Shown one piece after another: positions 1 through 64,000 of a stretch of 64,000 nucleotides of DNA. The notes under the pieces are model-generated. The model did no database searches. It was given only the letters and a program-made list of their open reading frames with translations, and was not told the origin of the DNA. Position 1 is the stretch's first letter; each line of letters starts with the position of its first letter. Position numbers and translations under genes: made by a program. Source of the DNA: an uncultured Nitrososphaerota archaeon (lineage in GTDB: Archaea > Thermoproteota > EX4484-205 > JAAOZO01); NCBI GenBank assembly GCA_964408285.1, contig CAYOYV010000001.1, forward strand, positions 1 through 64,000, given 5' to 3'.

Positions 1-295
1 TCCCGATGTAGTGAATCGAACCCAGAGTACCGATCAATATTCTGCCCTTCTGTCCTCGGTTTTTCACTTTCCCCTTCAGGAGCTCGTACCCCATGTGAAA
101 GGTTGTTATCATGGCCGAGAGATGAGGAAGTGAGAACTCCCCTCTATCATATCTCTCGCATGCTTCCACCATTGCCTTTCCTAGGGAATCCAATATTTCG
201 TCAGGATTCGCGTGAGCTGAGAGAAGCCGCTTGATCTCTTCCTCAGCTTCGAATGGGTTCAGACCAATTGCCAGCTCATAGACTCGGTCTGGCAT
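1..295 (-). CDS. Corrinoid (B12-binding) protein, MtaC/MttC-like; partial, runs off the window edge
   Basis: Not in the ORF track. Manual translation from ATG 295 gives MPDRVYELAIG...ILDSLGKAMVEACERYDRGEFSLPHLSAM...KGRILIGTLGSIHYIG: a helical cap domain followed by a variant of the DxHxxG cobalamin-binding motif. A TATA-like TTTAATGA lies about 30 nt upstream. Confidence 0.8.
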   Translation of the reverse strand, partial: MPDRVYELAIGLNPFEAEEEIKRLLSAHANPDEILDSLGKAMVEACERYDRGEFSLPHLSAMITTFHMGYELLKGKVKNRGQKGRILIGTLGSIHYIG

Positions 296-484
296 TTCGA
301 CCGCCGATTCTAATGTTGGTAATCATTAAAGCCTTTCTTGGACATTACACTACGAGTAAGAAAGAACTTCTGGGAATCAACATATCCTCAACGGGCGCAA
401 TCACAATGGATAAATCCTGAACTCTACTCAGGCGTGTAGGGAAGAGATGGACATCACTCGCTCGGACCCAGGTGACCGAGATCA

Positions 485-988
485 GTGAAGACTGAAGAGC
501 CTCTCTCAGAGATCTTGTATGGCGCTCTCCTGAGTCTCCTGTCGATAGCCTTGTTCGTAACTGGTTTCGCCATACTAGCTGCAGGCTTCCTTCTTTGGAA
601 TCCGATCCTGATAATGGTGGGGCTGACGTTCATCTTTCTAAATTGGTATCAAGGGGAAATCAGGATGAAGAAAAAGAGGCCCATCATGGAGACAACAAGG
701 CTGCCTGAGCAAATGGAAACATTAAAAAGCGTTGCCACGGCAATCAATGAGTTGGAGGAGGAATTCATGGAACTCGAAAGTAGAAGAGCAGATTTGCAGC
801 AGAAAATCAGCGCGCTATTGAAAGAGAAGGAAGAGATCGTGAAAACTATAGGAGAGTTGAAGGAGAGAATAGAATTCAAGAAACTGGCGATCGAGGCCAA
901 TGCATTGGAAGCGGAATTGAAAGAGCTAAGGGAGGAGGAGAGAAGATTAAGGACAGAGCTGGAAAGTTTTCCCCAGCCCACTCCATAG
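485..988 (+). CDS. Hypothetical membrane protein with two N-terminal TM helices and a long C-terminal coiled coil
   Basis: GTG start after a GGTGA SD-like motif; two hydrophobic segments, then E/K/L heptad-rich sequence. Confidence 0.7.
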   Translation: MKTEEPLSEILYGALLSLLSIALFVTGFAILAAGFLLWNPILIMVGLTFIFLNWYQGEIRMKKKRPIMETTRLPEQMETLKSVATAINELEEEFMELESRRADLQQKISALLKEKEEIVKTIGELKERIEFKKLAIEANALEAELKELREEERRLRTELESFPQPTP

Positions 989-1142
989 GCCGATCCAACA
1001 CTACTATCCCCAGCGGACCATACGCATTGGTGACAAGTACTCTTTGAATATGGGTGACAAAGCGAGTTCGCATGGTGGCTGCTTTGAATCGCTTCGGGCG
1101 CAGTGGCAATAGATATAAGTGACTTTGAGCCGATTATCGTGG

Positions 1143-2147
1143 ATGGCGATTCCCACAAGATATCTGATAGAGAGGTCAGTAATATTCGTTCTGACGATTC
1201 TTGTCTCGATAACTGTAATATTCATTATTCCACGCTTTACTCCCGGCGATCCTCTCGGCGTGGTCGTCGCGAGGCTCTCAGAGATGGGAGGACTTCGAGG
1301 GGCCGAAGAGATGGTGGAGGAGTACAAGCGGCTGTTCGGGCTGAACGAGGACATACTAACGCAATATTTCTCCTACATGCGAGAGGTCCTCCGCGGAAAT
1401 CTGGGCTATTCCATAGTGCACTTTCCCACTACGGTCTCTGATCTGATCCTTCGGGCCCTTCCTTGGACCTTCTGCTTGCTAGCCACCACAACTGTCCTCA
1501 GCTGGATGATCGGTACCCTTTTGGGGGCGCTCGCTGGATGGGCAGGAGAATCGAAGATTCAGAGTATTTTCGCCTCAGCGGCGCTCTTCCTATATGTTGT
1601 TCCCTACTACATATTTGCCGTTATGTTGGTTTTCCTGTTTGCATTCACATTGAGATGGCTGCCTCCTTCAGGAGGTTATACCGCAGGATTGGTACCTTCG
1701 TTTACACTGGATTTCGCCATCGATGTTATCCAGCACTCAATACTCCCCGCGTCTACTATCATACTCTCGTCCCTCGGATGGTGGTTCCTGAGCATGAGGT
1801 CGATGATAACAACTGTCAAGGGGGAGGACTTTCTCCTGATGGCGGAAGCGAAGGGTCTGCAAAAAAGTCACATCCTCTGGAGATATGCCTTCAGAAATGC
1901 CATTCTGCCGCAGGTCACTGGCCTAGCCATCTCCCTGAGCCGCATAGTCGGCGGGGCACTCATAACGGAAGTAATATTCGCCTATCCTGGGATTGGATCC
2001 TTAACAACTAGTGCCATAATGTCTCTCGATTACCCGCTAATCCAAGGGACTGTATTGCTCATCATCTTGTCTGTAGCCACGGCCAATTTCGCGATCGAGA
2101 TTGTCTACCCGCTCATAGATCCAAGAATCAGAGCCGGGAGGGAATGA
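1143..2147 (+). CDS. dppB: Dipeptide/oligopeptide/oligosaccharide ABC transporter permease
   Basis: PGDP N-terminal motif, GNLGYS, EAA loop (AEAKGL...YAFRNA), ITEVIFAYPGIG, LIDPRIR C-terminus. Start moved to ATG 1143, about 25 nt after TATA-like GATATAAG. Confidence 0.93.
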   Translation: MAIPTRYLIERSVIFVLTILVSITVIFIIPRFTPGDPLGVVVARLSEMGGLRGAEEMVEEYKRLFGLNEDILTQYFSYMREVLRGNLGYSIVHFPTTVSDLILRALPWTFCLLATTTVLSWMIGTLLGALAGWAGESKIQSIFASAALFLYVVPYYIFAVMLVFLFAFTLRWLPPSGGYTAGLVPSFTLDFAIDVIQHSILPASTIILSSLGWWFLSMRSMITTVKGEDFLLMAEAKGLQKSHILWRYAFRNAILPQVTGLAISLSRIVGGALITEVIFAYPGIGSLTTSAIMSLDYPLIQGTVLLIILSVATANFAIEIVYPLIDPRIRAGRE

Positions 2148-3028
2148 CATTGAAGACCACATTCTCGGGGAGACTTGCGGCCAGCTTGGCGAGTATATTG
2201 AAAGCTCCATTCGGCAATCGGAACTTCACTGTGGGTTTTGCCATGTTCGTCATATTGATAGCGATCCCCTTGCTTGGAGGGCTTTTGTCATCGCCTGAAC
2301 TCATTCGCGTGGGTCACTCCTCGCCTGCACTGCCTCCGACCCTAGATCATTTGCTGGGGACGGATGTCCTCGGCAGAGACATCTTGGTCCAGCTCTTCAG
2401 AGCTACGCTAAATTCACTCAAGATAGGCCTGATTGCGGCTACAATAGGAACCGCTGTTGGTGCTGTAATAGGCTTTGTCAGCGGGTATTATGGCGGCATC
2501 ACAGATGACATGCTTAGAATACTCACAGATGTCTTCCTCTCAATTCCATCGCTGATGTTCTTGGTACTGATATCCGCGCTTGTCAGAGTTGTGACGGTTG
2601 AGACAATGGCCATGATCATAGCGATATTCGCTTGGGCCTGGCCTGCGAGACAGGTAAGGGCTCAGGCATTGAGCCTGAAAGAACGGGAGTTTGTATATAT
2701 GGCGAAGCTTTCAGGAATGGGCAGTTTCGAACTGATAGTGAGAGAGCTCATGCCTCATATGCTCCAGTGGATGATTGCCAACTTCGTTAATGCTTTCCTA
2801 TCAGCTATCCTGACGGAGTCTGGCTTGTCAATACTGGGCCTTGGACCCCAGATCGATATGACCCTTGGTATGATGCTCTGGTGGGCCCTCAATAGTGCTG
2901 CGATGTATAGGGGGTTATGGTGGTGGTGGGGGGCGCCAGTCTTTGTCCTGATATTTTCGTTCTTTTCTTTGTATCTGATGCATGCAGGTCTTGATGAAGT
3001 GATCAATCCCAAGTTGAGAGGCAAGTAG
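2144..3028 (+). CDS. dppC: ABC transporter permease
   Basis: HLLGTDVLGRD motif, ESGLSILGLG, WWW...P, NPKLR ending; 4-nt ATGA overlap with the upstream gene. Confidence 0.93.
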   Translation: MTLKTTFSGRLAASLASILKAPFGNRNFTVGFAMFVILIAIPLLGGLLSSPELIRVGHSSPALPPTLDHLLGTDVLGRDILVQLFRATLNSLKIGLIAATIGTAVGAVIGFVSGYYGGITDDMLRILTDVFLSIPSLMFLVLISALVRVVTVETMAMIIAIFAWAWPARQVRAQALSLKEREFVYMAKLSGMGSFELIVRELMPHMLQWMIANFVNAFLSAILTESGLSILGLGPQIDMTLGMMLWWALNSAAMYRGLWWWWGAPVFVLIFSFFSLYLMHAGLDEVINPKLRGK

Positions 3029-3029
3029 G

Positions 3030-3995
3030 ATGTCCGATCAGATTCTCGAAATCAGAAACCTAACCGCCTATTATGAAGTAGGACCGAATCCGACAAGGGC
3101 TGTGGATAATGCAAGTCTAGGAACAATAAGAAGGGGAGAGATATTCGGGATTGCAGGTGAATCTGCTTGCGGCAAGACGACACTTGCGTTGGCCATGCTG
3201 AGGCTCCTCAAACCGCCCGGGCACATAAGGAGGGGGGAAGTGATATTCGACGGTACCGACCTGCTCAAGCTCGCAGAAGAGGAAATAAGGTCGATTAGGT
3301 GGAAGAGGATTTCTTATGTTCCTCAGAGTTCGATGAACGCTCTGAATCCTGTGATGAGAATAAGGAACCAGATATCCGACAGCATAGAGGCCCACGAGAG
3401 TGGGCAGTCGAAAGATGAATTGGATAATCGGATAGAGAAGCTGCTGATGACCGTAGGGCTATCGCGCGAAATCGCCGGAATGTATCCACATGAGCTCAGT
3501 GGGGGGATGAAACAGAGGGTTGCAATCGCGATGGCGACGGCCTTGGATCCTGAAATCCTCATAGCAGATGAGCCCACGACAGCTCTGGATGTCATTGTCC
3601 AGAGAGGTATACTGCAACTACTCGGCGAGATTAGGCGTAGAATGCACACTATCGTATTGATAACTCATGATATGGCAGCACAGGCAGAAATCTCGGATAG
3701 AGTGGGAATAATGTATGCGGGGAAAATGATGGAGATTGGAAGAACCGAGGACGTATTCAAGGATCCGCTACATCCGTATACCCGCCTGCTCATATCATCC
3801 ATACCGCGGCTGAAGATCAGGACAGAGCTTGCGTGGATCACAGGATTGCCTCCTGACCTAAGAAACCCACCGCTCGGTTGTCGATTCCACCCGAGATGTC
3901 CACATCTAATGGCGGGAAAATGCGATGTCGAGGAGCCTCAACTTGCCGAGATCAAGCCTGGCAGACTAACGGCTTGCCACTTGCATGGTGAATGA
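3030..3995 (+). CDS. dppD: ABC transporter ATP-binding protein
   Basis: Walker A GESACGKT, signature LSGGMKQR, Walker B ILIADEPT, HPYT and C-terminal GCRFHPRC...C...ACH domain. Confidence 0.95.
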   Translation: MSDQILEIRNLTAYYEVGPNPTRAVDNASLGTIRRGEIFGIAGESACGKTTLALAMLRLLKPPGHIRRGEVIFDGTDLLKLAEEEIRSIRWKRISYVPQSSMNALNPVMRIRNQISDSIEAHESGQSKDELDNRIEKLLMTVGLSREIAGMYPHELSGGMKQRVAIAMATALDPEILIADEPTTALDVIVQRGILQLLGEIRRRMHTIVLITHDMAAQAEISDRVGIMYAGKMMEIGRTEDVFKDPLHPYTRLLISSIPRLKIRTELAWITGLPPDLRNPPLGCRFHPRCPHLMAGKCDVEEPQLAEIKPGRLTACHLHGE

Positions 3996-4975
3996 TCGTG
4001 AGCAACCCCAAGAACCTGTTGGAAGTAAGACATCTGACAAGAGTCTTTAGAATGGGCGGATTCATGGGAAAAGGAGAGCTGGTGGCTGTGGACGATGTTT
4101 CGTTCGATGTGCCTGCTGAAAGACCCGTAATACTTACAATCGCGGGCGAGAGTGGAAGCGGCAAAACGACAACGGCCAGAATGATCCTAGGCTTCGTAAA
4201 ACCAACCCATGGCGAAGTTCTCTACCGAGGCAAGAACATACTGAATATGAATAACAGCGATTGGAAAATGTATAGACAGGAAGTACAAGCGATTTTCCAA
4301 GACCCCTACGGGGCATTCAACTCGATGTATACGGTGGATCATGTTCTGAAAGTGCCGATAGAGAAGTTCAACTTGGCCAGGACGGATGAGGACGCTCACC
4401 AATTGATGTCAGGAACCCTTGAAGTAGTCGGACTGAGATCAGAGGAAATACTTGGGAAATATCCCCATCAACTAAGTGGAGGACAGAGACAGAGGATAAT
4501 GCTTGCGAGAGCATTCCTCCTGAGACCGAAAATAGTAGTGGCTGATGAGCCAGTTTCGATGCTAGATGCTTCAATGAGGGCAGGGATTCTGCATTTGATG
4601 CTAGATTTGAAGAAGAAATGGGACGTGTCATTTCTGTACATCACCCATGATCTTTCGACGGCCCATTACATCAGTGATTCAATCGCAATAATGTATCAAG
4701 GAAGTGTGGTGGAAATGGGACCAATAGACGAAGTGATCGAGAATCCATTGCATCCATATTCCAAGCTGCTGATAGAGTCAGTTCCGATACCTGACCCGGA
4801 ACAAAGATGGAAAGAGCACATGGACCTGCCAACCAGGGAGTTTCGAAGCCAGACATTCAACGGATGCAAATTCTATGATAGATGCAAGTTCAGAACCGAT
4901 GTGTGCAAGACAGATAGACCAGGGCTTAAACCAAACGAGTCAAGGTTCGTTGCATGTCATTTGTATCATGATTGA
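3992..4975 (+). CDS. dppF: ABC transporter ATP-binding protein
   Basis: GESGSGKT, LSGGQRQR, VADEPVSMLD, HPYS and C-terminal GCKFYDRC...C...ACH domain. Confidence 0.95.
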   Translation: MIVSNPKNLLEVRHLTRVFRMGGFMGKGELVAVDDVSFDVPAERPVILTIAGESGSGKTTTARMILGFVKPTHGEVLYRGKNILNMNNSDWKMYRQEVQAIFQDPYGAFNSMYTVDHVLKVPIEKFNLARTDEDAHQLMSGTLEVVGLRSEEILGKYPHQLSGGQRQRIMLARAFLLRPKIVVADEPVSMLDASMRAGILHLMLDLKKKWDVSFLYITHDLSTAHYISDSIAIMYQGSVVEMGPIDEVIENPLHPYSKLLIESVPIPDPEQRWKEHMDLPTREFRSQTFNGCKFYDRCKFRTDVCKTDRPGLKPNESRFVACHLYHD

Positions 4976-5103
4976 CGATATTGCATATATTGCTAAACCT
5001 AGATTGCGATTCCACACAATCGGCGAGACATTTCAGTTCTCGCATTCTATGTCCTGAATAAGCTTAAATCGGAGGACCGGCCTATATAATTCGTGAGAAA
5101 TCG

Positions 5104-7269
5104 ATGAAGAAAATAATCTCCATTCTTATCTCACTTGTGTTCGTCCTAATGTTCTTCAATATACCGACTGCGATATCACCACCTCTTCCTAGGGACGAGA
5201 CGTTCTACTTTGTACGCGGCCTAGGCAGTGGGTATGCCAATTTCGCTATGCTTAATCTATACGCGCCGGGTGCGCCTTCGAGATCGGGGACCGGCATGCA
5301 ACAGAATATTTGGGAATATTTCTCCTACTGGAACTATGAGACAGGAGAAGACGTGATGTGGCTTGCGCAGAAATATGAGTATTCGGCGGATTTCAAGAGC
5401 ATCACGGTATATCTGACAAAGGGCGTAAAATGGAACGATGGACATTCGTTCACAGCGGACGACGTTGTGTTCACGTACAACATGCTCCTACAAAATGCGC
5501 CAAAATTGTCTGGTTCAGCTGCTGTCGCAGCGGATGTCGATTCGGTCACAAAGATAGACGATTACACAGTCCGAATTAATCTAAAGGCCGCGAACCCAAG
5601 GTTCCATCTCAACAGGGATACATTTCCTGCAGTCAGAGTTTGGGGAGGCCTAACGATAGTGCCAAAGCACATCTGGGAGGGCAAGGACCCTGTGACGTTT
5701 ACCAACTATCCGAACCCAATCGGAACTGGACCTTACAAGCTGGTTAGCGCGGCTCAGACCGCGGCTGTCTTCGAACGCAGAGACGATTGGTGGGCGACGG
5801 AAAAGTATGGAATAAGACCAGCACCCAAGTATGTCGTCTTTGAGACCCTTGGCACCGAGGAAACCCTTGCTGCCGCTTTGGCATCCAACGATGTTGACGC
5901 AGTGAACATAGGGTTGCTTTCCTTTGGCACCTATCTGACTGTTCAACAGAGAAACCCATACGTGACAGCTTGGTACAAAGCGGCTCCCTATGCATGGAAA
6001 GATCCTTGCCCGAGGGTACTTTTCGTTCAGAATGCGAAGTATCCTTGGAACGACCCGCAGGTTAGGAGAGCAATCTCGTATCTGGTCAACAGAACAGCAA
6101 TCGCTACCATAGCATACGATCGCACCACGGTGGCCACTCCATACATCTTCCCGGCGTACGGAGGATACCAAGAATATTTCGACGGGATATCGAACCTTAT
6201 CACGCAGTACGAGCCGACGAAATATGACCCAACGAAGGCAAAAACGATATTCGAATCCCTCGGTTTCAAGAAGGGATCTGACGGTGTTTGGGTCACTGGA
6301 AATGGCACAAGACTTGCAATGCTCTACGTAGTCAGTTCAGACACGAACACCGTGGAGCAGAGGAGAGTATCAGAAGTTCTAGCGGATCAACTCAGAACAG
6401 GAGGAATGGATGTCACCGTCAAGTTCCTGGCAGGCGCGGTATTCACCGAGACCCTCAACAAAGGTGATTGGGACATCTTCTACGGCTGGCAGTGTCCGGG
6501 CGACACAGATCCCTTCTTCAATCTGAACCTGTATCAGAGCAAATATACAAAGCCACTTGGCCAAGCAGTAGCGAGTTGGGAGTATAATGGCTGGAGATAC
6601 ATAAATCCGGCATACGACGCAATAGTCACCAAGCTGGGGGCAACGTCACCTCTGCTAAACAAAACCGGGTCACTAGCTCTCTTCAAACAAGCTATGGCAA
6701 TCTACTACGCGGATCTACCCAGCATACCGATGGTTCAAGCGCCTGCCTTTGTACCGGTGAACACATTCCAGTGGACTGGCTGGCCGACAGCCGAGAACCC
6801 CTGGATAATGCCAGTTCCCTGGTGGGCACAATTGACCCTCATCATGAACGGATTCAATTCGAGTAAGACAGGAGGATGGGTTGGCGGGATAAGGCTGAAA
6901 ACCGTGGACTATGCGACTGTCTACTTCACAAAGGCAACGCCGATCTTCAGAGGTATCGACCTGAGTTGGTATGGTCCCTTCAAGGCTGGGGATTCCCAGA
7001 GGATACCCGCAGATGATGCAGAGTTCTACATAACGAAAGGTCTTGCTTCATACTCGCCCCCTGCGCCAGTGTTCCCTGAACTTGCGACGATCGCTCAAAC
7101 CGTGTCGGGCATTAGAACTGATCTCACAGACGTAAAGTCGAGCGTAGATAAGCTAAAGACTGATGTGTCTGGGATATCCGGAAGTGTTTCCATACTCTAC
7201 CTGGTCGTTGTGCTGGAAGCCATCGCGATATTAGCGCTCGCGTTGCTCTTGTTCAGGAAAAAGTCCTGA
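5104..7269 (+). CDS. dppA: Family 5 extracellular solute-binding protein (probably oligosaccharide-binding subgroup) with a C-terminal extension and TM anchor
   Basis: Signal peptide; KWNDGHSFTADDVVFT, PIGTGPYKL and PWNDPQVRRAIS motifs; C-terminal coiled coil plus hydrophobic helix ending FRKKS. Confidence 0.9.
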   Translation: MKKIISILISLVFVLMFFNIPTAISPPLPRDETFYFVRGLGSGYANFAMLNLYAPGAPSRSGTGMQQNIWEYFSYWNYETGEDVMWLAQKYEYSADFKSITVYLTKGVKWNDGHSFTADDVVFTYNMLLQNAPKLSGSAAVAADVDSVTKIDDYTVRINLKAANPRFHLNRDTFPAVRVWGGLTIVPKHIWEGKDPVTFTNYPNPIGTGPYKLVSAAQTAAVFERRDDWWATEKYGIRPAPKYVVFETLGTEETLAAALASNDVDAVNIGLLSFGTYLTVQQRNPYVTAWYKAAPYAWKDPCPRVLFVQNAKYPWNDPQVRRAISYLVNRTAIATIAYDRTTVATPYIFPAYGGYQEYFDGISNLITQYEPTKYDPTKAKTIFESLGFKKGSDGVWVTGNGTRLAMLYVVSSDTNTVEQRRVSEVLADQLRTGGMDVTVKFLAGAVFTETLNKGDWDIFYGWQCPGDTDPFFNLNLYQSKYTKPLGQAVASWEYNGWRYINPAYDAIVTKLGATSPLLNKTGSLALFKQAMAIYYADLPSIPMVQAPAFVPVNTFQWTGWPTAENPWIMPVPWWAQLTLIMNGFNSSKTGGWVGGIRLKTVDYATVYFTKATPIFRGIDLSWYGPFKAGDSQRIPADDAEFYITKGLASYSPPAPVFPELATIAQTVSGIRTDLTDVKSSVDKLKTDVSGISGSVSILYLVVVLEAIAILALALLLFRKKS

Positions 7270-7288
7270 GCGGAACGACGCGACCACC

Positions 7289-7295
7289 TTTTTTT
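7289..7295 (+). terminator. Oligo-T tract, putative archaeal intrinsic terminator
   Basis: T7 run 20 nt downstream of the solute-binding protein stop codon. Confidence 0.5.
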
Positions 7296-7345
7296 CGGTT
7301 CTCACTTCACTTCCACAGCGCATGTCGTCCGTGCTAGAAGCGCAC

Positions 7346-8575
7346 TCAGACCAAGCCAGAGAAAAGAAGGAACGATCCCAAACTTATGATCGCCAGGGCC
7401 CACGCTAGCTTGATCTGTCTGTCCAAAGAGCGTGAGCACTTTATCGATGAGTATTCGATTATCTCGTTGTAGTAGAATTTGCGCGATGCAAAAAAGCAGA
7501 GGACAATCAAAGGGAATGTGAAAGCAACGTTGTACACGAGCAGATATATGAAACCTTGCAAGAAACCTGCCTGTTGGGCCAATATTCCTGTGATAGCGAT
7601 GTAGATAGCTCCTGTGCATGGAAACTCGAAGACGCCCACTAGCGAACCTGCTATGAACGCAGAGGGAATGGTGAGCTTGTTCATCCAGCTTTTGACTGTT
7701 TCCACACCAGAGTCTGATATCACAAGGCTAGGCCCCTTCCCATGAAAGAAGTAATCCTTCAAGCTAATTGCTCCCAAGACAATCACTAGTAGAGCGGCGA
7801 TTTTTCCAATGAAATGAGGAAACGGAGCAATGGGCATTATGGTTATCAGGCCTAGTCCTATCATCAGGTACGCGAGGTATACCCCAATGATGTAGACTAA
7901 ACCCGTTATCAGAACCTTCTGTCTGCTTCTCTCCAACGATGTCTCGCTCATTGCAAAGATGAAGGAAACGAAGAACAACAGAAGCGAGAATGCGCAAGGG
8001 TTAATTCCATCCAAGAGTCCGCCGACTACAACTAGCGGCAAAACCGATCCCGTGCTGGACGATAATAGGCCAACATCGCCGATGCATTCCGAAATGGAGT
8101 TCTTTATGTCGCATTCCTTGATGTGTCGGGACTCGTCCATCACTACGTACAGCTCACGCAATAAGTCCCTGTAGACAACAAGCTTTGGGTACTCTTCCGA
8201 ATGCCTCGCCAAGAAATCGATTATGAGTTCCACGGGGACAAAATTGACGAAAAGGAATTTGCCATCTACATCCACTACTACTTGGAGTCCTCGCATTGAT
8301 TTCGGAACACCGAATTCCTGATAGAGCAGATCCAGTTCCTGGGTCTGATCCGGGCTGAGGTACCTCACTTCTATTTCGGTAATGCCTAGCCTTTTGAGTG
8401 AGCTCTTGAGATCGAGAATATACGGCGTGAAGGGATCGATCCCCCATTGCTCGGAGCATGACGGACATGAAGTCACATATACAATCGCCCTCATTGCTGA
8501 AGCCGAAGATGTGAGGACGGCGGCAGATGCGATGAACGCGACTGCTGCGACTAGATAGAGCCGCTTAGAGATCAC
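7346..8575 (-). CDS. ccdA: Cytochrome c biogenesis CcdA/DsbD-family membrane electron transporter with an N-terminal thioredoxin-like CxxC domain
   Basis: Signal peptide, CPSC motif, then multi-TM domain carrying DGINPCAF and EFPCTG cysteine motifs. Confidence 0.8.
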   Translation of the reverse strand: MISKRLYLVAAVAFIASAAVLTSSASAMRAIVYVTSCPSCSEQWGIDPFTPYILDLKSSLKRLGITEIEVRYLSPDQTQELDLLYQEFGVPKSMRGLQVVVDVDGKFLFVNFVPVELIIDFLARHSEEYPKLVVYRDLLRELYVVMDESRHIKECDIKNSISECIGDVGLLSSSTGSVLPLVVVGGLLDGINPCAFSLLLFFVSFIFAMSETSLERSRQKVLITGLVYIIGVYLAYLMIGLGLITIMPIAPFPHFIGKIAALLVIVLGAISLKDYFFHGKGPSLVISDSGVETVKSWMNKLTIPSAFIAGSLVGVFEFPCTGAIYIAITGILAQQAGFLQGFIYLLVYNVAFTFPLIVLCFFASRKFYYNEIIEYSSIKCSRSLDRQIKLAWALAIISLGSFLLFSGLV

Positions 8576-8710
8576 ACATATTGGCTCTCACGAGATGCTT
8601 ATTTAGTTTGCTTGCATCCCCGGAGACCGAAAGGTCGAGGACTATTCGTTATCGCTCTGAATCTTCGAAAAAGAACTCCAAATAATCTCACGCCCACGAC
8701 TAAGGGTCGA

Positions 8711-8899
8711 TCACGCGCCTTGTTGTTCTTTGAACTCGTTCCAAGTAGTCACAAGTTCCAACTTCTCGACGTCAGTCTTGGCAACTTTGGCTGCTTCTTG
8801 AAGTATCTTCAGCCGCTTACTGGAATCTCCGTAAGCCTTCTCGTATTCGTCCATGAGTTCTCTGAACGACTTCTTCCGCAGGAAACCAAACAATCCCAA
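8711..8899 (-). CDS. Small hypothetical helical protein
   Basis: TTG start, MGLFGFLRKK N-terminus, protein-like composition; AT-rich TTTAATAA about 25 nt upstream. Confidence 0.55.
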   Translation of the reverse strand: MGLFGFLRKKSFRELMDEYEKAYGDSSKRLKILQEAAKVAKTDVEKLELVTTWNEFKEQQGA

Positions 8900-9017
8900 G
8901 TCAGTCTTGTTTCTTATCGAAACTTATTAAACATTAACGAGTGACTTTCCTCAGTCTCGCATAAAACATAGACATTTCGATTCCGGCAATTGAGCATGCC
9001 ACGATGGTCCTCACATG

Positions 9018-9362
9018 CTAGTCCGCGCTCAGGATTTCCTCCATTACTCTCTTCTGGTCTCCCCTGTACTTGGCCATCAGGTACCAATATCTGACCTGAC
9101 TCCCGGAACTCGGCTCGCCGAACCTACTCAGAACATTCATCAGATCTTCCAACTCTTGCTCCGCTTCTTCGAATCTCTCTACCTTGCAGTAGGCCATGGC
9201 CCTGACCTTCCTGACTTCGTAGGGATTGATCAACCACGGAGGGGCCTGCAACAGCTCATCGTATAGGGAGATCGCCCCTTCAAAATCGCCCTTCTCGTAC
9301 AACTCCGTAGCTTGGCGGTAAATCGCCAAGGCTTGTTCATGGCTCGTGATCCGTTCACGCAT
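9018..9362 (-). CDS. Tetratricopeptide repeat protein
   Basis: TPR-like patterns ALAIYRQATELYEKGDFEGAISLY and AMAYCKVERFEEAEQEL. Confidence 0.75.
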   Translation of the reverse strand: MRERITSHEQALAIYRQATELYEKGDFEGAISLYDELLQAPPWLINPYEVRKVRAMAYCKVERFEEAEQELEDLMNVLSRFGEPSSGSQVRYWYLMAKYRGDQKRVMEEILSAD

Positions 9363-9487
9363 TGAACTCGATTCTTTATCGGATCCACATTCTGGCTCTT
9401 AAGCCTTACCGAGCGCGCCCCGGATTCTCCGTCTTGGAGACATCTAATCGACAAAGTCTTTTATGAGCAGAATCGCGGCGGACCATC

Positions 9488-10984
9488 ATGAAAGAATATG
9501 TACTTGTCATTGAACTCACTACGGTCGCGATTCACTCTCGTCTTGTCTCTACTTCGGGGACAATAGTGCATTCGTCGACCCGTCCGCTGGAGACCCTCCT
9601 GCCCTCGCCCGAAAGACCCTACATTGTGGAACTTGATCCGGCTAGACTTTGGTCGTCGATACGCAGCACAGTGACTGATTGCGTGAAACGGGCAAAAGGA
9701 GGGAAAATCCTTGCGATCACGACTGCAGGACAGAGATTCACCACCGCCATGATAGATGATGAAGGAGGCACCTCTGTTCTTTGTCCGAACATGGATGCAA
9801 GGGGGGCGGAGGTTGAAGATCTAGCGATCGGCACATTGGGAGAAAAAGCATATCAAATCACTGGGCTCCACCCGTCATTCCTGTTTTCCTTTGACAGGCT
9901 TAGGTGGTTTGTGTCGAATTATCCGAAAGTGATTGAGGGAATGAAGTATCTGGCTACGATCGATGGTTGGATCTACTTCAAGCTCACTGGAGCACCGGCA
10001 GAGGAACCGTCGCAGGCAGCCGGAACTTTCTTGTTCGACATACGCTCAAGGCACTGGAGCGAGGAAATGTGCAGCGTTGCGCACATCGATCCTAGCAAGT
10101 TGCCCAATGTGTCCGCCTTCGGTGAGCTCGTGGGCTATCCAACCGAAAAGCTTCAAGCTTCGACTGGCATATCACCCAGGACGCAAGTGATCATGGGCGC
10201 TGGCGACACCCATTGTTCGGGCATAGGATCCTCAGCACTATCGCCTGGACAAGCCTATGTCTCGCTGGGTTCTACCGCTCCCCTGCACGTGGTGATGTCA
10301 GACCCCCGGATCGATCAAGAGAAGCGCATGTGGACAGGCTGCTTCCCACTCGAAGGCCAGTGGGTGCTCGAGAGCAACTCTGGCGTGTGCGGCACCGTCT
10401 TCGATTGGCTAGCTACTTCTGTCCTGCAGATCATGAGGCGAGGGCGCTCGGACTACAGGCGCTTTGACAGGCTTGCTAAGTCGGCCTCAAGGGGCTCCGG
10501 AGATGTCGCTGCGTTCTTGGGCCCCTCGATAATGGATGCTCGAGCTTTCACGCAAGTGTCGCCAGCTGCAATAGTGATGCCGTCGCTGGTTGCAGGAAGA
10601 AGACCTGCTGCCCCCGAGATAGCAAGGGCCTGCTACGAGGACATCGCTTTTGCCTGCAAGGGCAATCTCGAACAGATGAATGAAGTCTGGCATGAGATTG
10701 AACCCAACTTCAGGGCTGCGGGAGGCCTGTCCAATAGTGAAGTCTTGATTCAGATATTGGCTGATGTGCTTTCGAGGCCAATAGTTATCCCGGTTGAGCG
10801 GCGAGCCAGCGCGATCGGGGCTTCTGTTGCGTGCTGGAGCTTCCTCAGATCAGAAAAGCCCGTCGATGTGGTCAAGGACATAGTCAAGGAGAAGGTCGTT
10901 ACGCCATCCCAAGAATCTGATGCGTATCAGGCTGACTACAGAAGATGGAGGCTTATATATAGCAGACTGGGAAGCCTAGTCTAA
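9488..10984 (+). CDS. FGGY-family carbohydrate kinase (xylulokinase/LsrK-like)
   Basis: N-terminal YVLVIELTT, GQRFT, DARG, GAGDTHCSGIG, SLGST and AGGLSNS motifs. Confidence 0.88.
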   Translation: MKEYVLVIELTTVAIHSRLVSTSGTIVHSSTRPLETLLPSPERPYIVELDPARLWSSIRSTVTDCVKRAKGGKILAITTAGQRFTTAMIDDEGGTSVLCPNMDARGAEVEDLAIGTLGEKAYQITGLHPSFLFSFDRLRWFVSNYPKVIEGMKYLATIDGWIYFKLTGAPAEEPSQAAGTFLFDIRSRHWSEEMCSVAHIDPSKLPNVSAFGELVGYPTEKLQASTGISPRTQVIMGAGDTHCSGIGSSALSPGQAYVSLGSTAPLHVVMSDPRIDQEKRMWTGCFPLEGQWVLESNSGVCGTVFDWLATSVLQIMRRGRSDYRRFDRLAKSASRGSGDVAAFLGPSIMDARAFTQVSPAAIVMPSLVAGRRPAAPEIARACYEDIAFACKGNLEQMNEVWHEIEPNFRAAGGLSNSEVLIQILADVLSRPIVIPVERRASAIGASVACWSFLRSEKPVDVVKDIVKEKVVTPSQESDAYQADYRRWRLIYSRLGSLV

Positions 10985-10986
10985 CG

Positions 10987-11631
10987 ATGACCTCCTTGAA
11001 ATCAATGAGAGAGAAAGTCGCCGCCACGATGAGGAGGCTCTATGGCATTGCATACGTGCTGCAGAACGAGGGAAATGTCAGCTCTAGGACTTCAATCTTG
11101 GATAGGTACGTCATAACCCCAAGTCAGGTCCCTCGATATATGATCAAATCAAGTGATATCCTAGTGATCAATGGGAAGGGCGACGTAATCGAAGGTAAGA
11201 GGAATCCTTCAGTCGAGACCGGAATGCACCTCCAGATTTATTCCAAAAGGTCTGATGTCAGTGCCGTGATACACTTTCACTCGCTTTATGCAACCGCATT
11301 GGCATCGCTTCATGAGACAATACCCCCCTTTCTAGAGGAAACGATCCCGTTCTTGGGAGAGAACGTTCCGACGGTCGAATATGCCATGGCTGGGACTGAG
11401 GAGCTGGCCTCAAACGTTGCCACTGGGCTTTCCAATAGGAATGCAGTGTTGCTTGCCAATCATGGCGCAGTCGTATGTGGCAAGGACCTTCGGGACTCAT
11501 TTCACAAGGCATTGCTTCTTGAGAAGGCCGCAAGGGTGTATTTGCTTGCGAAAAGCATCGGAACTCCAAAAACACTCCCCGAATCCTCAGTTGAGATGGG
11601 TAAGGAGCTTTTCAGAACCATGTCGCTCTAG
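10987..11631 (+). CDS. Class II aldolase/adducin family protein (L-fuculose-phosphate aldolase-like)
   Basis: EGNVSSR, ITPS, PSVETGMH, AVIHFHS and LLANHG Zn-binding motifs. Confidence 0.9.
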   Translation: MTSLKSMREKVAATMRRLYGIAYVLQNEGNVSSRTSILDRYVITPSQVPRYMIKSSDILVINGKGDVIEGKRNPSVETGMHLQIYSKRSDVSAVIHFHSLYATALASLHETIPPFLEETIPFLGENVPTVEYAMAGTEELASNVATGLSNRNAVLLANHGAVVCGKDLRDSFHKALLLEKAARVYLLAKSIGTPKTLPESSVEMGKELFRTMSL

Positions 11632-11633
11632 GG

Positions 11634-11969
11634 TCACATCAATCTCTGAAGCTTCAGGAGGTCCGACATCACTCCTTTGACCTTCAGCTTGCCGGACATG
11701 TAGGCCTGTGTGCCGCTAATTGTCTTGTTTCTTACCCCTAGGAATGTTGTGCTGTCTGTGTCGATCGTTATGTTAGGCGTATCCACAGTTCCTTCCTTCA
11801 GGGTTGCGCTGGGGTCCTCAGTGATGCTCAAGACATAGTTAGCACCAATGTCTGTGAATCTGAATTGCATTTCCCTTTTGAAGCCCTTGAACTTCTCCTT
11901 GATACTTGGATCGTCGAACTTCTTTCTAATGCCATCCAACGATTCGTACACCTGCTCCTTCGTGGGCAT
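11634..11969 (-). CDS. SCP2 sterol/lipid-binding domain protein
   Basis: Typical SCP2 ending TQAYMSGKLKVKG...LLKL; start refined to ATG 11969, about 25 nt after TATA-like GTTAAATA. Confidence 0.85.
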   Translation of the reverse strand: MPTKEQVYESLDGIRKKFDDPSIKEKFKGFKREMQFRFTDIGANYVLSITEDPSATLKEGTVDTPNITIDTDSTTFLGVRNKTISGTQAYMSGKLKVKGVMSDLLKLQRLM

Positions 11970-11991
11970 GGGTCTGACTCGAAGAGCATGA

Positions 11992-12049
11992 TATTTAACT
12001 GTAGTGGGGATTCGCCTTCCTTTGGGCAGCGACAATTCAAGCTTAAATC
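11992..12049. promoter_or_regulatory. Divergent archaeal promoters for the SCP2 and aldehyde dehydrogenase genes
   Basis: GTTAAATA on the minus strand and AAGCTTAAAT on the plus strand, each about 23-28 nt from its ATG, consistent with leaderless transcripts. Confidence 0.55.
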
Positions 12050-12070
12050 AGCAAGACGAACGAGCTCGTC

Positions 12071-13558
12071 ATGACGTTGGACGCGGTGCAATCCTACATC
12101 AATGGTGAGTGGAGGACACTAAGCGGTAGGAAGATATCAAAGGTAAATCCCGCAACTGAAGAGGTCGTTCACAAGGTTGCGATCGCGACTGCATCCGAGC
12201 TGAAGATGGCCATTGACTCATCCAGAAAGGCCTTCAATCAGTGGAGAAGAACTTCAATCGAAGAAAGGTCTGAGATACTGAAGAAGGTAAGTCAACTAGT
12301 CATGGAAAGGATGGATGACATCTCCAGGGTGATCACGATTGAGAACGGCAAGCCGATCATGGAATCCAACATGGAGGCAATGGGCGCCCAGATGTATGCT
12401 GACTACTATTCCGCTGAATCCAGTCAACTGCTCAAGGAGGAGTCCAAGATCGTCGACTTCCCGCAACCTGGCAACTACGAGTTCAGGACAACGTTTGAAC
12501 CCCTGGGCACCGTGGCCGTCATAAGTCCTTGGAACTGGCCCCTCATAATCTCGTTCCAGACTTTACTACCTGCTCTCGCTGCAGGGAACTCTGTGATATT
12601 CAAGCCCTCCTCGCTTACGGCAATGGTTGGACAGAAGATAGCTGAGGTCTTCGCTGATGCAGGGCTGCCGAAGGGCGTCCTGAACTTAGTGCAAGGTGAT
12701 GGGAGGATAGGTGACCTGATTGTGCGATCGAATGTCGAGGCCGTGGTCTTCACAGGAGGAAACAGGGCCGGATCCAAAGTCGCGATCAATTGTGCGAAGG
12801 GATTGAAGAGAACGATATTGGAATTGGGTGGAAGCGATCCGTTCATAGTCTTTGACGATGCCAATGTTGAAGAGGCAATCAATGGCGCAATATACGGAAG
12901 GTTCTTCGGCGCTGGGCAGATATGCGTATCCGCCAAAAGGATATTGGTTCAGGAGAGCATATTCGATGGGTTTGTCAATTCCTTCGCGATGAAGGCGTCT
13001 GCCCTGAAAGTTGGCAATGGACTTGAACCTTCGACAGACATAGGTCCCTTGATCAGCGAGGATCAACGCTCTTACGTATCCAAGGCCGTGAGGCAGGCAG
13101 TGCAAAGCGGCGCGAGAGCAAGGTGTGGAGGTTCAGTACCTCCCAGCCTCAAGAAGGGCTTCTTCTATAGCCCGACTGTGCTGACAGATGTGAAATCGTC
13201 GATGAAGGTCGTCTCAGAGGAGATGTTCGGGCCAGTGGCACCTGTGATTCCCTTTGAAGGAGAAGCCCAAGCGGCTGAGATTGCCAACTCGACTCGATAT
13301 GGTCTTGGCGCTTCGATCTGGACCCTAGATGAAGGAAAGGCCCTGCGACTATCGCACGACATCAAGTCAGGGATGGTGTGGATAAATGACGTCGCAATCA
13401 CCTTCCCGCATGCACCCTGGGGCGGGGTCAAGGAGAGTGGATTGGGGCGTCATTCATCAAGATATGGTCTATTGGAATTGGTCAACATCAGACAGATCTG
13501 CTTGAACAAGATAAGGGAGCCTACCAGAATGTGGTGGTTGCCATACGCAAAGGATTGA
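12071..13558 (+). CDS. NAD(P)-dependent aldehyde dehydrogenase
   Basis: ISPWNWP, KPSS, FTGG, LELGG, GQICVS (catalytic Cys), EEMFGPV and PWGGVKESGLGR motifs. Confidence 0.95.
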   Translation: MTLDAVQSYINGEWRTLSGRKISKVNPATEEVVHKVAIATASELKMAIDSSRKAFNQWRRTSIEERSEILKKVSQLVMERMDDISRVITIENGKPIMESNMEAMGAQMYADYYSAESSQLLKEESKIVDFPQPGNYEFRTTFEPLGTVAVISPWNWPLIISFQTLLPALAAGNSVIFKPSSLTAMVGQKIAEVFADAGLPKGVLNLVQGDGRIGDLIVRSNVEAVVFTGGNRAGSKVAINCAKGLKRTILELGGSDPFIVFDDANVEEAINGAIYGRFFGAGQICVSAKRILVQESIFDGFVNSFAMKASALKVGNGLEPSTDIGPLISEDQRSYVSKAVRQAVQSGARARCGGSVPPSLKKGFFYSPTVLTDVKSSMKVVSEEMFGPVAPVIPFEGEAQAAEIANSTRYGLGASIWTLDEGKALRLSHDIKSGMVWINDVAITFPHAPWGGVKESGLGRHSSRYGLLELVNIRQICLNKIREPTRMWWLPYAKD

Positions 13559-13564
13559 GCCATC

Positions 13565-14602
13565 ATGCCTCAGAAAATCCAGACTTCGGGCAGACCGAAG
13601 TGCTTGATCACGGCCTCACTGACTGGAGAAGCGCTGAACAGGCTGTCCCAACGAGTCGATGTGATCTACGAGGACTGGAAGGCAACTGGCCAAATATACT
13701 TCGGGGAAGAGCTGGCTGACAAGATCAATAAGAACAATGTGGAGATTTTGATAGTCGAGGCCGATCAGGTAACAGAGGAGACCATAAGGCAAACGAATCT
13801 CAAGTTCATCGGAGCTTGCAGGGGGAATCCTTACGCGGTTGATGTGCCCACCGCTACAGAGAAGGGCATACCTGTTGTACATGCCCCTGGAAGAAACGCA
13901 CAAGCAGTCGTTGAGTTGACGATTTGTCTCATGATAGCCTTGCTCCGGAAGGTCATCTACGCTCAGAGGAGGCTCACCCAAGGAGTGAGTTATGAGTCGT
14001 CGAGCGATTTCCAGAGAATGTACACATCACTTGAAGGCATGGAGATTTCCGGACGGAAGGTCGGTATAATAGGGCTCGGACAGATAGGGACCAGGGTCGC
14101 CAAGATCCTTTCTTCTTTCGGCGCCTCGCTTTTGATCTATGATCCGTATGTGCCTGATGAGAAGGTCAAATCAGTTGGCGGTGAGAGAGTCGCCCTTGAA
14201 ACATTGGTCAGTCAATCAGATATCGTTGCTATCCATGCGAAGTTGACAGACGAGACGTATCACATCATGGGGGAGAAGGAGATTGCGGCCATGAAGCCCT
14301 CAGCTGTACTGATCAACACCTCATCTCCGGGAACTCTGGATGACGCAGCTCTTCTGAAAGCCCTCAAGGAGAGAAGGATAGCGGGGGCAGCACTGGATGT
14401 TCAGGAGAATGAACCCGTAGATTCCTCAAATCCTTTCCTTCAGCTAGATAATGTCGTGGTCACGCCGCACATAGGAGGAAACACCCGAGAAACGACGGAG
14501 CGACAGTCGACGATGATCGTGGAGGACTTGTTCAGGTTCCTTGATGGGAAGAGACCACTATACCTAATGAATCCGGAACTCTACCTAGGAGATAAGGATT
14601 AG
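13565..14602 (+). CDS. D-isomer-specific 2-hydroxyacid dehydrogenase (SerA-like)
   Basis: APGRNAQAV, GIIGLGQIG, AALDVQENEP and TPHIGG motifs. Confidence 0.9.
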   Translation: MPQKIQTSGRPKCLITASLTGEALNRLSQRVDVIYEDWKATGQIYFGEELADKINKNNVEILIVEADQVTEETIRQTNLKFIGACRGNPYAVDVPTATEKGIPVVHAPGRNAQAVVELTICLMIALLRKVIYAQRRLTQGVSYESSSDFQRMYTSLEGMEISGRKVGIIGLGQIGTRVAKILSSFGASLLIYDPYVPDEKVKSVGGERVALETLVSQSDIVAIHAKLTDETYHIMGEKEIAAMKPSAVLINTSSPGTLDDAALLKALKERRIAGAALDVQENEPVDSSNPFLQLDNVVVTPHIGGNTRETTERQSTMIVEDLFRFLDGKRPLYLMNPELYLGDKD

Positions 14603-14645
14603 GCATATTGCTTCACACAAGAATGCAGTTGGTGGGTGCCCCCGA

Positions 14646-15995
14646 TTACTTGTAGTGGTCGGCCATTGGCTTGTTAAAAGGCAGACCCAAAATGTCATCG
14701 AGTAAAGCCTTGGCTTGATCAGGAGACTCAGTCCTGCGGTCGTTCAGGATCAGGTCGAGCAAGAGCTGTCTGTCTCCTGTCAGGAAAGCCTCAATCACCA
14801 ATTCCATCCTCAATATCCTGGGGATTAGGGTCTGTATCACTATTCGCTTTGGTAGTTCCCCCCTGAATAGCGTCCTTGCCCCTCTCTTGCTCACCGAGGC
14901 TGGGATCTCCACTACCACATCACTGGCTATTCCAGAGATCGCGTCCACGTTAGGGACATTGAGCTGAAATCTGCCTTCATTGTCGTTGACAATTGCGTCG
15001 ATGACCTGGATGTGCTGTTGTATGCTTCTCATCAGAGGGAAGTTCTTCGTCACGGAGGCGGACTGATCCTTCGCCACTTCGAGCACCTCGTTCAATTTAT
15101 TCTCTATGAACTTCAGGTAGATCGCATCGCCAACTTCCGAGTCCATGCCCCCTGCGGGCCCGTACCATCTCTCCTTGCTCTCTGGGTCGATGTGGTACCA
15201 CCAGTTCCCCACCCTGGCCGTGTCGCCAATCGGAAAGAGTCCGAATGTCCTGTACATGTCGATGGCAGCTGGGGATAGAGCTTCAGGAATATACTCCAAA
15301 TCCCTGTAGTAAGCTTCCATTTTTTCCTCAAGCCATTCGTCCAAGATCGGATATGCGTGCATGCCCTTGTGAAGGAACTTCGTCATCCAGATTATGTGAT
15401 TGAGACCCGATGCCTCTATGAGGACATCTTTTCTATCGAGACCCAAGGCATCCGTCAGCACTTCGCACCCAACATCAAAGCCATCGCAGAGCCCCAAGGT
15501 CTTAATCCGAGTTTCCCTCGTCAACATTGTGCAGATCTCGAAGACTGGATTAGAAGTCTGCAAGAGCCAAGCGTCAGGGCACTTTCCCTCCATTTCTTCG
15601 GTCAGGTCCTTGGCGAACTTGAGCTGGTGGTAGGACCCGATGTCCGAATAGTAGTCGCTGATAATGTCCCCGACTCCCCTGTAGTAGCCATGCCTTTCGG
15701 CGACCTTGCGTTGCAGTTCCTGATTCTCATGGCCGCCGACCAAGGCAGTGTTTATCACGAAATCAGCATCCTCGAGGGCCTTGCCTCTCTCTCTGCTTTT
15801 CTCGAACGTGAAACTGGTATTCGTCTCGTTTGCATACCTTCTTGCTATGTCATGGATTGCATCGAGCCGCTGCTCGTTGATGTCAACAAGTGAAACGGTG
15901 CTGCCCTGTAGCGAATCCGTCAAGCAAAGGTCTCGAACCAGATCAAGGGAGAAGACTGCAGAGCCGGCGCCGATGATGCATATCTTCACATCCAT
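14646..15995 (-). CDS. Glycoside hydrolase family 4 (NAD+/Mn2+-dependent alpha-glucosidase/alpha-galactosidase/alpha-glucuronidase type)
   Basis: KICIIGAGSAVFS, ALEDADFVINT, SNPV, GLC, GLNHIIW and VVVEIPA motifs; true start taken as ATG 15995. Confidence 0.92.
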   Translation of the reverse strand: MDVKICIIGAGSAVFSLDLVRDLCLTDSLQGSTVSLVDINEQRLDAIHDIARRYANETNTSFTFEKSRERGKALEDADFVINTALVGGHENQELQRKVAERHGYYRGVGDIISDYYSDIGSYHQLKFAKDLTEEMEGKCPDAWLLQTSNPVFEICTMLTRETRIKTLGLCDGFDVGCEVLTDALGLDRKDVLIEASGLNHIIWMTKFLHKGMHAYPILDEWLEEKMEAYYRDLEYIPEALSPAAIDMYRTFGLFPIGDTARVGNWWYHIDPESKERWYGPAGGMDSEVGDAIYLKFIENKLNEVLEVAKDQSASVTKNFPLMRSIQQHIQVIDAIVNDNEGRFQLNVPNVDAISGIASDVVVEIPASVSKRGARTLFRGELPKRIVIQTLIPRILRMELVIEAFLTGDRQLLLDLILNDRRTESPDQAKALLDDILGLPFNKPMADHYK

Positions 15996-16154
15996 TGCTG
16001 TTCGAACCGCGTCGTAGAATGGGTCGGGGCAGAGGACAAAAAGCCTTTCGGAGCAGAGGAACCGACCCTCATGTCCGCTCAGAAAAATCCAACGATTGTC
16101 GGATCTGGCTCCGTGGCCTCGAAAGCTTAATAGAACTGAAGACCTAGGCAGCTC

Positions 16155-17396
16155 GTGACAGACCATCCAAACCGACACCCGATTCTCTTTCTCCTGGCCA
16201 TGAGCGTCTACTACCTCGGAACCAACTACCTCTGGATATCCTTCAATTCGTTCGTGTTGCCCATTCAAGTCGAGTCCTTCGCTTCGCCGGAAGCCAAGAG
16301 TTTGGTCCTCGGTTTGATAGCAGGCCCAACAATAGCTGCCTCACTGCTGATCAACATATTGTCGGGGATACTGAGCGACCATTCCACGAGTAGGTTCGGG
16401 AGGAGATCGCCCTACATCCTGATCGGGTCACTTCTCGCCGTGCCCGGTGTTATTCTGACTGTCATCTTTCCCGTTTCGATGCTCATCACGTCCCTCAGCT
16501 TCATTGCGGTTGAAGTCTTCACGAATCTCTCTTGTGGCTCCTATCAACCCCTTCTGGCAGACATTGTCCCGGAGGACCAAAGGGGAATAGCGGGTGGCCT
16601 GCAGGGCATGATGATCTTGTTCGGCAGCGCCCTTGGGTATGGCGTCACAGGTTTACTGGCGGGGCAAGGGAATCTGCAGTTGGCCCTTATCCTCATCGCA
16701 GCTGTACTCGTCGTCACGACCTCGGTTACTTTGTACGCCATAAAAATAGTCGACAGGAGAAGCTCTCGGGTCGAGCCGTTCAGAATCGGCACTGCGATAG
16801 GGGAAGTATTTCGCTTCAGGCCAAGAATCCCGGATTTCTCTTGGTTCATGTTGGGACATTTCCTGATAATGCTAGGTTCCACGAACCTGATGTTCTTCGG
16901 ATTGTACTACTTCGAGTCAGTCTTGAAGGTCGAGAATCCCTCGGAGGCAATGGCGATAACTGGGGTGACGATCTTGCTGATATCAGCTATCTCTGCAGTC
17001 GTTTTGGGCTCCCTGTCTGACAGAATAGGGCGTAGGAAAATGATAATTGCAGCAGCCGTCTTCGCAGCCGCTCTGAATGTGCTGTTTCCCTTCGTAACGA
17101 CTTTCGCAGTGCTTTTGGCAGTGGCCTCCGCCTACGCGATCACGATAGGCCTTTTCAACAGCGTGACCAACTCATTTGCGAGCGACTTGGTCCCGAAAGA
17201 GGAATCCGGCAAGTACATGGCCTATTTTAACCTGGCCATTGGTCTTGCGAACGCCTCTTCTCCTGTAGTTGCTGGAACAGTGTTGTTTCTTCTCGGAGGC
17301 GCTCAGAGCTGGGCTGGGTTTGCGGCCATCTTCGTGCTTTCATCCCTATTCTACTGTCTAGGAGCCGCACTCATATTCAAAGTGAGGAAACGCTAG
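16155..17396 (+). CDS. MFS transporter (probable sugar/glycoside permease)
   Basis: About 12 TM helices; GILSDHSTSRFGRRSPY and GSLSDRIGRR motif A; divergent from the GH4 gene. Confidence 0.9.
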   Translation: MTDHPNRHPILFLLAMSVYYLGTNYLWISFNSFVLPIQVESFASPEAKSLVLGLIAGPTIAASLLINILSGILSDHSTSRFGRRSPYILIGSLLAVPGVILTVIFPVSMLITSLSFIAVEVFTNLSCGSYQPLLADIVPEDQRGIAGGLQGMMILFGSALGYGVTGLLAGQGNLQLALILIAAVLVVTTSVTLYAIKIVDRRSSRVEPFRIGTAIGEVFRFRPRIPDFSWFMLGHFLIMLGSTNLMFFGLYYFESVLKVENPSEAMAITGVTILLISAISAVVLGSLSDRIGRRKMIIAAAVFAAALNVLFPFVTTFAVLLAVASAYAITIGLFNSVTNSFASDLVPKEESGKYMAYFNLAIGLANASSPVVAGTVLFLLGGAQSWAGFAAIFVLSSLFYCLGAALIFKVRKR

Positions 17397-17519
17397 CGAC
17401 GAATCCCCGAAGGAGCGTCAAATGCAATAACCTCGCGCTCGCGGCAGAGGCCTCAGCGGGCAAAGCACTTCGGGACCATGCGCGCATAGGCCTTTATTTC
17501 GGGTCAACTGCCATAGTCG

Positions 17520-18359
17520 ATGCTCGATTTCCACACACATACAGGGATCTTGAGGTCGCTTTCGAAATACCTGAAGGGAATGATCCATGCTTCCCTATCG
17601 GATCTCTTGGAGTACATGGATGCGTGCGGTGTCGAAAGAGCGGTTGTCCTTCCGGTCGCCAAGCAATATCCCGACATAGGAGAATTCGTAAGCGGGACAA
17701 AGGAGGTCCTCGAGGCTGTCTCCAAGCATCAGGACAGACTGATACCTTTTTGCGCAGTTGATCCTTTCGAGATAGAGTTGGAGAGTGAAATCAGACACTA
17801 TGTGTCCCTGGGATGCAAGGGATTTGGCGAACACAAGGTCGAGCTGCCCATAAATCATGAACGATCGAAGAGAATCTATGGCATCTGCGCGGAATTGGGA
17901 ATTCCCGTTCTCATCCACATCGATGCACGGTTCAATCCTGACATCGATGGATTCGAGAAGGTACTGGCCGAATATCCGAACACCAATTTCATCGCTCACG
18001 GTCCTGGATGGTGGAAAGAGATCTCTGCAGAGCCAGGGGATGAAGTGTACCCGACCGGCAAAATCAAACGAGTTGGCAACGCAGAATCCATATTGACGAA
18101 CTACGCGAATGCATATGCCGACATCTCCGCCACCTCAGGTTTCAACGCTCTGGCTCGAGATCCGGAGTTTTCGAGGCCTTTCATTACCAGGAATTGGAGA
18201 AAGCTTCTGTTCGCCACTGACTTCCCTGCCATCTCAACTGATGCAACCCAATTCGGTCCTGGCAGACATCACATTCGCCTCTTGAATCGCTTGATTTCTG
18301 ACAAGGAAGTGATGAACGGCATAACCGAGAATAACGCAGAGAAATTGCTGAGCCTCTAA
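17520..18359 (+). CDS. Amidohydrolase 2 family metal-dependent hydrolase
   Basis: DFHTH, GFGEHK, PVLIH, FIAHG and LLFATDFP motifs. Confidence 0.88.
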   Translation: MLDFHTHTGILRSLSKYLKGMIHASLSDLLEYMDACGVERAVVLPVAKQYPDIGEFVSGTKEVLEAVSKHQDRLIPFCAVDPFEIELESEIRHYVSLGCKGFGEHKVELPINHERSKRIYGICAELGIPVLIHIDARFNPDIDGFEKVLAEYPNTNFIAHGPGWWKEISAEPGDEVYPTGKIKRVGNAESILTNYANAYADISATSGFNALARDPEFSRPFITRNWRKLLFATDFPAISTDATQFGPGRHHIRLLNRLISDKEVMNGITENNAEKLLSL

Positions 18360-18639
18360 GATTTCCTAAACGCGCTCACTCGCGGACCGTTACCCCGTTC
18401 ACCATTGGCTGATGCGGAAAGCTCAAAAAGCTAATACGATATCGTTATCCAAAGTATTAGTCAGCGAATGCTGATTTGCGCATGTCTGCCGGAGATCTGA
18501 TCCGCCCGCGCTGCCCAGAAGCTCGGACCCAATCCATAATGAAGATCAAAGGCACGGGTGCACCTAGTTGGCAGAGAGGACAATTCTTTAATCGAAGCAA
18601 GTATCAAACCGTGACTCTGATTATGGCCGGTGAACCAAG

Positions 18640-19338
18640 ATGAAGAGCGCCACTCGATTTACACTGGAATTTCTTCTCCTAGGTTTCTTGGCAAAGATCG
18701 CGGGAGAGGCCATTCACGAGATCATCGGGCATGGTCTGCCGGTTGTGTTCTTCGGGGGAACGATCACGAGAATTCACATAGCCATCATGTGGCCATACGA
18801 ACTCTCTTCTATATCGTTCACTCCTCCACCCGGTGGCTTCGCGCACTGGGAGGCTATCTTGGTAGACGGAGGCGGCATCCTTGTCTCCGTCATAGTCACG
18901 TCTGTCATTCAGGCCTTTCTCCTGACCCGCAAATTGTCTTGGCCCGTCTCGACCTCACTTTTCTGGCTTGCTTTCTGGACATTCATCAATCCCACAGGAT
19001 ACTTGATCATAGGAGGGATGAGTCCATTTGGAGATGTCTGGAATCTCATAAATGAGGGCGTAATCGGTAAGGAAGGTGCGCTGATTTCTGGTCTCTTTCT
19101 TTTCTTGGTTGATCTTTTCTCCCTCTCAGCAATATTGGAAAGCGATCTCGCTGCATCGCGAATCATACGAACAACAGACAAAGCCTTGGTCATATTCTGG
19201 CTTATCATTCCTTTGATAACTACAGCAATGCTAATCGGGTCTGGCCAACCATTGACCTACCTGCTGTTGAGCTTCTTGCCAGTTCTTCTCATATGGGCTT
19301 ATCTCGCCTTGAGAAAGAGGAAATCGGACTCAAAGTAG
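18640..19338 (+). CDS. Membrane protein, M50-like intramembrane zinc metallopeptidase
   Basis: IHEIIGH within a TM segment, GG motif, SPFGD distal aspartate motif; multiple TM helices. Confidence 0.6.
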   Translation: MKSATRFTLEFLLLGFLAKIAGEAIHEIIGHGLPVVFFGGTITRIHIAIMWPYELSSISFTPPPGGFAHWEAILVDGGGILVSVIVTSVIQAFLLTRKLSWPVSTSLFWLAFWTFINPTGYLIIGGMSPFGDVWNLINEGVIGKEGALISGLFLFLVDLFSLSAILESDLAASRIIRTTDKALVIFWLIIPLITTAMLIGSGQPLTYLLLSFLPVLLIWAYLALRKRKSDSK

Positions 19339-19688
19339 ACGATTACGCCATCGCCCAATGCCTGATAGTGGGGCAAGTTCTAGAAGATACATCAGCTCTC
19401 CATTTGACACCTCATGCCGAGTCACATGAATAGTGAATCACAAAAAGTCATGGTAATGTGAACACAACGCGCGCGCGTTCTTGTCCCCCCGGTACCATTC
19501 ATTCAACTGCTCTCATTGCCCGGCAGAACCTAGCGACGATTCCGCGAAGAACAAATACGCATCAATTACTGTCAGAGTCGTTCGTGGCGAGAGTGACCGA
19601 TCCCTGCCGGGAGACTGATCCCGTGCAACTCGCGCCGCATATCGAGCCCATTGAACAATGACGCATGATGTTCCCGAGGCCCAGTGAT

Positions 19689-20171
19689 CTACAGCCTTGC
19701 GAAATATTGCACGCTGCGATCAACTTGTTTGAAGCCAACTTTTTCGTATGCTCTGCGGGCGGGAGTGTGAGCATCGTCAAGACCCGTTTCCACTTTTGCA
19801 TACACCATGCCAGAGTCCCTGAACCTCCTCAAGGCCTCCAGGTACATTTTTTCGCCCAAACCTCTTCTCTGATGGTCCGGATGCACGGCGTTGTTTCCTA
19901 TCTCACCGATTCTCTTCTTCTCATCCAGGGAGTATGTCAGAAACCCCAAGACCTCACCTCCTTCTTCGATGACAATGGTCCATTGAGGATGCCTCTTGAA
20001 ATGAGACGAGACTTGGGAGCTCTTCTCTGCCCTCCAGTCAGGAAAGACCGTATTGAACAATTCCTGTCCCATCAAATTCTCGCGCAGGCCATAGATTGGC
20101 TTCCACGCAAGGACTGCAATCTCCTGCATTCCTTCGACATCATTGACAGTCGCTTGTCTGATGCTTGCCAT
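19689..20171 (-). CDS. GNAT family N-acetyltransferase
   Basis: AVHPDHQRRGLG acetyl-CoA motif A; ARRAYEKVGF motif B. Confidence 0.9.
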   Translation of the reverse strand: MASIRQATVNDVEGMQEIAVLAWKPIYGLRENLMGQELFNTVFPDWRAEKSSQVSSHFKRHPQWTIVIEEGGEVLGFLTYSLDEKKRIGEIGNNAVHPDHQRRGLGEKMYLEALRRFRDSGMVYAKVETGLDDAHTPARRAYEKVGFKQVDRSVQYFARL

Positions 20172-20357
20172 TCTTCTCGGCTAGACCATCTCGAATGTAC
20201 TAATGCTTTGCGCTTGGGCCGATCGAGGCTTTTTTGGCGCGCGCCTTACGACCAATGGATTAAGCGTCTGCCCATAGGATTACAGAGGGACGAGCCGAAG
20301 GGATTTAAATATCGAATGTCCAGCGAATCGAACGCATCAACGGAAGAGAACCAGAAG

Positions 20358-21116
20358 ATGGGGAAAATACCAATAGCAATACAGCTGTTTTCTATTCGTG
20401 AAGACTGCGCACGCGATCTTCGAGGCACCCTTGAGGCCGTGGCGAACATGGGCTATGATGGAGTTGAATTCGCGGGATATTATGGTCGAAGCGCGAATGA
20501 GCTGCGGAAGATGCTGGACGACCTGCAGCTGAAGGTCGCTGGGACTCACTTGTGGATTGAAGCGCTGTTGGGTGATGAATTCAATAAGACGGTCGAGTTC
20601 AATCGCATAATGGGGAACAAGTTTCTCATCGTGGCAGCGTTCCCGGAGGAGTGGAGGAAATCGAGACGTTCTTGGCTTGAGTCAGCCCGACTTATGAACG
20701 AGATAGCTGGGAAATTAAGGCCCGAGGGAATGCGCGTGGGATACCACAACCATGCCATCGAGTTTCATCCACTGGAAGGAGAGATGCCTTGGGACACATT
20801 TTTCGGAGCTACCGTTCGCGATGTTGTGATGCAACTCGACACTGGGAATGCAATTAGCGGGGGTCTCACCCCAGATGGCATACTCGCCATGATCAGCAAG
20901 TATCCCGGTCGTGCGAACACTATACACCTTAGGGAACACTCATCGACTAATGATAGGGCCATAATAGGAGAGGGAGATATCAAATGGAAAGAACTATTCT
21001 CACTGTGCCATACAATAGGGAGGACGGAGTGGTATGTTGTCGAACAGGGGAGCAAGTCATTGCCTCCGCTCGAATGCGCTCGGCGCTGCATTCAGAATCT
21101 GAGGAAAATGATGTGA
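20358..21116 (+). CDS. Sugar phosphate isomerase/epimerase (xylose isomerase-like TIM barrel)
   Basis: IQLFSIRE, GYDGVEFAG, YHNHAIEF, QLDTG, IHLRE and VEQ motifs; start refined to ATG 20358 (20316 possible). Confidence 0.88.
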   Translation: MGKIPIAIQLFSIREDCARDLRGTLEAVANMGYDGVEFAGYYGRSANELRKMLDDLQLKVAGTHLWIEALLGDEFNKTVEFNRIMGNKFLIVAAFPEEWRKSRRSWLESARLMNEIAGKLRPEGMRVGYHNHAIEFHPLEGEMPWDTFFGATVRDVVMQLDTGNAISGGLTPDGILAMISKYPGRANTIHLREHSSTNDRAIIGEGDIKWKELFSLCHTIGRTEWYVVEQGSKSLPPLECARRCIQNLRKMM

Positions 21117-21197
21117 CAAGGTAAAGGCCAAGGGCGAGGCGTATTTCACTGAATGTCAGTGTCAAGTGCTAAATACTCGTCTGCAAATGATTGAGAC

Positions 21198-22301
21198 ATG
21201 AACTCCAGGATTCGCCTCGGCATCGTCGGCGTCGGGCAGATTGGCAAGGCGCACCTTGACACCTACTCGAAGATTCCTGCTGCGGAGATGGTTGCAGCAT
21301 GTGACATCAACGAGCCCGAGTTGAAGACGGTCGCTGAACGCTTCAAGATCCCTTACACCTACGCGAACTTCCGCGAGCTTCTGGAAAGGGACGACATCGA
21401 TGCCGTTGACGTCTGCTTGCATAATAACTTGCATGCACCGGTGACGATTGCAGCGCTGCAATCAGGTAAGCACGTATACTGCGAGAAGCCGATGGCTGGC
21501 GCGTACATCGATGCCAGAGCTATGTATGATACCGCGCAGCGCTACAAGAGGAAGCTCAGCATCCAGCTCGGTACATTGTTCTCGAAGGAGACAAAGGCCG
21601 CCAAGCGTCTTATTGATGAAGGTCGTCTTGGCCACATTTATCATGCTCGTTCGACCGGATTTCGCAGGCGGGGGCGTCCATTCGTGGATGGATATGGCTC
21701 GATCAACTTCGTTAAGAAGGAGGTAGCAGCCGGCGGGGCGCTTTACGATATGGGAGTCTATCATATCGCCCAAATCCTTTACCTCCTGGGCCTTCCCAAC
21801 CTGGAGCGAATCTCCGGCAAGATCTATCAGGAAACGAGCATGGATGAGGGGCGCCGCAAAAGCAGTGGCTACAATGTTGAAGAACTTGCACTCGGATTTG
21901 TGCGATTTGAGCGCGGGCTGACCCTCGATATCATCGAGTCCTGGGCGATCCACTTGAACCCGTTTGAAGGTAGCTTCATTGTGGGTTCCGAGGGTGGCAT
22001 CCGGCTAGGGCCCTTCAGCTTTCACACAACGTTCGGCGACATGGACATGGATGCAACCTTCAACATAGAAAACGCGGACTGGCGTTGGCACCAGTTGAGA
22101 GAAAACGAGGACGCTTATGATTCGCCACAGCACCATTGGATCGCCGCCTTGCAGAACCGTGTGCCGCTGGTTCCGACTGACCGGATTGCCCTTCAGACGA
22201 TGCTGATCAGTGAGGGGGTCTATCTCTCGGATATCCTCGGACGCGAGGTCATGGCCAATGAAATCGAAGAGAATTCGAAGTCGACGGCTCTTGGGCTCTG
22301 A
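21198..22301 (+). CDS. Gfo/Idh/MocA family oxidoreductase
   Basis: [20 protein letters not shown] and [10 protein letters not shown] motifs. Confidence 0.92.
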
Positions 22302-22317
22302 GATTCATGACAAAGGG

Positions 22318-22806
22318 CTAGGAATGTGCAGGGATTTCCAAGTCAATTGGAGCCTTGGTCTTTTCTCTTCTTCCTTGCTTCGGCCAGACCCATATCGCAT
22401 TACCTAGGAAGTTCCATGCTGTAGCGATCAATATGCCGATAATCATGGAGAAAATGTAGAACAGTCGTAGGAATTCTGTGAGGACCCATAAGAAAGCGAG
22501 ATTGATCGCTAGGCCACCGGATCTGACTATATGATCCTTGATAAGTGGCTTGAATAGGCCTGAAGAACGTGATTCCTCCTTGAATGTCCAGGCCCTGTTA
22601 AGGAAAAAGTCAAAGAGAATGGCGGTTTCTATTGATATGAATCCGGAAACCATATAATGCAGCCCCAGATTTGTGAGTGAGTACAAAATCACTAGGTTGA
22701 TACATGCGCCTATCGTCCCAATTGTGAGGAATTTCACGAATTTCGTTGGCACCAGGGATGAGACGAGGGCGTTCAGGAGATTCCGGATCCAGTCTGTGAT
22801 TTTCAT
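22318..22806 (-). CDS. GtrA family protein (lipid-linked sugar translocation)
   Basis: KFLTIGTIGACIN, FFLNRAWTF and WNFLGN..WVW motifs; four TM helices. Confidence 0.85.
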   Translation of the reverse strand: MKITDWIRNLLNALVSSLVPTKFVKFLTIGTIGACINLVILYSLTNLGLHYMVSGFISIETAILFDFFLNRAWTFKEESRSSGLFKPLIKDHIVRSGGLAINLAFLWVLTEFLRLFYIFSMIIGILIATAWNFLGNAIWVWPKQGRREKTKAPIDLEIPAHS

Positions 22807-22894
22807 TGCCTGACGGGCCTCTCGACTTTTCGATATAAGGCTTCCAAGAGCGCGGGCAAGCCCGGCCACGAACGAATGTGGGCGATGGAAGCGC

Positions 22895-23443
22895 CTAGAG
22901 CTCAGACATCAATCGCCTTCCAGCTTCCCTAAGCATCTCTATCTTGTGTTTCTTTGATATCTGGGTCACAGGAACCAAGTCGAATATCGTGAATTGAAGC
23001 AAACGCAAGTATCCTTCCAGATTGTGTAAAGCATTGACTGCTCCTCCTCCAGAACCTCCTGCAGCAGCGATTCCGATGACACGTTTTCCTTTCAGCAGCG
23101 ATTTTTCACGGTTGAAGGACTCACATCTGCGCCATCTGTCAAGAAACCGTTTGGCCGATTCACTTAGGTCACCGAAATAGACGGGAGTGCTGAATACCAG
23201 GGCATCTGCCTGATTGATCTTTTCCCGCAGGCTCTGGAAGTCATCTTCTATCGCACATTTTCCTTCCCTTCGACATGTCCCCCAGCCTCGATCATGTGCT
23301 TTGCACGATTCAATGGTCAGACTGTTCAGATGAACCAATTCAGTCTGCGCTCCTTGGCTCTCAGCTCCTTCTAACACTGCCTGAGTCAGTTGACACGTCA
23401 ATCCATCCACGTTAGGACTTGACTGGACACCAATTACCTTCAA
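22895..23443 (-). CDS. Flavodoxin-fold / iron-sulfur flavoprotein-like NADPH-dependent FMN reductase
   Basis: SSPNVDGLT, C-x9-C-x5-C-x3-DD, ADALVFSTPVYFG and KRFLDR motifs. Confidence 0.85.
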   Translation of the reverse strand: MKVIGVQSSPNVDGLTCQLTQAVLEGAESQGAQTELVHLNSLTIESCKAHDRGWGTCRREGKCAIEDDFQSLREKINQADALVFSTPVYFGDLSESAKRFLDRWRRCESFNREKSLLKGKRVIGIAAAGGSGGGAVNALHNLEGYLRLLQFTIFDLVPVTQISKKHKIEMLREAGRRLMSEL

Positions 23444-23601
23444 TTCCGCAGCCCCATATGAGTCTCAGGAACCAATCTATTTATGACTGACTGGCAGTCG
23501 CGAAAATCGCTTAGCGAAGCACCCTCCTCAACAACGAAATAAGACCCGCGATCAAAAAAGATGGGGATTAGATCCTGAGTAGACTTGAGAAGTTAGAGCA
23601 C

Positions 23602-23905
23602 ATGACCACGTTCATGGGCGACCAGATAGATGATGCCTTTGACTGGCTCATAATCATCATGAGCACAATCAGTGGTATCCTGGTCGGTTTACGAGAAACG
23701 TTGGCATCGAAGATGGCAATTGCAGGAGCGTTAGTTCCACCATTCTTCGCGTTGGTTGTTATTTGGCTTCTGGGCCATTGATAAAGAGGAAAGATTTGAA
23801 GGCGACCTTGAAGATCTTTGCGTGGTTCTATGCCATATCCATGATTGAAACGATCGGCTTGGTATCAGCAGATCAACTATACGGCGTACTGAGAATTCTA
23901 CATGT
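23602..23905 (+). pseudogene. Frameshifted or truncated membrane protein remnant
   Basis: ATG 23602 opens MTTFMGDQIDDAFDWLIII...VVIWLLGH* (stop 23781). Similar hydrophobic sequence continues in another frame (LIKRKDLKATLKIFAWFYAIS...) and runs into the next gene's 3' end. Confidence 0.45.
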
Positions 23906-23906
23906 T

Positions 23907-25058
23907 CTACATGTTCTGATATCTTCCGTATCTCTTGGCCGTTTCCAGCATGAGCAGAAAATTCTCCAGTCTGACATTCGGATGAATGGTGTTAGACGAA
24001 CCCAGGATGTATCCTCCGCCGGGCGCCCCTTCAGTGATGGCCCTTCTGGTTTCATCTATGACTTCCTCCCTCGAACCGAACACGAGCGTCTTGGCACAAT
24101 CTACATTCCCCCATAGCACCAGACCCGGAAACTTGGCCTTGAGCTCTCCGAGCCTCATTCCGGCTTGAGCGTCTATTTCTCCATATCCGTCTACCCCGGA
24201 TTCCACCAAGAGCTCGTTCGCTATCGGCCATATGTTCCCGTCTGTTCGATAGATATAGGGCAGAGCCAATTCATGGCAGAAATCCACGATCTGTTTCAGC
24301 TTTGGCAGGATGGCCTTCCTGAAAACGCCAGGGGAATAGAATGGTCCGCCGTTGTTCGCTATGTCACCTCCTCCCAATATGAAATCGACGCCGATTTGTT
24401 TGTACCTCGATATCAGCATCAGCTCTCTCCTGACGCAATAATCCAAGTAGATTCCAACTATCTCGGGTTTCTCGTAGAGGGCCCTCAGCCATGATGTCTC
24501 GAATGGAATCCCGATCCCGCTTGCTGCCGTGATCGTCCTCTCACCGCCAAGTCTTTCAGTCATTGTGCGCATGACTTCGAAGGCACTTTCATCTATCTCT
24601 ATCTCCTTGTCCTCGATATTGCGAATGAACCTCTCAACGGCGGGCAATCCCTCCCTCTTGAAAGAGGAGTCCACTAATGAATACATCATAGTGCTTGGTT
24701 CATATCTGTGAACGCTCCATCTTTCTTCCTCCTCGTCTTCGTAGTAGTATGTGTACTCGTCCAGCTTCCTCTTTGGTCCTTCCGCATCCTTCTCCGGAAC
24801 CAGCGGAGCCCTCACCACGTCCATATCTAGCTTCTCGTGAAGTTCGATGAGATCCCCACAAAGCTTCTCAACCAAGAAATCCCTTCTGCGCTGGAACAGG
24901 AGCTCCACATTGTCACGCCAGCCTATCCCTCCTCCAGTGTAAGCATATCTGCCAAGAATCTTGCTGGCTATGTTAGAGGCTATCTCCTGTTCGAAGACCG
25001 GCACCCTATCTGACTCACGATGAGCGAAAGCCTCTCTCACCCTATCCTTAGATTTCAT
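23907..25058 (-). CDS. Uroporphyrinogen decarboxylase / MtaA-CmuA methyltransferase family protein
   Basis: KDRVREAFAHRESDRVP N-terminus; GGDIANNGGPFYSP, LWGNVD and GGYILGSSNTIH motifs. Confidence 0.88.
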   Translation of the reverse strand: MKSKDRVREAFAHRESDRVPVFEQEIASNIASKILGRYAYTGGGIGWRDNVELLFQRRRDFLVEKLCGDLIELHEKLDMDVVRAPLVPEKDAEGPKRKLDEYTYYYEDEEEERWSVHRYEPSTMMYSLVDSSFKREGLPAVERFIRNIEDKEIEIDESAFEVMRTMTERLGGERTITAASGIGIPFETSWLRALYEKPEIVGIYLDYCVRRELMLISRYKQIGVDFILGGGDIANNGGPFYSPGVFRKAILPKLKQIVDFCHELALPYIYRTDGNIWPIANELLVESGVDGYGEIDAQAGMRLGELKAKFPGLVLWGNVDCAKTLVFGSREEVIDETRRAITEGAPGGGYILGSSNTIHPNVRLENFLLMLETAKRYGRYQNM

Positions 25059-25282
25059 TGGTTAACGCTTTAGGAAGCAGCTTCATATCGTTTATGCCTT
25101 GGGATGAACGGAGGTGCAGCGGAGAATAGAGGGTCGCTTGTCCACGCTCAGTATCCAAAGGGGGCTCGCAGCCAAGCTCCCTTGTCGCATTTTCCTCATG
25201 CACATCCAAGTTGCCATTCGCGCAACCATCGAGAATGGCTCAAAACAGGGCAATTGCGGAATATGGGCCGCTAGTCTGCCTT

Positions 25283-26545
25283 CTAGATATGGGCGTACTT
25301 TTCGAGTCCGAACCTGTACAGAACCTGCTGGTAGTTGGACACGAAATCCGCGACCTTGCGCGCTGTTTCTTGAGGCGGGGACTTGTTTGAGATGACATCA
25401 CTGATAAGTTCTGCGACTTCCCGCATTTCGATTTCCTTCATGCCTTGTCTGGTGACTTCCTGGGTTCCTATCCTGATTGCCGAACAGATCTCCTGCCCTT
25501 CATCCCACGGGAGCGGCATTGGATTTGTGATAATATTCGCTGCTTCAAGGTTGAGGCTGACTGCCTGTCCTCTTCCTTCGCCAACATCAACAATTACCTG
25601 ATGCGATTCGGTGAATCCGAGGTCCGGACAAAGTACCTTCATCCCCAAGTTGTAGAGGTTCTCTGCAAGCGCCTTTGCATTTCGTATGACCTGTCCAGCA
25701 TATTGCGCACCGAACGATAGCGTCTCGGCCGATGCCAACGCGAGGGCAGCCACTCTGTGAAGGTGGTGATTGTTGACCATCTGCCAGCTCGAATGATCTA
25801 TTGCCTCTGCATGCTTCCGATTGCACAGGATGATGCCTCCCTGCGGTCCGAAGAAAGTCTTGTGCGTGCTACCCGTCATGATTTCGGCTCCTTCTCTAAG
25901 AGGATCCTGGAAGCAACCTCCTGCTATCAGGCCCAGAACGTGGGCAGCGTCGTATGCAACAATGCCGCCGTTGTCCCTGATAGCGTTGGAGAGTTCACGA
26001 ATTGGATGGGGGAAAAGGAAGTCGGACGCACCGAACAGCACGACCCTTGGCTTCACCCTCGCCACAAGCTTTGCCGTTTCATTGATGTCTAGGTTATAGG
26101 TCTTCGGATCTAGGGGCAGGGGAACCATGCTCACGCCATGGATATTCGAACACTCTCTGAAGCTGCTATGACCGCCGTCCATGACGCTTAGGGCCATGGC
26201 CGTTTCCCCCGGCTTTGTAAGTGCGTTGAACATGACGAGATTCGCAACTGTTCCGCTGACGGGTATGTAGTTGATGTGTTCGGTCCTGAAGAGGGTCCTC
26301 AACAGATAGTTGGCGGTTTCCTCCAGCGAGTCTATGTAACGGCACCCACGGTAGACCCTCGTGTAAAGAAATCCTATCGCGTATCTATGACCAAGGTCTG
26401 AGGACAAGAGAGCCCTAACCTCTGGGCTTGTCAGATTCTCGCTCGCTATCAAGTTCAGGCACTTAGACCTGTATTCACCGTGTTCGACGACATTCGAGAG
26501 TATCTCCTTCGCCGCATCTTCGTATGGCAATTCGGATCGTCGCAT
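25283..26545 (-). CDS. glyA: Serine hydroxymethyltransferase (archaeal type)
   Basis: LNLIASEN, GGHSS, YDAAHVLGL, STHKTFFGPQGG (PLP lysine) and IRIGTQE motifs. Confidence 0.95.
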   Translation of the reverse strand: MRRSELPYEDAAKEILSNVVEHGEYRSKCLNLIASENLTSPEVRALLSSDLGHRYAIGFLYTRVYRGCRYIDSLEETANYLLRTLFRTEHINYIPVSGTVANLVMFNALTKPGETAMALSVMDGGHSSFRECSNIHGVSMVPLPLDPKTYNLDINETAKLVARVKPRVVLFGASDFLFPHPIRELSNAIRDNGGIVAYDAAHVLGLIAGGCFQDPLREGAEIMTGSTHKTFFGPQGGIILCNRKHAEAIDHSSWQMVNNHHLHRVAALALASAETLSFGAQYAGQVIRNAKALAENLYNLGMKVLCPDLGFTESHQVIVDVGEGRGQAVSLNLEAANIITNPMPLPWDEGQEICSAIRIGTQEVTRQGMKEIEMREVAELISDVISNKSPPQETARKVADFVSNYQQVLYRFGLEKYAHI

Positions 26546-26678
26546 GCACACCAAATCCTCTTATTAGATTTGTGTTCTTACTCGAGCTTTCAGGAATCCA
26601 GAAGACCACAAAGAGAACCGAGCAGCGCGTTTCCTAGGCAGCGCCAGCCGATGGGAAGTTGTAAAGGAGAGCCCCGCC

Positions 26679-27476
26679 TCACTTCCTCCCGACATACATC
26701 CCATAACCAAGGCATTCGAACACGGACCTGATTACCTTTAGGGAAGGGACCATTTCCCTTGCGTATTTCCTAAAGGAGGAATTTGTAGCATACAGTGAAA
26801 GAAACTTGTACCATGCTCTCAGAGAATCTCCTAGGCTCAATGTCTGCGACTCTTCTCTGAATTGACTGAGCGTCGTAATTCTATACGTCCTAAAGGATAC
26901 TTCGCGTGTCCCGGATTGTTCCAACAGTTGTTTCCAATCATCGGAGGTCAGAAATTCCCTAGCTCCTGTCCTGCGGGACATGTAATCGACTAGTTCCGTC
27001 GGCGGCTCTTTCATCCAGGTGCCTTCATTCAAGCCAACGTATCCTGCTGGCTTTGTGACTCGCACGTATTCCTTCACTGCTTTCTGTTTGTCCTCCACGA
27101 ACGAAGTCACGGACTCACAGATGACGGCATCGAACAGATTGTCCCCGAATGGAATGTCCTGAGCATCCGCTACCCTGAATTCAACCATCTGCTCCAGCCC
27201 ATCTTTCTTCGACCTTTCCATTGATCTGTTGACCATGTTCTCTGAGACGTCTATTCCAACGACCCTGCACCCATGCATTTTTGCAACATAGCAGGATGTC
27301 ACACCGACACCGCAGCCTACATCGAGAACATACTGGGCCTCTGCAATGTGGCAAAGCTCAAGCAACTCTCTCGTGGCCTTCAAACCTCCCATGTGTTTCG
27401 TCAGACCCCAGTAGGCCTGCACACCGAAGTATGAGAAATCCGGTACCTCCTTCCTAGAATTGCCCTCTTTTTTCAC
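26679..27476 (-). CDS. Class I SAM-dependent methyltransferase
   Basis: HMGG, VLDVGCGVG, ADAQDIPF..FDAV and RVTKPAG motifs. Confidence 0.9.
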   Translation of the reverse strand: MKKEGNSRKEVPDFSYFGVQAYWGLTKHMGGLKATRELLELCHIAEAQYVLDVGCGVGVTSCYVAKMHGCRVVGIDVSENMVNRSMERSKKDGLEQMVEFRVADAQDIPFGDNLFDAVICESVTSFVEDKQKAVKEYVRVTKPAGYVGLNEGTWMKEPPTELVDYMSRRTGAREFLTSDDWKQLLEQSGTREVSFRTYRITTLSQFREESQTLSLGDSLRAWYKFLSLYATNSSFRKYAREMVPSLKVIRSVFECLGYGMYVGRK

Positions 27477-27677
27477 CGTCTTTCTTCAGCATATTGGGTT
27501 GTTTCTCTTAAATAGCTTATGCCAAGCGGAATTGCTGCGGTATGCGATGGTTCAGCTACAGAACGTAGCACGCCTCATTGAGAAGCCGGCAAGCGAGAAG
27601 ATATAGATATGACCTATGCGAATCGTCCTCGCTCAGAATGATGAATCTCTGCCTGGCGTTGAAGGGAGGTTGTTGAG

Positions 27678-28787
27678 TTGTCGGAGATGACCAACCGAGA
27701 AAGAATTCTGGCCACGATCAGAGGGAAGCATCCAGATAGGATTCCTTTCCAGATTCGTGCTGGCTATCTGCCACTCGGACAGGTAGAGCGAGAAGTGAGG
27801 AACAACGGCATGGGAATCAATTACGCCCTGCCCTGCATGCAGACCAGCATGCCAAGTGTCAGGGTCACCACATCGGCGGATGTGACTGACAAAAGGAGGG
27901 GAACGAAGATCACCTATGAGACGCCCGTGGGAGCTGTATGGCAGATTCAACACGATGCAAAACCCTTCAGGGGAGCTTACGACGGAATCGGGGGGCACTT
28001 CACCGAGTATCTCGCGAAGAAACCTGAGGACTGGGATATTCTGGCATTTATGGCTGAGGACACCCAATACGAGCCTTACTATGAACGATTCGACTATTTC
28101 AAAGAATTGATAGGAGAGGAAGGTGTCACCTTCACGTTCGTAGGCTATCACTCACCCTACACCAAGTTGTTGATCGAATGGACAGGCGCCATGCGACTCT
28201 ACATTGATCACGTCAAGCATCCGGAAAAGGTTGAGCGGGTACTCGAGGCCCTAGCCAAGAATCAGGAGAAGCAGTATCCTATAGCGGCGAACGCACCTGC
28301 AGACATAATCAAGTATGGGGATCACATAGATGATGCCTTCATCAGTCCCAGAGCCTTCGAGAAGTACTTCCTTCCAGTACACAATAAGTTCGCGCGCATG
28401 GCACATGCGCAAGGCAAGACTACTGCGATACATTGCGATGGGAGACTGAATGGCCTCAAGGATCTCATCGCAGAACTGGACCATGACGTTATTCATGCTG
28501 TGACTCCTCCTCCTATAGGCAATCTGCCCATCAAGAAGGCACTGGACATTTGGGAAGACAAAGTGCTCTGGGTCAATTATGAATATCACTTTATGGGGCC
28601 GCAAGCATTGAAGAAGCACCTTCTGGATTTTCTTAGGTCCGTGATTCCCGGATATAGATTGGTGTTGGATGCTTCAACTGAAAGGTGGGTTCCCCTGGAC
28701 TGCCTTCAGATGTTCGCCAACATCATGTCGAAGGTCACGCTTCCATTGACGGAAGAAAAGATAGACAATATCGAGATGTCTTTGTAG
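27678..28787 (+). CDS. Uroporphyrinogen decarboxylase / MtaA-CmuA methyltransferase family protein
   Basis: MTNRERILATIRGKHPDRIP, ETPVG, ISPRAFEKYFLP, IHCDG (HxC) and TPPP motifs. Confidence 0.85.
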   Translation: MSEMTNRERILATIRGKHPDRIPFQIRAGYLPLGQVEREVRNNGMGINYALPCMQTSMPSVRVTTSADVTDKRRGTKITYETPVGAVWQIQHDAKPFRGAYDGIGGHFTEYLAKKPEDWDILAFMAEDTQYEPYYERFDYFKELIGEEGVTFTFVGYHSPYTKLLIEWTGAMRLYIDHVKHPEKVERVLEALAKNQEKQYPIAANAPADIIKYGDHIDDAFISPRAFEKYFLPVHNKFARMAHAQGKTTAIHCDGRLNGLKDLIAELDHDVIHAVTPPPIGNLPIKKALDIWEDKVLWVNYEYHFMGPQALKKHLLDFLRSVIPGYRLVLDASTERWVPLDCLQMFANIMSKVTLPLTEEKIDNIEMSL

Positions 28788-29018
28788 GATTTCGGAAGTC
28801 TGGGAAGACCAATCTCCGTCTTGACATCGAACCGCACGCTGACCTACGCCTGGGATCTCGAAATCGCCATTTCGTGTCCTGTGATGGCGAGGTACCAAAA
28901 CGAGCTCTTCCTATTCCTATATGACTCATGAGGACCCTCCGTCTACCCTAATCTGGAACAAGGAAGGAGGAATCTTTAAAACCAGTCAGAAGAACCTAAT
29001 GTACCGGAGGTACGCAGA

Positions 29019-29327
29019 ATGATCTATTGCCAGAAGTGCGGGACGCAGAATGAGGATGGGTCGCAGTTTTGCAAGAAGTGCGGAGCGGCATTAGGTGGGC
29101 AGCCTCTTCCTAGACCGCCCAAGAGACCTGAGGACGAGTGCTTCGGCATTCCCTATGGAGGAGCAATAGTGGGCCTCATCTTCGGCGGATTGCTGGTCAT
29201 TTTCGGGCTCTCGAGTGTCTTGGGGTTGGATCTGGGGCGATATAGCGGCGCGATCGCCATGATAGTCATCGGATCGTTAATTGCAGTAGGAGCCTATTAT
29301 GCATATGTAAGAGCTCGTGGCGGCTGA
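29019..29327 (+). CDS. Zinc-ribbon domain membrane protein
   Basis: YCQKCG...FCKKCG ribbon, EDECFG, two TM helices; GGAGG SD upstream. Confidence 0.85.
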   Translation: MIYCQKCGTQNEDGSQFCKKCGAALGGQPLPRPPKRPEDECFGIPYGGAIVGLIFGGLLVIFGLSSVLGLDLGRYSGAIAMIVIGSLIAVGAYYAYVRARGG

Positions 29328-29528
29328 CCACGAGGCGTATCAAGGTCACGATCTCTGACATAGCGTCTATCACTTTTCCTGCTCGCGACGCGCGCGCGTT
29401 CTCGAAATCCGAATCATCACGAAAGGCGGCTTCTGTTGATATGTCATGGTCTTCATTCTCATAGGTCCTTTCAGAACGCAGGACCGAAAACATATATAGA
29501 AGTAATGGGCTTCCCTGTGGCGATATCG

Positions 29529-29804
29529 ATGGGGCTACTTAGAATCTTGATGGGAGTCGTTAGCATTCTGCTTGCACTGCCTGGTTTCCTCTTCTTTGGG
29601 CCGGTCCTTGGTATACCCCTGATGGGCGTGGGAGTCTATCTGCTCTATCAGGAATTTGCAGAACGAGGAAAGAAAACCCAGGTTGCACCCCCCGGAACCC
29701 CACCCCCTCCGCCTCCTCCAAATTGCCCGACTTGCGGCAGACCACTGACTTATGTGGCCCAATATCAGCGTTGGTACTGTCAGTACGAGCAGAAGTACTA
29801 TTGA
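29529..29804 (+). CDS. Small membrane protein with polyproline linker and C-terminal zinc-ribbon-like domain
   Basis: Two TM helices, PPGTPPPPPPP, CPTCGRPLTYVAQYQRWYC; start refined to ATG 29529. Confidence 0.75.
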   Translation: MGLLRILMGVVSILLALPGFLFFGPVLGIPLMGVGVYLLYQEFAERGKKTQVAPPGTPPPPPPPNCPTCGRPLTYVAQYQRWYCQYEQKYY

Positions 29805-29820
29805 CGCACACGTGCGAATA

Positions 29821-30609
29821 TCAGAGCGCTTTTTCACATTTGAATATTATCGTGTAAGGAACTCTTTTCCACAGATCGATTGTTCGGACATACCATTCGT
29901 GCAGATATGGTATCTTCCTCCTTTCAGATTTCCCCAACCTATCAATGTGATACGGTTCCGGCTCCAGTATCCTTCTGATGACAAAACCCCTGAGCGTTAG
30001 GAGGTCGAAATAATCCTGAATCGTTCTTTTATGGCCCAAAAACTCAGCCACCCGCTTTCCAGCCCTCCAAATCCATTTGCGGTTTTTGCGGTCGAAATAG
30101 TTCGCCAAGGTCCAACGCCTGGTCTTCCCATACCTCATGACTCTGCCTCGATTGGCAACAGGATGGGAATCGGCGAATACGAATATCCCCCTTTTCCTCA
30201 AGACTCTGTGGATCTCAGCAAATGCCTTGCCAAGATCGTCGACGTATCCCAAGGCAAATGACGAAAGGACAACGTCAAAGCTTCGATCCGCGAACATCCT
30301 CAGATTCTCCATATTGCCCAGGTAGAACCTGACTCTGGCGTGCTCCTTTGTGGCAAGTTTCCTTGCGTGTTCGATCTGTCTTCTGGAGATGTCTAGACCA
30401 ACGACATTGCCCCCCCATTTGCTGAGCACAATGGAGTTCTGTCCTCCCCCACAACCCACTTCCAGAATGTCCTTGGACATCACATCGCCAAGCAATCTAA
30501 GTTCGGATTCTCCCGGGGAGATCGGTCCGTAATGAACATCCTGCAGCGAGATCTTCGTACTCTTCTGATAACTCCTTGATATGATCTCCCAACCTTTCTT
30601 AGCAGACAT
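29821..30609 (-). CDS. Class I SAM-dependent methyltransferase
   Basis: HYGP, ILEVGCGGG, SFDVVLSSFAL, RVLRKRG and SHP motifs. Confidence 0.9.
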   Translation of the reverse strand: MSAKKGWEIISRSYQKSTKISLQDVHYGPISPGESELRLLGDVMSKDILEVGCGGGQNSIVLSKWGGNVVGLDISRRQIEHARKLATKEHARVRFYLGNMENLRMFADRSFDVVLSSFALGYVDDLGKAFAEIHRVLRKRGIFVFADSHPVANRGRVMRYGKTRRWTLANYFDRKNRKWIWRAGKRVAEFLGHKRTIQDYFDLLTLRGFVIRRILEPEPYHIDRLGKSERRKIPYLHEWYVRTIDLWKRVPYTIIFKCEKAL

Positions 30610-30801
30610 GAAACATCCTTCTTAGGAGGCTCTCGGTGTGGCTAAAAAGCCTTGGGAGAATGTGAGACGAACGCGGTGCGCGGTCAAAGAAAGCACGATG
30701 AATGCCATAGTAGGTCGCGCGCCTATCCGCCTCCAAAAAGCGAACGAGACGCCCCCAATCCTTATATGTCAGAATTCCAATCTCGCGGCGAGTCACTTAA
30801 G

Positions 30802-31239
30802 ATGGAAAACCCTCAGACGCTCATCGATTTGGTGAAGAAGCAGATCGAAGTAGAAAAGCGGAGCGCGCAAAAGCTCGCCGAAACCGAGAAGAAGGTAAGC
30901 ACTCCAGCAGCAAAGATCTTCCTGATGGAAATGCGCTTGGATTCGCAGAAGCATATAGGCATACTTAATGAAATACTCAACATCATTGGTCAGAGGGGTC
31001 TCCCGAGGTCGTCATGGGAATATGTATTGCACGAATACACTGATGCCGTGAATATGCAGAGGGAACTTGGGGACCACCTTAAGATTGAAGACGAAATGAT
31101 GGCCCATGTGAAAGAGGAATCCGTTCACACCAAGGATGAAGGAATAAAGCTCCTATTGCAGCACATTGCTGACGATGAGGAGAAGCATCACGAGATACTG
31201 AAAACAATACTCCGCCGTTCATATGAGATCAATCGATAA
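30802..31239 (+). CDS. Ferritin-like / rubrerythrin-type di-iron domain protein
   Basis: Repeated E...DSQKH and E...DEEKHH helices; start refined to ATG 30802. Confidence 0.8.
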   Translation: MENPQTLIDLVKKQIEVEKRSAQKLAETEKKVSTPAAKIFLMEMRLDSQKHIGILNEILNIIGQRGLPRSSWEYVLHEYTDAVNMQRELGDHLKIEDEMMAHVKEESVHTKDEGIKLLLQHIADDEEKHHEILKTILRRSYEINR

Positions 31240-31434
31240 GGTAGCTCTCCGACCTCCTGATGGTCCAAGCTGATTGAAGACCTAAATAGAAATCGGTTCA
31301 ATCTTCCGAGGAGAAAGCAAACGTCCAACGGGGCAGAGAGCCTGCTATGGAAACTCGGTGGAGTTGTATGCTTCATATTTGCAAGCTTATTGCTTTCGGA
31401 ACTCGTATTCCAATTTGGCACATACGCGCGGGGT

Positions 31435-31929
31435 ATGATGGAGTATCTGGTCTTCCTCGCCCTGACGATTCTGTTGTACTCGCTCTCGATGATCGGCATC
31501 TTCGGTGGCAGATTCGGTGCACTACCCTATACAATATGCGGATTATCTTTCTTCATCACGGTCGTGTTCGAATGGACTGACATTGCGATTGCATATCAGG
31601 AATACCCGGACCTAGTATCTGCCATGGCCTCCTTTGTGTTGTTCTCAGTCTTCTTGTACCCGTCTTACGAATTCCTCAGGAGGGGCTATCTAGTCGGAAT
31701 CTCAGAGTCGGTCTTGATGAAGTGGAAAAGCCGTGCCGTTCTGACCCGAAATGACATAAACAAGATCCTCACCGAGATATTGAAAGATCGAAGCAATCTG
31801 CCTCTTCTTCATACTCTCTTTCTTCTCTTTGGCACAGCGAGTCCGTCGCCCCATGAAATAGTCAAACTCCTCGTAGGGGAGGGTCGTATTCGGCGAATCA
31901 CTGAGGATCAATTCGAACGCGTGAAATGA
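31435..31929 (+). CDS. Hypothetical membrane protein with possible C-terminal winged helix
   Basis: Three TM helices, then a soluble tail ending IVKLLVGEGRIRRI; start uncertain (TTG 31390 or ATG 31435). Confidence 0.6.
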   Translation: MMEYLVFLALTILLYSLSMIGIFGGRFGALPYTICGLSFFITVVFEWTDIAIAYQEYPDLVSAMASFVLFSVFLYPSYEFLRRGYLVGISESVLMKWKSRAVLTRNDINKILTEILKDRSNLPLLHTLFLLFGTASPSPHEIVKLLVGEGRIRRITEDQFERVK

Positions 31930-32100
31930 GATATCAATTCCGCATATATCATCTCATCGCCTTAACGTGTAACACAGCGAAACGAAAAGACCCCGAATGA
32001 CTCTCAGAGCACGATACCCACGCCATAACATACCAGCCAGGGAGAAGATCGGGAAGCGAATGGCTTAAATCAGTGTTGTAAATCTCCTTGGAGGTCGAGA

Positions 32101-32964
32101 ATGAGCAATTTCTCAGTGAACAGGAAGGGCCTGAGCGTCACTGCCATAATCGTAATCATAGCCATAATAGCCATAGTGGTCATGTCCGCCGGCTCATTCG
32201 TGGTCTCGTTGTTGGCAGATTGGCTTCCTAGCTACTTCCCTATGCCACCGGGTACCAGGATAACGGGTTCCGGAACGCTTGTCACTAGAGAAATGGCTTT
32301 CAGCGGATTCAGGGTGGTCGAGATAGGGAGCACATTCGAAGTTGAGATAACTAGAGCCGATTCCTATTACGTCAGCGTAACCGCCGATGACAACCTCTTC
32401 GATTATGTTGACATCTCCAAAATGGGCGATACCTTGGTCCTGGATCTGAAGCAAGGCTACAGCTATTCATCGATAACTGTGAGAGCAAGAATCAAGATGC
32501 CTGAGCTCAACGAACTGATACTATCAGGGGCGACGCGGGCCTACGTTGAGGATTTTGGTTCTTCGAATAGGTTGATCGTCAGCCTATCTGGAGCCAGCTC
32601 TCTGGATATGGAAGATATGTCAGTCGGAGGACTGGAGATTGGCGTTTCGGGTGCAAGCATTGCCCGAGGAGATGTCGTGAGCAGCGGAGATGTCAAGTTG
32701 ACCTTGTCTGGGGCCAGTAGGAGTGAGCTTAGCGGCAGGGGCAGGAATCTTGTGTTGAGTGTTTCTGGAGCCAGTGATGCAAAGCTGTCTCGGTTCTCAG
32801 TTCACGATGCATACGTCAAGCTCAGCGGGGTTAGTAACGCATCAATAGATCTTGATGGCAGACTAGATGCGAACCTCAGCGGTGGCTCAGGACTGACCTA
32901 CAGCGGAACTGCAACTCTCGGAGAGATCGAGATCTCCAGCGGTTCAACGATCAAGCGAGGATAA
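32101..32964 (+). CDS. DUF2807 / GIN-domain putative adhesin (beta-solenoid)
   Basis: ITGSG..VT, and repeated LSGAS/VSGAS units; N-terminal RKG plus hydrophobic helix; GGAGG SD. Confidence 0.85.
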   Translation: MSNFSVNRKGLSVTAIIVIIAIIAIVVMSAGSFVVSLLADWLPSYFPMPPGTRITGSGTLVTREMAFSGFRVVEIGSTFEVEITRADSYYVSVTADDNLFDYVDISKMGDTLVLDLKQGYSYSSITVRARIKMPELNELILSGATRAYVEDFGSSNRLIVSLSGASSLDMEDMSVGGLEIGVSGASIARGDVVSSGDVKLTLSGASRSELSGRGRNLVLSVSGASDAKLSRFSVHDAYVKLSGVSNASIDLDGRLDANLSGGSGLTYSGTATLGEIEISSGSTIKRG

Positions 32965-33166
32965 CTCAATAAGCTTTAGCCTGAGTCATCTTTCTGAGGT
33001 TCTCGAATCCTCCAAATCGTACTTATGATGGGTTTGCGTTCACTTGCCCGGTGACTGCTCCGCGGGCGGCTCAATTAGATGGCTGACTCTTCCGTTCTAG
33101 AAGCAGAAATCGCTTACAAGCCGGCAAACCTTATTGCATGCTATCTAGATATATGTCCAATTCCAT

Positions 33167-33478
33167 ATGTATGCAATCGTGGAGGGTCTGATTGATCGTC
33201 TCCTGATTTTGCATCAGGTAACTCTCCTTCTTTTCCTGCCGGTTTGATTGGAGTTGTATCGTCCATTCTGTGATTCTTGCGCAAGTTAGATAGACATGCC
33301 TCCTCAAATCGCTTTCTTCCTGTCTCCATTCTGTTGCCAGCGCGGAAGGAGGAATCTACTATGGTACCATGTGTCCGCTCGTTGCTTGCTCAGGACTATC
33401 CTGGCTTCGAAGTCCTTGCATTGTACGATGGCGACATAGAAGATGGAACAGGTAACCTTTTGCACGCCCTTGCAGACA
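33167..33478 (+). pseudogene. Degraded GT2 glycosyltransferase fragment
   Basis: VSILLPARKEE..VPCVRSLLAQDYPGFEVLALYDGDIEDGT is a decayed GT2 N-terminus. The upstream TM part is interrupted by stops and a frameshift, and there is no C-terminal half. Confidence 0.7.
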
Positions 33479-33547
33479 TTATGTTCAAACCTTCAAAGAA
33501 GGTATCTTCAGGTTGTTGCTTTCAAGACTGACTATTCTCTATCTTCG

Positions 33548-34357
33548 CTATATTATTCGTACTTCCTCCATTCCGACGCCTCTCATCTTGCTTAGGAGAT
33601 ACACATCAATGAGTATGAGGGCTATTAGCCATCCGACTAGCGACACCGAGGCAAGGTTAACGTCCACCAAAGTATTGGCGCCAGGCATGAAGAACCCCCC
33701 CGTTGGGGGAATGTCTCCCGAATAGTAGTAATAGCAAAGTGAAGTTATGCAATTGAACGGGGAGACATATACCGCACTCCCGAAATTGATCCAGAGACTA
33801 ATATAGGGCAGGAAACCGAGGACGAGCGGAACGAAAGAAATGAAGGAGGCGGCCCTAGGCGCCCTCAGGTAGACCAGAAGGAGGCTCAGAAATAGCGAGA
33901 GCAAATATTCGAACAGAGCTGCCAAAAGTATGATCAGCGAGAGCCCTATTGGAGCTTTGGGCAATGGCGTCAGCCCGAACTTGCTTGAGAAAACGCCTAG
34001 CAGTGATACGAACATTACGCCTGAGATGACGAGCAATGCAAGCACGGAGGACAAGAGATTCTCCGCAAGAAAGCGAGAAGGTGAAAGCTTCGTGTATTTC
34101 GTTATATACCGAACGGACTTCGATGCGTACAGGATGGTCATGGCTATTCCAGAGGCAGCAGACGAGATGGACAGTATGACAATCGGCCCGAATGCAGTTG
34201 CACAATAACCCAGTACCGCGGCTTCGACGTTCGGTATCCCCGTCCCGAATACATACACCCACATGAACACCCAGAATTCGACGAAAGCTATTGACCAAAA
34301 AAGTAGGTAGGGATTGGTCAGCAAAGACCTCAGATTCATCCACAGGTATTTCGTCAT
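33548..34357 (-). CDS. ABC-2-type exporter permease
   Basis: Six TM helices; 4-nt overlap with the upstream ATPase gene. Confidence 0.7.
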   Translation of the reverse strand: MTKYLWMNLRSLLTNPYLLFWSIAFVEFWVFMWVYVFGTGIPNVEAAVLGYCATAFGPIVILSISSAASGIAMTILYASKSVRYITKYTKLSPSRFLAENLLSSVLALLVISGVMFVSLLGVFSSKFGLTPLPKAPIGLSLIILLAALFEYLLSLFLSLLLVYLRAPRAASFISFVPLVLGFLPYISLWINFGSAVYVSPFNCITSLCYYYYSGDIPPTGGFFMPGANTLVDVNLASVSLVGWLIALILIDVYLLSKMRGVGMEEVRII

Positions 34358-35175
34358 TTCATCTCACTTTCAGCAAGCTCATATATCCTATCAAGGTTCT
34401 CCAAGCTCGTCAAGAGAGGTCTATTCCCAATTCCTTTGCAGATGCTTACAGGCTTCCCCGAGACCCTGAAATTGAGGACTGCATCCGGCTCCTCGGAGAA
34501 GGATATTTCAGCCTTCAGCAAATCATTGACTGAAACTGGCCCGTACATCAGCCCCTCGAACATGAAGAACACCAGCCAATCCTGCAAGCTTCTCAGTAAC
34601 CAAGTCTCATGAGTATTCAGTATGACCAGGCCTCTGTAGCTGTCCAAGTGCTTAGTCAACTTTCCCTTCTTCGCTGGATCCAATTGCTCAAATGGTTCAT
34701 CAAGCAGTACGTGATTTGCCTTGGATGCCAATGCCATTGCGGTACAGACGATTTTCCTTTGACCGGCTGACAGCTCATTTATTCTTCTTTTCTTTAGAAA
34801 ATCGCGTTCCAGGCCCAGATCCCTTGATATGTCATATGCCACGCCGGCATCGCCATCGACCAAGTCCATATATAGTGAGATCAGATTCTGGCAATCAGTC
34901 ATCAGGAGAGTATAGACCTCTTCGAAGTTTGCCGAGACTAATCCGATCGTGGCGTATATGTCCCCCATTTTCTTGCCATCGATCAGGATCTCCCCCGAGG
35001 AGACATTGGTCAGACCACATATCGCCCTGAAGAGCGTGGTCTTCCCTGAACCGTTCGGTCCTAAGATCAACGATTTCTGGTCCAATGCCGTGTTGATCCC
35101 CTTCAGAACTGGCTCCTGATGCCTCCCATAGTCGACTTGGAGACGGCTTATTGCTATCATTAGCCATTGGAGCAC
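34354..35175 (-). CDS. ABC transporter ATP-binding protein
   Basis: GPNGSGKTT, LSAGQRK, VLLDEPF and NTH motifs; start may be ATG 35160. Confidence 0.9.
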   Translation of the reverse strand: MLQWLMIAISRLQVDYGRHQEPVLKGINTALDQKSLILGPNGSGKTTLFRAICGLTNVSSGEILIDGKKMGDIYATIGLVSANFEEVYTLLMTDCQNLISLYMDLVDGDAGVAYDISRDLGLERDFLKKRRINELSAGQRKIVCTAMALASKANHVLLDEPFEQLDPAKKGKLTKHLDSYRGLVILNTHETWLLRSLQDWLVFFMFEGLMYGPVSVNDLLKAEISFSEEPDAVLNFRVSGKPVSICKGIGNRPLLTSLENLDRIYELAESEMK

Positions 35176-35239
35176 CGGTGTGGCTTATATCTGTTGTAGG
35201 GATTGCAGCGTTAATCTGGCTCAAGGAAGCCGACCAAGG

Positions 35240-36076
35240 TCAAGAGGAGATATCCTTGATGTACAATTTTCCGATCTCTGGCACGATGATTTCAGCCTTG
35301 AGTATGAATTTGACCTGAACGAGAAACGCATTGTATTGATCGCTATTTCCGTGGAACAGAACAACCATCTTTGAACGAAGGTCAAGAGCCATCTTTGCTG
35401 CGTCATCAGGACTGGCTGTCGGCGAGGCACCTCCGACAGGAAGAAACGCTACGTCCGCAGGACCGAGAAGTGCAACTTGAGGTGTATATCCGGAATCGCC
35501 CCCGTGAAAAACCCTAAGGCCATCGGCTTCAAATGCCACTAGTGTGATATTGCTCCCATGGATCCCGGGAACGGTTCTCAGAATGATATCGCCTCCTGCG
35601 AGGCTCACCCTGAATACCTCTCCTCCCTTCATCTTGATCAACTTGGAAGAAGGAATCTTGCCGCTCAGTGAATCGTAAACTGATGATTCGGCAAAGACGA
35701 GGCACTTTGTTGCTTCATAGATCTTCTGAGCAACGTCTATGTTGAAATGATCAGAATGGACATGAGTGTAAACAAGTAGATCCAATTTCGAAATGTCCGA
35801 GATCTGGCCGCTCGAGAGCATGCCTCCGACGTCAATCGCCGCAACAAGATTCCTCGTCCTCAGTAATATGCCGCTCGAGCCGAGATAGACAAAGCCGACC
35901 TGAAAAAGGGACAGCTGAGCTGAGCATAGCTTTGCGATATCAGACTCTGGCTTGCGAGACATGACATACAAGACGCCGCCAATGACTGCCAAGATCACGA
36001 ATGCGGCAGCTATGATGATGAGCTTCGAGAATCGCAATTTGAGATCGCATCCAATGGCCAGACAGGATTTAAGCAA
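35240..36076 (-). CDS. Membrane-anchored MBL-fold metallo-hydrolase
   Basis: THVHSDH, FHGGDS and FLPVGG motifs; N-terminal TM helix; start uncertain. Confidence 0.85.
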   Translation of the reverse strand: MLKSCLAIGCDLKLRFSKLIIIAAAFVILAVIGGVLYVMSRKPESDIAKLCSAQLSLFQVGFVYLGSSGILLRTRNLVAAIDVGGMLSSGQISDISKLDLLVYTHVHSDHFNIDVAQKIYEATKCLVFAESSVYDSLSGKIPSSKLIKMKGGEVFRVSLAGGDIILRTVPGIHGSNITLVAFEADGLRVFHGGDSGYTPQVALLGPADVAFLPVGGASPTASPDDAAKMALDLRSKMVVLFHGNSDQYNAFLVQVKFILKAEIIVPEIGKLYIKDISS

Positions 36077-36102
36077 TTACCTGAATCGTATGTCTTCTTA
36101 TG

Positions 36103-36636
36103 CTAGAGCTCGAGGTACATCCTAACCATGCCGAAGTAGCCATCTCTCGTTGAGGACATCTTCGGTATAACTCCCGCAATCTTGAATCCGGCTTTCTCGT
36201 AAACATGTCTAGCCCTTTCATTCCTGTCTACAACATCCAGCACGATCAACTTGAGGCCTGCTTTCCTCGATTCCTCAATGAGAAGCCCGATCAGCTTAGT
36301 CCCTATGCCGAGGTTTCTGTAGTCCCTTGCGATGGATATCCCAAGCAATCCCACATGGCTTTCGCTCCCACTGCCTTTTGCTACTTCAGAGTTCCCGACA
36401 GCCTTGCCATCGACTTCGACGACAATCCCTATCACCCGTCCCTTCTCGACATTCGTAAGGTATCTGGCGAGCCATTCGACTTCTTCATCTCTAGTGACCT
36501 TCTGATTCCTGATTATGTCGGCTCCTTCTTCAACGAGTGAGTTGATCAGTTCCAAGAAATCGTCAAGATCCTCCCACCTGGGGGTTCTGAAGACTACCCT
36601 TCTCCCCTTCTTCGATGGGAATTCCATGTAGCGCAT
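36103..36636 (-). CDS. GNAT family N-acetyltransferase
   Basis: YRNLGIG and NERARHVYEKAGF motifs. Confidence 0.9.
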   Translation of the reverse strand: MRYMEFPSKKGRRVVFRTPRWEDLDDFLELINSLVEEGADIIRNQKVTRDEEVEWLARYLTNVEKGRVIGIVVEVDGKAVGNSEVAKGSGSESHVGLLGISIARDYRNLGIGTKLIGLLIEESRKAGLKLIVLDVVDRNERARHVYEKAGFKIAGVIPKMSSTRDGYFGMVRMYLEL

Positions 36637-36886
36637 CCTTGGAGCACATGCTAGATTGCACTGCCGATTTAAATCTCAATCCGTCCATTCCCCCAATTGC
36701 TCGGCAGATTCAGTCTCATGTCGGAATACTCCGCGATTTTACGGGACCTTTCACCGGGGGATTCTGACGCATCACGCGCGATGACCGAACTTGACCCTCA
36801 TATCTGGGAATCAAGGCGCGAAAGTAACAGAAAGACATTTTGGGTTCACCGAGAGATAGTTGCGGGCTTGGAGGATTGAGGCAGCC

Positions 36887-37879
36887 ATGGTTGTGAACGG
36901 AAGAGATGTTCCCGGTTTCGATTTTCATGGGCTCCTGTCAGTCCAGTACATCCTATCGAATAGGAGATTCAGGAAGATTATCTTGGAGCCGCCCGATTTC
37001 AATCCTGGGTCTTGGAGAGGCGCTGGGAAAGTACTCCTTGACACTGATGATGGAAGCTTCTGGTTGACCACTAGGCCCCGAAAGGCTCATCCGATTAGGG
37101 GGTATGCTGTCGAGATATATCGATCAGAGGACGGGGAGAATTTCAGCCTAAAGTCAGAACTAGCAAGGGAGTCAGTTGGGTCGATAGCCAACTTGACAGT
37201 CAACAGCATCGAGGGTCAACAGCTCCTAAGGGATCCCTTGACGGGCAAGTACCATTTGTACCTCTCAGTGGATACGCCGCCCCGGGGCTGGGAGACCCTC
37301 CTGCTGAGGAGTGAGGATCCCACAGGGCCTTGGAATGCCGAAGGAGTTGTTCTAAGCCGAGATGCGGCATACGATTCATTGGAGGCGAGGGATGCAACCA
37401 TAGACCTGATCGATGGTCGATATTTCGCGATGTACAAGGCGAATGACGGGAGAAGCGTCAGAATGGCTCTTGCAATCAGCCGCGATGGCATAGTATGGGA
37501 GAAGCATGGAGTTCTGAAGCTAGACGGCATGCCCCAACCTGATTACCTCTTACTCTGTGGCAAGATCTTCCCAGGCACCAGGGGCCCCGTTTTCATCGGA
37601 TCTGAAGGAAAGACTGTCATAGAATCTGCTTCAGTGACGGATACATTGACATCCTATAGACTTGACTACCCGAACCTCAACCTCGAAAGGCTATTCTCAG
37701 GCCGTTGGGAGCCTCTCTCTCCATTCGAGAGGAATGATTACCCGATCCACAGCTACGTCGACATGGTATATGATACATCCAGAGAAAGATTGCTCATATA
37801 TATCGAGGCCATAGACCCTGGGGGCCTGGGATTGAATAAGGAAGTGGACAGAGTACTGCTATACGAAGTGCCTGTCTGA
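36887..37879 (+). CDS. Glycosidase-like beta-propeller protein (GH32/GH43/GH130-like fold)
   Basis: WRGAG, SEDGENF, SEDPTGPW, ARD and SRDGIVW blade-like motifs; start refined to ATG 36887. Confidence 0.6.
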   Translation: MVVNGRDVPGFDFHGLLSVQYILSNRRFRKIILEPPDFNPGSWRGAGKVLLDTDDGSFWLTTRPRKAHPIRGYAVEIYRSEDGENFSLKSELARESVGSIANLTVNSIEGQQLLRDPLTGKYHLYLSVDTPPRGWETLLLRSEDPTGPWNAEGVVLSRDAAYDSLEARDATIDLIDGRYFAMYKANDGRSVRMALAISRDGIVWEKHGVLKLDGMPQPDYLLLCGKIFPGTRGPVFIGSEGKTVIESASVTDTLTSYRLDYPNLNLERLFSGRWEPLSPFERNDYPIHSYVDMVYDTSRERLLIYIEAIDPGGLGLNKEVDRVLLYEVPV

Positions 37880-37913
37880 GTTGTCACGCGCGCGAGCGAT
37901 AGGGCTCCAGTCA

Positions 37914-38132
37914 TCAAACCCGTTTCGACCAAGCATCCTTCAGCTCTAGGGCAAAGGCGTCTTCGTCTTTTTCTATTCTCTTTTTCACTTCCTTCCAAGC
38001 GGCCGGACAGTTTTTGTATCTCTTTCTAACAATCCTGTGGATGACCTTGTCTAGCTCCTTCTTGTTGTCACCCGTCACTTCCACGCGTGCTTTGGCGAAC
38101 AAGCTTTGGAGATGCCTAAAATAGCAGGTCAA
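37914..38132 (-). CDS. Small conserved hypothetical protein
   Basis: TTG start; CYFRH and YKNCPAAWKEVK patterns; protein-like composition. Confidence 0.65.
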   Translation of the reverse strand: MTCYFRHLQSLFAKARVEVTGDNKKELDKVIHRIVRKRYKNCPAAWKEVKKRIEKDEDAFALELKDAWSKRV

Positions 38133-38247
38133 TGAGACTCACCTTGTAGAATGAGAGCCAGACGCCCTTCTTAACGATATCGTGTTGCGCGCGCGGTCGG
38201 CAATTCCTTTTATAATCGGCCTTGACCGGCTGTTTCGAACCTTCACG

Positions 38248-39153
38248 ATGAGGGTGAATCTCGCTTGGCTGTATGCGATAACCAAGTATGGATATCCTCC
38301 TTCGTTGTCAAATACATATAACGCGATAGACGATGCAACCAGACTTGGATTCGAGGCGATAGAGCTTGAGGTCTGTAGGGAGCAGAATCTGATTGAGCTG
38401 GAACAGAACAAGGAGAAGTTGAAGAACTACCTCGAGACAAAGCATCTGAAAACTGTCAACGTAGCGGCGATCTTTCCGGAGCTTCTCTCAGGGGATGACA
38501 AATCGAGGGACAAGGGCCTTCGTCTCTTTGCGAGAACAACTGAGCTTGCAAGCTTCTTTGGAGCGCCACTAACGCAGACGGACACCTTCACGCCTCCAGT
38601 TGAATACATCGGAGCTCGACCCTACAGCACGACGATAGCATTTGCTGAAAGATACCGGGTAAGGATACCTTCGGGCTTTTCTTGGAATTCATACTGGAAG
38701 AGAATAGTGGATATCCTGTCCAGATGCGCGGTTATGGCTGATGAACGCCACCTGAAGTTTGCAATCGAGCCCCGTGTGGGAGAGAACGTAAGCAACTCAG
38801 ATCTCATGCTCAGACTGATCGATGAGATAGGAATGGAGAACTTCGGCGCCGTACTTGATGCTGGGCATCTTCACGCACAAAAGGAACTTCTACCCATCTC
38901 AATAGAGAAGCTCAACACGAAGATCCTCTATGTTCATGTATCGGACAATGATGGAAGGGACAATTATCATCGCGCTCCAGGAAAGGGCACCATAGACTGG
39001 GAAGCAGTATTTGAAGGGCTGAGAAAATACGATTTCAAGGGGCATATTGCAGTAGATGTAGGAGGAAAGGACATCGAGGACAGACTTGATCAGGAGGTCC
39101 TTCAAGCGAAAGGCTTCGTCGAGCGGATGGGAAAGAAGTACAGTCTATGGTAG
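38248..39153 (+). CDS. Sugar phosphate isomerase/epimerase (TIM barrel)
   Basis: GFEAIELE, AIEP, LDAGH and VHVSDNDG...H..PGKGTIDW motifs; start refined to ATG 38248. Confidence 0.88.
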   Translation: MRVNLAWLYAITKYGYPPSLSNTYNAIDDATRLGFEAIELEVCREQNLIELEQNKEKLKNYLETKHLKTVNVAAIFPELLSGDDKSRDKGLRLFARTTELASFFGAPLTQTDTFTPPVEYIGARPYSTTIAFAERYRVRIPSGFSWNSYWKRIVDILSRCAVMADERHLKFAIEPRVGENVSNSDLMLRLIDEIGMENFGAVLDAGHLHAQKELLPISIEKLNTKILYVHVSDNDGRDNYHRAPGKGTIDWEAVFEGLRKYDFKGHIAVDVGGKDIEDRLDQEVLQAKGFVERMGKKYSLW

Positions 39154-39211
39154 ATAGGCAATTGATGGGAGTGCTTCGAAGAAAACGCGCCGGAGATGAT
39201 GTCTCAGGGAG

Positions 39212-40177
39212 ATGAAAGCCACCGCGACAGCACATCCGATTCAAGGCCTGATTAAGTACCATGGGCTAAGTGACCCAATCCTGAGAATTCCCTTCCATGA
39301 CAGCATATCAGTCTGTGCGGGTGCTTTGGTTACAACTACCACCGTCGAAACAGATCCGGAGATCGGCGATGATTCGATTGTGGTAAACGGAAGGCAGATG
39401 CTTGGGAGAGACAGAGAACGCGCGGAAATTGTCTTGGGCAAACTCAGATCGATGGCTGGATATTCTGGCCACCTCAAGGTTATGTCGATGAACAGCATTC
39501 GCGAAGGCAAGGGGCTCGGCTTTTCTGCATCTGGATTTGCCGCACTCGGTCTGAGTGCATCGGCGGCCCTCGGCATTGACCTCGATGAAGTGTCCCTATC
39601 CGAGGTGGTCAGATTGGGCGCGGGTTCTGCAACGAGAAGTCTTTCTGGCGCTTTTTCGATATGGTATGCGAACAAAGATGGCAAGTCGTATGCGGAGCAA
39701 ATTGCCAAAGGCGAGGGACTGGATCTGTTGATGATCATCGTGCCAATCCCATCGTCGATTAGAACTGATGAAGCTCATATCGAGGTGCTTAGCTCTCCCC
39801 TTTTCGATGCGAGGCTCAAGCGCGTTCCCGACATGATTGAATCGATGAGAAAATCAATAGCGATGCGCGATATTCCGGCCATTGCAGGGCTTGCCGAGGA
39901 AGACTCGCTAAATCTTCATGCCATAACAATGACTGGAAAATCACACATGGTCCTCTGGGAGCCGGAGACAGTAGGTGTCATCAAGGAGGTCATCAGAATG
40001 CGTGAGGAAGGGATACCCGCTTGGTACTCAATTGACACAGGACCTTCAGTCTTCGTGAACACCTTGAAGCATCGGGCCCAAGAAGTGCAAAGCAGACTCA
40101 TGGAGAAAGTCTCGGGAGAAACGATCCTCAGTGACGTGGGAGATGGGGCCACCCTAGGTGGAAGCCCACTTTTCTGA
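39212..40177 (+). CDS. mvaD: Phosphomevalonate decarboxylase (haloarchaeal-type MvaD, GHMP family)
   Basis: MKATATAHPIQGLIKYHG...PFHDSISVC, GLGFSASGFAA, RLGAGSATRS and SIDTGPSV motifs. Confidence 0.9.
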   Translation: MKATATAHPIQGLIKYHGLSDPILRIPFHDSISVCAGALVTTTTVETDPEIGDDSIVVNGRQMLGRDRERAEIVLGKLRSMAGYSGHLKVMSMNSIREGKGLGFSASGFAALGLSASAALGIDLDEVSLSEVVRLGAGSATRSLSGAFSIWYANKDGKSYAEQIAKGEGLDLLMIIVPIPSSIRTDEAHIEVLSSPLFDARLKRVPDMIESMRKSIAMRDIPAIAGLAEEDSLNLHAITMTGKSHMVLWEPETVGVIKEVIRMREEGIPAWYSIDTGPSVFVNTLKHRAQEVQSRLMEKVSGETILSDVGDGATLGGSPLF

Positions 40178-40192
40178 GCTTGGCCATTCCGA

Positions 40193-40765
40193 CTATGCGA
40201 ACCTATTCCACCACATGATGCTCTCAAGGGGCCTCTTTGGAACATGAAGGGTGCCATTGTCATCAAGCCAGTACTTGACGTTATCGCCTATCATCGCTTC
40301 CGCGATGGATGTCTCGGCAGGATAGCCAAGTGAAACCACAAGGACTATTTCCAGCCCGATGGGAATATTGAGAGCGATTCTTAGCTTGTCCCTGTCAATT
40401 GAGCCAAGGATACATGAACCCAATCCCTCATCGTGAGCGACTAGACTAATGCTCATCGCTGCTATTCCTGCATCATGACCCGGGTCCTTTCTTATCGCTC
40501 TGTCAAGGAGGATTACTATGTAGGCTTTCGGCTTCTCCGTGGGTTCATGACCATAACTAGGGAGATATCCTGCCCATTTCAGCGTTGCAAAAACCCGTTC
40601 AAGTAGATCGGGTTCGTCGATCACGAGGTACTTCAATCCCTGGAGATTCGATCCGCAGGGTGAGAGCCTTGCGGCATCCACACATTTTACAAGGGCCTCT
40701 CGCGGCGCCTCCCTCTGCAAATACTTCCTTATTGTTCTCCTGCCAATGATCCTCTCGTAGATCAT
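40193..40765 (-). CDS. Nitroreductase family protein
   Basis: RRTIRKY, ARLSPCGSNLQ, DAGIAA, GLGSC and LGYP motifs. Confidence 0.9.
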   Translation of the reverse strand: MIYERIIGRRTIRKYLQREAPREALVKCVDAARLSPCGSNLQGLKYLVIDEPDLLERVFATLKWAGYLPSYGHEPTEKPKAYIVILLDRAIRKDPGHDAGIAAMSISLVAHDEGLGSCILGSIDRDKLRIALNIPIGLEIVLVVSLGYPAETSIAEAMIGDNVKYWLDDNGTLHVPKRPLESIMWWNRFA

Positions 40766-40954
40766 GCTCTGGGAATGTTGTAGGAGCTAAAATGGATTTT
40801 GCTGAGCCAGCCTAAGATGACGGTCGGGCGTCACACGCGTGCAGAATGCTATGGTGAACATGCATCATGCTGGCTTGGAAGGAGAAACGCGCGCTCTTTG
40901 TGCAGGGGAGGCTGCTCTCATGCCCAACGCTTCTGGAATGTGTAAAGAGTGGCA

Positions 40955-41719
40955 TTATCCGATGTTTTCTTCGTCGAGGAAATGGGTTTTGGTCTTGAAA
41001 CGTTTTTCGATCTTCTGTGCTAGGGCCTTGACTCCCGGCACCTCAGACGCGTAATGGCTTGCCAGTATCATGTTTACTCCCAATTCCTTTGCTACGAGCC
41101 TGCCAAACATCAGAGCTTCTCCGGTGACAAAGGTGTTGCAGCGAAGATTCTTTGCCTCATGAATCCATTCAGGGCGGCCTCCCCAGCCTGTCACTACCGC
41201 TATCCCCCCAAGCCGTTTGGATGCCATCCGCACCTGAGGTTTCATCCTAGTGACGCCTTCTAATCTGTGTACGAAATCTCGAAGATTGGTTCCTGAGTGC
41301 CCATAGACCCCGCTGTACTTTCCCGTTTCCGGATCGCGTATCAGCTCCCCTTCCACCTTCAAACCGATGGCAGAAGCAAATGAGGATGCTGTGCCGAAAT
41401 GCTTGGCTTGATCCAGGGCCTTATGGGCGACATACAGAGACAACCCGGAATCCCTCGAGATTCTGTATTTGTCCTCATAAAGAAATCCATCAGTGAACAG
41501 AGAGGCAGGATGATGAGTCACAAGGAGCCCCAGATCTCGTCCAACAGCCTGTCCGATTGTCTGAAGGGATAGGTTGACCCCGAGACCTACTGATTTCACG
41601 GATTGCTTCCCTTCCACCAATAGGCCTTCATGTTCTCTCTCGCTTCGATACTTCTCCATCTCCAGTAGTTCGTCGAGATAACCAGCGATGTCACTCAATC
41701 TCCATGATTGCCCTCTCAT
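40955..41719 (-). CDS. NIF3-like dinuclear metal centre protein
   Basis: LVTHHP, YVAH..LD, VTGE and SHYASE motifs; GGAGGTGA SD upstream. Confidence 0.85.
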   Translation of the reverse strand: MRGQSWRLSDIAGYLDELLEMEKYRSEREHEGLLVEGKQSVKSVGLGVNLSLQTIGQAVGRDLGLLVTHHPASLFTDGFLYEDKYRISRDSGLSLYVAHKALDQAKHFGTASSFASAIGLKVEGELIRDPETGKYSGVYGHSGTNLRDFVHRLEGVTRMKPQVRMASKRLGGIAVVTGWGGRPEWIHEAKNLRCNTFVTGEALMFGRLVAKELGVNMILASHYASEVPGVKALAQKIEKRFKTKTHFLDEENIG

Positions 41720-41821
41720 AAGGTCCCGTATTCACCTCCAGTCATTTAAGGCTTCGAGAAGGAGACGAGATGCCCTAAACCAGTTTTGTCCGGACTCTCA
41801 TTGACAGACCGGAGACTTGAT

Positions 41822-42319
41822 TCATGCGCCCAGTTGTTCTATTTTTCTCCTAGCCTCTTCGAGGATCTTCTTAGTCTGCTCCAATTTCTCCTCTGATGAG
41901 AGAACCCCAAGCTGTCTGATCGCAATGCCGATTTGCACGAGTTCTGATCTAAGCCCGAGCATCTTCGCACTGTGGTTCACGAACATTCTCTTCTTCCCAA
42001 ATGCCTCCAGCTCATTCCTGTGGCTCTCTAGATACTTCCTTCCCTCATCCGTGATCTGGTAGACCCTTTTCCCTTCCCTTGAGATGATGCTCGCGTATCC
42101 CATGTCCTCCAACAAACTCAGGGTCGGATAGATTAGGCCAGAGCTCGGGAAATACCAGCCACCATATCGTTCTGCGATCTTCTTCGACAATTCATATCCA
42201 TGCGAGGGTCCATCCTTCAGAGCCTCTAGGACGACCAGCTTGGCGAAGCCACGAGGTAGTCCAGAGAATCCTCGCATCATATGCCCCCTGGGTCCAGGTC
42301 CCCACCATGCCCCCCACAT
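41822..42319 (-). CDS. PadR family transcriptional regulator (YqjI-like)
   Basis: GPSHGYEL, PSSGLIYPTLSLLEDMG and KRVYQITDEG motifs; start refined to ATG 42319. Confidence 0.9.
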   Translation of the reverse strand: MWGAWWGPGPRGHMMRGFSGLPRGFAKLVVLEALKDGPSHGYELSKKIAERYGGWYFPSSGLIYPTLSLLEDMGYASIISREGKRVYQITDEGRKYLESHRNELEAFGKKRMFVNHSAKMLGLRSELVQIGIAIRQLGVLSSEEKLEQTKKILEEARRKIEQLGA

Positions 42320-42329
42320 TCGAGATACG

Positions 42330-42358
42330 TCATGATATATCGTGATGTGATATTTAAA
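42330..42358 (-). promoter_or_regulatory. TATA box plus imperfect 16-bp palindrome, putative PadR autoregulatory operator
   Basis: TCATGATATATCGTGA (42330-42345) is a dyad with one mismatched pair, lying between TTTAAATA (minus strand, 42351-42358) and the start codon. Confidence 0.65.
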
Positions 42359-42587
42359 TGTTGCTCCATCTGCAACGGATTCTCCGCCAAGAGACATCCC
42401 CATTATATCGCACAGTCCATAATGTTGACCTTGTTCGCTGCAATCCTGCGCGGTTCGGAGAATTCTTGAGTTCGAGACCTTAATCCTAGAGTAACCGGAC
42501 GGAAAGAAGCAGCAATGGAGGCCGCGACATGGGAAGATCTGCTGATCTGACTACCAGGGAGTATAGGGATATCTGCCGGAAGAACTC

Positions 42588-42905
42588 CTATTTCTTCTCG
42601 CCCAGGAGTACTCTCCAGTCCACGTGCTTTGTGACCAGGTCAACCAGCATCTGCTTCAGATTGCTCTGGGCCTCCTCCTTCCCCAACTGGCTCGAGTTCC
42701 AGGTCACAAAAGGCGGATAGAATGACCCCTCTTTGAATTTGGCCTTCCCATCCTGAACAGTGAATTTCAGATAGCCAAGTTCCCTAAGATAGCAGGTCTC
42801 ATTGGGGCATAATATGTCTATTTCATTGAGTTCCTTCTTGAGAAATAGCAGCTTGAACTCGCCTGCCTCATTGATATATCTTCCACATGGACACTGAATG
42901 GGCAT
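42588..42905 (-). CDS. Conserved hypothetical archaeal protein, probable Zn-binding
   Basis: CPCG...CPNETC cysteine pairs; divergent from the thermosome gene. Confidence 0.7.
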   Translation of the reverse strand: MPIQCPCGRYINEAGEFKLLFLKKELNEIDILCPNETCYLRELGYLKFTVQDGKAKFKEGSFYPPFVTWNSSQLGKEEAQSNLKQMLVDLVTKHVDWRVLLGEKK

Positions 42906-43025
42906 GAAAGTAGAATCCGATTTGGCTTAAAAAATCTATCGATTGGCTTGAGGTACCTTCTGCCCATTTGGTTCAGAAGTCATACACGTGAATGAGCTCT
43001 CGCCTAGCCGGCGCTGAACGATAAG

Positions 43026-43077
43026 GCAAAGCTTATAAGAGGTTTTTTGAGTATGCTGAAAATCAGATATGAGGTGA
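43026..43077 (+). promoter_or_regulatory. BRE/TATA promoter and Shine-Dalgarno site of the thermosome gene
   Basis: GCAAAG-CTTATAAG at 43026-43039; GAGGTGA at 43071-43077, 8 nt before the ATG. Confidence 0.7.
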
Positions 43078-43085
43078 TGTGTTAG

Positions 43086-44747
43086 ATGGCTACAGCAGTT
43101 CCGGCAGCTGCGGCTGGAACCCCAATACTCATATTGAAGGAAGGAAGCACTAGATCAAGGGGCAAGGAAGCACAGAGGAACAATATCATGGCGGCCAAAG
43201 TCATTGCGGAAGTTGTGAAGACTTGTCTTGGCCCCAAGGGAATGGACAAGATGCTGGTTGACTCCCTTGGTGATGTCACTATAACGAATGACGGAGCTAC
43301 GATCCTGAAGGAAATGGAAGTGGACCATCCGGCGGCGAAGATAATGGTTGAGGTCGCAAAGACCACAGACCAAGAAGTTGGCGATGGCACGACCTCGGGA
43401 GTCGTTCTGGCTGGTGAACTTCTGAAGAAAGCGGAAGAGTTGCTTGATATCGAGGTGCATCCGACCGTCATTGCTGAGGGCTACAGGCTTGCTGCTGGAA
43501 AGGCAATAGAGGGTTTGAAGGAATTCGCGGTGAAGGTAGACCCAAACGACAGGGAGATGCTGAAGAAGATCGCGATCACTTCATTGGCAGGCAAACTAGT
43601 CAAGGAAAACGCTGACTATCTTGCGGAGATCGTTGTCGATGCTGTCTGGAAGGTAACGAAGGAACAGGATGGCAAGTATGTTTCAAGAGTCGATGACATA
43701 AAGGTCGAGAAGAAGGCAGGAGGTTCAATCGGTGGGACAATTCTGATAGAAGGAATTGCGGTGGATAAGGAGGTGGTACATTCGGGAATGCCGAAGAGGG
43801 TCGAGAATGCCAAAATAGCGTTGATAAGTGGGCCGCTCGAGATTGAGAAAACGGAATTCGATGCGAAGATAAACATCGAAAGGCCTGAGCAGATAAAGGC
43901 CTTCTTGGATGAAGAACAAAGGATCCTGAAGGAGATGGCAGAAAAGGTCAAGGCATCTGGAGCAAGTGTTGCGCTCTGCCAGAAGGGAATAGACGATATA
44001 GCTCAGTACTATCTTGCCAAGGCTGGTATCCTTGCTGTGAGAAGGGTCAAGGAGTCTGATATGGAGAAGGCAGCCAAGGCGATCGGTGCGAGAGTCGTAA
44101 CGAATGTCGAGGATCTATCAGCGGCGGATCTTGGAGAAGCAGAACTTGTCGAGGAAAGAAAGCTTGGTGAGGACAAGTGGCTTTTCATAGAGAAATGCAA
44201 GAATCCGCTCTCTGTGACTCTGCTAATAAGGGGAGGAACCGAGAAGGTGGTTGACGAGACTGATCGAGCGCTCCATGACTGCATATATGTTGTGAAGGAC
44301 GTCATCATGAACCCGTACATAGTGGCAGGAGGAGGCGCAGTAGAGGTCGAGCTTGCGGTCAAGGTCAGGGACTTCGCTGAGAAGATAGCAGGGAAACAGC
44401 AACTTGTAGTCAGGAAATTCGCAGACGCACTTGAGGTAATTCCATCCTCGCTCTCAGAGACATCGGGCATGGACACTATAGACACTTTGGCCGAATTGAG
44501 AAAGCTTCACGAAGAGGGCCAGAAGTGGGCTGGAGTTGATGCGATAAACAGGAAGGCAAACGACATGTGGGCGAATAACATACTTGAACCGATGGTCGTG
44601 AAGGAACAAATCGTGAAGTCAGCCAGTGAGGCAGCAAGCATGATAATAAGAATCGACGATGTCATAGCATCAGGGAAACCGAAGGAGAGACCGATGCCAC
44701 CGAGGCCGCCAGAGGGAGGCATGGGTGGCCCAGGCGAGTTCGAGTAG
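43086..44747 (+). CDS. thsA: Thermosome subunit (group II chaperonin)
   Basis: [36 protein letters not shown] and IIRIDDVI motifs; alpha versus beta subunit cannot be resolved by eye. Confidence 0.97.
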
Positions 44748-44769
44748 GCGCTGGAGAACATTCTGGGAA

Positions 44770-44892
44770 GCGGCCGTGGTCTAGTCTCGTAGGACTCTGG
44801 TCTAGCAGCTTAAGTCCAGTCTCCCAGCGCAGGAAGATAGCTGGTGACCCGGGTGCAAAATCGTGTCAGCGATGTGAATCCCGGCGGCCGCA
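44770..44892 (+). tRNA. tRNA-Gly: tRNA-Gly(CCC) with three BHB introns (44796-44814, 44827-44838, 44860-44878)
   Basis: Acceptor stem GCGGCCG/CGGCCGC plus A73. Removing the three inserts gives a 73-nt cloverleaf: D stem GTCT/GGAC, anticodon arm CCAGT-CTCCCAA-GCTGG, T arm CCGGG-TGCAAAT-CCCGG. Confidence 0.9.
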
Positions 44893-45163
44893 CCTTTTAT
44901 CTATCGACGGTTAGAAGTGATTCTCAAGCATTCAGATCATGCGGGGAACCCCGCCGCAGAACATTCACCTTTTGCGATGGTGGATTGTGGGTAGGAAGGT
45001 CATACAAGCGCAGGCATGAAACTCGATGCTCGGAGAAATGTTGGTCGAATCTGTTATTCCTTGCGGCCTTCATCCGGGAATCTTTGAGATCGAGTGAGGC
45101 GCCGTGCAATTGCAGGTAATCCTCTTCTGAGCCTTGGACTGCCATTTCAGCTACATGCAGCGA

Positions 45164-45712
45164 CTACCTTTTGGCTCCGCAACTGGGGCAAGCATCGAGG
45201 GTTTCGTCGTATAGACCATTGCAGTAAGCGCATCTTACCTTCACTATGACCTCCTTCTCCCTTATTATCTCCTTTACCGTTGGTGTAGTACTCGGCGGTG
45301 GTGGGGGTCCTTGAGCTTCGGCTTCCTTTCGTCCCTCAAGATCTAGGACATTGTTGAAAATCGGTGAAAAGGCGGCTTCAGCGGCCTCGAAGTACCGAGT
45401 GGCAGCACCGTAATCCTGAGCTGCGACTGAATAGAAGTAGTTGCCCAGAGTGTCCAGATAGGCGTTGCACTTTGGCACAGCCCATTCCAGGCCACTTGGC
45501 ATGGAGAATTCTTCAAGTTCCATTCTGAATTTCAGTATGTCGTCCCGCGCCTGCATCGCGACACCTTGCAGAGCTCGGTTGCGGGTTTCCTTGTCCTCCA
45601 ATGCTGTTGATCGATCCGCCTCCCTCATCTTGAAGAAATCTGTATTCCACAGGCGATCATACACTCTATTCATCCAGTCTGCCAATCCATACTTGTCAAT
45701 CTGCTTGCCCAA
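45164..45712 (-). CDS. Hypothetical protein with polyproline linker and C-terminal zinc ribbon
   Basis: GPPPPPS, then IIREKEVIVKVRCAYC...CPSCGA. Confidence 0.75.
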   Translation of the reverse strand: MGKQIDKYGLADWMNRVYDRLWNTDFFKMREADRSTALEDKETRNRALQGVAMQARDDILKFRMELEEFSMPSGLEWAVPKCNAYLDTLGNYFYSVAAQDYGAATRYFEAAEAAFSPIFNNVLDLEGRKEAEAQGPPPPPSTTPTVKEIIREKEVIVKVRCAYCNGLYDETLDACPSCGAKR

Positions 45713-45822
45713 TCTTTCGCGCTCGAGCCAATCATCAGGGCTGGGGCATTATTAACGCTTCTTGGAGGTCCAGATTCAATTCGAGGGGACTCTGGCTCGA
45801 TTCTTCGGAGTTCCTTTGCATC

Positions 45823-46053
45823 TTACTCTCCTATGAATATCGCAGAACTCCCCAAAGCGCAACAGAGGACGAGAATCGAAATGAAAATAATGCTCTTGTT
45901 AGGCCTCCTTCTGAGGATATACAAGAGCAGACAGAATCCGGAGATAAGACTAAGGACTATTGCCATGAAATATATGCCGAAGGGCACCGGTATTATGAAG
46001 AAAGTCAGGAAGCGATAGAAATGTATGTAGGAGAACATCTTCCCCATCGGCAA
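45823..46053 (-). CDS. Small hypothetical membrane protein or gene remnant
   Basis: Hydrophobic helices with an RRR loop. The frame stays open upstream without a start codon, so this may be a frameshifted remnant. Confidence 0.35.
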   Translation of the reverse strand: MPMGKMFSYIHFYRFLTFFIIPVPFGIYFMAIVLSLISGFCLLLYILRRRPNKSIIFISILVLCCALGSSAIFIGE

Positions 46054-46263
46054 CCACCAAGCAAAGAAGTCATCCCAAAAGGTTCTAACAAAAGAGAATA
46101 TCCTGCAGATCGAAACCAGAATCGTATCGAATTCACCACGGAGAGGGCCTGCCGCCGATTGATGCCGAATTCCCCCGTGTTCGTCATAGCCACCAGAAGC
46201 GTATGGCCTCTATAGGATTATCCTTGACATATCCCGGGCGATTGCGGACCAAAGTACAGCCGA

Positions 46264-47031
46264 TCATCGCCATACCGAATCCGGCGGCTCGATGGTTTTG
46301 GGATCCTCAATTCCATGCCGAGAAGATATTTCGAAAGCGGATGACGGACTGGTTTCTGTGAAACGATGTCGGAGATCTATCCTGGCCCAATCATATGGGG
46401 GTATCATCACATGCCAAGATACATGCATCTCCCAGCTCTCTGAGAAGAAGAGGTAGTGAGTAACGACCAACCATTCCGGGCTCACGATCGTCCCTATCCA
46501 GTCTGTCTTATTCGTAATGCCGAGCTCTGGGTGATTGGCCGCCAACCACGTAACGAACGTTTGACGGATTCCTGCAGCATAGCGCCGCAACTCCTCTTGG
46601 GCATCGGGTCCTCCGAAATCCCCTTCGAGCACCCCGAAGGTGACCGAATCCCTTTGCACGAGCCCTTGCCGTTCGCCGCGGACAGTTATTGTGATGTTTT
46701 CTCCAGCACTGTCTTCACCAGGTACCACTGTTATCTCGGCTACTTGCCCTAGCGCAATAGTAGAAGGCTCAATCGTGACCAACGCAAGACGTACAGGGGA
46801 AAGACTCGCGGATATGTTCACAGACTCACCTTCTCCTCTTCCTCGTCCTTCATCAACAACGGTGACCAGGAAAACAAGTCTCTGGCCGGGAATGCTTCCT
46901 CCTTTGATGCTCTCTGGAATTACCATGATGGAGAAGGGAGCTGGCATCTGATTCTGTTGGAACAGTGCGATGATTGAGATGCAGACAACCACGACAACTA
47001 CTGCGATCAGAAGTCCCTTTCTTCTGGTCAT
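46264..47031 (-). CDS. Hypothetical membrane-anchored or secreted protein with Ig-like region
   Basis: RRKG plus hydrophobic helix, beta-rich middle region, Trp-rich C-terminal domain. Confidence 0.75.
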   Translation of the reverse strand: MTRRKGLLIAVVVVVVCISIIALFQQNQMPAPFSIMVIPESIKGGSIPGQRLVFLVTVVDEGRGRGEGESVNISASLSPVRLALVTIEPSTIALGQVAEITVVPGEDSAGENITITVRGERQGLVQRDSVTFGVLEGDFGGPDAQEELRRYAAGIRQTFVTWLAANHPELGITNKTDWIGTIVSPEWLVVTHYLFFSESWEMHVSWHVMIPPYDWARIDLRHRFTETSPSSAFEISSRHGIEDPKTIEPPDSVWR

Positions 47032-47163
47032 TGACAGAGAGCGGATTCGGTGCCTTCGTATATCAGTGTTTTGCCTTTCAGGCCGACTACTCGCTTGACA
47101 CTAGGCTTAAATACCGAAAGCCATCCTCGCCCGCAACAAGGCCTGCAAAGTGGGATTCTCGAG

Positions 47164-47655
47164 ATGGACGGGAAAAGCGCCCTTAGAGGGAGAAAGTTGC
47201 TTTTGATGGGCAGCGCATTCTACCGAGAAAAGGCCCTGCCCCCAGCAGTCAAGAGCACGATAGACGAGGCCATTGCGAGAAAGATGAAAATCATTGTCGG
47301 AGAGGCCCACGGAGCAAGCAGGTCTTTCCAAGACTATCTCAAGTCCAAGGGCTACCGAAATGTAGTCGTTGGACATGCGATGAGAATTAGGTATAACGCA
47401 GGCGACTGGAAAACAAAACAATATGGACAGGACCTCCAGGAAAGGGAGAGAAGGATGATCGAGGACTGTGATTCAGCAATTGTCATGTGGGTGGACCAGA
47501 GCAGTGTGATAGCTGAGGATCTGGAACGCCTCAAGAGGCTGGGAAAACCAACGCTCTTGTATGAATATTCGAACAAGACCAAGATCTCCAAAATAGGTCC
47601 ACTTGATCCCAAGCGAATATACTCCCTGGGTTATTACATCTGGCATCGCAAGTAA
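47164..47655 (+). CDS. Hypothetical protein, SLOG/YspA-like Rossmannoid fold
   Basis: IIVGEAHGA..FQDYL, RERRMIEDCDSAIVMW and LKRLGKP resemble SLOG-superfamily motifs; start refined to ATG 47164. Confidence 0.6.
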   Translation: MDGKSALRGRKLLLMGSAFYREKALPPAVKSTIDEAIARKMKIIVGEAHGASRSFQDYLKSKGYRNVVVGHAMRIRYNAGDWKTKQYGQDLQERERRMIEDCDSAIVMWVDQSSVIAEDLERLKRLGKPTLLYEYSNKTKISKIGPLDPKRIYSLGYYIWHRK

Positions 47656-47793
47656 CAGAATGGAACAGGAGGCAGCAAACGAACCGAGAGACTCGTCCAT
47701 CTCACTTACATCGACGATCGGTTCCGTCATTCCATTGAAGGTATCCTCAGGTCTTGTCGAACCCGCTTGACAATATGATCGACAATCGAATCT

Positions 47794-48618
47794 TTAGGAT
47801 TTCCTCCTCTGACACTTCGGGCAAATATAAGTAGCCGTGGCCCCAGTCCTGATCTTCCGTATGGTTGTATGGCACACAGGACAAGGTTTTCCTTCCCTGT
47901 AACCGACAAGAAATTCTTTCGAGTCGAATCTACCGTTCCGACCGTAGAAATCCTTCTCATATGCCAATCCCCCCAGTTCGATGCTCCGATTGAGAGTCCT
48001 GACGATTGCCCGATGTAACTTGACAATCTCCTTCTCGGAAAGAGACGATGCTTTCCGCTCTGGGTGCAACCTCGCTCCAAAGAGTATGTCCTGTATGTAG
48101 ACGTTCCCTATGCCAGCCAACTCCTTCTGGTCAATCAGGAAGCTCTTTATCCCCATTTTTCTGCCAGCCAATAGGCTCTTGAGGCGCTCTTCCGTAAATC
48201 CTTCCTCCAGTGGCGATATTCCCAAGCCGGAAGTCAGCTTATGTCTCCCTAGGTCACCTTCCTCCACAAGGTGCACATAGCCGAACCACCAGAAGCGTAT
48301 CGTGAATCCAGTTCCATCTGTAAAGGTGACCCCAAATTGATACCGTCTGGGCGATTCGCGCTTCGGCGTAGAGTAAAGCAACTCTGCACCCATCCCAAGA
48401 TTGATCAATAAGAAATAGCCAGGATTCAGTTTCAGGAAAATCCATTTTCCTCTACTCGAGACTCTTCCTACAGTCTTTCCTTCTACAGCATTCATGAATC
48501 TTCGAGCAGGAAGATTGAGGATCTTCAGCTGCTTCACTTCTACGCTGGAAATGCGCTTACCAGCAATGGTCCTGTCCATCTGTCGTGAGATTATTGTTAT
48601 CTCAGGGAGCTCAGGCAT
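47794..48618 (-). CDS. mutM: Formamidopyrimidine-DNA glycosylase / Fpg-Nei family
   Basis: N-terminal MPELPE, RGK, LGM, H2TH motif GIGNVY, C-terminal CPVC...CPKCQ zinc finger. Confidence 0.93.
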   Translation of the reverse strand: MPELPEITIISRQMDRTIAGKRISSVEVKQLKILNLPARRFMNAVEGKTVGRVSSRGKWIFLKLNPGYFLLINLGMGAELLYSTPKRESPRRYQFGVTFTDGTGFTIRFWWFGYVHLVEEGDLGRHKLTSGLGISPLEEGFTEERLKSLLAGRKMGIKSFLIDQKELAGIGNVYIQDILFGARLHPERKASSLSEKEIVKLHRAIVRTLNRSIELGGLAYEKDFYGRNGRFDSKEFLVGYREGKPCPVCHTTIRKIRTGATATYICPKCQRRKS

Positions 48619-49263
48619 GTTGTTGTTGGCGGATGGGCCATTTTAAATGCGCTCTAAAGGAGACGCGTTGGGCAAGCAGTCTTCTTCAAGGCATGGGATA
48701 GATTTATGCATAGGCAAGGCTGGTTCGTCGAACAAGCGATGACCATGCACTGATTGGATTGGTCGATGGCATCCTCCACTCTGGGTGGTGAGGTACGTCT
48801 GTGAAGCCTTTTGATCTAACCTTCTTTGACCATCCTCTGCAGCATGGTCTTGTACTGATCACAATTGTACCTAGAACTGCAGCCGCGGCAGTCCATTAGC
48901 TGATCGGATAGCCTCCATATAGGCATGCTTGCTATCCTAGTCTCATCGATTTGGCAGGCATCCCTTCGTTTCATGGATCATCTTCCTCGTGGGTGCAGCA
49001 AGATGCCGAGTAGCATGTTGCCCTTGCCCATGCCATAATTAGGAGCAGCACAGGAGGCTATTTAAGGGATAGCGAGACTGAATTAGCTCGCCACCGTTTC
49101 ATAGAATGATATGCAAAGATTCTATTCCTCCCCTCGGAGAAGAGGATTTGCATCAATCAACCCAGCGATTGTGCCCCCCGTCCTATCAGAGCCCTCGGGA
49201 TCAGCGGATCGAGGAAATCTTGGCTTCCATTCCTGAGACACGCGCGCGTGTGTTGCGTCCCGA

Positions 49264-52002
49264 TCAGAGAACGTACGCCCCAGAGGCCCAGTTCAGAAGA
49301 CTGTAGAAGAGATAGGTCTGATACCAGTGGCTTTCATGATGTCGCCTGTCCTCGAAATGATAATTGTCCTCAGAGGCTGTCTCCAGTCGGGATCCGATGT
49401 ATATGATCCTTTTCTTAGGGTCCTTCGATATGACAACAGCCGGCGTGCCCTCGATGGTGTCTGGTTGATCCTTAGGAGATGCGCCCCAAATCGCGCACAC
49501 AGCACCCCAATCTTTGGCACTTACCCTCGAAACTCGAAAGCCTGTCTCAGCTTCATACAAAGCCCGTTTTCTCAGAGCAGGACCAAGTAGTACGCCCTCT
49601 GGCTGGTCCTTCAAAGCCAAGTATCGTATAGTCTTGGATAGAAGGTGATTCTTCTCTCCAGATACGGGACAGTTCTTGCCGTGGAACGGTTCGCCCATCC
49701 ACAGAACCCCCGCGCCCAGATTCAGAAACTCGTCTGCAATTGCTCCGTGGGTTTTTGGATCGCAAGCTGCAAGCCAGATAGCGACATATTGGCCCTCCTT
49801 CAGAGCTGATCTTGCCTCCTCCAGATCCTTCAGGAAATAGAGATTCGGATAGGAATGCATTATTTTCTTGTCTATCCCTTCCGCATAGACGTAGAATTTC
49901 GTCGGAAAGACCCTGACCTTGACTCGATCAATTCCGCTCACATCGTCTAATTTCCATCGCATCGGGATATCGACATCGAGGTGTTCCCAGAGTCGGATGT
50001 GATGATTGCATGGCCTCAATTCTAGAGGGATTTTCCTAGCCTCTCCTGATTTCAGATCAAGATTGAATGAGGTCTTGTCAGAGACCCACCCCTGCGGTAG
50101 CTCCAGCGAAAGAGCAAATGAACCAGATTCACCATGATTTCTGACCTCGAGTTCATGCTTTGATACAACACACGGGGACTCTACCATTGGAGGAATGAGC
50201 CTCATGCAAAGTCTATCCCTGGCCTGAAGCAAGAGTGGAAATGAAGGAGCTGCAGTTCCATGAACTCTCACAAGAGGCGTAATCGCATACGCACGATCCT
50301 TCCTGGCAAACATTGGAAGAATTCCGAACCAGAATAGGTCGGTGTTTTCGTCTATCCTCTCGCTCTTCTTCTTGATGATTTTCCATCCCTCGGGAAGGTG
50401 CAGCTGCAGGTCATACTCGACTGGAACGATTCTGCTCACCCTAGCTTCCACTTCGATCAGTTGACCTGGGACAAAGCCGTTGTCCAACGGATCGGTCGGC
50501 GGGGTCTTTCCTCTAAGCCGAAGGCTTAGTTCAACCTGGGGGAAGATTTCCTCGCCGATCAACACGAGCACCCAGGTGATTATCTTCGGGACTTCAAATC
50601 GTATCTTCCGGTCTGCCGTTTCAGTTCGCAATTGCCTCACTCCCAGTTCAGGAGAAGCGAATGTGATTGCTGGAGGCCATTTAATACCAAATCCCGAAGT
50701 GTCCACTTCTATCCTTTGATTCTCCAAAGACGGGACGTTAGGGTCTATATTAAGCACGTGAAGGATGAGCTGTTGGCGGCCTTCGCTCAGGGCCCTTCTG
50801 TTCAATATGGTCCGAAGGGATCTTGGTGGTGAGTCGGGAGTCACGATGTCTTGAGGCACATACACATCGACATATGGGCCATACAGATAGTCCGAGAATC
50901 GCCTTGAGAATCTTATGTAGTCATCTGAAGGGTGACTATGGCTCACATCCGTTCCTTTATCTGCCAATGTTGTAACAAAGGAGAGGTTGAGATATTCCTT
51001 CTCGAACGATTCATATCCATGCCATCCCCACCAAGGGATGTTGCAGGCTCTCATGCTCCTTTCCCTCATGTTCCTATGGAATTCGTCCCAATTGCGAGGA
51101 CTGCCGATCGATTCGCCCATGGAAGTCCATCCGAACCTCCAATCCTCATCTACATACATTCTTGCAATGTTATTCGGGCAGACGACGAAATTCGGATTCC
51201 GCTCTGATAGGTAAGAAGCATCGCAGTATTTGCCAAACGCCTCATCTAGGTGAACATAGTCGAACCCGATCCTTCTGGCGAACTCAAGCTGATCCATCAT
51301 CCACCTGGAGAAATCCATATTCGGAGGGATGGAATCGTTCCACTCCGATGATGAACCTCTAGCTCCCCAAAACCTCTCCCTGCTTCCATGCCAATAGTGG
51401 CCGGCATATTGCCTCATGAACTCGTCCGTCCAATCATCTTCTGAATCAGGAAGCAGAGCATATGTTATGGCCATCATGCCTCCGCTCATGTAGGTGCCAA
51501 CCCTCTTGCCTTCCTCATGGAACTTCTCTATCATTGCTATGCCCTCCGGTGTTGGTCTGCAGTTGCACCTGTACCACAATCCATCTTGACTTTCAGGGAA
51601 GCCCTTCAGCGCCCAATCGCTTCCCGACATGAAGACTACGCCTCTTAGGTCATCAAAGGCCTCCACAGATTCGGTGGCCTGACCACCCACGTAATAATAG
51701 CGAAGCTCCCTGGCCCAATTCGGAAGTCTCAGAGATATGAGTGCGCCCTTGGCCCTCAACAAAGATTGCTTAGCCTCCAGTAGAAGAGATTCTCTGTCAA
51801 TGTTGAAGCCAATGTCGTAGTTCTTCGTTCTGCCCTCGTATCCCCCTTCCCATCCCTTTGTGCCCCTGTACTCCTGTAGGAATCGCTCAGCCTGCTTCAG
51901 CTCACTCCCCACGTCCAAGAAGACATAACCCTCTTCCTCAGACTGCAAGACCTTTCTCTCTATGTCCTCCTTCAAACGCCACAATTCATTCTCTGTCTGC
52001 AT
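49264..52002 (-). CDS. Large multidomain hypothetical protein, putative glycoside hydrolase (TIM barrel plus Ig/NEW3-like domains)
   Basis: KFHEEGKRVGTY and GFDYVHLDE barrel-like motifs; two LxLPxGW Ig-like repeats; start 52002 or 52023. Confidence 0.6.
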   Translation of the reverse strand: MQTENELWRLKEDIERKVLQSEEEGYVFLDVGSELKQAERFLQEYRGTKGWEGGYEGRTKNYDIGFNIDRESLLLEAKQSLLRAKGALISLRLPNWARELRYYYVGGQATESVEAFDDLRGVVFMSGSDWALKGFPESQDGLWYRCNCRPTPEGIAMIEKFHEEGKRVGTYMSGGMMAITYALLPDSEDDWTDEFMRQYAGHYWHGSRERFWGARGSSSEWNDSIPPNMDFSRWMMDQLEFARRIGFDYVHLDEAFGKYCDASYLSERNPNFVVCPNNIARMYVDEDWRFGWTSMGESIGSPRNWDEFHRNMRERSMRACNIPWWGWHGYESFEKEYLNLSFVTTLADKGTDVSHSHPSDDYIRFSRRFSDYLYGPYVDVYVPQDIVTPDSPPRSLRTILNRRALSEGRQQLILHVLNIDPNVPSLENQRIEVDTSGFGIKWPPAITFASPELGVRQLRTETADRKIRFEVPKIITWVLVLIGEEIFPQVELSLRLRGKTPPTDPLDNGFVPGQLIEVEARVSRIVPVEYDLQLHLPEGWKIIKKKSERIDENTDLFWFGILPMFARKDRAYAITPLVRVHGTAAPSFPLLLQARDRLCMRLIPPMVESPCVVSKHELEVRNHGESGSFALSLELPQGWVSDKTSFNLDLKSGEARKIPLELRPCNHHIRLWEHLDVDIPMRWKLDDVSGIDRVKVRVFPTKFYVYAEGIDKKIMHSYPNLYFLKDLEEARSALKEGQYVAIWLAACDPKTHGAIADEFLNLGAGVLWMGEPFHGKNCPVSGEKNHLLSKTIRYLALKDQPEGVLLGPALRKRALYEAETGFRVSRVSAKDWGAVCAIWGASPKDQPDTIEGTPAVVISKDPKKRIIYIGSRLETASEDNYHFEDRRHHESHWYQTYLFYSLLNWASGAYVL

Positions 52003-52165
52003 GTGCAGATCGATTGACAACATTGATTAATACTTATTGTGCAAGGTGCAAATCCCTCTCTAGAGAGATCTGACGACATCCCGTGCGGGCTGTTTGCAGG
52101 ACTGTCGGTGCATCACATTTCCTTTGGCGCGATTCTTATATACACGCAACGGAATCCTTGCCAAA

Positions 52166-53086
52166 ATGGTCAAAAGGATTTTCGAAGCTGTCAGGAGCGA
52201 TTTCGAGAAAATGAGTGCTAGAGAACTCCTGGAAAGTGTGACTCTGGCAGAGGGAAAAGCTATACTGGCCGAAGTGGCAGCGGAGTCTGCGATTCTCTCG
52301 AACGTCAGTTCAGTCGAGTTAGCCGCTGCTTTTGGAGCCGATCTGGTGGCCTTGAATGCCTTCGATGTTCTCAATCCGAGATTCCTTGGTCTTCCTCAGA
52401 ATCTGTTACTCGGTAGAGGACCACGGGTGTTGGCCCAAGTTGCAGCATTAGGAGGCGTGCCAATAGGAATCAACCTTGAACCAATAGATGAAGCGATTGC
52501 CATCAATGAAAAAATCAAGCTGCCGCAAGGCAGGATTGCCACGGTGGAGAATGGAAGGAGGGCAAGTGAAATGGGAGCCTCTTTCATCTGCTTGACAGGA
52601 AATCCCAAAACGGGCGTCACCAATCAGATGATCATACGGGCGGTGGCGGAATTGAAACTAGAATTAGGAGAAGGGGTAATACTGATGGCAGGGAAAATGC
52701 ACTCTGCCGGAGTTACGCAGGAAATGAGGGATCATATCATCTCTGAAAGGGATATCTCAGAACTGGCAAAGGCAGGGTGTGATGTGCTTATGGTGCCGGC
52801 ACCGGGCACAGTACAAAGTGTGAGCGAAGAAACTGCTAGGAAATGGATACAGTTCGCGCACGACGATGGCCTATTGGCTATGACTTGTCTTGACTCCGCC
52901 ATTGAAGGTTCAGACCTCGAAACAATAAAGAGGATTGCACTTCATTCGAAGATGGCCGGCGCTGATATACAACACATAGGCGATGCAGGTTTCAATCTCT
53001 TTCCCGACAACATTATGACTTATTGCATGACTGTCAAGGGAAGGGTCCACACATTCAGGAGAATGGCTTGGTCAACCCTGAGGTGA
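52166..53086 (+). CDS. Uncharacterised TIM-barrel protein (often annotated as PEP mutase-like)
   Basis: GINLEP, LTGNPKTGV, AGKMHSAG, PAPGTV and QHIGDAG motifs; start refined to ATG 52166. Confidence 0.75.
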   Translation: MVKRIFEAVRSDFEKMSARELLESVTLAEGKAILAEVAAESAILSNVSSVELAAAFGADLVALNAFDVLNPRFLGLPQNLLLGRGPRVLAQVAALGGVPIGINLEPIDEAIAINEKIKLPQGRIATVENGRRASEMGASFICLTGNPKTGVTNQMIIRAVAELKLELGEGVILMAGKMHSAGVTQEMRDHIISERDISELAKAGCDVLMVPAPGTVQSVSEETARKWIQFAHDDGLLAMTCLDSAIEGSDLETIKRIALHSKMAGADIQHIGDAGFNLFPDNIMTYCMTVKGRVHTFRRMAWSTLR

Positions 53087-53155
53087 GCTCAGGCTCTGGA
53101 CGTGACTCCTTGGGAAATGCGCAGGGGCATGCCATCGGATAGCCCAAAAGATTCG

Positions 53156-55117
53156 TCATCGCTTCTCTGGAAGAGCGCTTGCCAAACCAGGAATGTAGTC
53201 TGCGCCCACAGGAGCGGTCACTGTTGATCCTCTGAAGTCCTCTCCTATAGGTTCGTATTTTCCGCCCAGACATGCAGACAGGAATGCCTCTGCAATTGCG
53301 TTGAACGATAGCCTATTCTCTGGCCTTGCAAAACCATGTCCCTCATCAGGATACAAGATGTACGTCACTGGTATGCCCTTTTCCCGCATCGCCTTGACTA
53401 TCTGGTCGGACTCCGCCTGCTTGACCCGAGGATCATTCGCCCCTTGTCCGATCAATAGAGGTTTCCGGATCCGATCCACGTACGTCAATGGAGACCTCTT
53501 GGCTAGGAAAGCTCTGCCTTCCTCCGTTCTGTGATCTCCGACTCGTTTCGTGAACAATTCGATCTCCGGCTCCCAGTATGGCGGAATCGTCTGGAGCAGC
53601 GTCACGAGATTCGACGGTCCAACAATGTCCACTCCACATGCAAAGGTCTCTGGCGTCGAGGTCATCCCGACAAGAACGGCGTATCCACCGTAGCTGCCTC
53701 CATAGATGGCCACTCGCGCGGGATCTGCGATCCCCTCCTGAATGGCCCATGCAACGACATCGATCAGGTCATTGTGCATCTTCCCTCCCCATTGCAGATT
53801 GCCGGCGTTGACGAATGCTTTGCCAAATCCAAGGGACGATCGGAAATTGACGCTAACCACGGCATAGCCTCGGTTCGCCAGCCATTGATGAATTGGGTTG
53901 AATCCCCATTGGTCGCGACCCCAAGGGCCACCATGGACAAGCAAGATCATTGGCAGAGGCCGGTCAGGCCGGCCATCACCATCAGTGTCGCTCCCAAGAG
54001 GCATTGAGTAATAGCATAAGAGATCAAGTCCATCTCTCGACCTAGTGACCACTGGATTCATCCTTGTCAAGGGCAGACCCTCAAGTGCTTTGCGATTCGT
54101 GAACAGGAATTTCGCTTGCTTTGCATCCCGATCGTAGTGGTAATATCGAACCGGGCCGTCATCTATGTTGTAGGCTACGATCCATGCTTCATCTGAAAGT
54201 GTCCGGCTTACAACATCAATATCCCCTTGAGCAACAGTGCAGAGGTAAGAGAGATCCCCTGCTGCAGCTTCGTTCAAGGGCTGCCACGCCTTTCGGTCGT
54301 AGGTGAAAGCCACAGCGTCCACGTTCTTCTCAGTCGGATGTATCATGACATCTGAAAGATCAGCTCTGGAATCCGAGGCCAGAATTGTCTGTTCACCGGT
54401 CTCGGAGTTCAGCGCAGACAGGGCTGCGGTATTCCTGCCCCGGCTGTCCCCCATGTATAGTATCTTTCCGCTTTTGTCGAATTGGATTGCGTCCGTAGAA
54501 ATTGAATCCTCCATCCCAATCTTGATGAACTGCTTCCAATTTCCTCCGTCCCCAAGCCTTAGTAGCTCGCTTCCTCCATCTGGCATCATCCGCTTGGCTA
54601 GGCGGATTCTGTAGTCATGATCAGCAATGAAATTGACAAATCCATCATTCTTCTGCAATAGCCGCCTTTCGCCGGTTGAGATATCCAGAAGATACAGGTC
54701 ATGGAATTGTGGAACGCGGTCATTGATTGAGATCATTATCTCATTTGGAAGTCTATGGCTGATTTTCTCTATGCGGGCTTGAACCTTCTCGATTGGCGTA
54801 AGGTCTCTAATCTCATTGCTCGATAGGTCAACGCTGTAGATTCGCCAATTCTCATCTCCTGCCTTGTCTTGGATATACAACACATGCCTATTGGTGAAAG
54901 CCCAGTCATAGTACCGAATGCCTCTATAGGTATCCTTTGTGACTGGCTTTGCTGCAGTCGGGTCTTCAGCTGGACCTACCCAGACATTCATCACACCATT
55001 AGCAGGAGCGAGATAAGCCATTTTGGTTCCGTCTGGACTAAGCCGAGCGAAAGTCTTGTCAGGATTACCAAATAGATTCCTCCTGGGTATGAGAGGTACC
55101 TCGTTCTGTCTTGCCAT
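53156..55117 (-). CDS. S9 family peptidase (dipeptidyl aminopeptidase / acylaminoacyl peptidase)
   Basis: Beta-propeller N-terminus; VHGGPW, GGSYGG, GANDPRV and DEGHG catalytic motifs. Confidence 0.95.
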   Translation of the reverse strand: MARQNEVPLIPRRNLFGNPDKTFARLSPDGTKMAYLAPANGVMNVWVGPAEDPTAAKPVTKDTYRGIRYYDWAFTNRHVLYIQDKAGDENWRIYSVDLSSNEIRDLTPIEKVQARIEKISHRLPNEIMISINDRVPQFHDLYLLDISTGERRLLQKNDGFVNFIADHDYRIRLAKRMMPDGGSELLRLGDGGNWKQFIKIGMEDSISTDAIQFDKSGKILYMGDSRGRNTAALSALNSETGEQTILASDSRADLSDVMIHPTEKNVDAVAFTYDRKAWQPLNEAAAGDLSYLCTVAQGDIDVVSRTLSDEAWIVAYNIDDGPVRYYHYDRDAKQAKFLFTNRKALEGLPLTRMNPVVTRSRDGLDLLCYYSMPLGSDTDGDGRPDRPLPMILLVHGGPWGRDQWGFNPIHQWLANRGYAVVSVNFRSSLGFGKAFVNAGNLQWGGKMHNDLIDVVAWAIQEGIADPARVAIYGGSYGGYAVLVGMTSTPETFACGVDIVGPSNLVTLLQTIPPYWEPEIELFTKRVGDHRTEEGRAFLAKRSPLTYVDRIRKPLLIGQGANDPRVKQAESDQIVKAMREKGIPVTYILYPDEGHGFARPENRLSFNAIAEAFLSACLGGKYEPIGEDFRGSTVTAPVGADYIPGLASALPEKR

Positions 55118-55339
55118 CTAAGTCCCAGGTGCCAGATTTGGGATAAAAGATTTTTTTCTTCTTCAGCGCTTAGTGAGGATGGGCCCAAGTCGGTAATGTA
55201 GTCGCGGCCGAAAAGAGGAAGGAGTGCGACAGGAGAGTCACGAAGGCGAGGAGGCCAATCGGGGCAGCCGCGACAGGTGCTTTCTTGTGGGGGAATGCTT
55301 TTTAGACTTCATCGGCTGAAGAAAGTGGAGGCGATTCGG

Positions 55340-56314
55340 ATGGATTCTGGAGAGCTACTCTATCTTTCACGCAGAGATGTGGAGAGCGTGGCATTGGACA
55401 TGCGCACAATCATCAAGCTGCTTGAGACAGTCTTCAGATTGAAAGGGGAAGGTAGGGTGGAAATGCCTCCCAAGCCGGGCATTCACACCAGACCAGATGC
55501 GTTCATTCACGCAATGCCTGCATACATTCCTGCACTAGAATCAGCAGGGATCAAGTGGGTCAGCGGCTATGCAGAGAATTACAAGCGCGGTCTGCCATAT
55601 ATTTCCGGTCTCCTGATCCTGAACGACATTGAAACAGGCCTGCCCTACGCAGTGATGGACTGTACTTGGATCACAGCGAAGCGTACCGGGGCAGCGACTG
55701 CCCTGTCAGCCAAGTACTTGGCAAGACCTGAGAGCACGAATGTTGGCATCCTGGCATGTGGTGTACAGGGACGCGCCAACCTAGAGGCACTCACTTGCCT
55801 GTTTCCAGTAAGGCGTGTCCATGCCTATGATATATCTGCTCCGGCTCAGCAACGATACGTTGAGGAGATGTCTAGCAAGTTCGGAATAGAAATCATTGGG
55901 GTCGAAGAACCTCGTAAGGCCGTGGTGGGAAGCGACATTGTCGTGACATCGGGGCCAATCCTTAAGCATCCGGATCCAACAATCGAAAAAGACTGGTTGC
56001 AACCAGGGGCGTTTGCCAGTGCAGTGGACTTCGATAGCTATTGGAAACCAGTTGCATTAGCACAGTTCGACAAGATTTGCACGGATGATTACGCGCAATT
56101 CGAATATTACAGAAGCACAGGCTACTTCCAGACGACACCAGACCCCTATGCTGACTTGGGCGAAATTGTCGCTGGATTGAAGCCAGGTCGAGAGGGAGAC
56201 GATGAAAGAACTATGGCGATGAACCTTGGATTGGCATTGGAAGACATGGCCATCGCGCCCGAAATATACCGTCATGCCAAGCAGAAGGGACTAGGCACGT
56301 GGCTTTCACTATGA
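55340..56314 (+). CDS. Ornithine cyclodeaminase / mu-crystallin family protein
   Basis: HAMPA, GIKWVS, ITAKRTGA, CGVQG and GLALED motifs; start refined to ATG 55340. Confidence 0.92.
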   Translation: MDSGELLYLSRRDVESVALDMRTIIKLLETVFRLKGEGRVEMPPKPGIHTRPDAFIHAMPAYIPALESAGIKWVSGYAENYKRGLPYISGLLILNDIETGLPYAVMDCTWITAKRTGAATALSAKYLARPESTNVGILACGVQGRANLEALTCLFPVRRVHAYDISAPAQQRYVEEMSSKFGIEIIGVEEPRKAVVGSDIVVTSGPILKHPDPTIEKDWLQPGAFASAVDFDSYWKPVALAQFDKICTDDYAQFEYYRSTGYFQTTPDPYADLGEIVAGLKPGREGDDERTMAMNLGLALEDMAIAPEIYRHAKQKGLGTWLSL

Positions 56315-56473
56315 TGCCCCCCACATCGACCTGAATGTCAATGAGAGATCAATGATCGTATGCAATTTGGTAGATGCAAGGGTCTAAGATGTCGAGCATT
56401 GCCGCAATCCGAGACTCGTTGTGAAAAGAACAAGAAATCCCCTATATAGCCTCTTGGGAGATTGACGGCAAAG

Positions 56474-57022
56474 ATGGATGTGTTTGAGGCCATTCAGAAG
56501 AGGCGATCAGTCAGATCCTATCTTCCAGACGAGGTACCGGAGGAAAAAATAGAGAGAATTCTCGATGCTGCTCGATTGGCACCCTCAGCCGGTAATATGC
56601 AGCCTTGGCATTTCGTGATTGTGAGGGATGCGGAGAAAAGGAGGATTCTGTCAAGGGGAGGGGTATTTGCTTGGTTCTTGTCCGAATCTCCTGTGGTCAT
56701 TGCAGGGTGCGGAAATAGAAAGGCATCGCCTAGCTGGTACACGGTCGACACAGCGATTGCTATGCAGAACATGGTCCTGACTGCGACTGCCGAGGGCCTG
56801 GGAACATGCTGGATAGGTAGCTTCAGCGAAAATCAGGTCAAACGTGTCCTCAAGATTCCGGAGGACTACCGGGTCGTTTCTCTCTTGGCTGTCGGATATC
56901 CGAAGGACGACCGCAGTCTTATTGACCATGTTTCCGATTTAGTGGATAGGAAGAAAGACCTTCGGAATATTGCGAGTCTCGAGGAATTTGGCAATCCTTT
57001 CGACTATAACACGGAATCGTAA
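56474..57022 (+). CDS. Nitroreductase family protein
   Basis: RRSVRSY, APSAGNMQPW, GLGTCWIG and VGYP motifs. Confidence 0.92.
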   Translation: MDVFEAIQKRRSVRSYLPDEVPEEKIERILDAARLAPSAGNMQPWHFVIVRDAEKRRILSRGGVFAWFLSESPVVIAGCGNRKASPSWYTVDTAIAMQNMVLTATAEGLGTCWIGSFSENQVKRVLKIPEDYRVVSLLAVGYPKDDRSLIDHVSDLVDRKKDLRNIASLEEFGNPFDYNTES

Positions 57023-57139
57023 CTGGGTTCCGACCTGCACTGGAAATTGTGGTCTAGTCAATATTGTATGTAATGACATAAAATACACAATAGTAAATAG
57101 TTTGACGTCAACAAGGCTAAAGGAACGTGAGGCTATTAC

Positions 57140-58141
57140 ATGCGCCCCATCCAACCCAATGTCATGAAATTGCTACGGAGCCTTATGTACGGAGATCTCT
57201 CCGAGATACTGCCTCGAATAGGTCAGGATGTCTACTATCCCGTGGCCGAGGAAATCACGCACGCCGGGAAGGATAGAACCAAGGTCATCCTCCAGCAGCT
57301 GTATGAAGAGGGCTACTTGGAGAGGCAATTCCAAGGACGGATCTACAGATGTCCCCATGACAATACTCCGCTGATCAGGCCAAGAGTGGCCTGCCCGAAA
57401 TGCAATTCGGACAATCTGGAGAAGCATCTGCTGATCGAGCACATCATATGTGGGCATGTTGATTTGGAGAAGAGTTTCATGAAGGAAGGTACCTTCGTGT
57501 GTCCCAAGGACCATAAGTCACTATTCCAGATAGGAGTCGATTACCGCAAGGCAGGAATAGCGTACAAATGCTCTTCATGTGGGAACCTGTGCCCCCTGCC
57601 TGTCGAAAGATGGGTGTGCAATGTCTCTAATCACGTCTTCTCGCTTGATGAAGCCATATCTGAAGACTTCTACTCGTACGGACTGAGGGAGGACAAGAGA
57701 GAGGAAATAAGTAGAATTCTTGAATACATAAGTCCAATCGCGGAAGCGTTCAGAAAAAATGAATTTTCCGTGGAGACATTCGTCGATGTTATTGGGATAT
57801 CTGGAATCTCCCATCCAGTCGACATCTACGCCAAGAAAGGCTCATCGGGCCGAACTGAGACTGTCATAGCTGACATTCTAGTTGAAGATGCAATAAGGCC
57901 AGAGGCAGTCCTTGCGCTGTATGGAGTGGTTTTGGACACAAACCCAACCCGGGCGATGTTGATAGCCATCCCGAAGCTGTGCGAAGAGAGCAGATTCTAT
58001 GCAGCAAAGCTGAGCATCACAGCAGTCGAGGGCAAGGATCTTGAGACTGTGAATCGGCAACTGGAGAACCTGCTGAATAAGGACCGACTCGAGACGTACG
58101 AACCAGAACAGATGGTAGTCACTGGCCTCGAGCAGAAATAG
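57140..58141 (+). CDS. TackOD1-like domain protein (winged helix plus zinc ribbons) with C-terminal restriction-endonuclease-like domain
   Basis: LYEEGYLER, CPKC.S.NL...LIEH..CG, CPKD.K.L..IGVDY and YKCSSCG motifs; C-terminal GISGISHPVDI PD-(D/E)xK-like segment. Confidence 0.75.
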   Translation: MRPIQPNVMKLLRSLMYGDLSEILPRIGQDVYYPVAEEITHAGKDRTKVILQQLYEEGYLERQFQGRIYRCPHDNTPLIRPRVACPKCNSDNLEKHLLIEHIICGHVDLEKSFMKEGTFVCPKDHKSLFQIGVDYRKAGIAYKCSSCGNLCPLPVERWVCNVSNHVFSLDEAISEDFYSYGLREDKREEISRILEYISPIAEAFRKNEFSVETFVDVIGISGISHPVDIYAKKGSSGRTETVIADILVEDAIRPEAVLALYGVVLDTNPTRAMLIAIPKLCEESRFYAAKLSITAVEGKDLETVNRQLENLLNKDRLETYEPEQMVVTGLEQK

Positions 58142-58212
58142 AGGGATGACCGGCGCTCGGCGCGCTTCAGCAAGCGTGCATGGCAGGTTCGGTATTTTGA
58201 ATCCCTGACGCT

Positions 58213-59487
58213 TCACCAACGTCTTTCCTTTCTCAATATCCAGTCCATGTATGCCTTCAGCCTTATCAGAGAGTGGTATGGTCTGTAGAAGAGGACAACG
58301 ACTGGGACGAGATAGATGTTGCGGAATTCCCCTTTGTGAGGGGAGAGGGAAGCGGCTGAACCTATGGCAACTACTTCTATGAGAACATACATTAGAAGGC
58401 CGAGCAGCATTACATAGACGATAGTGGCTCCTCGGAAGAAAACGAGAGAAGCTAACCAAGCGAGTCTCACGAACAAGAGGATAATGTCGGTGAAGATCAT
58501 GTCGTAGACGGACACAATCAACCTAAGGTCAAATCCGCGAAGCTGGAGGATGTTCGCGTGTTTTACTAGGGTTTCTATCTGGCCTCTTGTCCACCTGATT
58601 CTCTGACGCCTCCACTCCCCCCAGGTCTCAGGCGCAAAGGTCCAGGAGATGGCCCTGTCGGAGAAGAATAGCCTCTTTCCCAGTTTCCTCATCTTAACGG
58701 TTATATCAAAGTCCTCGGTTATCGTGTCCTTGTCATATTCGCCGACGGAAACCACGTACTGCTTCCAGAATGCACCGAAGGCTCCTGATATCATGAGGAG
58801 CGTTCCAACAAGGGAATTGAATCTCCTCCCCAGCTCCAATGATATTATGTATTCATAAGCTTGGAGCTTGACCAGTATGTTATGTGAACCGTTTTCTCCC
58901 CTAAGGATGCGAACGTTACCAGAGACCGCGCTAATCCTTCTGTCACTCAGAGGCCTGACTATCTCCTTCAGGGAGTCACGTTCCAACACGGTGTCTGCAT
59001 CAACCGTGACTATCACATCTCCGGATGAGAAGAAGAGTCCGTGATTAAGGGCCCCTGCCTTTGAACCACTTGCGGTGTCTCGATGGAGCAGTTTGACTAG
59101 GCCCCTTTTGGCGTATGGGAGGGCAAGTTCGAAAGTTCGATCCCTTGATCCATCATCCACAACGATTATCTCCTTGTCGGAGTAGTCAGTCTCGATCGCT
59201 GACTCAATAGACCTGACGATGATCTTCTCCTCGTTGTGAGCCGGTATGATGATCGAAATCTTTGGAAGAAAATTCGGTTCGAATTTTGGCGGGTAAAGCC
59301 TAGTGTAAAAGGCATGAGCCAGGAGGAAAGCAGATTTCCCCACTGATCTCAGGAGATCGAATAAGATCAAAGGCCAGTAGATCATGAGAATGTCCTGCAA
59401 AGTCAGACTACCGAGCCAGATGGCGAAACCATTGAGGAATTCCAAAAGGGCAGGGAATACATCGAAGAAGCAGAACGGAATTGGCAA
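58213..59487 (-). CDS. Membrane GT2 processive glycosyltransferase (IcaA/PgaC or cellulose synthase-like)
   Basis: IPAHNEE, DDGS, KAGALN, DAD, TED and QRIRW (D,D,D,QxxRW signature). Confidence 0.92.
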   Translation of the reverse strand: MPIPFCFFDVFPALLEFLNGFAIWLGSLTLQDILMIYWPLILFDLLRSVGKSAFLLAHAFYTRLYPPKFEPNFLPKISIIIPAHNEEKIIVRSIESAIETDYSDKEIIVVDDGSRDRTFELALPYAKRGLVKLLHRDTASGSKAGALNHGLFFSSGDVIVTVDADTVLERDSLKEIVRPLSDRRISAVSGNVRILRGENGSHNILVKLQAYEYIISLELGRRFNSLVGTLLMISGAFGAFWKQYVVSVGEYDKDTITEDFDITVKMRKLGKRLFFSDRAISWTFAPETWGEWRRQRIRWTRGQIETLVKHANILQLRGFDLRLIVSVYDMIFTDIILLFVRLAWLASLVFFRGATIVYVMLLGLLMYVLIEVVAIGSAASLSPHKGEFRNIYLVPVVVLFYRPYHSLIRLKAYMDWILRKERRW

Positions 59488-59577
59488 TCTCCATCTTAAC
59501 CTCGATTGGTCTTCCCTTATCTTATGTCTGAAAGCCTAATAATCCTATTCCGCCTCGCCCCAAGGACGTCCCAAGAA

Positions 59578-60354
59578 TCATAGAAGACGCAAAACCTTCT
59601 CAGGCACTATATACGTTCTTCGACAGCTGGCACAGAGAATTGTGGGCTCCATCTGTCTCAGTTCCTGAGAACTACCACAATGAGGGCAGGTCATCTGAAC
59701 GATTCCATCCGGACTCAGGTCAAAGCTCGATGCAGTGACATGCTGGGGTGCTTCTTTTTCCTGTTTGGCAGCGGACAGATGTATGAACTCACTTGTCGCT
59801 TCATCGAAAGATCCTTGGACCATGTTCTCAGAGATGAGGTAACTCACCCATCCCAACGCAGAACTCTCGTCGGCCTTCGGGTAAGAGATCCGCAGAATCG
59901 GCAATATATCGGATAAACTCGTGCGCTGCCTGGAGTTCAGAAACGCTGCGAGATCTCTTGATGTTGACTCATGTATTTGATCTACTCGGATTTCCTGGCT
60001 GATCAGGTTGGCCCAGACCTCAGGATCCTTCACTCCCTCATGGCGCAGCGTGACCTGTCCCCGCTCATCATGTACTCGGGCAACTATGATCAAGGCTTTG
60101 CCGAGCAGTGCCTTCTCAACTCTGGCACCGATTATATCGGTGAGATCAAAGGCATAGATGATCCTGTATTCTTTCATAACAAGTCCCTTCACGCCAACAA
60201 GCACAAGTCGCCTAGTGTTTGTCAGCATGAGTGTACATGATAGTTCGCGTCGATTGTGATTCGTAGAGAAGCTTGTTACTGGAGATTGATATTCAGCTCG
60301 TTCGTTCGTCCTTAGAACGGATTCGGCCATATCTTTCTTTGGCAGTATGGTCAA
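59578..60354 (-). CDS. Hypothetical protein: PH/GRAM-like domain, PCI-like winged helix and zinc ribbon
   Basis: TLMLTNTRRLVL PH-like strand pattern; LISENMVQGSFDE PCI-like motif; CPHC...CASC. Confidence 0.6.
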   Translation of the reverse strand: MTILPKKDMAESVLRTNERAEYQSPVTSFSTNHNRRELSCTLMLTNTRRLVLVGVKGLVMKEYRIIYAFDLTDIIGARVEKALLGKALIIVARVHDERGQVTLRHEGVKDPEVWANLISQEIRVDQIHESTSRDLAAFLNSRQRTSLSDILPILRISYPKADESSALGWVSYLISENMVQGSFDEATSEFIHLSAAKQEKEAPQHVTASSFDLSPDGIVQMTCPHCGSSQELRQMEPTILCASCRRTYIVPEKVLRLL

Positions 60355-60571
60355 GCGAATTCGTTATTAAGGATTGGCATAATGCTGCTCGGTATTTTAA
60401 ATGACATATATGTTTAAGAATAGAGTAACGTCTTAAGAACCTTGACTAGCCGGTCATTTGACGATCGATGTTTCCCGAATGAATGGAGAAACTGGGACTG
60501 CTGAAGCGTCGAACTCAAGTACATTGACGCACCTAGACCGTGAGTGGATAAAGAATGAGAGGCCCTGTTGA

Positions 60572-61117
60572 ATGTCAGATCCAAGTTCGCTAGTAGATCA
60601 GATCAAAACCTCCCTCAAGGAATTCAGAGAGCTAAGGGAGAAATCGAAGAGGAGGCTTATAGAAATGGAGGAAGAGATCAAGCTGCTGGACAGGCGTCAC
60701 TACGAACTTCAGATGTTTTCGCGAGTTCTGGATTCATTACGTATGTACCTTCTAGCCAACCCTCCGGTGTACAGCGATCAAGGTCTTGAATTCAGTGTGA
60801 CCGCAATCGACGATATTCTGGGATCGGATGACACTTTTGGTTCCCTAGGAGTCATTCTAGCACCAGAGATCAGGAGCATCTTTCGCGAAAGGCTATCTGT
60901 GCTCACGATACAAAGAACGGCTCAGGCATTTGAGGCAAGACTGAAGGAGATTGAAAACAAAACCCGGGACGCTTTGATTAGAATCGAGGTCAGGAGGAAT
61001 CCCTTACTTGAAGAACGGGACAAGCTCTTCAATCAAATCAACATGATGGACAAGGAGTCAGAGACTATCTGGGAATATGTGGCTCAAATGAGGATGGAGT
61101 CAAGCACTCAACAGTGA
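60572..61117 (+). CDS. Hypothetical coiled-coil protein
   Basis: Two long E/K/R/L heptad helices separated by a short hinge. Confidence 0.65.
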   Translation: MSDPSSLVDQIKTSLKEFRELREKSKRRLIEMEEEIKLLDRRHYELQMFSRVLDSLRMYLLANPPVYSDQGLEFSVTAIDDILGSDDTFGSLGVILAPEIRSIFRERLSVLTIQRTAQAFEARLKEIENKTRDALIRIEVRRNPLLEERDKLFNQINMMDKESETIWEYVAQMRMESSTQQ

Positions 61118-61227
61118 GCTTGCATTTCCAGTCACAGCCAGGGCGCCGCTATGTGTCTCAGCACGTGCGCGCGTTATGGGGAAGGGCTGGATTAGTCTTA
61201 TATCATAAAACGCGCTTCGATATCGGT

Positions 61228-61530
61228 ATGATTGGGGGGGACTTATTTGGCTGGTCCCTTAATAATGCCAATAACGTGAAAGAGGAGCCCGCGGTTTTCG
61301 AGTTGTATGATGCGTCGAATACCTTGATTTACATTGGGTCAACCTCCAATCTGAGAATAAGATTCAGAAACTATCTCAGCACGAATCTGGAATGGGATCC
61401 CTGTAAACAAAGGACAAGGGGCTACAGGAGGCAATATGTTGGTTCTGAATCCGAAGCGAGGCTACTTGAGGAAGCTTACGTAAACGAATACAAACAACAA
61501 CACGGAGCCCCACCTCCCTGCAACAAGTGA
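61228..61530 (+). CDS. Stand-alone GIY-YIG nuclease family protein (UvrC N-terminus-like)
   Basis: AVFELYD...IYIGST.NLR.R, EARLLE and PPCN motifs; start refined to ATG 61228. Confidence 0.8.
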   Translation: MIGGDLFGWSLNNANNVKEEPAVFELYDASNTLIYIGSTSNLRIRFRNYLSTNLEWDPCKQRTRGYRRQYVGSESEARLLEEAYVNEYKQQHGAPPPCNK

Positions 61531-61650
61531 TTCCCATCAATAGGTTGCCAAGCTACCTTCAAAGCTAGATGAGTGTCTTATGACATCATAGTCTTCCTAT
61601 GTGAGTCACAAAAGCATTTAGATTTATTCTCTTTTTCAGATCAGCAGGAA

Positions 61651-62472
61651 ATGATGACCAGAGTGAGGGATAGGCTATGGATCTGGGGGCATGAGGCTGG
61701 GAGCCATAACTGGTATCGCGGTATCAAGGACAGGAACCTGAAGTCTCGCATGACTCCTGCGGAAGGAGCTTTCTACTTGGGTGTGCCGAACATAATCATG
61801 GTTCGCCACCCTGATGCGGAAGGGAATCTGCTTCCACGTCCTCCGTTTAACCAACATGCATTGGCCTTGAGCCCTCTCAAAAAAGTAGTATGGTCCATAG
61901 TCGGAGCTGGTGGTGGATTCCAAACCGACGAATTGGATCAGGTTCTCGGGCTCACACAAGCATTTCCGAATATCTGTGGCGTTCAGATGGACGATTTCTT
62001 CTTCGCCAAGCCAGACCTGAGTGAACGGATAGCACCATACAGCCCAGGAGATCTGAAGACGTTAAAGCAGAGGCTCCTCCTTGATGGAAGGAAGCTTGAG
62101 CTTTGGGTCACAGTATACACGAGCAACCTGGATTTACCGAATGTGGAAGCAACCCTGAGGGAGTGCGATATGCTTACGTTTTGGACATGGCATGCGAGGG
62201 ACATACTCAATCTTCAGCGGAACTTCGATCGGCTAGAACGAAAAGCGCCCTCCTCAAGGATAGCCTTGGGATGCTACATGTGGGATTATGGTGAATGCAA
62301 TCCAATGCCGGTGGATCTGATGCAGAGGCAGTGCGAGCTCGGCTTGGATTGGCTTCGCTCAGGGCGCATTGAGGGCATGGTATTTCTGGCCTCTTGCATA
62401 GCGGACCTAGGGCTTGAGGCCGTTGAGTGGAGTAGGAGCTGGATTCGCCAAGTAGGAGAAGAAACAATCTGA
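61651..62472 (+). CDS. Hypothetical TIM-barrel-like protein, possibly glycosidase-related
   Basis: RDRLWIWGH, GVQMDDFF, LWVTVY, TFWTW and GCYMWDYG aromatic/acidic motifs. Confidence 0.65.
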   Translation: MMTRVRDRLWIWGHEAGSHNWYRGIKDRNLKSRMTPAEGAFYLGVPNIIMVRHPDAEGNLLPRPPFNQHALALSPLKKVVWSIVGAGGGFQTDELDQVLGLTQAFPNICGVQMDDFFFAKPDLSERIAPYSPGDLKTLKQRLLLDGRKLELWVTVYTSNLDLPNVEATLRECDMLTFWTWHARDILNLQRNFDRLERKAPSSRIALGCYMWDYGECNPMPVDLMQRQCELGLDWLRSGRIEGMVFLASCIADLGLEAVEWSRSWIRQVGEETI

Positions 62473-62624
62473 TCTGGATCGGGAAATGGGAACCTCATCG
62501 AACATTTCGTTCGCACGTGGATGAAAGTGGAAATGAGACTCTCGTCTTTCATTTTCCGTCAACTCTGTCTCCCATAGCAGTTGAATCGACCTTTGTTAAG
62601 AGACTTGGGAGGGAATCACTCTAC

Positions 62625-62903
62625 ATGCTAAGCCCGACCTCCAGATTCAAAGAATACGTGAAAGAGCGCTACCAGGATTGGGCGAGAGCAATTGCCGTGC
62701 TTGAGAAGAGCGAGAGAAGAGCCCTGAGGGAGCTCTTCGGAGCTGTCCTATCTACATCTGACAGCGCATGCTCATCCGTCATGACATTTCCCGACGATAT
62801 GATGTTCATGTTGATGCTAATCCATATAGAGTCGGAGCTGGATAGAATTAGAGACGAACTGGCGAAGTACCGAAACGATCCAGCCACGCAAGCTAGATTC
62901 TAG
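62625..62903 (+). CDS. Small helical hypothetical protein
   Basis: Open frame with helical pattern (W...L...ER..L.ELF...MFMLMLIHIE..L); start uncertain. Confidence 0.5.
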   Translation: MLSPTSRFKEYVKERYQDWARAIAVLEKSERRALRELFGAVLSTSDSACSSVMTFPDDMMFMLMLIHIESELDRIRDELAKYRNDPATQARF

Positions 62904-63011
62904 GCTTGAGCTGCATCGCATGCATCGAAGTCAAAGGTCGACTTCTATAGGCGGACTCAAATCAATCTTATATGTCTAAATCGATCGATGCAATCGAGGG
63001 GGTGAATCGAA

Positions 63012-64000
63012 ACGGATAGGGCGAGGAGAAGGCTTCTCATACCCACGGAATCAGGAATAGCCATCTGGACGAACACAACATATTGCGGAAATAGGAGCGC
63101 AAAACTCCTTCAAATGTATTGGCATGAGGTAGCATCTGATACCGCTGGCAAGGTATTCAAGAGAATTAGCTTTGACAATGGCAGGACCTGGTCCCCTGGC
63201 TCCCTAATCTTCGAACCGATTCGTGGAGAACGAGGAGTATCTAGATGGGGGGAGAATGCATTCCTGTTCGACGAGCAAGAGGACGCAGTCATTTTCTTCC
63301 TTAACAATCATCTGTATCCAAAGAACACGTTTACTGGTGAGGTCGAGAGATTCACGAGGATCTTCTATATGATTTCCTTTGACGAAGCAGAGAGTTTCTC
63401 GGAAACTGTCCAGCTCATACAGGAGGGGTGCAATTCGGACACATGGGCAAGGGGGATCACATTCGGCAAGAACAATGCTGCAATCTCCTTCTGCGCCCCC
63501 ATCAAGACGAGAAGCACCAACATCATCCTTCCGGTCCAGATCTGTCCTGCAGACTCAGATTTCGACAATCCTTTTCTCATAAAGTGGCAGGCGGCCTGTT
63601 TCATCGGTCGGTGGGAAGGGAAGAGGATCCGATGGGATCTTTCCAAGCCGGTTAGCATCTATCCCAAGTTGTCATCTCGGGGCTTATGCGAGCCAGCAAT
63701 CGCCGAATTAATGGATGATTCGTTCTTGATGGTCTGTCGTGGAAGCAATCACACGATCCCAAACCTGCCCGGATACAAGTGGTTCTGTACTTCAAAGGAT
63801 GGTGGATATGAATGGTCAAATGTCCGACCCTTCTGCTATGATGATGGCGAGAGGTTCTACTCGCCCGCAACTGGATCGCGTCTAATCAGACACTCGAAGA
63901 ATCGGAAGCTATATTGGATTGGAAACATAGTGCCGGAGAATCCCGACGGCAACAGGCCAAGATATCCCCTTCAGATCGCTGAGGTCAATGAAGCGCGGGT
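63012..64000 (+). CDS. Sialidase/BNR (Asp-box) beta-propeller protein; partial, runs off the window edge
   Basis: Not in the ORF track. Frame open from 63006 to the window end, with Asp boxes SFDNGRTWS, SFDEAESFS and SKDGGYEWS, plus RGLCEPAIAEL and RYPL. Start uncertain (ACG 63012 or ATG 63114). Confidence 0.85.

What the first reader, a model, noticed from the sequence alone, without database searches (positions are those of the whole stretch)
6901..7053. GINS B-domain-like module in the stalk of an extracellular ABC solute-binding protein
Seen: after the family 5 domain the protein reads TVYFTKATPIFRGIDLSWYGPFKAGDSQRIPADDAEFYITKGLASY, followed by a Pro linker, a coiled coil and a TM anchor. 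Known: the archaeal Gins51 C-terminal B domain (related to the primase small-subunit C-terminal domain) has the pattern V-x-F-x-x-x-x-P-x-F-x-G-x-D-x-x-x-YGPF-x-x-GD-x-x-x-(L/I)P-x-x-x-A-x-x-L-x-x-x-G-x-A and binds the GAN/Cdc45 nuclease in the replisome. Inference: a replisome interaction module has been recruited to the outside of the cell, perhaps to dock the binding protein to the S-layer, a permease or a hydrolase. I know of no description of this fusion.
Basis: partly seen in the sequence, partly recalled or inferred. Interest (0 to 1): 0.72.

Follow-up and report, generated by a model that had tools for sequence, protein, structure and literature searches.

The report
Replisome GINS domain on archaeal binding protein
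An archaeal nutrient-binding surface protein carries, between its binding body and its membrane stalk, a small domain that is a true relative of a DNA-replication (GINS) docking domain, so a replisome part has been reused outside the cell for a purpose still unknown.

Summary
ORF 5104-7269 (+, 721 aa) is the family-5 binding protein of an Opp-type ABC operon. Residues about 600-651 match Pfam Gins51_C. A profile built only from such binding-protein tails retrieves genuine Gins51 proteins from 1.8 billion sequences. It aligns to a Gins51 alignment at hhalign probability 99.5%, E 3.8e-22. It folds (pLDDT 91.7) onto the solved Gins51 C-domain, Z 8.8, rmsd 1.5 A over 52 residues. The genome has its own separate gins51 next to priS.

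It is not an assembly chimera: the fusion recurs in 65 independent loci and in 14 of 401 sampled genomes of the phylum. Bacterial homologues of the body stop exactly where the module begins. The module is the best-conserved stretch of the protein.

The hydrophobic residues that Gins51 uses to hook GAN are replaced, so it is not a GINS subunit. After it come a Pro hinge, a strictly conserved five-heptad coiled coil and a TM helix. A three-copy model passes its controls (0.66 vs 0.01).

What the module binds is not shown. I found no paper describing this fusion.

The parts
1119..2147 (+). ABC permease 1 (BPD_transp_1)
   Evidence: PF00528, E 1.6e-33; ORF.
2144..3028 (+). ABC permease 2 (BPD_transp_1)
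   Evidence: PF00528, E 8.7e-23; ORF.
3030..3995 (+). ABC ATPase 1 (ABC_tran + oligo_HPY)
   Evidence: PF00005, E 6.5e-27, and PF08352, E 9.6e-20.
3992..4975 (+). ABC ATPase 2 (ABC_tran + oligo_HPY)
   Evidence: PF00005, E 1e-27, and PF08352, E 2.4e-18.
5104..7269 (+). Whole gene: stalked, C-terminally anchored family-5 solute-binding protein, 721 aa plus stop
   Evidence: ORF. Full-length AF2 model has pLDDT 87.7 and pTM 0.82.
5104..5178 (+). N-terminal Sec-type signal peptide (about residues 1-25; cleavage site not determined)
   Evidence: Basic N-terminus followed by a hydrophobic helix, read directly from the sequence. Helix 2-18 in the model.
5179..6897 (+). Solute-binding body (about residues 26-598), closest to oligosaccharide-binding family-5 proteins
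   Evidence: PF00496 at residues 85-481, E 6.7e-64. Best solved relatives are Thermotoga mannoside- and cellobiose-binding and Vibrio chitooligosaccharide-binding proteins. Bacterial homologues end at the position of residue about 598.
6901..7056 (+). Gins51 B-domain-like module (residues 600-651)
   Evidence: PF22090. hhalign 99.5%, E 3.8e-22 against Gins51. Model pLDDT 91.7. 5ghr_B Z 8.8, rmsd 1.5 A over 52 residues, and 3anw_A Z 8.9. Foldseek top four hits are all T. kodakarensis Gins51.
7057..7080 (+). Pro-rich hinge (residues 652-659)
   Evidence: Read directly from the sequence. No regular secondary structure at 646-657 in the model.
7081..7188 (+). Five-heptad coiled coil (residues 660-695)
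   Evidence: The a/d positions 660, 663, 667, 670, 674, 677, 681, 684, 688, 691 and 695 are ILVMF in 83-100% of 38 relatives, with a period-3.5 peak. Helix 658-689 in the model. Heptad-spaced contacts in the three-copy model.
7189..7254 (+). C-terminal transmembrane helix (residues 696-717)
   Evidence: Hydrophobic stretch in the sequence. Helix 699-718 in the model.
7255..7269 (+). Short basic cytoplasmic end (RKKS) and stop codon
   Evidence: Read directly from the sequence. A basic end is conserved in relatives.

Best explanation
The gene encodes the binding protein of an Opp-type ABC importer, probably for an oligosaccharide, in an uncultured archaeon of the Thermoproteota. Its closest named relatives are Thermofilaceae, Thermoprotei and Bathyarchaeota MAGs.

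The binding body (to residue about 598) is collinear with bacterial homologues that simply end there. The archaeal lineage added a 120-residue tail with four parts:
1. A 50-residue domain descended from the Gins51 C-terminal (B) domain of the replisome.
2. A proline hinge.
3. A five-heptad coiled coil.
4. A TM helix with a basic cytoplasmic end.

Shown here: the homology, the fold, the exact junction, the recurrence of the fusion and the strong conservation of the module.

Inferred: the coiled coil and TM helices of several copies, most likely three, bundle into a stalk. The GINS-like modules are joined to the last strand of each binding body without a linker. They sit as a neck or collar on top of the stalk and make protein-protein contacts. 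These contacts include the same edge beta-strand that Gins51C uses to hook the GAN nuclease. That surface has been repainted from hydrophobic to polar (S631 and R633 in place of T. kodakarensis M164 and I166). The module would thus hold the binding heads at a fixed height and geometry over the membrane and permease. It has nothing to do with DNA replication.
For: Homology:
- Pfam Gins51_C at residues 606-648.
- The profile of 45 binding-protein modules (A3) finds 521 proteins at E <= 1e-3 among 1.84 billion.
- Of the best 147 that I scanned, 57 carry SBP_bac_5 and 6 are genuine Gins51 with the Sld5 A domain (P0130, P0146, P0157, P0159, P0160, P0165), by my count.
- hhalign of A3 against 20 Gins51 proteins gives probability 99.5%, E 3.8e-22.

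Fold:
- The AF2 model has pLDDT 91.7.
- The Foldseek top four hits are T. kodakarensis Gins51 (E 4.5e-4 to 1.1e-2).
- VIA gives Z 8.9 and 8.8; the next hit is 6.1, also a GINS subunit.

Junction:
- 11 shorter homologues in alignment A4, five of them named bacterial MAGs, end at the position of residue about 598. The module starts right after.

Recurrence:
- 51 of 65 fetched loci hold a complete 585-804 aa ORF with the module near the C-terminus.
- Long ORFs with the module occur in 14 of 401 sampled genomes of the phylum.
- 42 of the 65 loci have permease or ATPase homologues in the fetched flanks.

Conservation:
- The module has mean pairwise identity 0.71, against 0.53 for the body and 0.25 for the coil, in 31 homologues chosen by body similarity. 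The best 52-residue window of the whole protein starts at residue 601.

Rigid junction:
- In the full-length model the 591-650 blocks have pLDDT 92-95. The first 10 residues of the isolated module score 68.

Stalk:
- The heptad pattern is conserved in 38 relatives.
- Three copies of residues 592-721 score 0.66 against a best control of 0.01. Contacts agree by at least 92% between runs and partner pLDDT is at least 84. That mark was reached by 20 of 30 solved pairs and 1 of 23 single chains, and the job is unlike the two-copy calibration.
- The interface comprises heptad positions 652-719 plus module residues 601-603, 605, 607, 631-633, 636, 639 and 649-652.

GAN hook:
- It uses D163, M164 and I166 on beta-strand 4, plus I186 (PMC5100581, passages read).
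- By the alignments these correspond to D630, S631, R633 and P653.
Against: - The oligomer is only a model. Coiled coils and TM helices are easily bundled by predictors.
- Only three copies were tried, not two or four. Whether three 570-residue heads fit around the axis could not be tested because of the size limit.
- Natural variants keep the module without the coil. L066/L067 and L070/L071 have a Thr-rich linker plus TM.
- L008, L057 and P0183 end three residues after the module, with no stalk or TM in any frame downstream. A collar on the coil therefore cannot be the module's only role.
- Several charged residues that are invariant or nearly so in the module alignments (R616, D619, D637, D638) lie outside the predicted self-interface. 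They may face another partner or the body.
- Docking of the module on the body is inferred from pLDDT alone. No coordinates or PAE were available.
- Another family-5 binding protein in the same genome is anchored by a plain Pro linker and TM (L073), so anchoring as such needs no module.
- The Gins51 set in A5 was drawn from the hits of the module profile, which favours the most similar Gins51 proteins.
Confidence: 0.5

Rival explanations
1. The module is a docking domain for a different partner: the periplasmic face of its own permease, the S-layer or its stalk protein, or another surface protein. The coiled coil is only a tether.
For: - The module is the best-conserved part of the protein, as expected for an interface with a conserved partner.
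- R616, D619, D637 and D638 are invariant or nearly so in the module alignments. They are not in the predicted self-interface.
- An anchorless variant ends right after the module (L008, L057, P0183). It could stay on the cell only through its uncleaved signal or through the module.
- Variants with a Thr-rich linker keep the module.
- The ancestor, Gins51C, is a hook for heterologous partners GAN and DP1 (abstract of PMC9023282 in the listing).
Against:
- The module joins the body without a linker and scores pLDDT 92-95 in the full-length model. That fits a fixed neck better than a free hook.
- The anchorless variant has E in place of R633.
Confidence: 0.3
2. The module is a passive, stable spacer domain that merely lengthens and stiffens the tether. 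It would play the role of Ig or FN3 domains in other surface proteins and have no specific binding function.
For: - Some relatives have two tandem copies: L032/P0009. ORFs of 827-847 aa in G025, G197 and G371 have two adjacent matches.
- Other relatives replace the coil by Thr- or Pro/Thr-rich linkers (L066, L070, L050), as expected for interchangeable spacer parts.
Against: A spacer need not keep charged residues invariant (R616, D619, D638). It also need not be as conserved as the core of the ligand-binding body (0.71 against a body mean of 0.53). By contrast the coil, a true spacer, has only 0.25 identity.
Confidence: 0.12
3. The resemblance is chance or convergence of a short motif, or the gene is a chimeric assembly of a binding-protein gene and a gins51 fragment.
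For: - The whole-protein Pfam score (26.7 bits) is just under the 27-bit cut-off.
- Single-sequence and profile searches of PDB sequences give only E 0.98 and 0.054.
- The fold is small and also resembles the ribosomal bL9 N-domain and the lambda gpFI C-domain, at Z 4-6.
Against: - hhalign gives probability 99.5%, E 3.8e-22.
- The reverse profile hits genuine Gins51 at E about 1e-7 among 1.84 billion proteins.
- Gins51 stands 2.7 Z units above all other folds.
- The same fusion occurs in 65 loci from many metagenomes and MAGs and in 14 of 401 genomes.
- The genome's own gins51 is only 35% identical over 31 residues, so it cannot be the source of a mis-join.
Confidence: 0.02

Closest known systems
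Gins51 C-terminal (B) domain, Pfam PF22090; solved in Thermococcus kodakarensis (PDB 3ANW, 5GHR, 5GHS)
   Same: Same fold: Z 8.8-8.9, rmsd 1.5 A over 52 of 55 residues at 27% identity. Same sequence family: PF22090 match and hhalign 99.5%. It shares the core YGPF...GD...P...A...G.A pattern and is about 50 residues long.
   Different: It is extracellular, fused after a solute-binding protein, and lacks the GINS A domain. The hydrophobic GAN/GINS contact residues M164, I166 and I186 (PMC5100581) are S, R and P here. Extra residues that are invariant or nearly so in the module alignments are R616, W622, R633, D637, D638 and S649. It cannot be part of a CMG helicase.
Crenarchaeal oligopeptide-type (family 5) binding proteins with an SPase I signal and a C-terminal TM anchor (S. 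solfataricus, A. pernix; reviewed in PMC3387779)
   Same: Same family-5 body, N-terminal signal peptide, C-terminal TM anchor and Opp-type operon (passages of PMC3387779 read).
   Different: In the described proteins the anchor is preceded by a glycosylated Ser/Thr stretch. Here it is preceded by a folded GINS-like domain, a Pro hinge and a conserved coiled coil. Thr-rich linkers occur only in some relatives (L066, L070).
Thermotoga maritima Opp-family oligosaccharide-binding proteins (TM1223, TM1226, cellobiose-binding protein; PDB 4PFT, 4PFU, 1VR5, 2O7I)
   Same: These are the best solved relatives of the body by sequence (E 6.5e-47 to 2.2e-40) and by fold (Foldseek E 1e-43 to 5e-41). This suggests an oligosaccharide rather than a peptide ligand.
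   Different: They are soluble periplasmic proteins of 540-590 residues without any C-terminal module, coil or TM helix.
PriS C-terminal domain and GINS B domains in general (Swiatek and MacNeill 2010, PMC2861644)
   Same: Same small fold of a beta-sheet plus one helix. PriS 1zt2_A residues 265-326 give Z 5.6. Eukaryotic Psf2 and S. solfataricus GINS give Z 6.0-6.1.
   Different: The sequence relation is much weaker than to Gins51: hhalign probability 0.8% against the genome's own PriS. The paper does not contain the terms 'ABC', 'binding protein' or 'extracellular' (term search of its text).
SlaB-type S-layer stalk (coiled coil plus C-terminal TM) of Sulfolobales
   Same: A coiled coil running into a C-terminal TM helix. 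There is a weak NCBIfam match of residues 660-720 to the last 57 positions of a SlaB model (E 0.018).
   Different: The score is 13.9 bits against a cut-off of 700, so it is not a member. Only the general stalk design is alike.

Membership tests
Gins51_C / GINS B-domain (as a domain family, PF22090) | Match to the curated profile at or above the gathering score | tested here: met
   29.7 bits on the tail fragment and 31.6 bits in the six-frame genome search, against a cut-off of 27. The whole protein scores 26.7 bits, marginally under. 22 of 27 homologues carry a precomputed PF22090 hit.
Gins51_C / GINS B-domain (as a domain family, PF22090) | Reciprocal relation: a profile of the candidate domain finds genuine Gins51 | tested here: met
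   The A3 profile hits proteins with Sld5 plus Gins51_C at E about 1e-7 in 1.84 billion proteins. hhalign against the Gins51 alignment gives 99.5%, E 3.8e-22.
Gins51_C / GINS B-domain (as a domain family, PF22090) | Fold: small antiparallel beta-sheet packed on one helix, superposable on solved Gins51C | tested here: met
   Model pLDDT 91.7. 5ghr_B Z 8.8, rmsd 1.5 A over 52 residues, and 3anw_A Z 8.9. Foldseek probability 1.00.
Gins51 subunit of the GINS/CMG complex (functional membership) | N-terminal helical A domain (Sld5, PF05916) in the same chain | tested here: not met
   There is no PF05916 hit at E <= 10. The rest of the chain is SBP_bac_5.
Gins51 subunit of the GINS/CMG complex (functional membership) | Cytoplasmic location with access to the replisome | tested here: not met
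   An N-terminal signal peptide and a C-terminal TM helix place the module outside the membrane (sequence; model). The genome has a separate Gins51 next to PriS.
Gins51 subunit of the GINS/CMG complex (functional membership) | Hydrophobic contact residues for GAN and the GINS core (T. kodakarensis M164, I166, I186) | tested here: not met
   By the alignments these are S631 (A in most relatives), R633 (nearly invariant) and P653. The residue roles come from PMC5100581.
Family-5 (cluster C, Opp/Dpp/Nik type) ABC solute-binding proteins | SBP_bac_5 profile match | tested here: met
   PF00496, E 6.7e-64, 216.7 bits against a cut-off of 32.4. Solved relatives are listed.
Family-5 (cluster C, Opp/Dpp/Nik type) ABC solute-binding proteins | Encoded with two permeases and two ATPases that carry the oligo_HPY domain | tested here: met
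   Window 1119-4975. 42 of 65 related loci have such genes in the fetched flanks.
Family-5 (cluster C, Opp/Dpp/Nik type) ABC solute-binding proteins | Binds a defined ligand and delivers it to the permease | not testable with these tools
   An oligosaccharide ligand is inferred only from the nearest solved relatives and from a nearby FGGY kinase and class II aldolase.
Described crenarchaeal C-terminally anchored oligopeptide-type binding proteins | Ser/Thr-rich glycosylated stretch directly before the TM anchor | tested here: not met
   The window protein instead has the module, a Pro hinge and heptads. The feature is taken from PMC3387779.
PriS C-terminal domain | Sequence and fold relation to the PriS CTD | tested here: inconclusive
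   hhalign probability 0.8%, E 0.068 against the genome's own PriS. Fold Z 5.6 to 1zt2_A residues 265-326.

The most novel reading that the evidence does not exclude
A replisome 'hook' domain (Gins51 B domain) was captured by an archaeal surface protein. It now organises ABC-transporter binding proteins into stalked oligomers, probably trimers, or docks them to a conserved surface partner. This would be a previously unrecognised way of tethering and arraying binding proteins in the archaeal pseudo-periplasm. The same hook family also occurs, apart from GINS, in large proteins with no TM-like stretch (13 of the 14 examined) and no other recognised domain. It may therefore be a general archaeal protein-protein connector rather than a replication-specific part.
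Probability: 0.3. Interest if true: 0.72.

Novelty: new variant of a known kind. Interest (0 to 1): 0.6.

Why it matters
The GINS B domain has been treated as a replication-specific module shared by GINS subunits and PriS. A clear homologue on the outer face of the membrane shows that the fold is a portable interaction module. The copy here is conserved as strongly as the ligand-binding core of its host protein, and it offers a natural experiment in re-surfacing a binding edge from hydrophobic to polar.

For archaeal transport biology it points to an undescribed anchoring device (folded neck, hinge, coiled coil, TM) for binding proteins. It also raises the testable possibility that these binding proteins work as stalked oligomers.

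The shorter homologues, several of them bacterial, stop exactly at the junction. The tail is therefore an add-on and a clean construct boundary for experiments.

Tried and rejected
1. Sequence searches of PDB chains gave only marginal hits to Gins51, with the single tail (E 0.98) and with the typed-segment profile A2 (E 0.054). BRCA1 BRCT hits at E about 1 share an FRG..YGPF-like string and were judged chance.
2. The search for homologous proteins with the 62-aa module and lengths 'longer' scored only 16 candidates. It gave no new architecture.
3. Four Streptomyces loci from the genome-contig scan (L010-L013) match only 16-23 residues. I dropped them as pattern noise and did not examine them further.
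4. P0072 (TSP1 repeats; six short stretches; Gins51_C E 2.5e-4 with no stretch passing) was judged a low-complexity or chance hit.
5. The relation to the PriS CTD was tested against the genome's own PriS only and was not significant.
6. A SlaB-like stalk: only 13.9 bits against a cut-off of 700, so rejected as membership.
7. Docking of the module on the binding body could not be read out, because the tools give no coordinates or PAE. Only pLDDT is reported.
8. Earlier notes of this scan returned nothing relevant, searched by words and by sequence.
9. Five literature searches found no description. The library lacks most subscription-journal papers, so absence from print is not proven.
10. Not tried for lack of jobs or because of size limits: dimer and tetramer models, a full-length trimer, and the module against the permeases.
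Full report
**The observation**

It lies in ORF 5104..7269 (+), which is 721 aa long. Pfam gives two hits on this protein:
- SBP_bac_5 at residues 85-481, E 6.7e-64.
- Gins51_C (PF22090) at residues 606-648.

The Gins51_C hit scores 26.7 bits on the whole protein, just under the 27-bit gathering score. It scores 29.7 bits on the 139-residue tail alone and 31.6 bits in a six-frame search of the genome.

The gene closes an Opp-type ABC operon. Upstream are two BPD_transp_1 permeases (1119-2147, 2144-3028) and two ABC_tran/oligo_HPY ATPases (3030-3995, 3992-4975).

**Is the resemblance homology?**

Four independent lines say yes.

1. Forward profile. The Pfam match above. In addition, precomputed PF22090 hits sit on 22 of 27 homologues found with the tail.
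2. Reverse profile.
   - I built an alignment of 45 modules (A3) from the window and from loci fetched. I ran it against 1.84 billion representative proteins.
   - 521 proteins scored E <= 1e-3 and 60 scored E <= 1e-10.
   - I scanned 147 of the best 150 with Pfam. The other three, P0002, P0019 and P0026, were already known binding proteins.
   - By my count 57 carry SBP_bac_5. Six are textbook Gins51 with the Sld5 helical A domain plus Gins51_C: P0130, P0146, P0157, P0159, P0160 and P0165. These were hit at E about 1e-7.
3. Profile-profile. A3 against an alignment of 20 Gins51-size proteins, including this genome's own, gives hhalign probability 99.5%, E 3.8e-22. It spans 53 columns and maps to the last 53 positions of Gins51. 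These Gins51 proteins were taken from the hits of the module profile, so they lean towards the most similar ones.
4. Fold.
   - AlphaFold2 on A3 gives pLDDT 91.7 and pTM 0.75.
   - The four best Foldseek hits are chains of T. kodakarensis Gins51 (5ghs_D, 3anw_A, 5ghr_D, 5ghr_B; E 4.5e-4 to 1.1e-2). Eukaryotic and Saccharolobus GINS subunits follow.
   - The Foldseek-independent search gives 3anw_A Z 8.9 and 5ghr_B Z 8.8 (rmsd 1.5 A, 52 of 55 residues, 27% identity). The next hits are at Z 6.1 and are again GINS subunits.
   - Further down are lambda gpFI C-domain (5.8), PriS 1zt2_A residues 265-326 (5.6) and ribosomal bL9 N-domains (about 4-5).

Weaker results are also on record. Sequence searches of PDB chains gave only E 0.98 and 0.054 to Gins51. 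The relation to this genome's PriS is not significant (hhalign probability 0.8%).

**Not a chimera, and the genome has its own gins51**

The genome (1.82 Mb, 46 contigs, 93.7% complete) has a separate Gins51. It scores 36.2 bits at C8:39976-40116 (-), in a 217-aa ORF directly beside a 360-aa PriS-like ORF. It is only 35% identical to the module over 31 residues.

The fusion recurs widely:
- Pattern scans returned 10 loci from species genomes. Six of them are archaeal MAGs (Thermofilaceae, Thermoprotei, Bathyarchaeota, unclassified archaea). The other four are short Streptomyces pattern matches that I dropped. The metagenome scan returned 59 loci.
- Of the 65 archaeal or metagenomic loci, 51 hold an ORF complete at both ends, 585-804 aa long, with the module near the C-terminus. 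Ten ORFs run off the 5' end of the contig, one runs off the 3' end, and three are short.
- 42 of the 65 have permease or ATPase homologues in the fetched flanks.
- In an even sample of 401 genomes of the phylum, ORFs of 650 aa or more with the module occur in 14, including this one. They occur in none of the 5 other genomes of its own family. About 88 further genomes match only with Gins51-size frames (my count from its table).
- Within this genome only one of four family-5 binding-protein genes has the module. Another (L073) is anchored by a plain poly-Pro linker and TM helix.

**Where the module was added**

A search with the body alone (residues 31-560) found 216 proteins at E <= 1e-30. Forms of 700-770 aa carry PF22090. 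Forms of 580-620 aa are 45-57% identical over the body and do not. Those of the shorter forms that bear a source name are called Atribacteria, Bipolaricaulia, Chloroflexota, Thermomicrobiales and Caldilineaceae.

In alignment A4, all 11 of the shorter homologues I aligned end within a few residues after the conserved GEWVGGIRP motif. That is the position of window residue about 598. The two module-bearing forms run straight on into the first strand of the module. The tail is therefore a discrete addition, joined without a flexible linker.

The body's nearest solved relatives are the Thermotoga maritima mannoside- and cellobiose-binding proteins and the Vibrio chitooligosaccharide-binding protein. 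An FGGY sugar kinase and a class II aldolase lie 2-4 kb downstream. An oligosaccharide ligand is therefore more likely than a peptide. This is inference only.

**Conservation**

| Set | Module | Body | Coiled coil | TM |
|---|---|---|---|---|
| 27 homologues picked by the tail, so biased | 0.79 | 0.53 | 0.25 | 0.27 |
| 31 module-bearing homologues picked by body similarity | 0.71 | 0.53 | 0.25 | 0.28 |

Values are mean pairwise identity. In the second set the best 52-residue window of the whole protein starts at residue 601 (0.728). It is narrowly ahead of the best body window (0.709).

Invariant or nearly invariant residues in these alignments include R616, D619, W622, R633, D637, D638 and S649.

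**What it no longer does**

Passages of PMC5100581 show how T. kodakarensis Gins51C hooks the GAN nuclease. It uses beta-strand 4 (D163, M164, I166) and a hydrophobic triangle of M164, I166 and I186. Mutating D163 or M164/I166 abolishes binding.

By the alignments these positions are D630, S631, R633 and P653 in the window protein. The Asp is kept but the hydrophobic hook is gone. Three things rule out membership of the GINS complex while leaving domain-family membership intact:
- the missing A domain;
- the signal peptide;
- the TM anchor.

**The rest of the tail**

Residues 652-659 are Pro-rich. From residue 660 to 695, eleven positions spaced 3-4-3-4 are ILVMF in 83-100% of 38 aligned relatives, although overall identity there is only 0.25. 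The hydrophobicity spectrum peaks at period 3.5. This is a canonical coiled coil that runs into the TM helix (696-717) and a basic end.

The full-length AF2 model has pLDDT 87.7 and pTM 0.82. It scores 92-95 for the 591-650 blocks, against 68 for the first ten residues of the isolated module. It shows helices at 658-689 and 699-718. The high confidence across the junction suggests the module is fixed to the body, but no PAE or coordinates could be inspected.

**Self-association test**

- Three copies of residues 592-721, with an alignment of 38 rows, scored 0.66 in all three runs. The best of three controls scored 0.01.
- The runs agree in at least 92% of contacts, and the partner's pLDDT is at least 84.
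- That mark was reached by 20 of 30 proteins solved as pairs and by 1 of 23 solved as single chains.
- The tool warns that its calibration used two copies and its own alignments.
- The confident interface is heptad-spaced from residue 652 to 719. It also includes module residues 601-603, 605, 607, 631-633, 636, 639 and 649-652. This includes strand 631-633, the counterpart of the GAN-binding strand.

The model supports a parallel three-helix stalk with touching modules but does not show it. Dimers and tetramers were not tried, and three full heads could not be modelled.

**Variants that constrain the mechanism**

- Some relatives carry two tandem modules: L032/P0009, and ORFs of 827-847 aa in G025, G197 and G371.
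- Some replace the coil by a Thr-rich linker (L066/L067, L070/L071) or by a Pro/Thr-rich one (L050).
- The Thermofilum-type form (L008, L057, P0183; 646 aa) ends three residues after the module. No stalk or TM is found in any downstream frame.

The module's role therefore cannot be tied solely to the coil.

**Verdict**

The observation and the homology are confirmed. The functional idea of docking to the S-layer, permease or a hydrolase is untested. My estimates:

| Reading | Weight |
|---|---|
| A re-surfaced interaction domain forming the rigid neck of an oligomeric, probably trimeric, stalk | about 0.5 |
| A docking domain for a separate conserved partner | about 0.3 |
| A passive spacer | about 0.1 |
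| Chance or artefact | about 0.02 |

I found no paper on this fusion. The searches were: Gins51 with substrate-binding protein (0 papers); archaea, solute-binding protein, C-terminal transmembrane and oligopeptide, at least three of the four (64 papers, 12 listed, none of them on such a fusion by title or abstract); GINS, B-domain, extracellular and archaea (1 irrelevant paper); PF22090 (0); solute-binding protein, coiled-coil, membrane anchor, archaeal and ABC transporter (0).

The 2010 paper that defined the shared GINS/PriS domain does not contain the terms 'ABC', 'binding protein' or 'extracellular' (term search of its text). The review PMC3387779 describes crenarchaeal oligopeptide-type binding proteins as anchored by a TM segment preceded by a glycosylated Ser/Thr stretch (passages).

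Because the two Pfam domains are already co-annotated in public precomputed tables, I class this as a new variant of a known kind, undescribed rather than undetectable.

Noticed in passing
L032:3995-4552 (protein P0009); also G025:C28:2642-2962, G197:C31:4009-4335 and G371:C1:93181-93507: Some relatives carry two tandem GINS-like modules before the coiled coil. The second copy looks more Gins51-like. In the two-copy proteins P0039, P0042 and P0110 the module region also matches Pfam DUF7210 (PF23843).
   Followed up: partly
L008:4237-6174, L057:2237-4174, protein P0183: A Thermofilum-type form (646 aa) ends three residues after the module. No coiled coil or TM helix is found in any downstream frame. 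It has a signal peptide but no obvious anchor.
   Followed up: partly
Proteins P0065, P0069, P0078, P0127, P0129, P0133, P0134, P0139, P0150, P0151, P0152, P0162, P0167, P0174: These are large proteins (499-1229 aa) whose only Pfam hit is Gins51_C, some with two copies. None has a TM-like stretch except one weak N-terminal one in P0152. Many have poly-Pro stretches and helical C-termini. They may be unrecognised replication or mobile-element proteins.
   Followed up: partly
Protein P0095 (554 aa): An N-terminal Gins51_C domain (65.5 bits) is followed by ABC_tran/P-loop matches and a weak GNAT match. This is another unusual home for the domain.
   Followed up: no
Proteins P0182, P0185-P0190, P0194, P0221, P0226 and others: The binding body is 45-57% identical to shorter forms, several named as Atribacteria, Bipolaricaulia and Chloroflexota. 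That is nearly as close as its archaeal relatives (up to 63% beyond its three nearest), which suggests transfer between the domains of life. The direction was not examined.
   Followed up: no
G000:C8 = L001:1489-3106 (-): The genome's canonical gins51 (217-aa ORF) lies directly beside a PriS-like gene (360 aa). The predicted longest ORFs overlap. The PriS C-terminus shows the same GP(Y/F) motif and helix pattern.
   Followed up: partly
window 7346-8575 (-): A 409-aa membrane protein lies convergent to the binding-protein gene. It has weak, sub-threshold matches to DsbD_TM and SfLAP and an N-terminal Cys-x-x-Cys motif. It may be a thiol-disulfide membrane protein.
   Followed up: no
window 485-988 (+): A 167-aa ORF just upstream of the operon has a hydrophobic N-terminal part and a long charged, heptad-like helical part. 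It has no Pfam match.
   Followed up: no
window 9488-11631 (+): An FGGY-family carbohydrate kinase and a class II aldolase lie 2-4 kb downstream of the transporter. This fits a sugar-uptake role.
   Followed up: no
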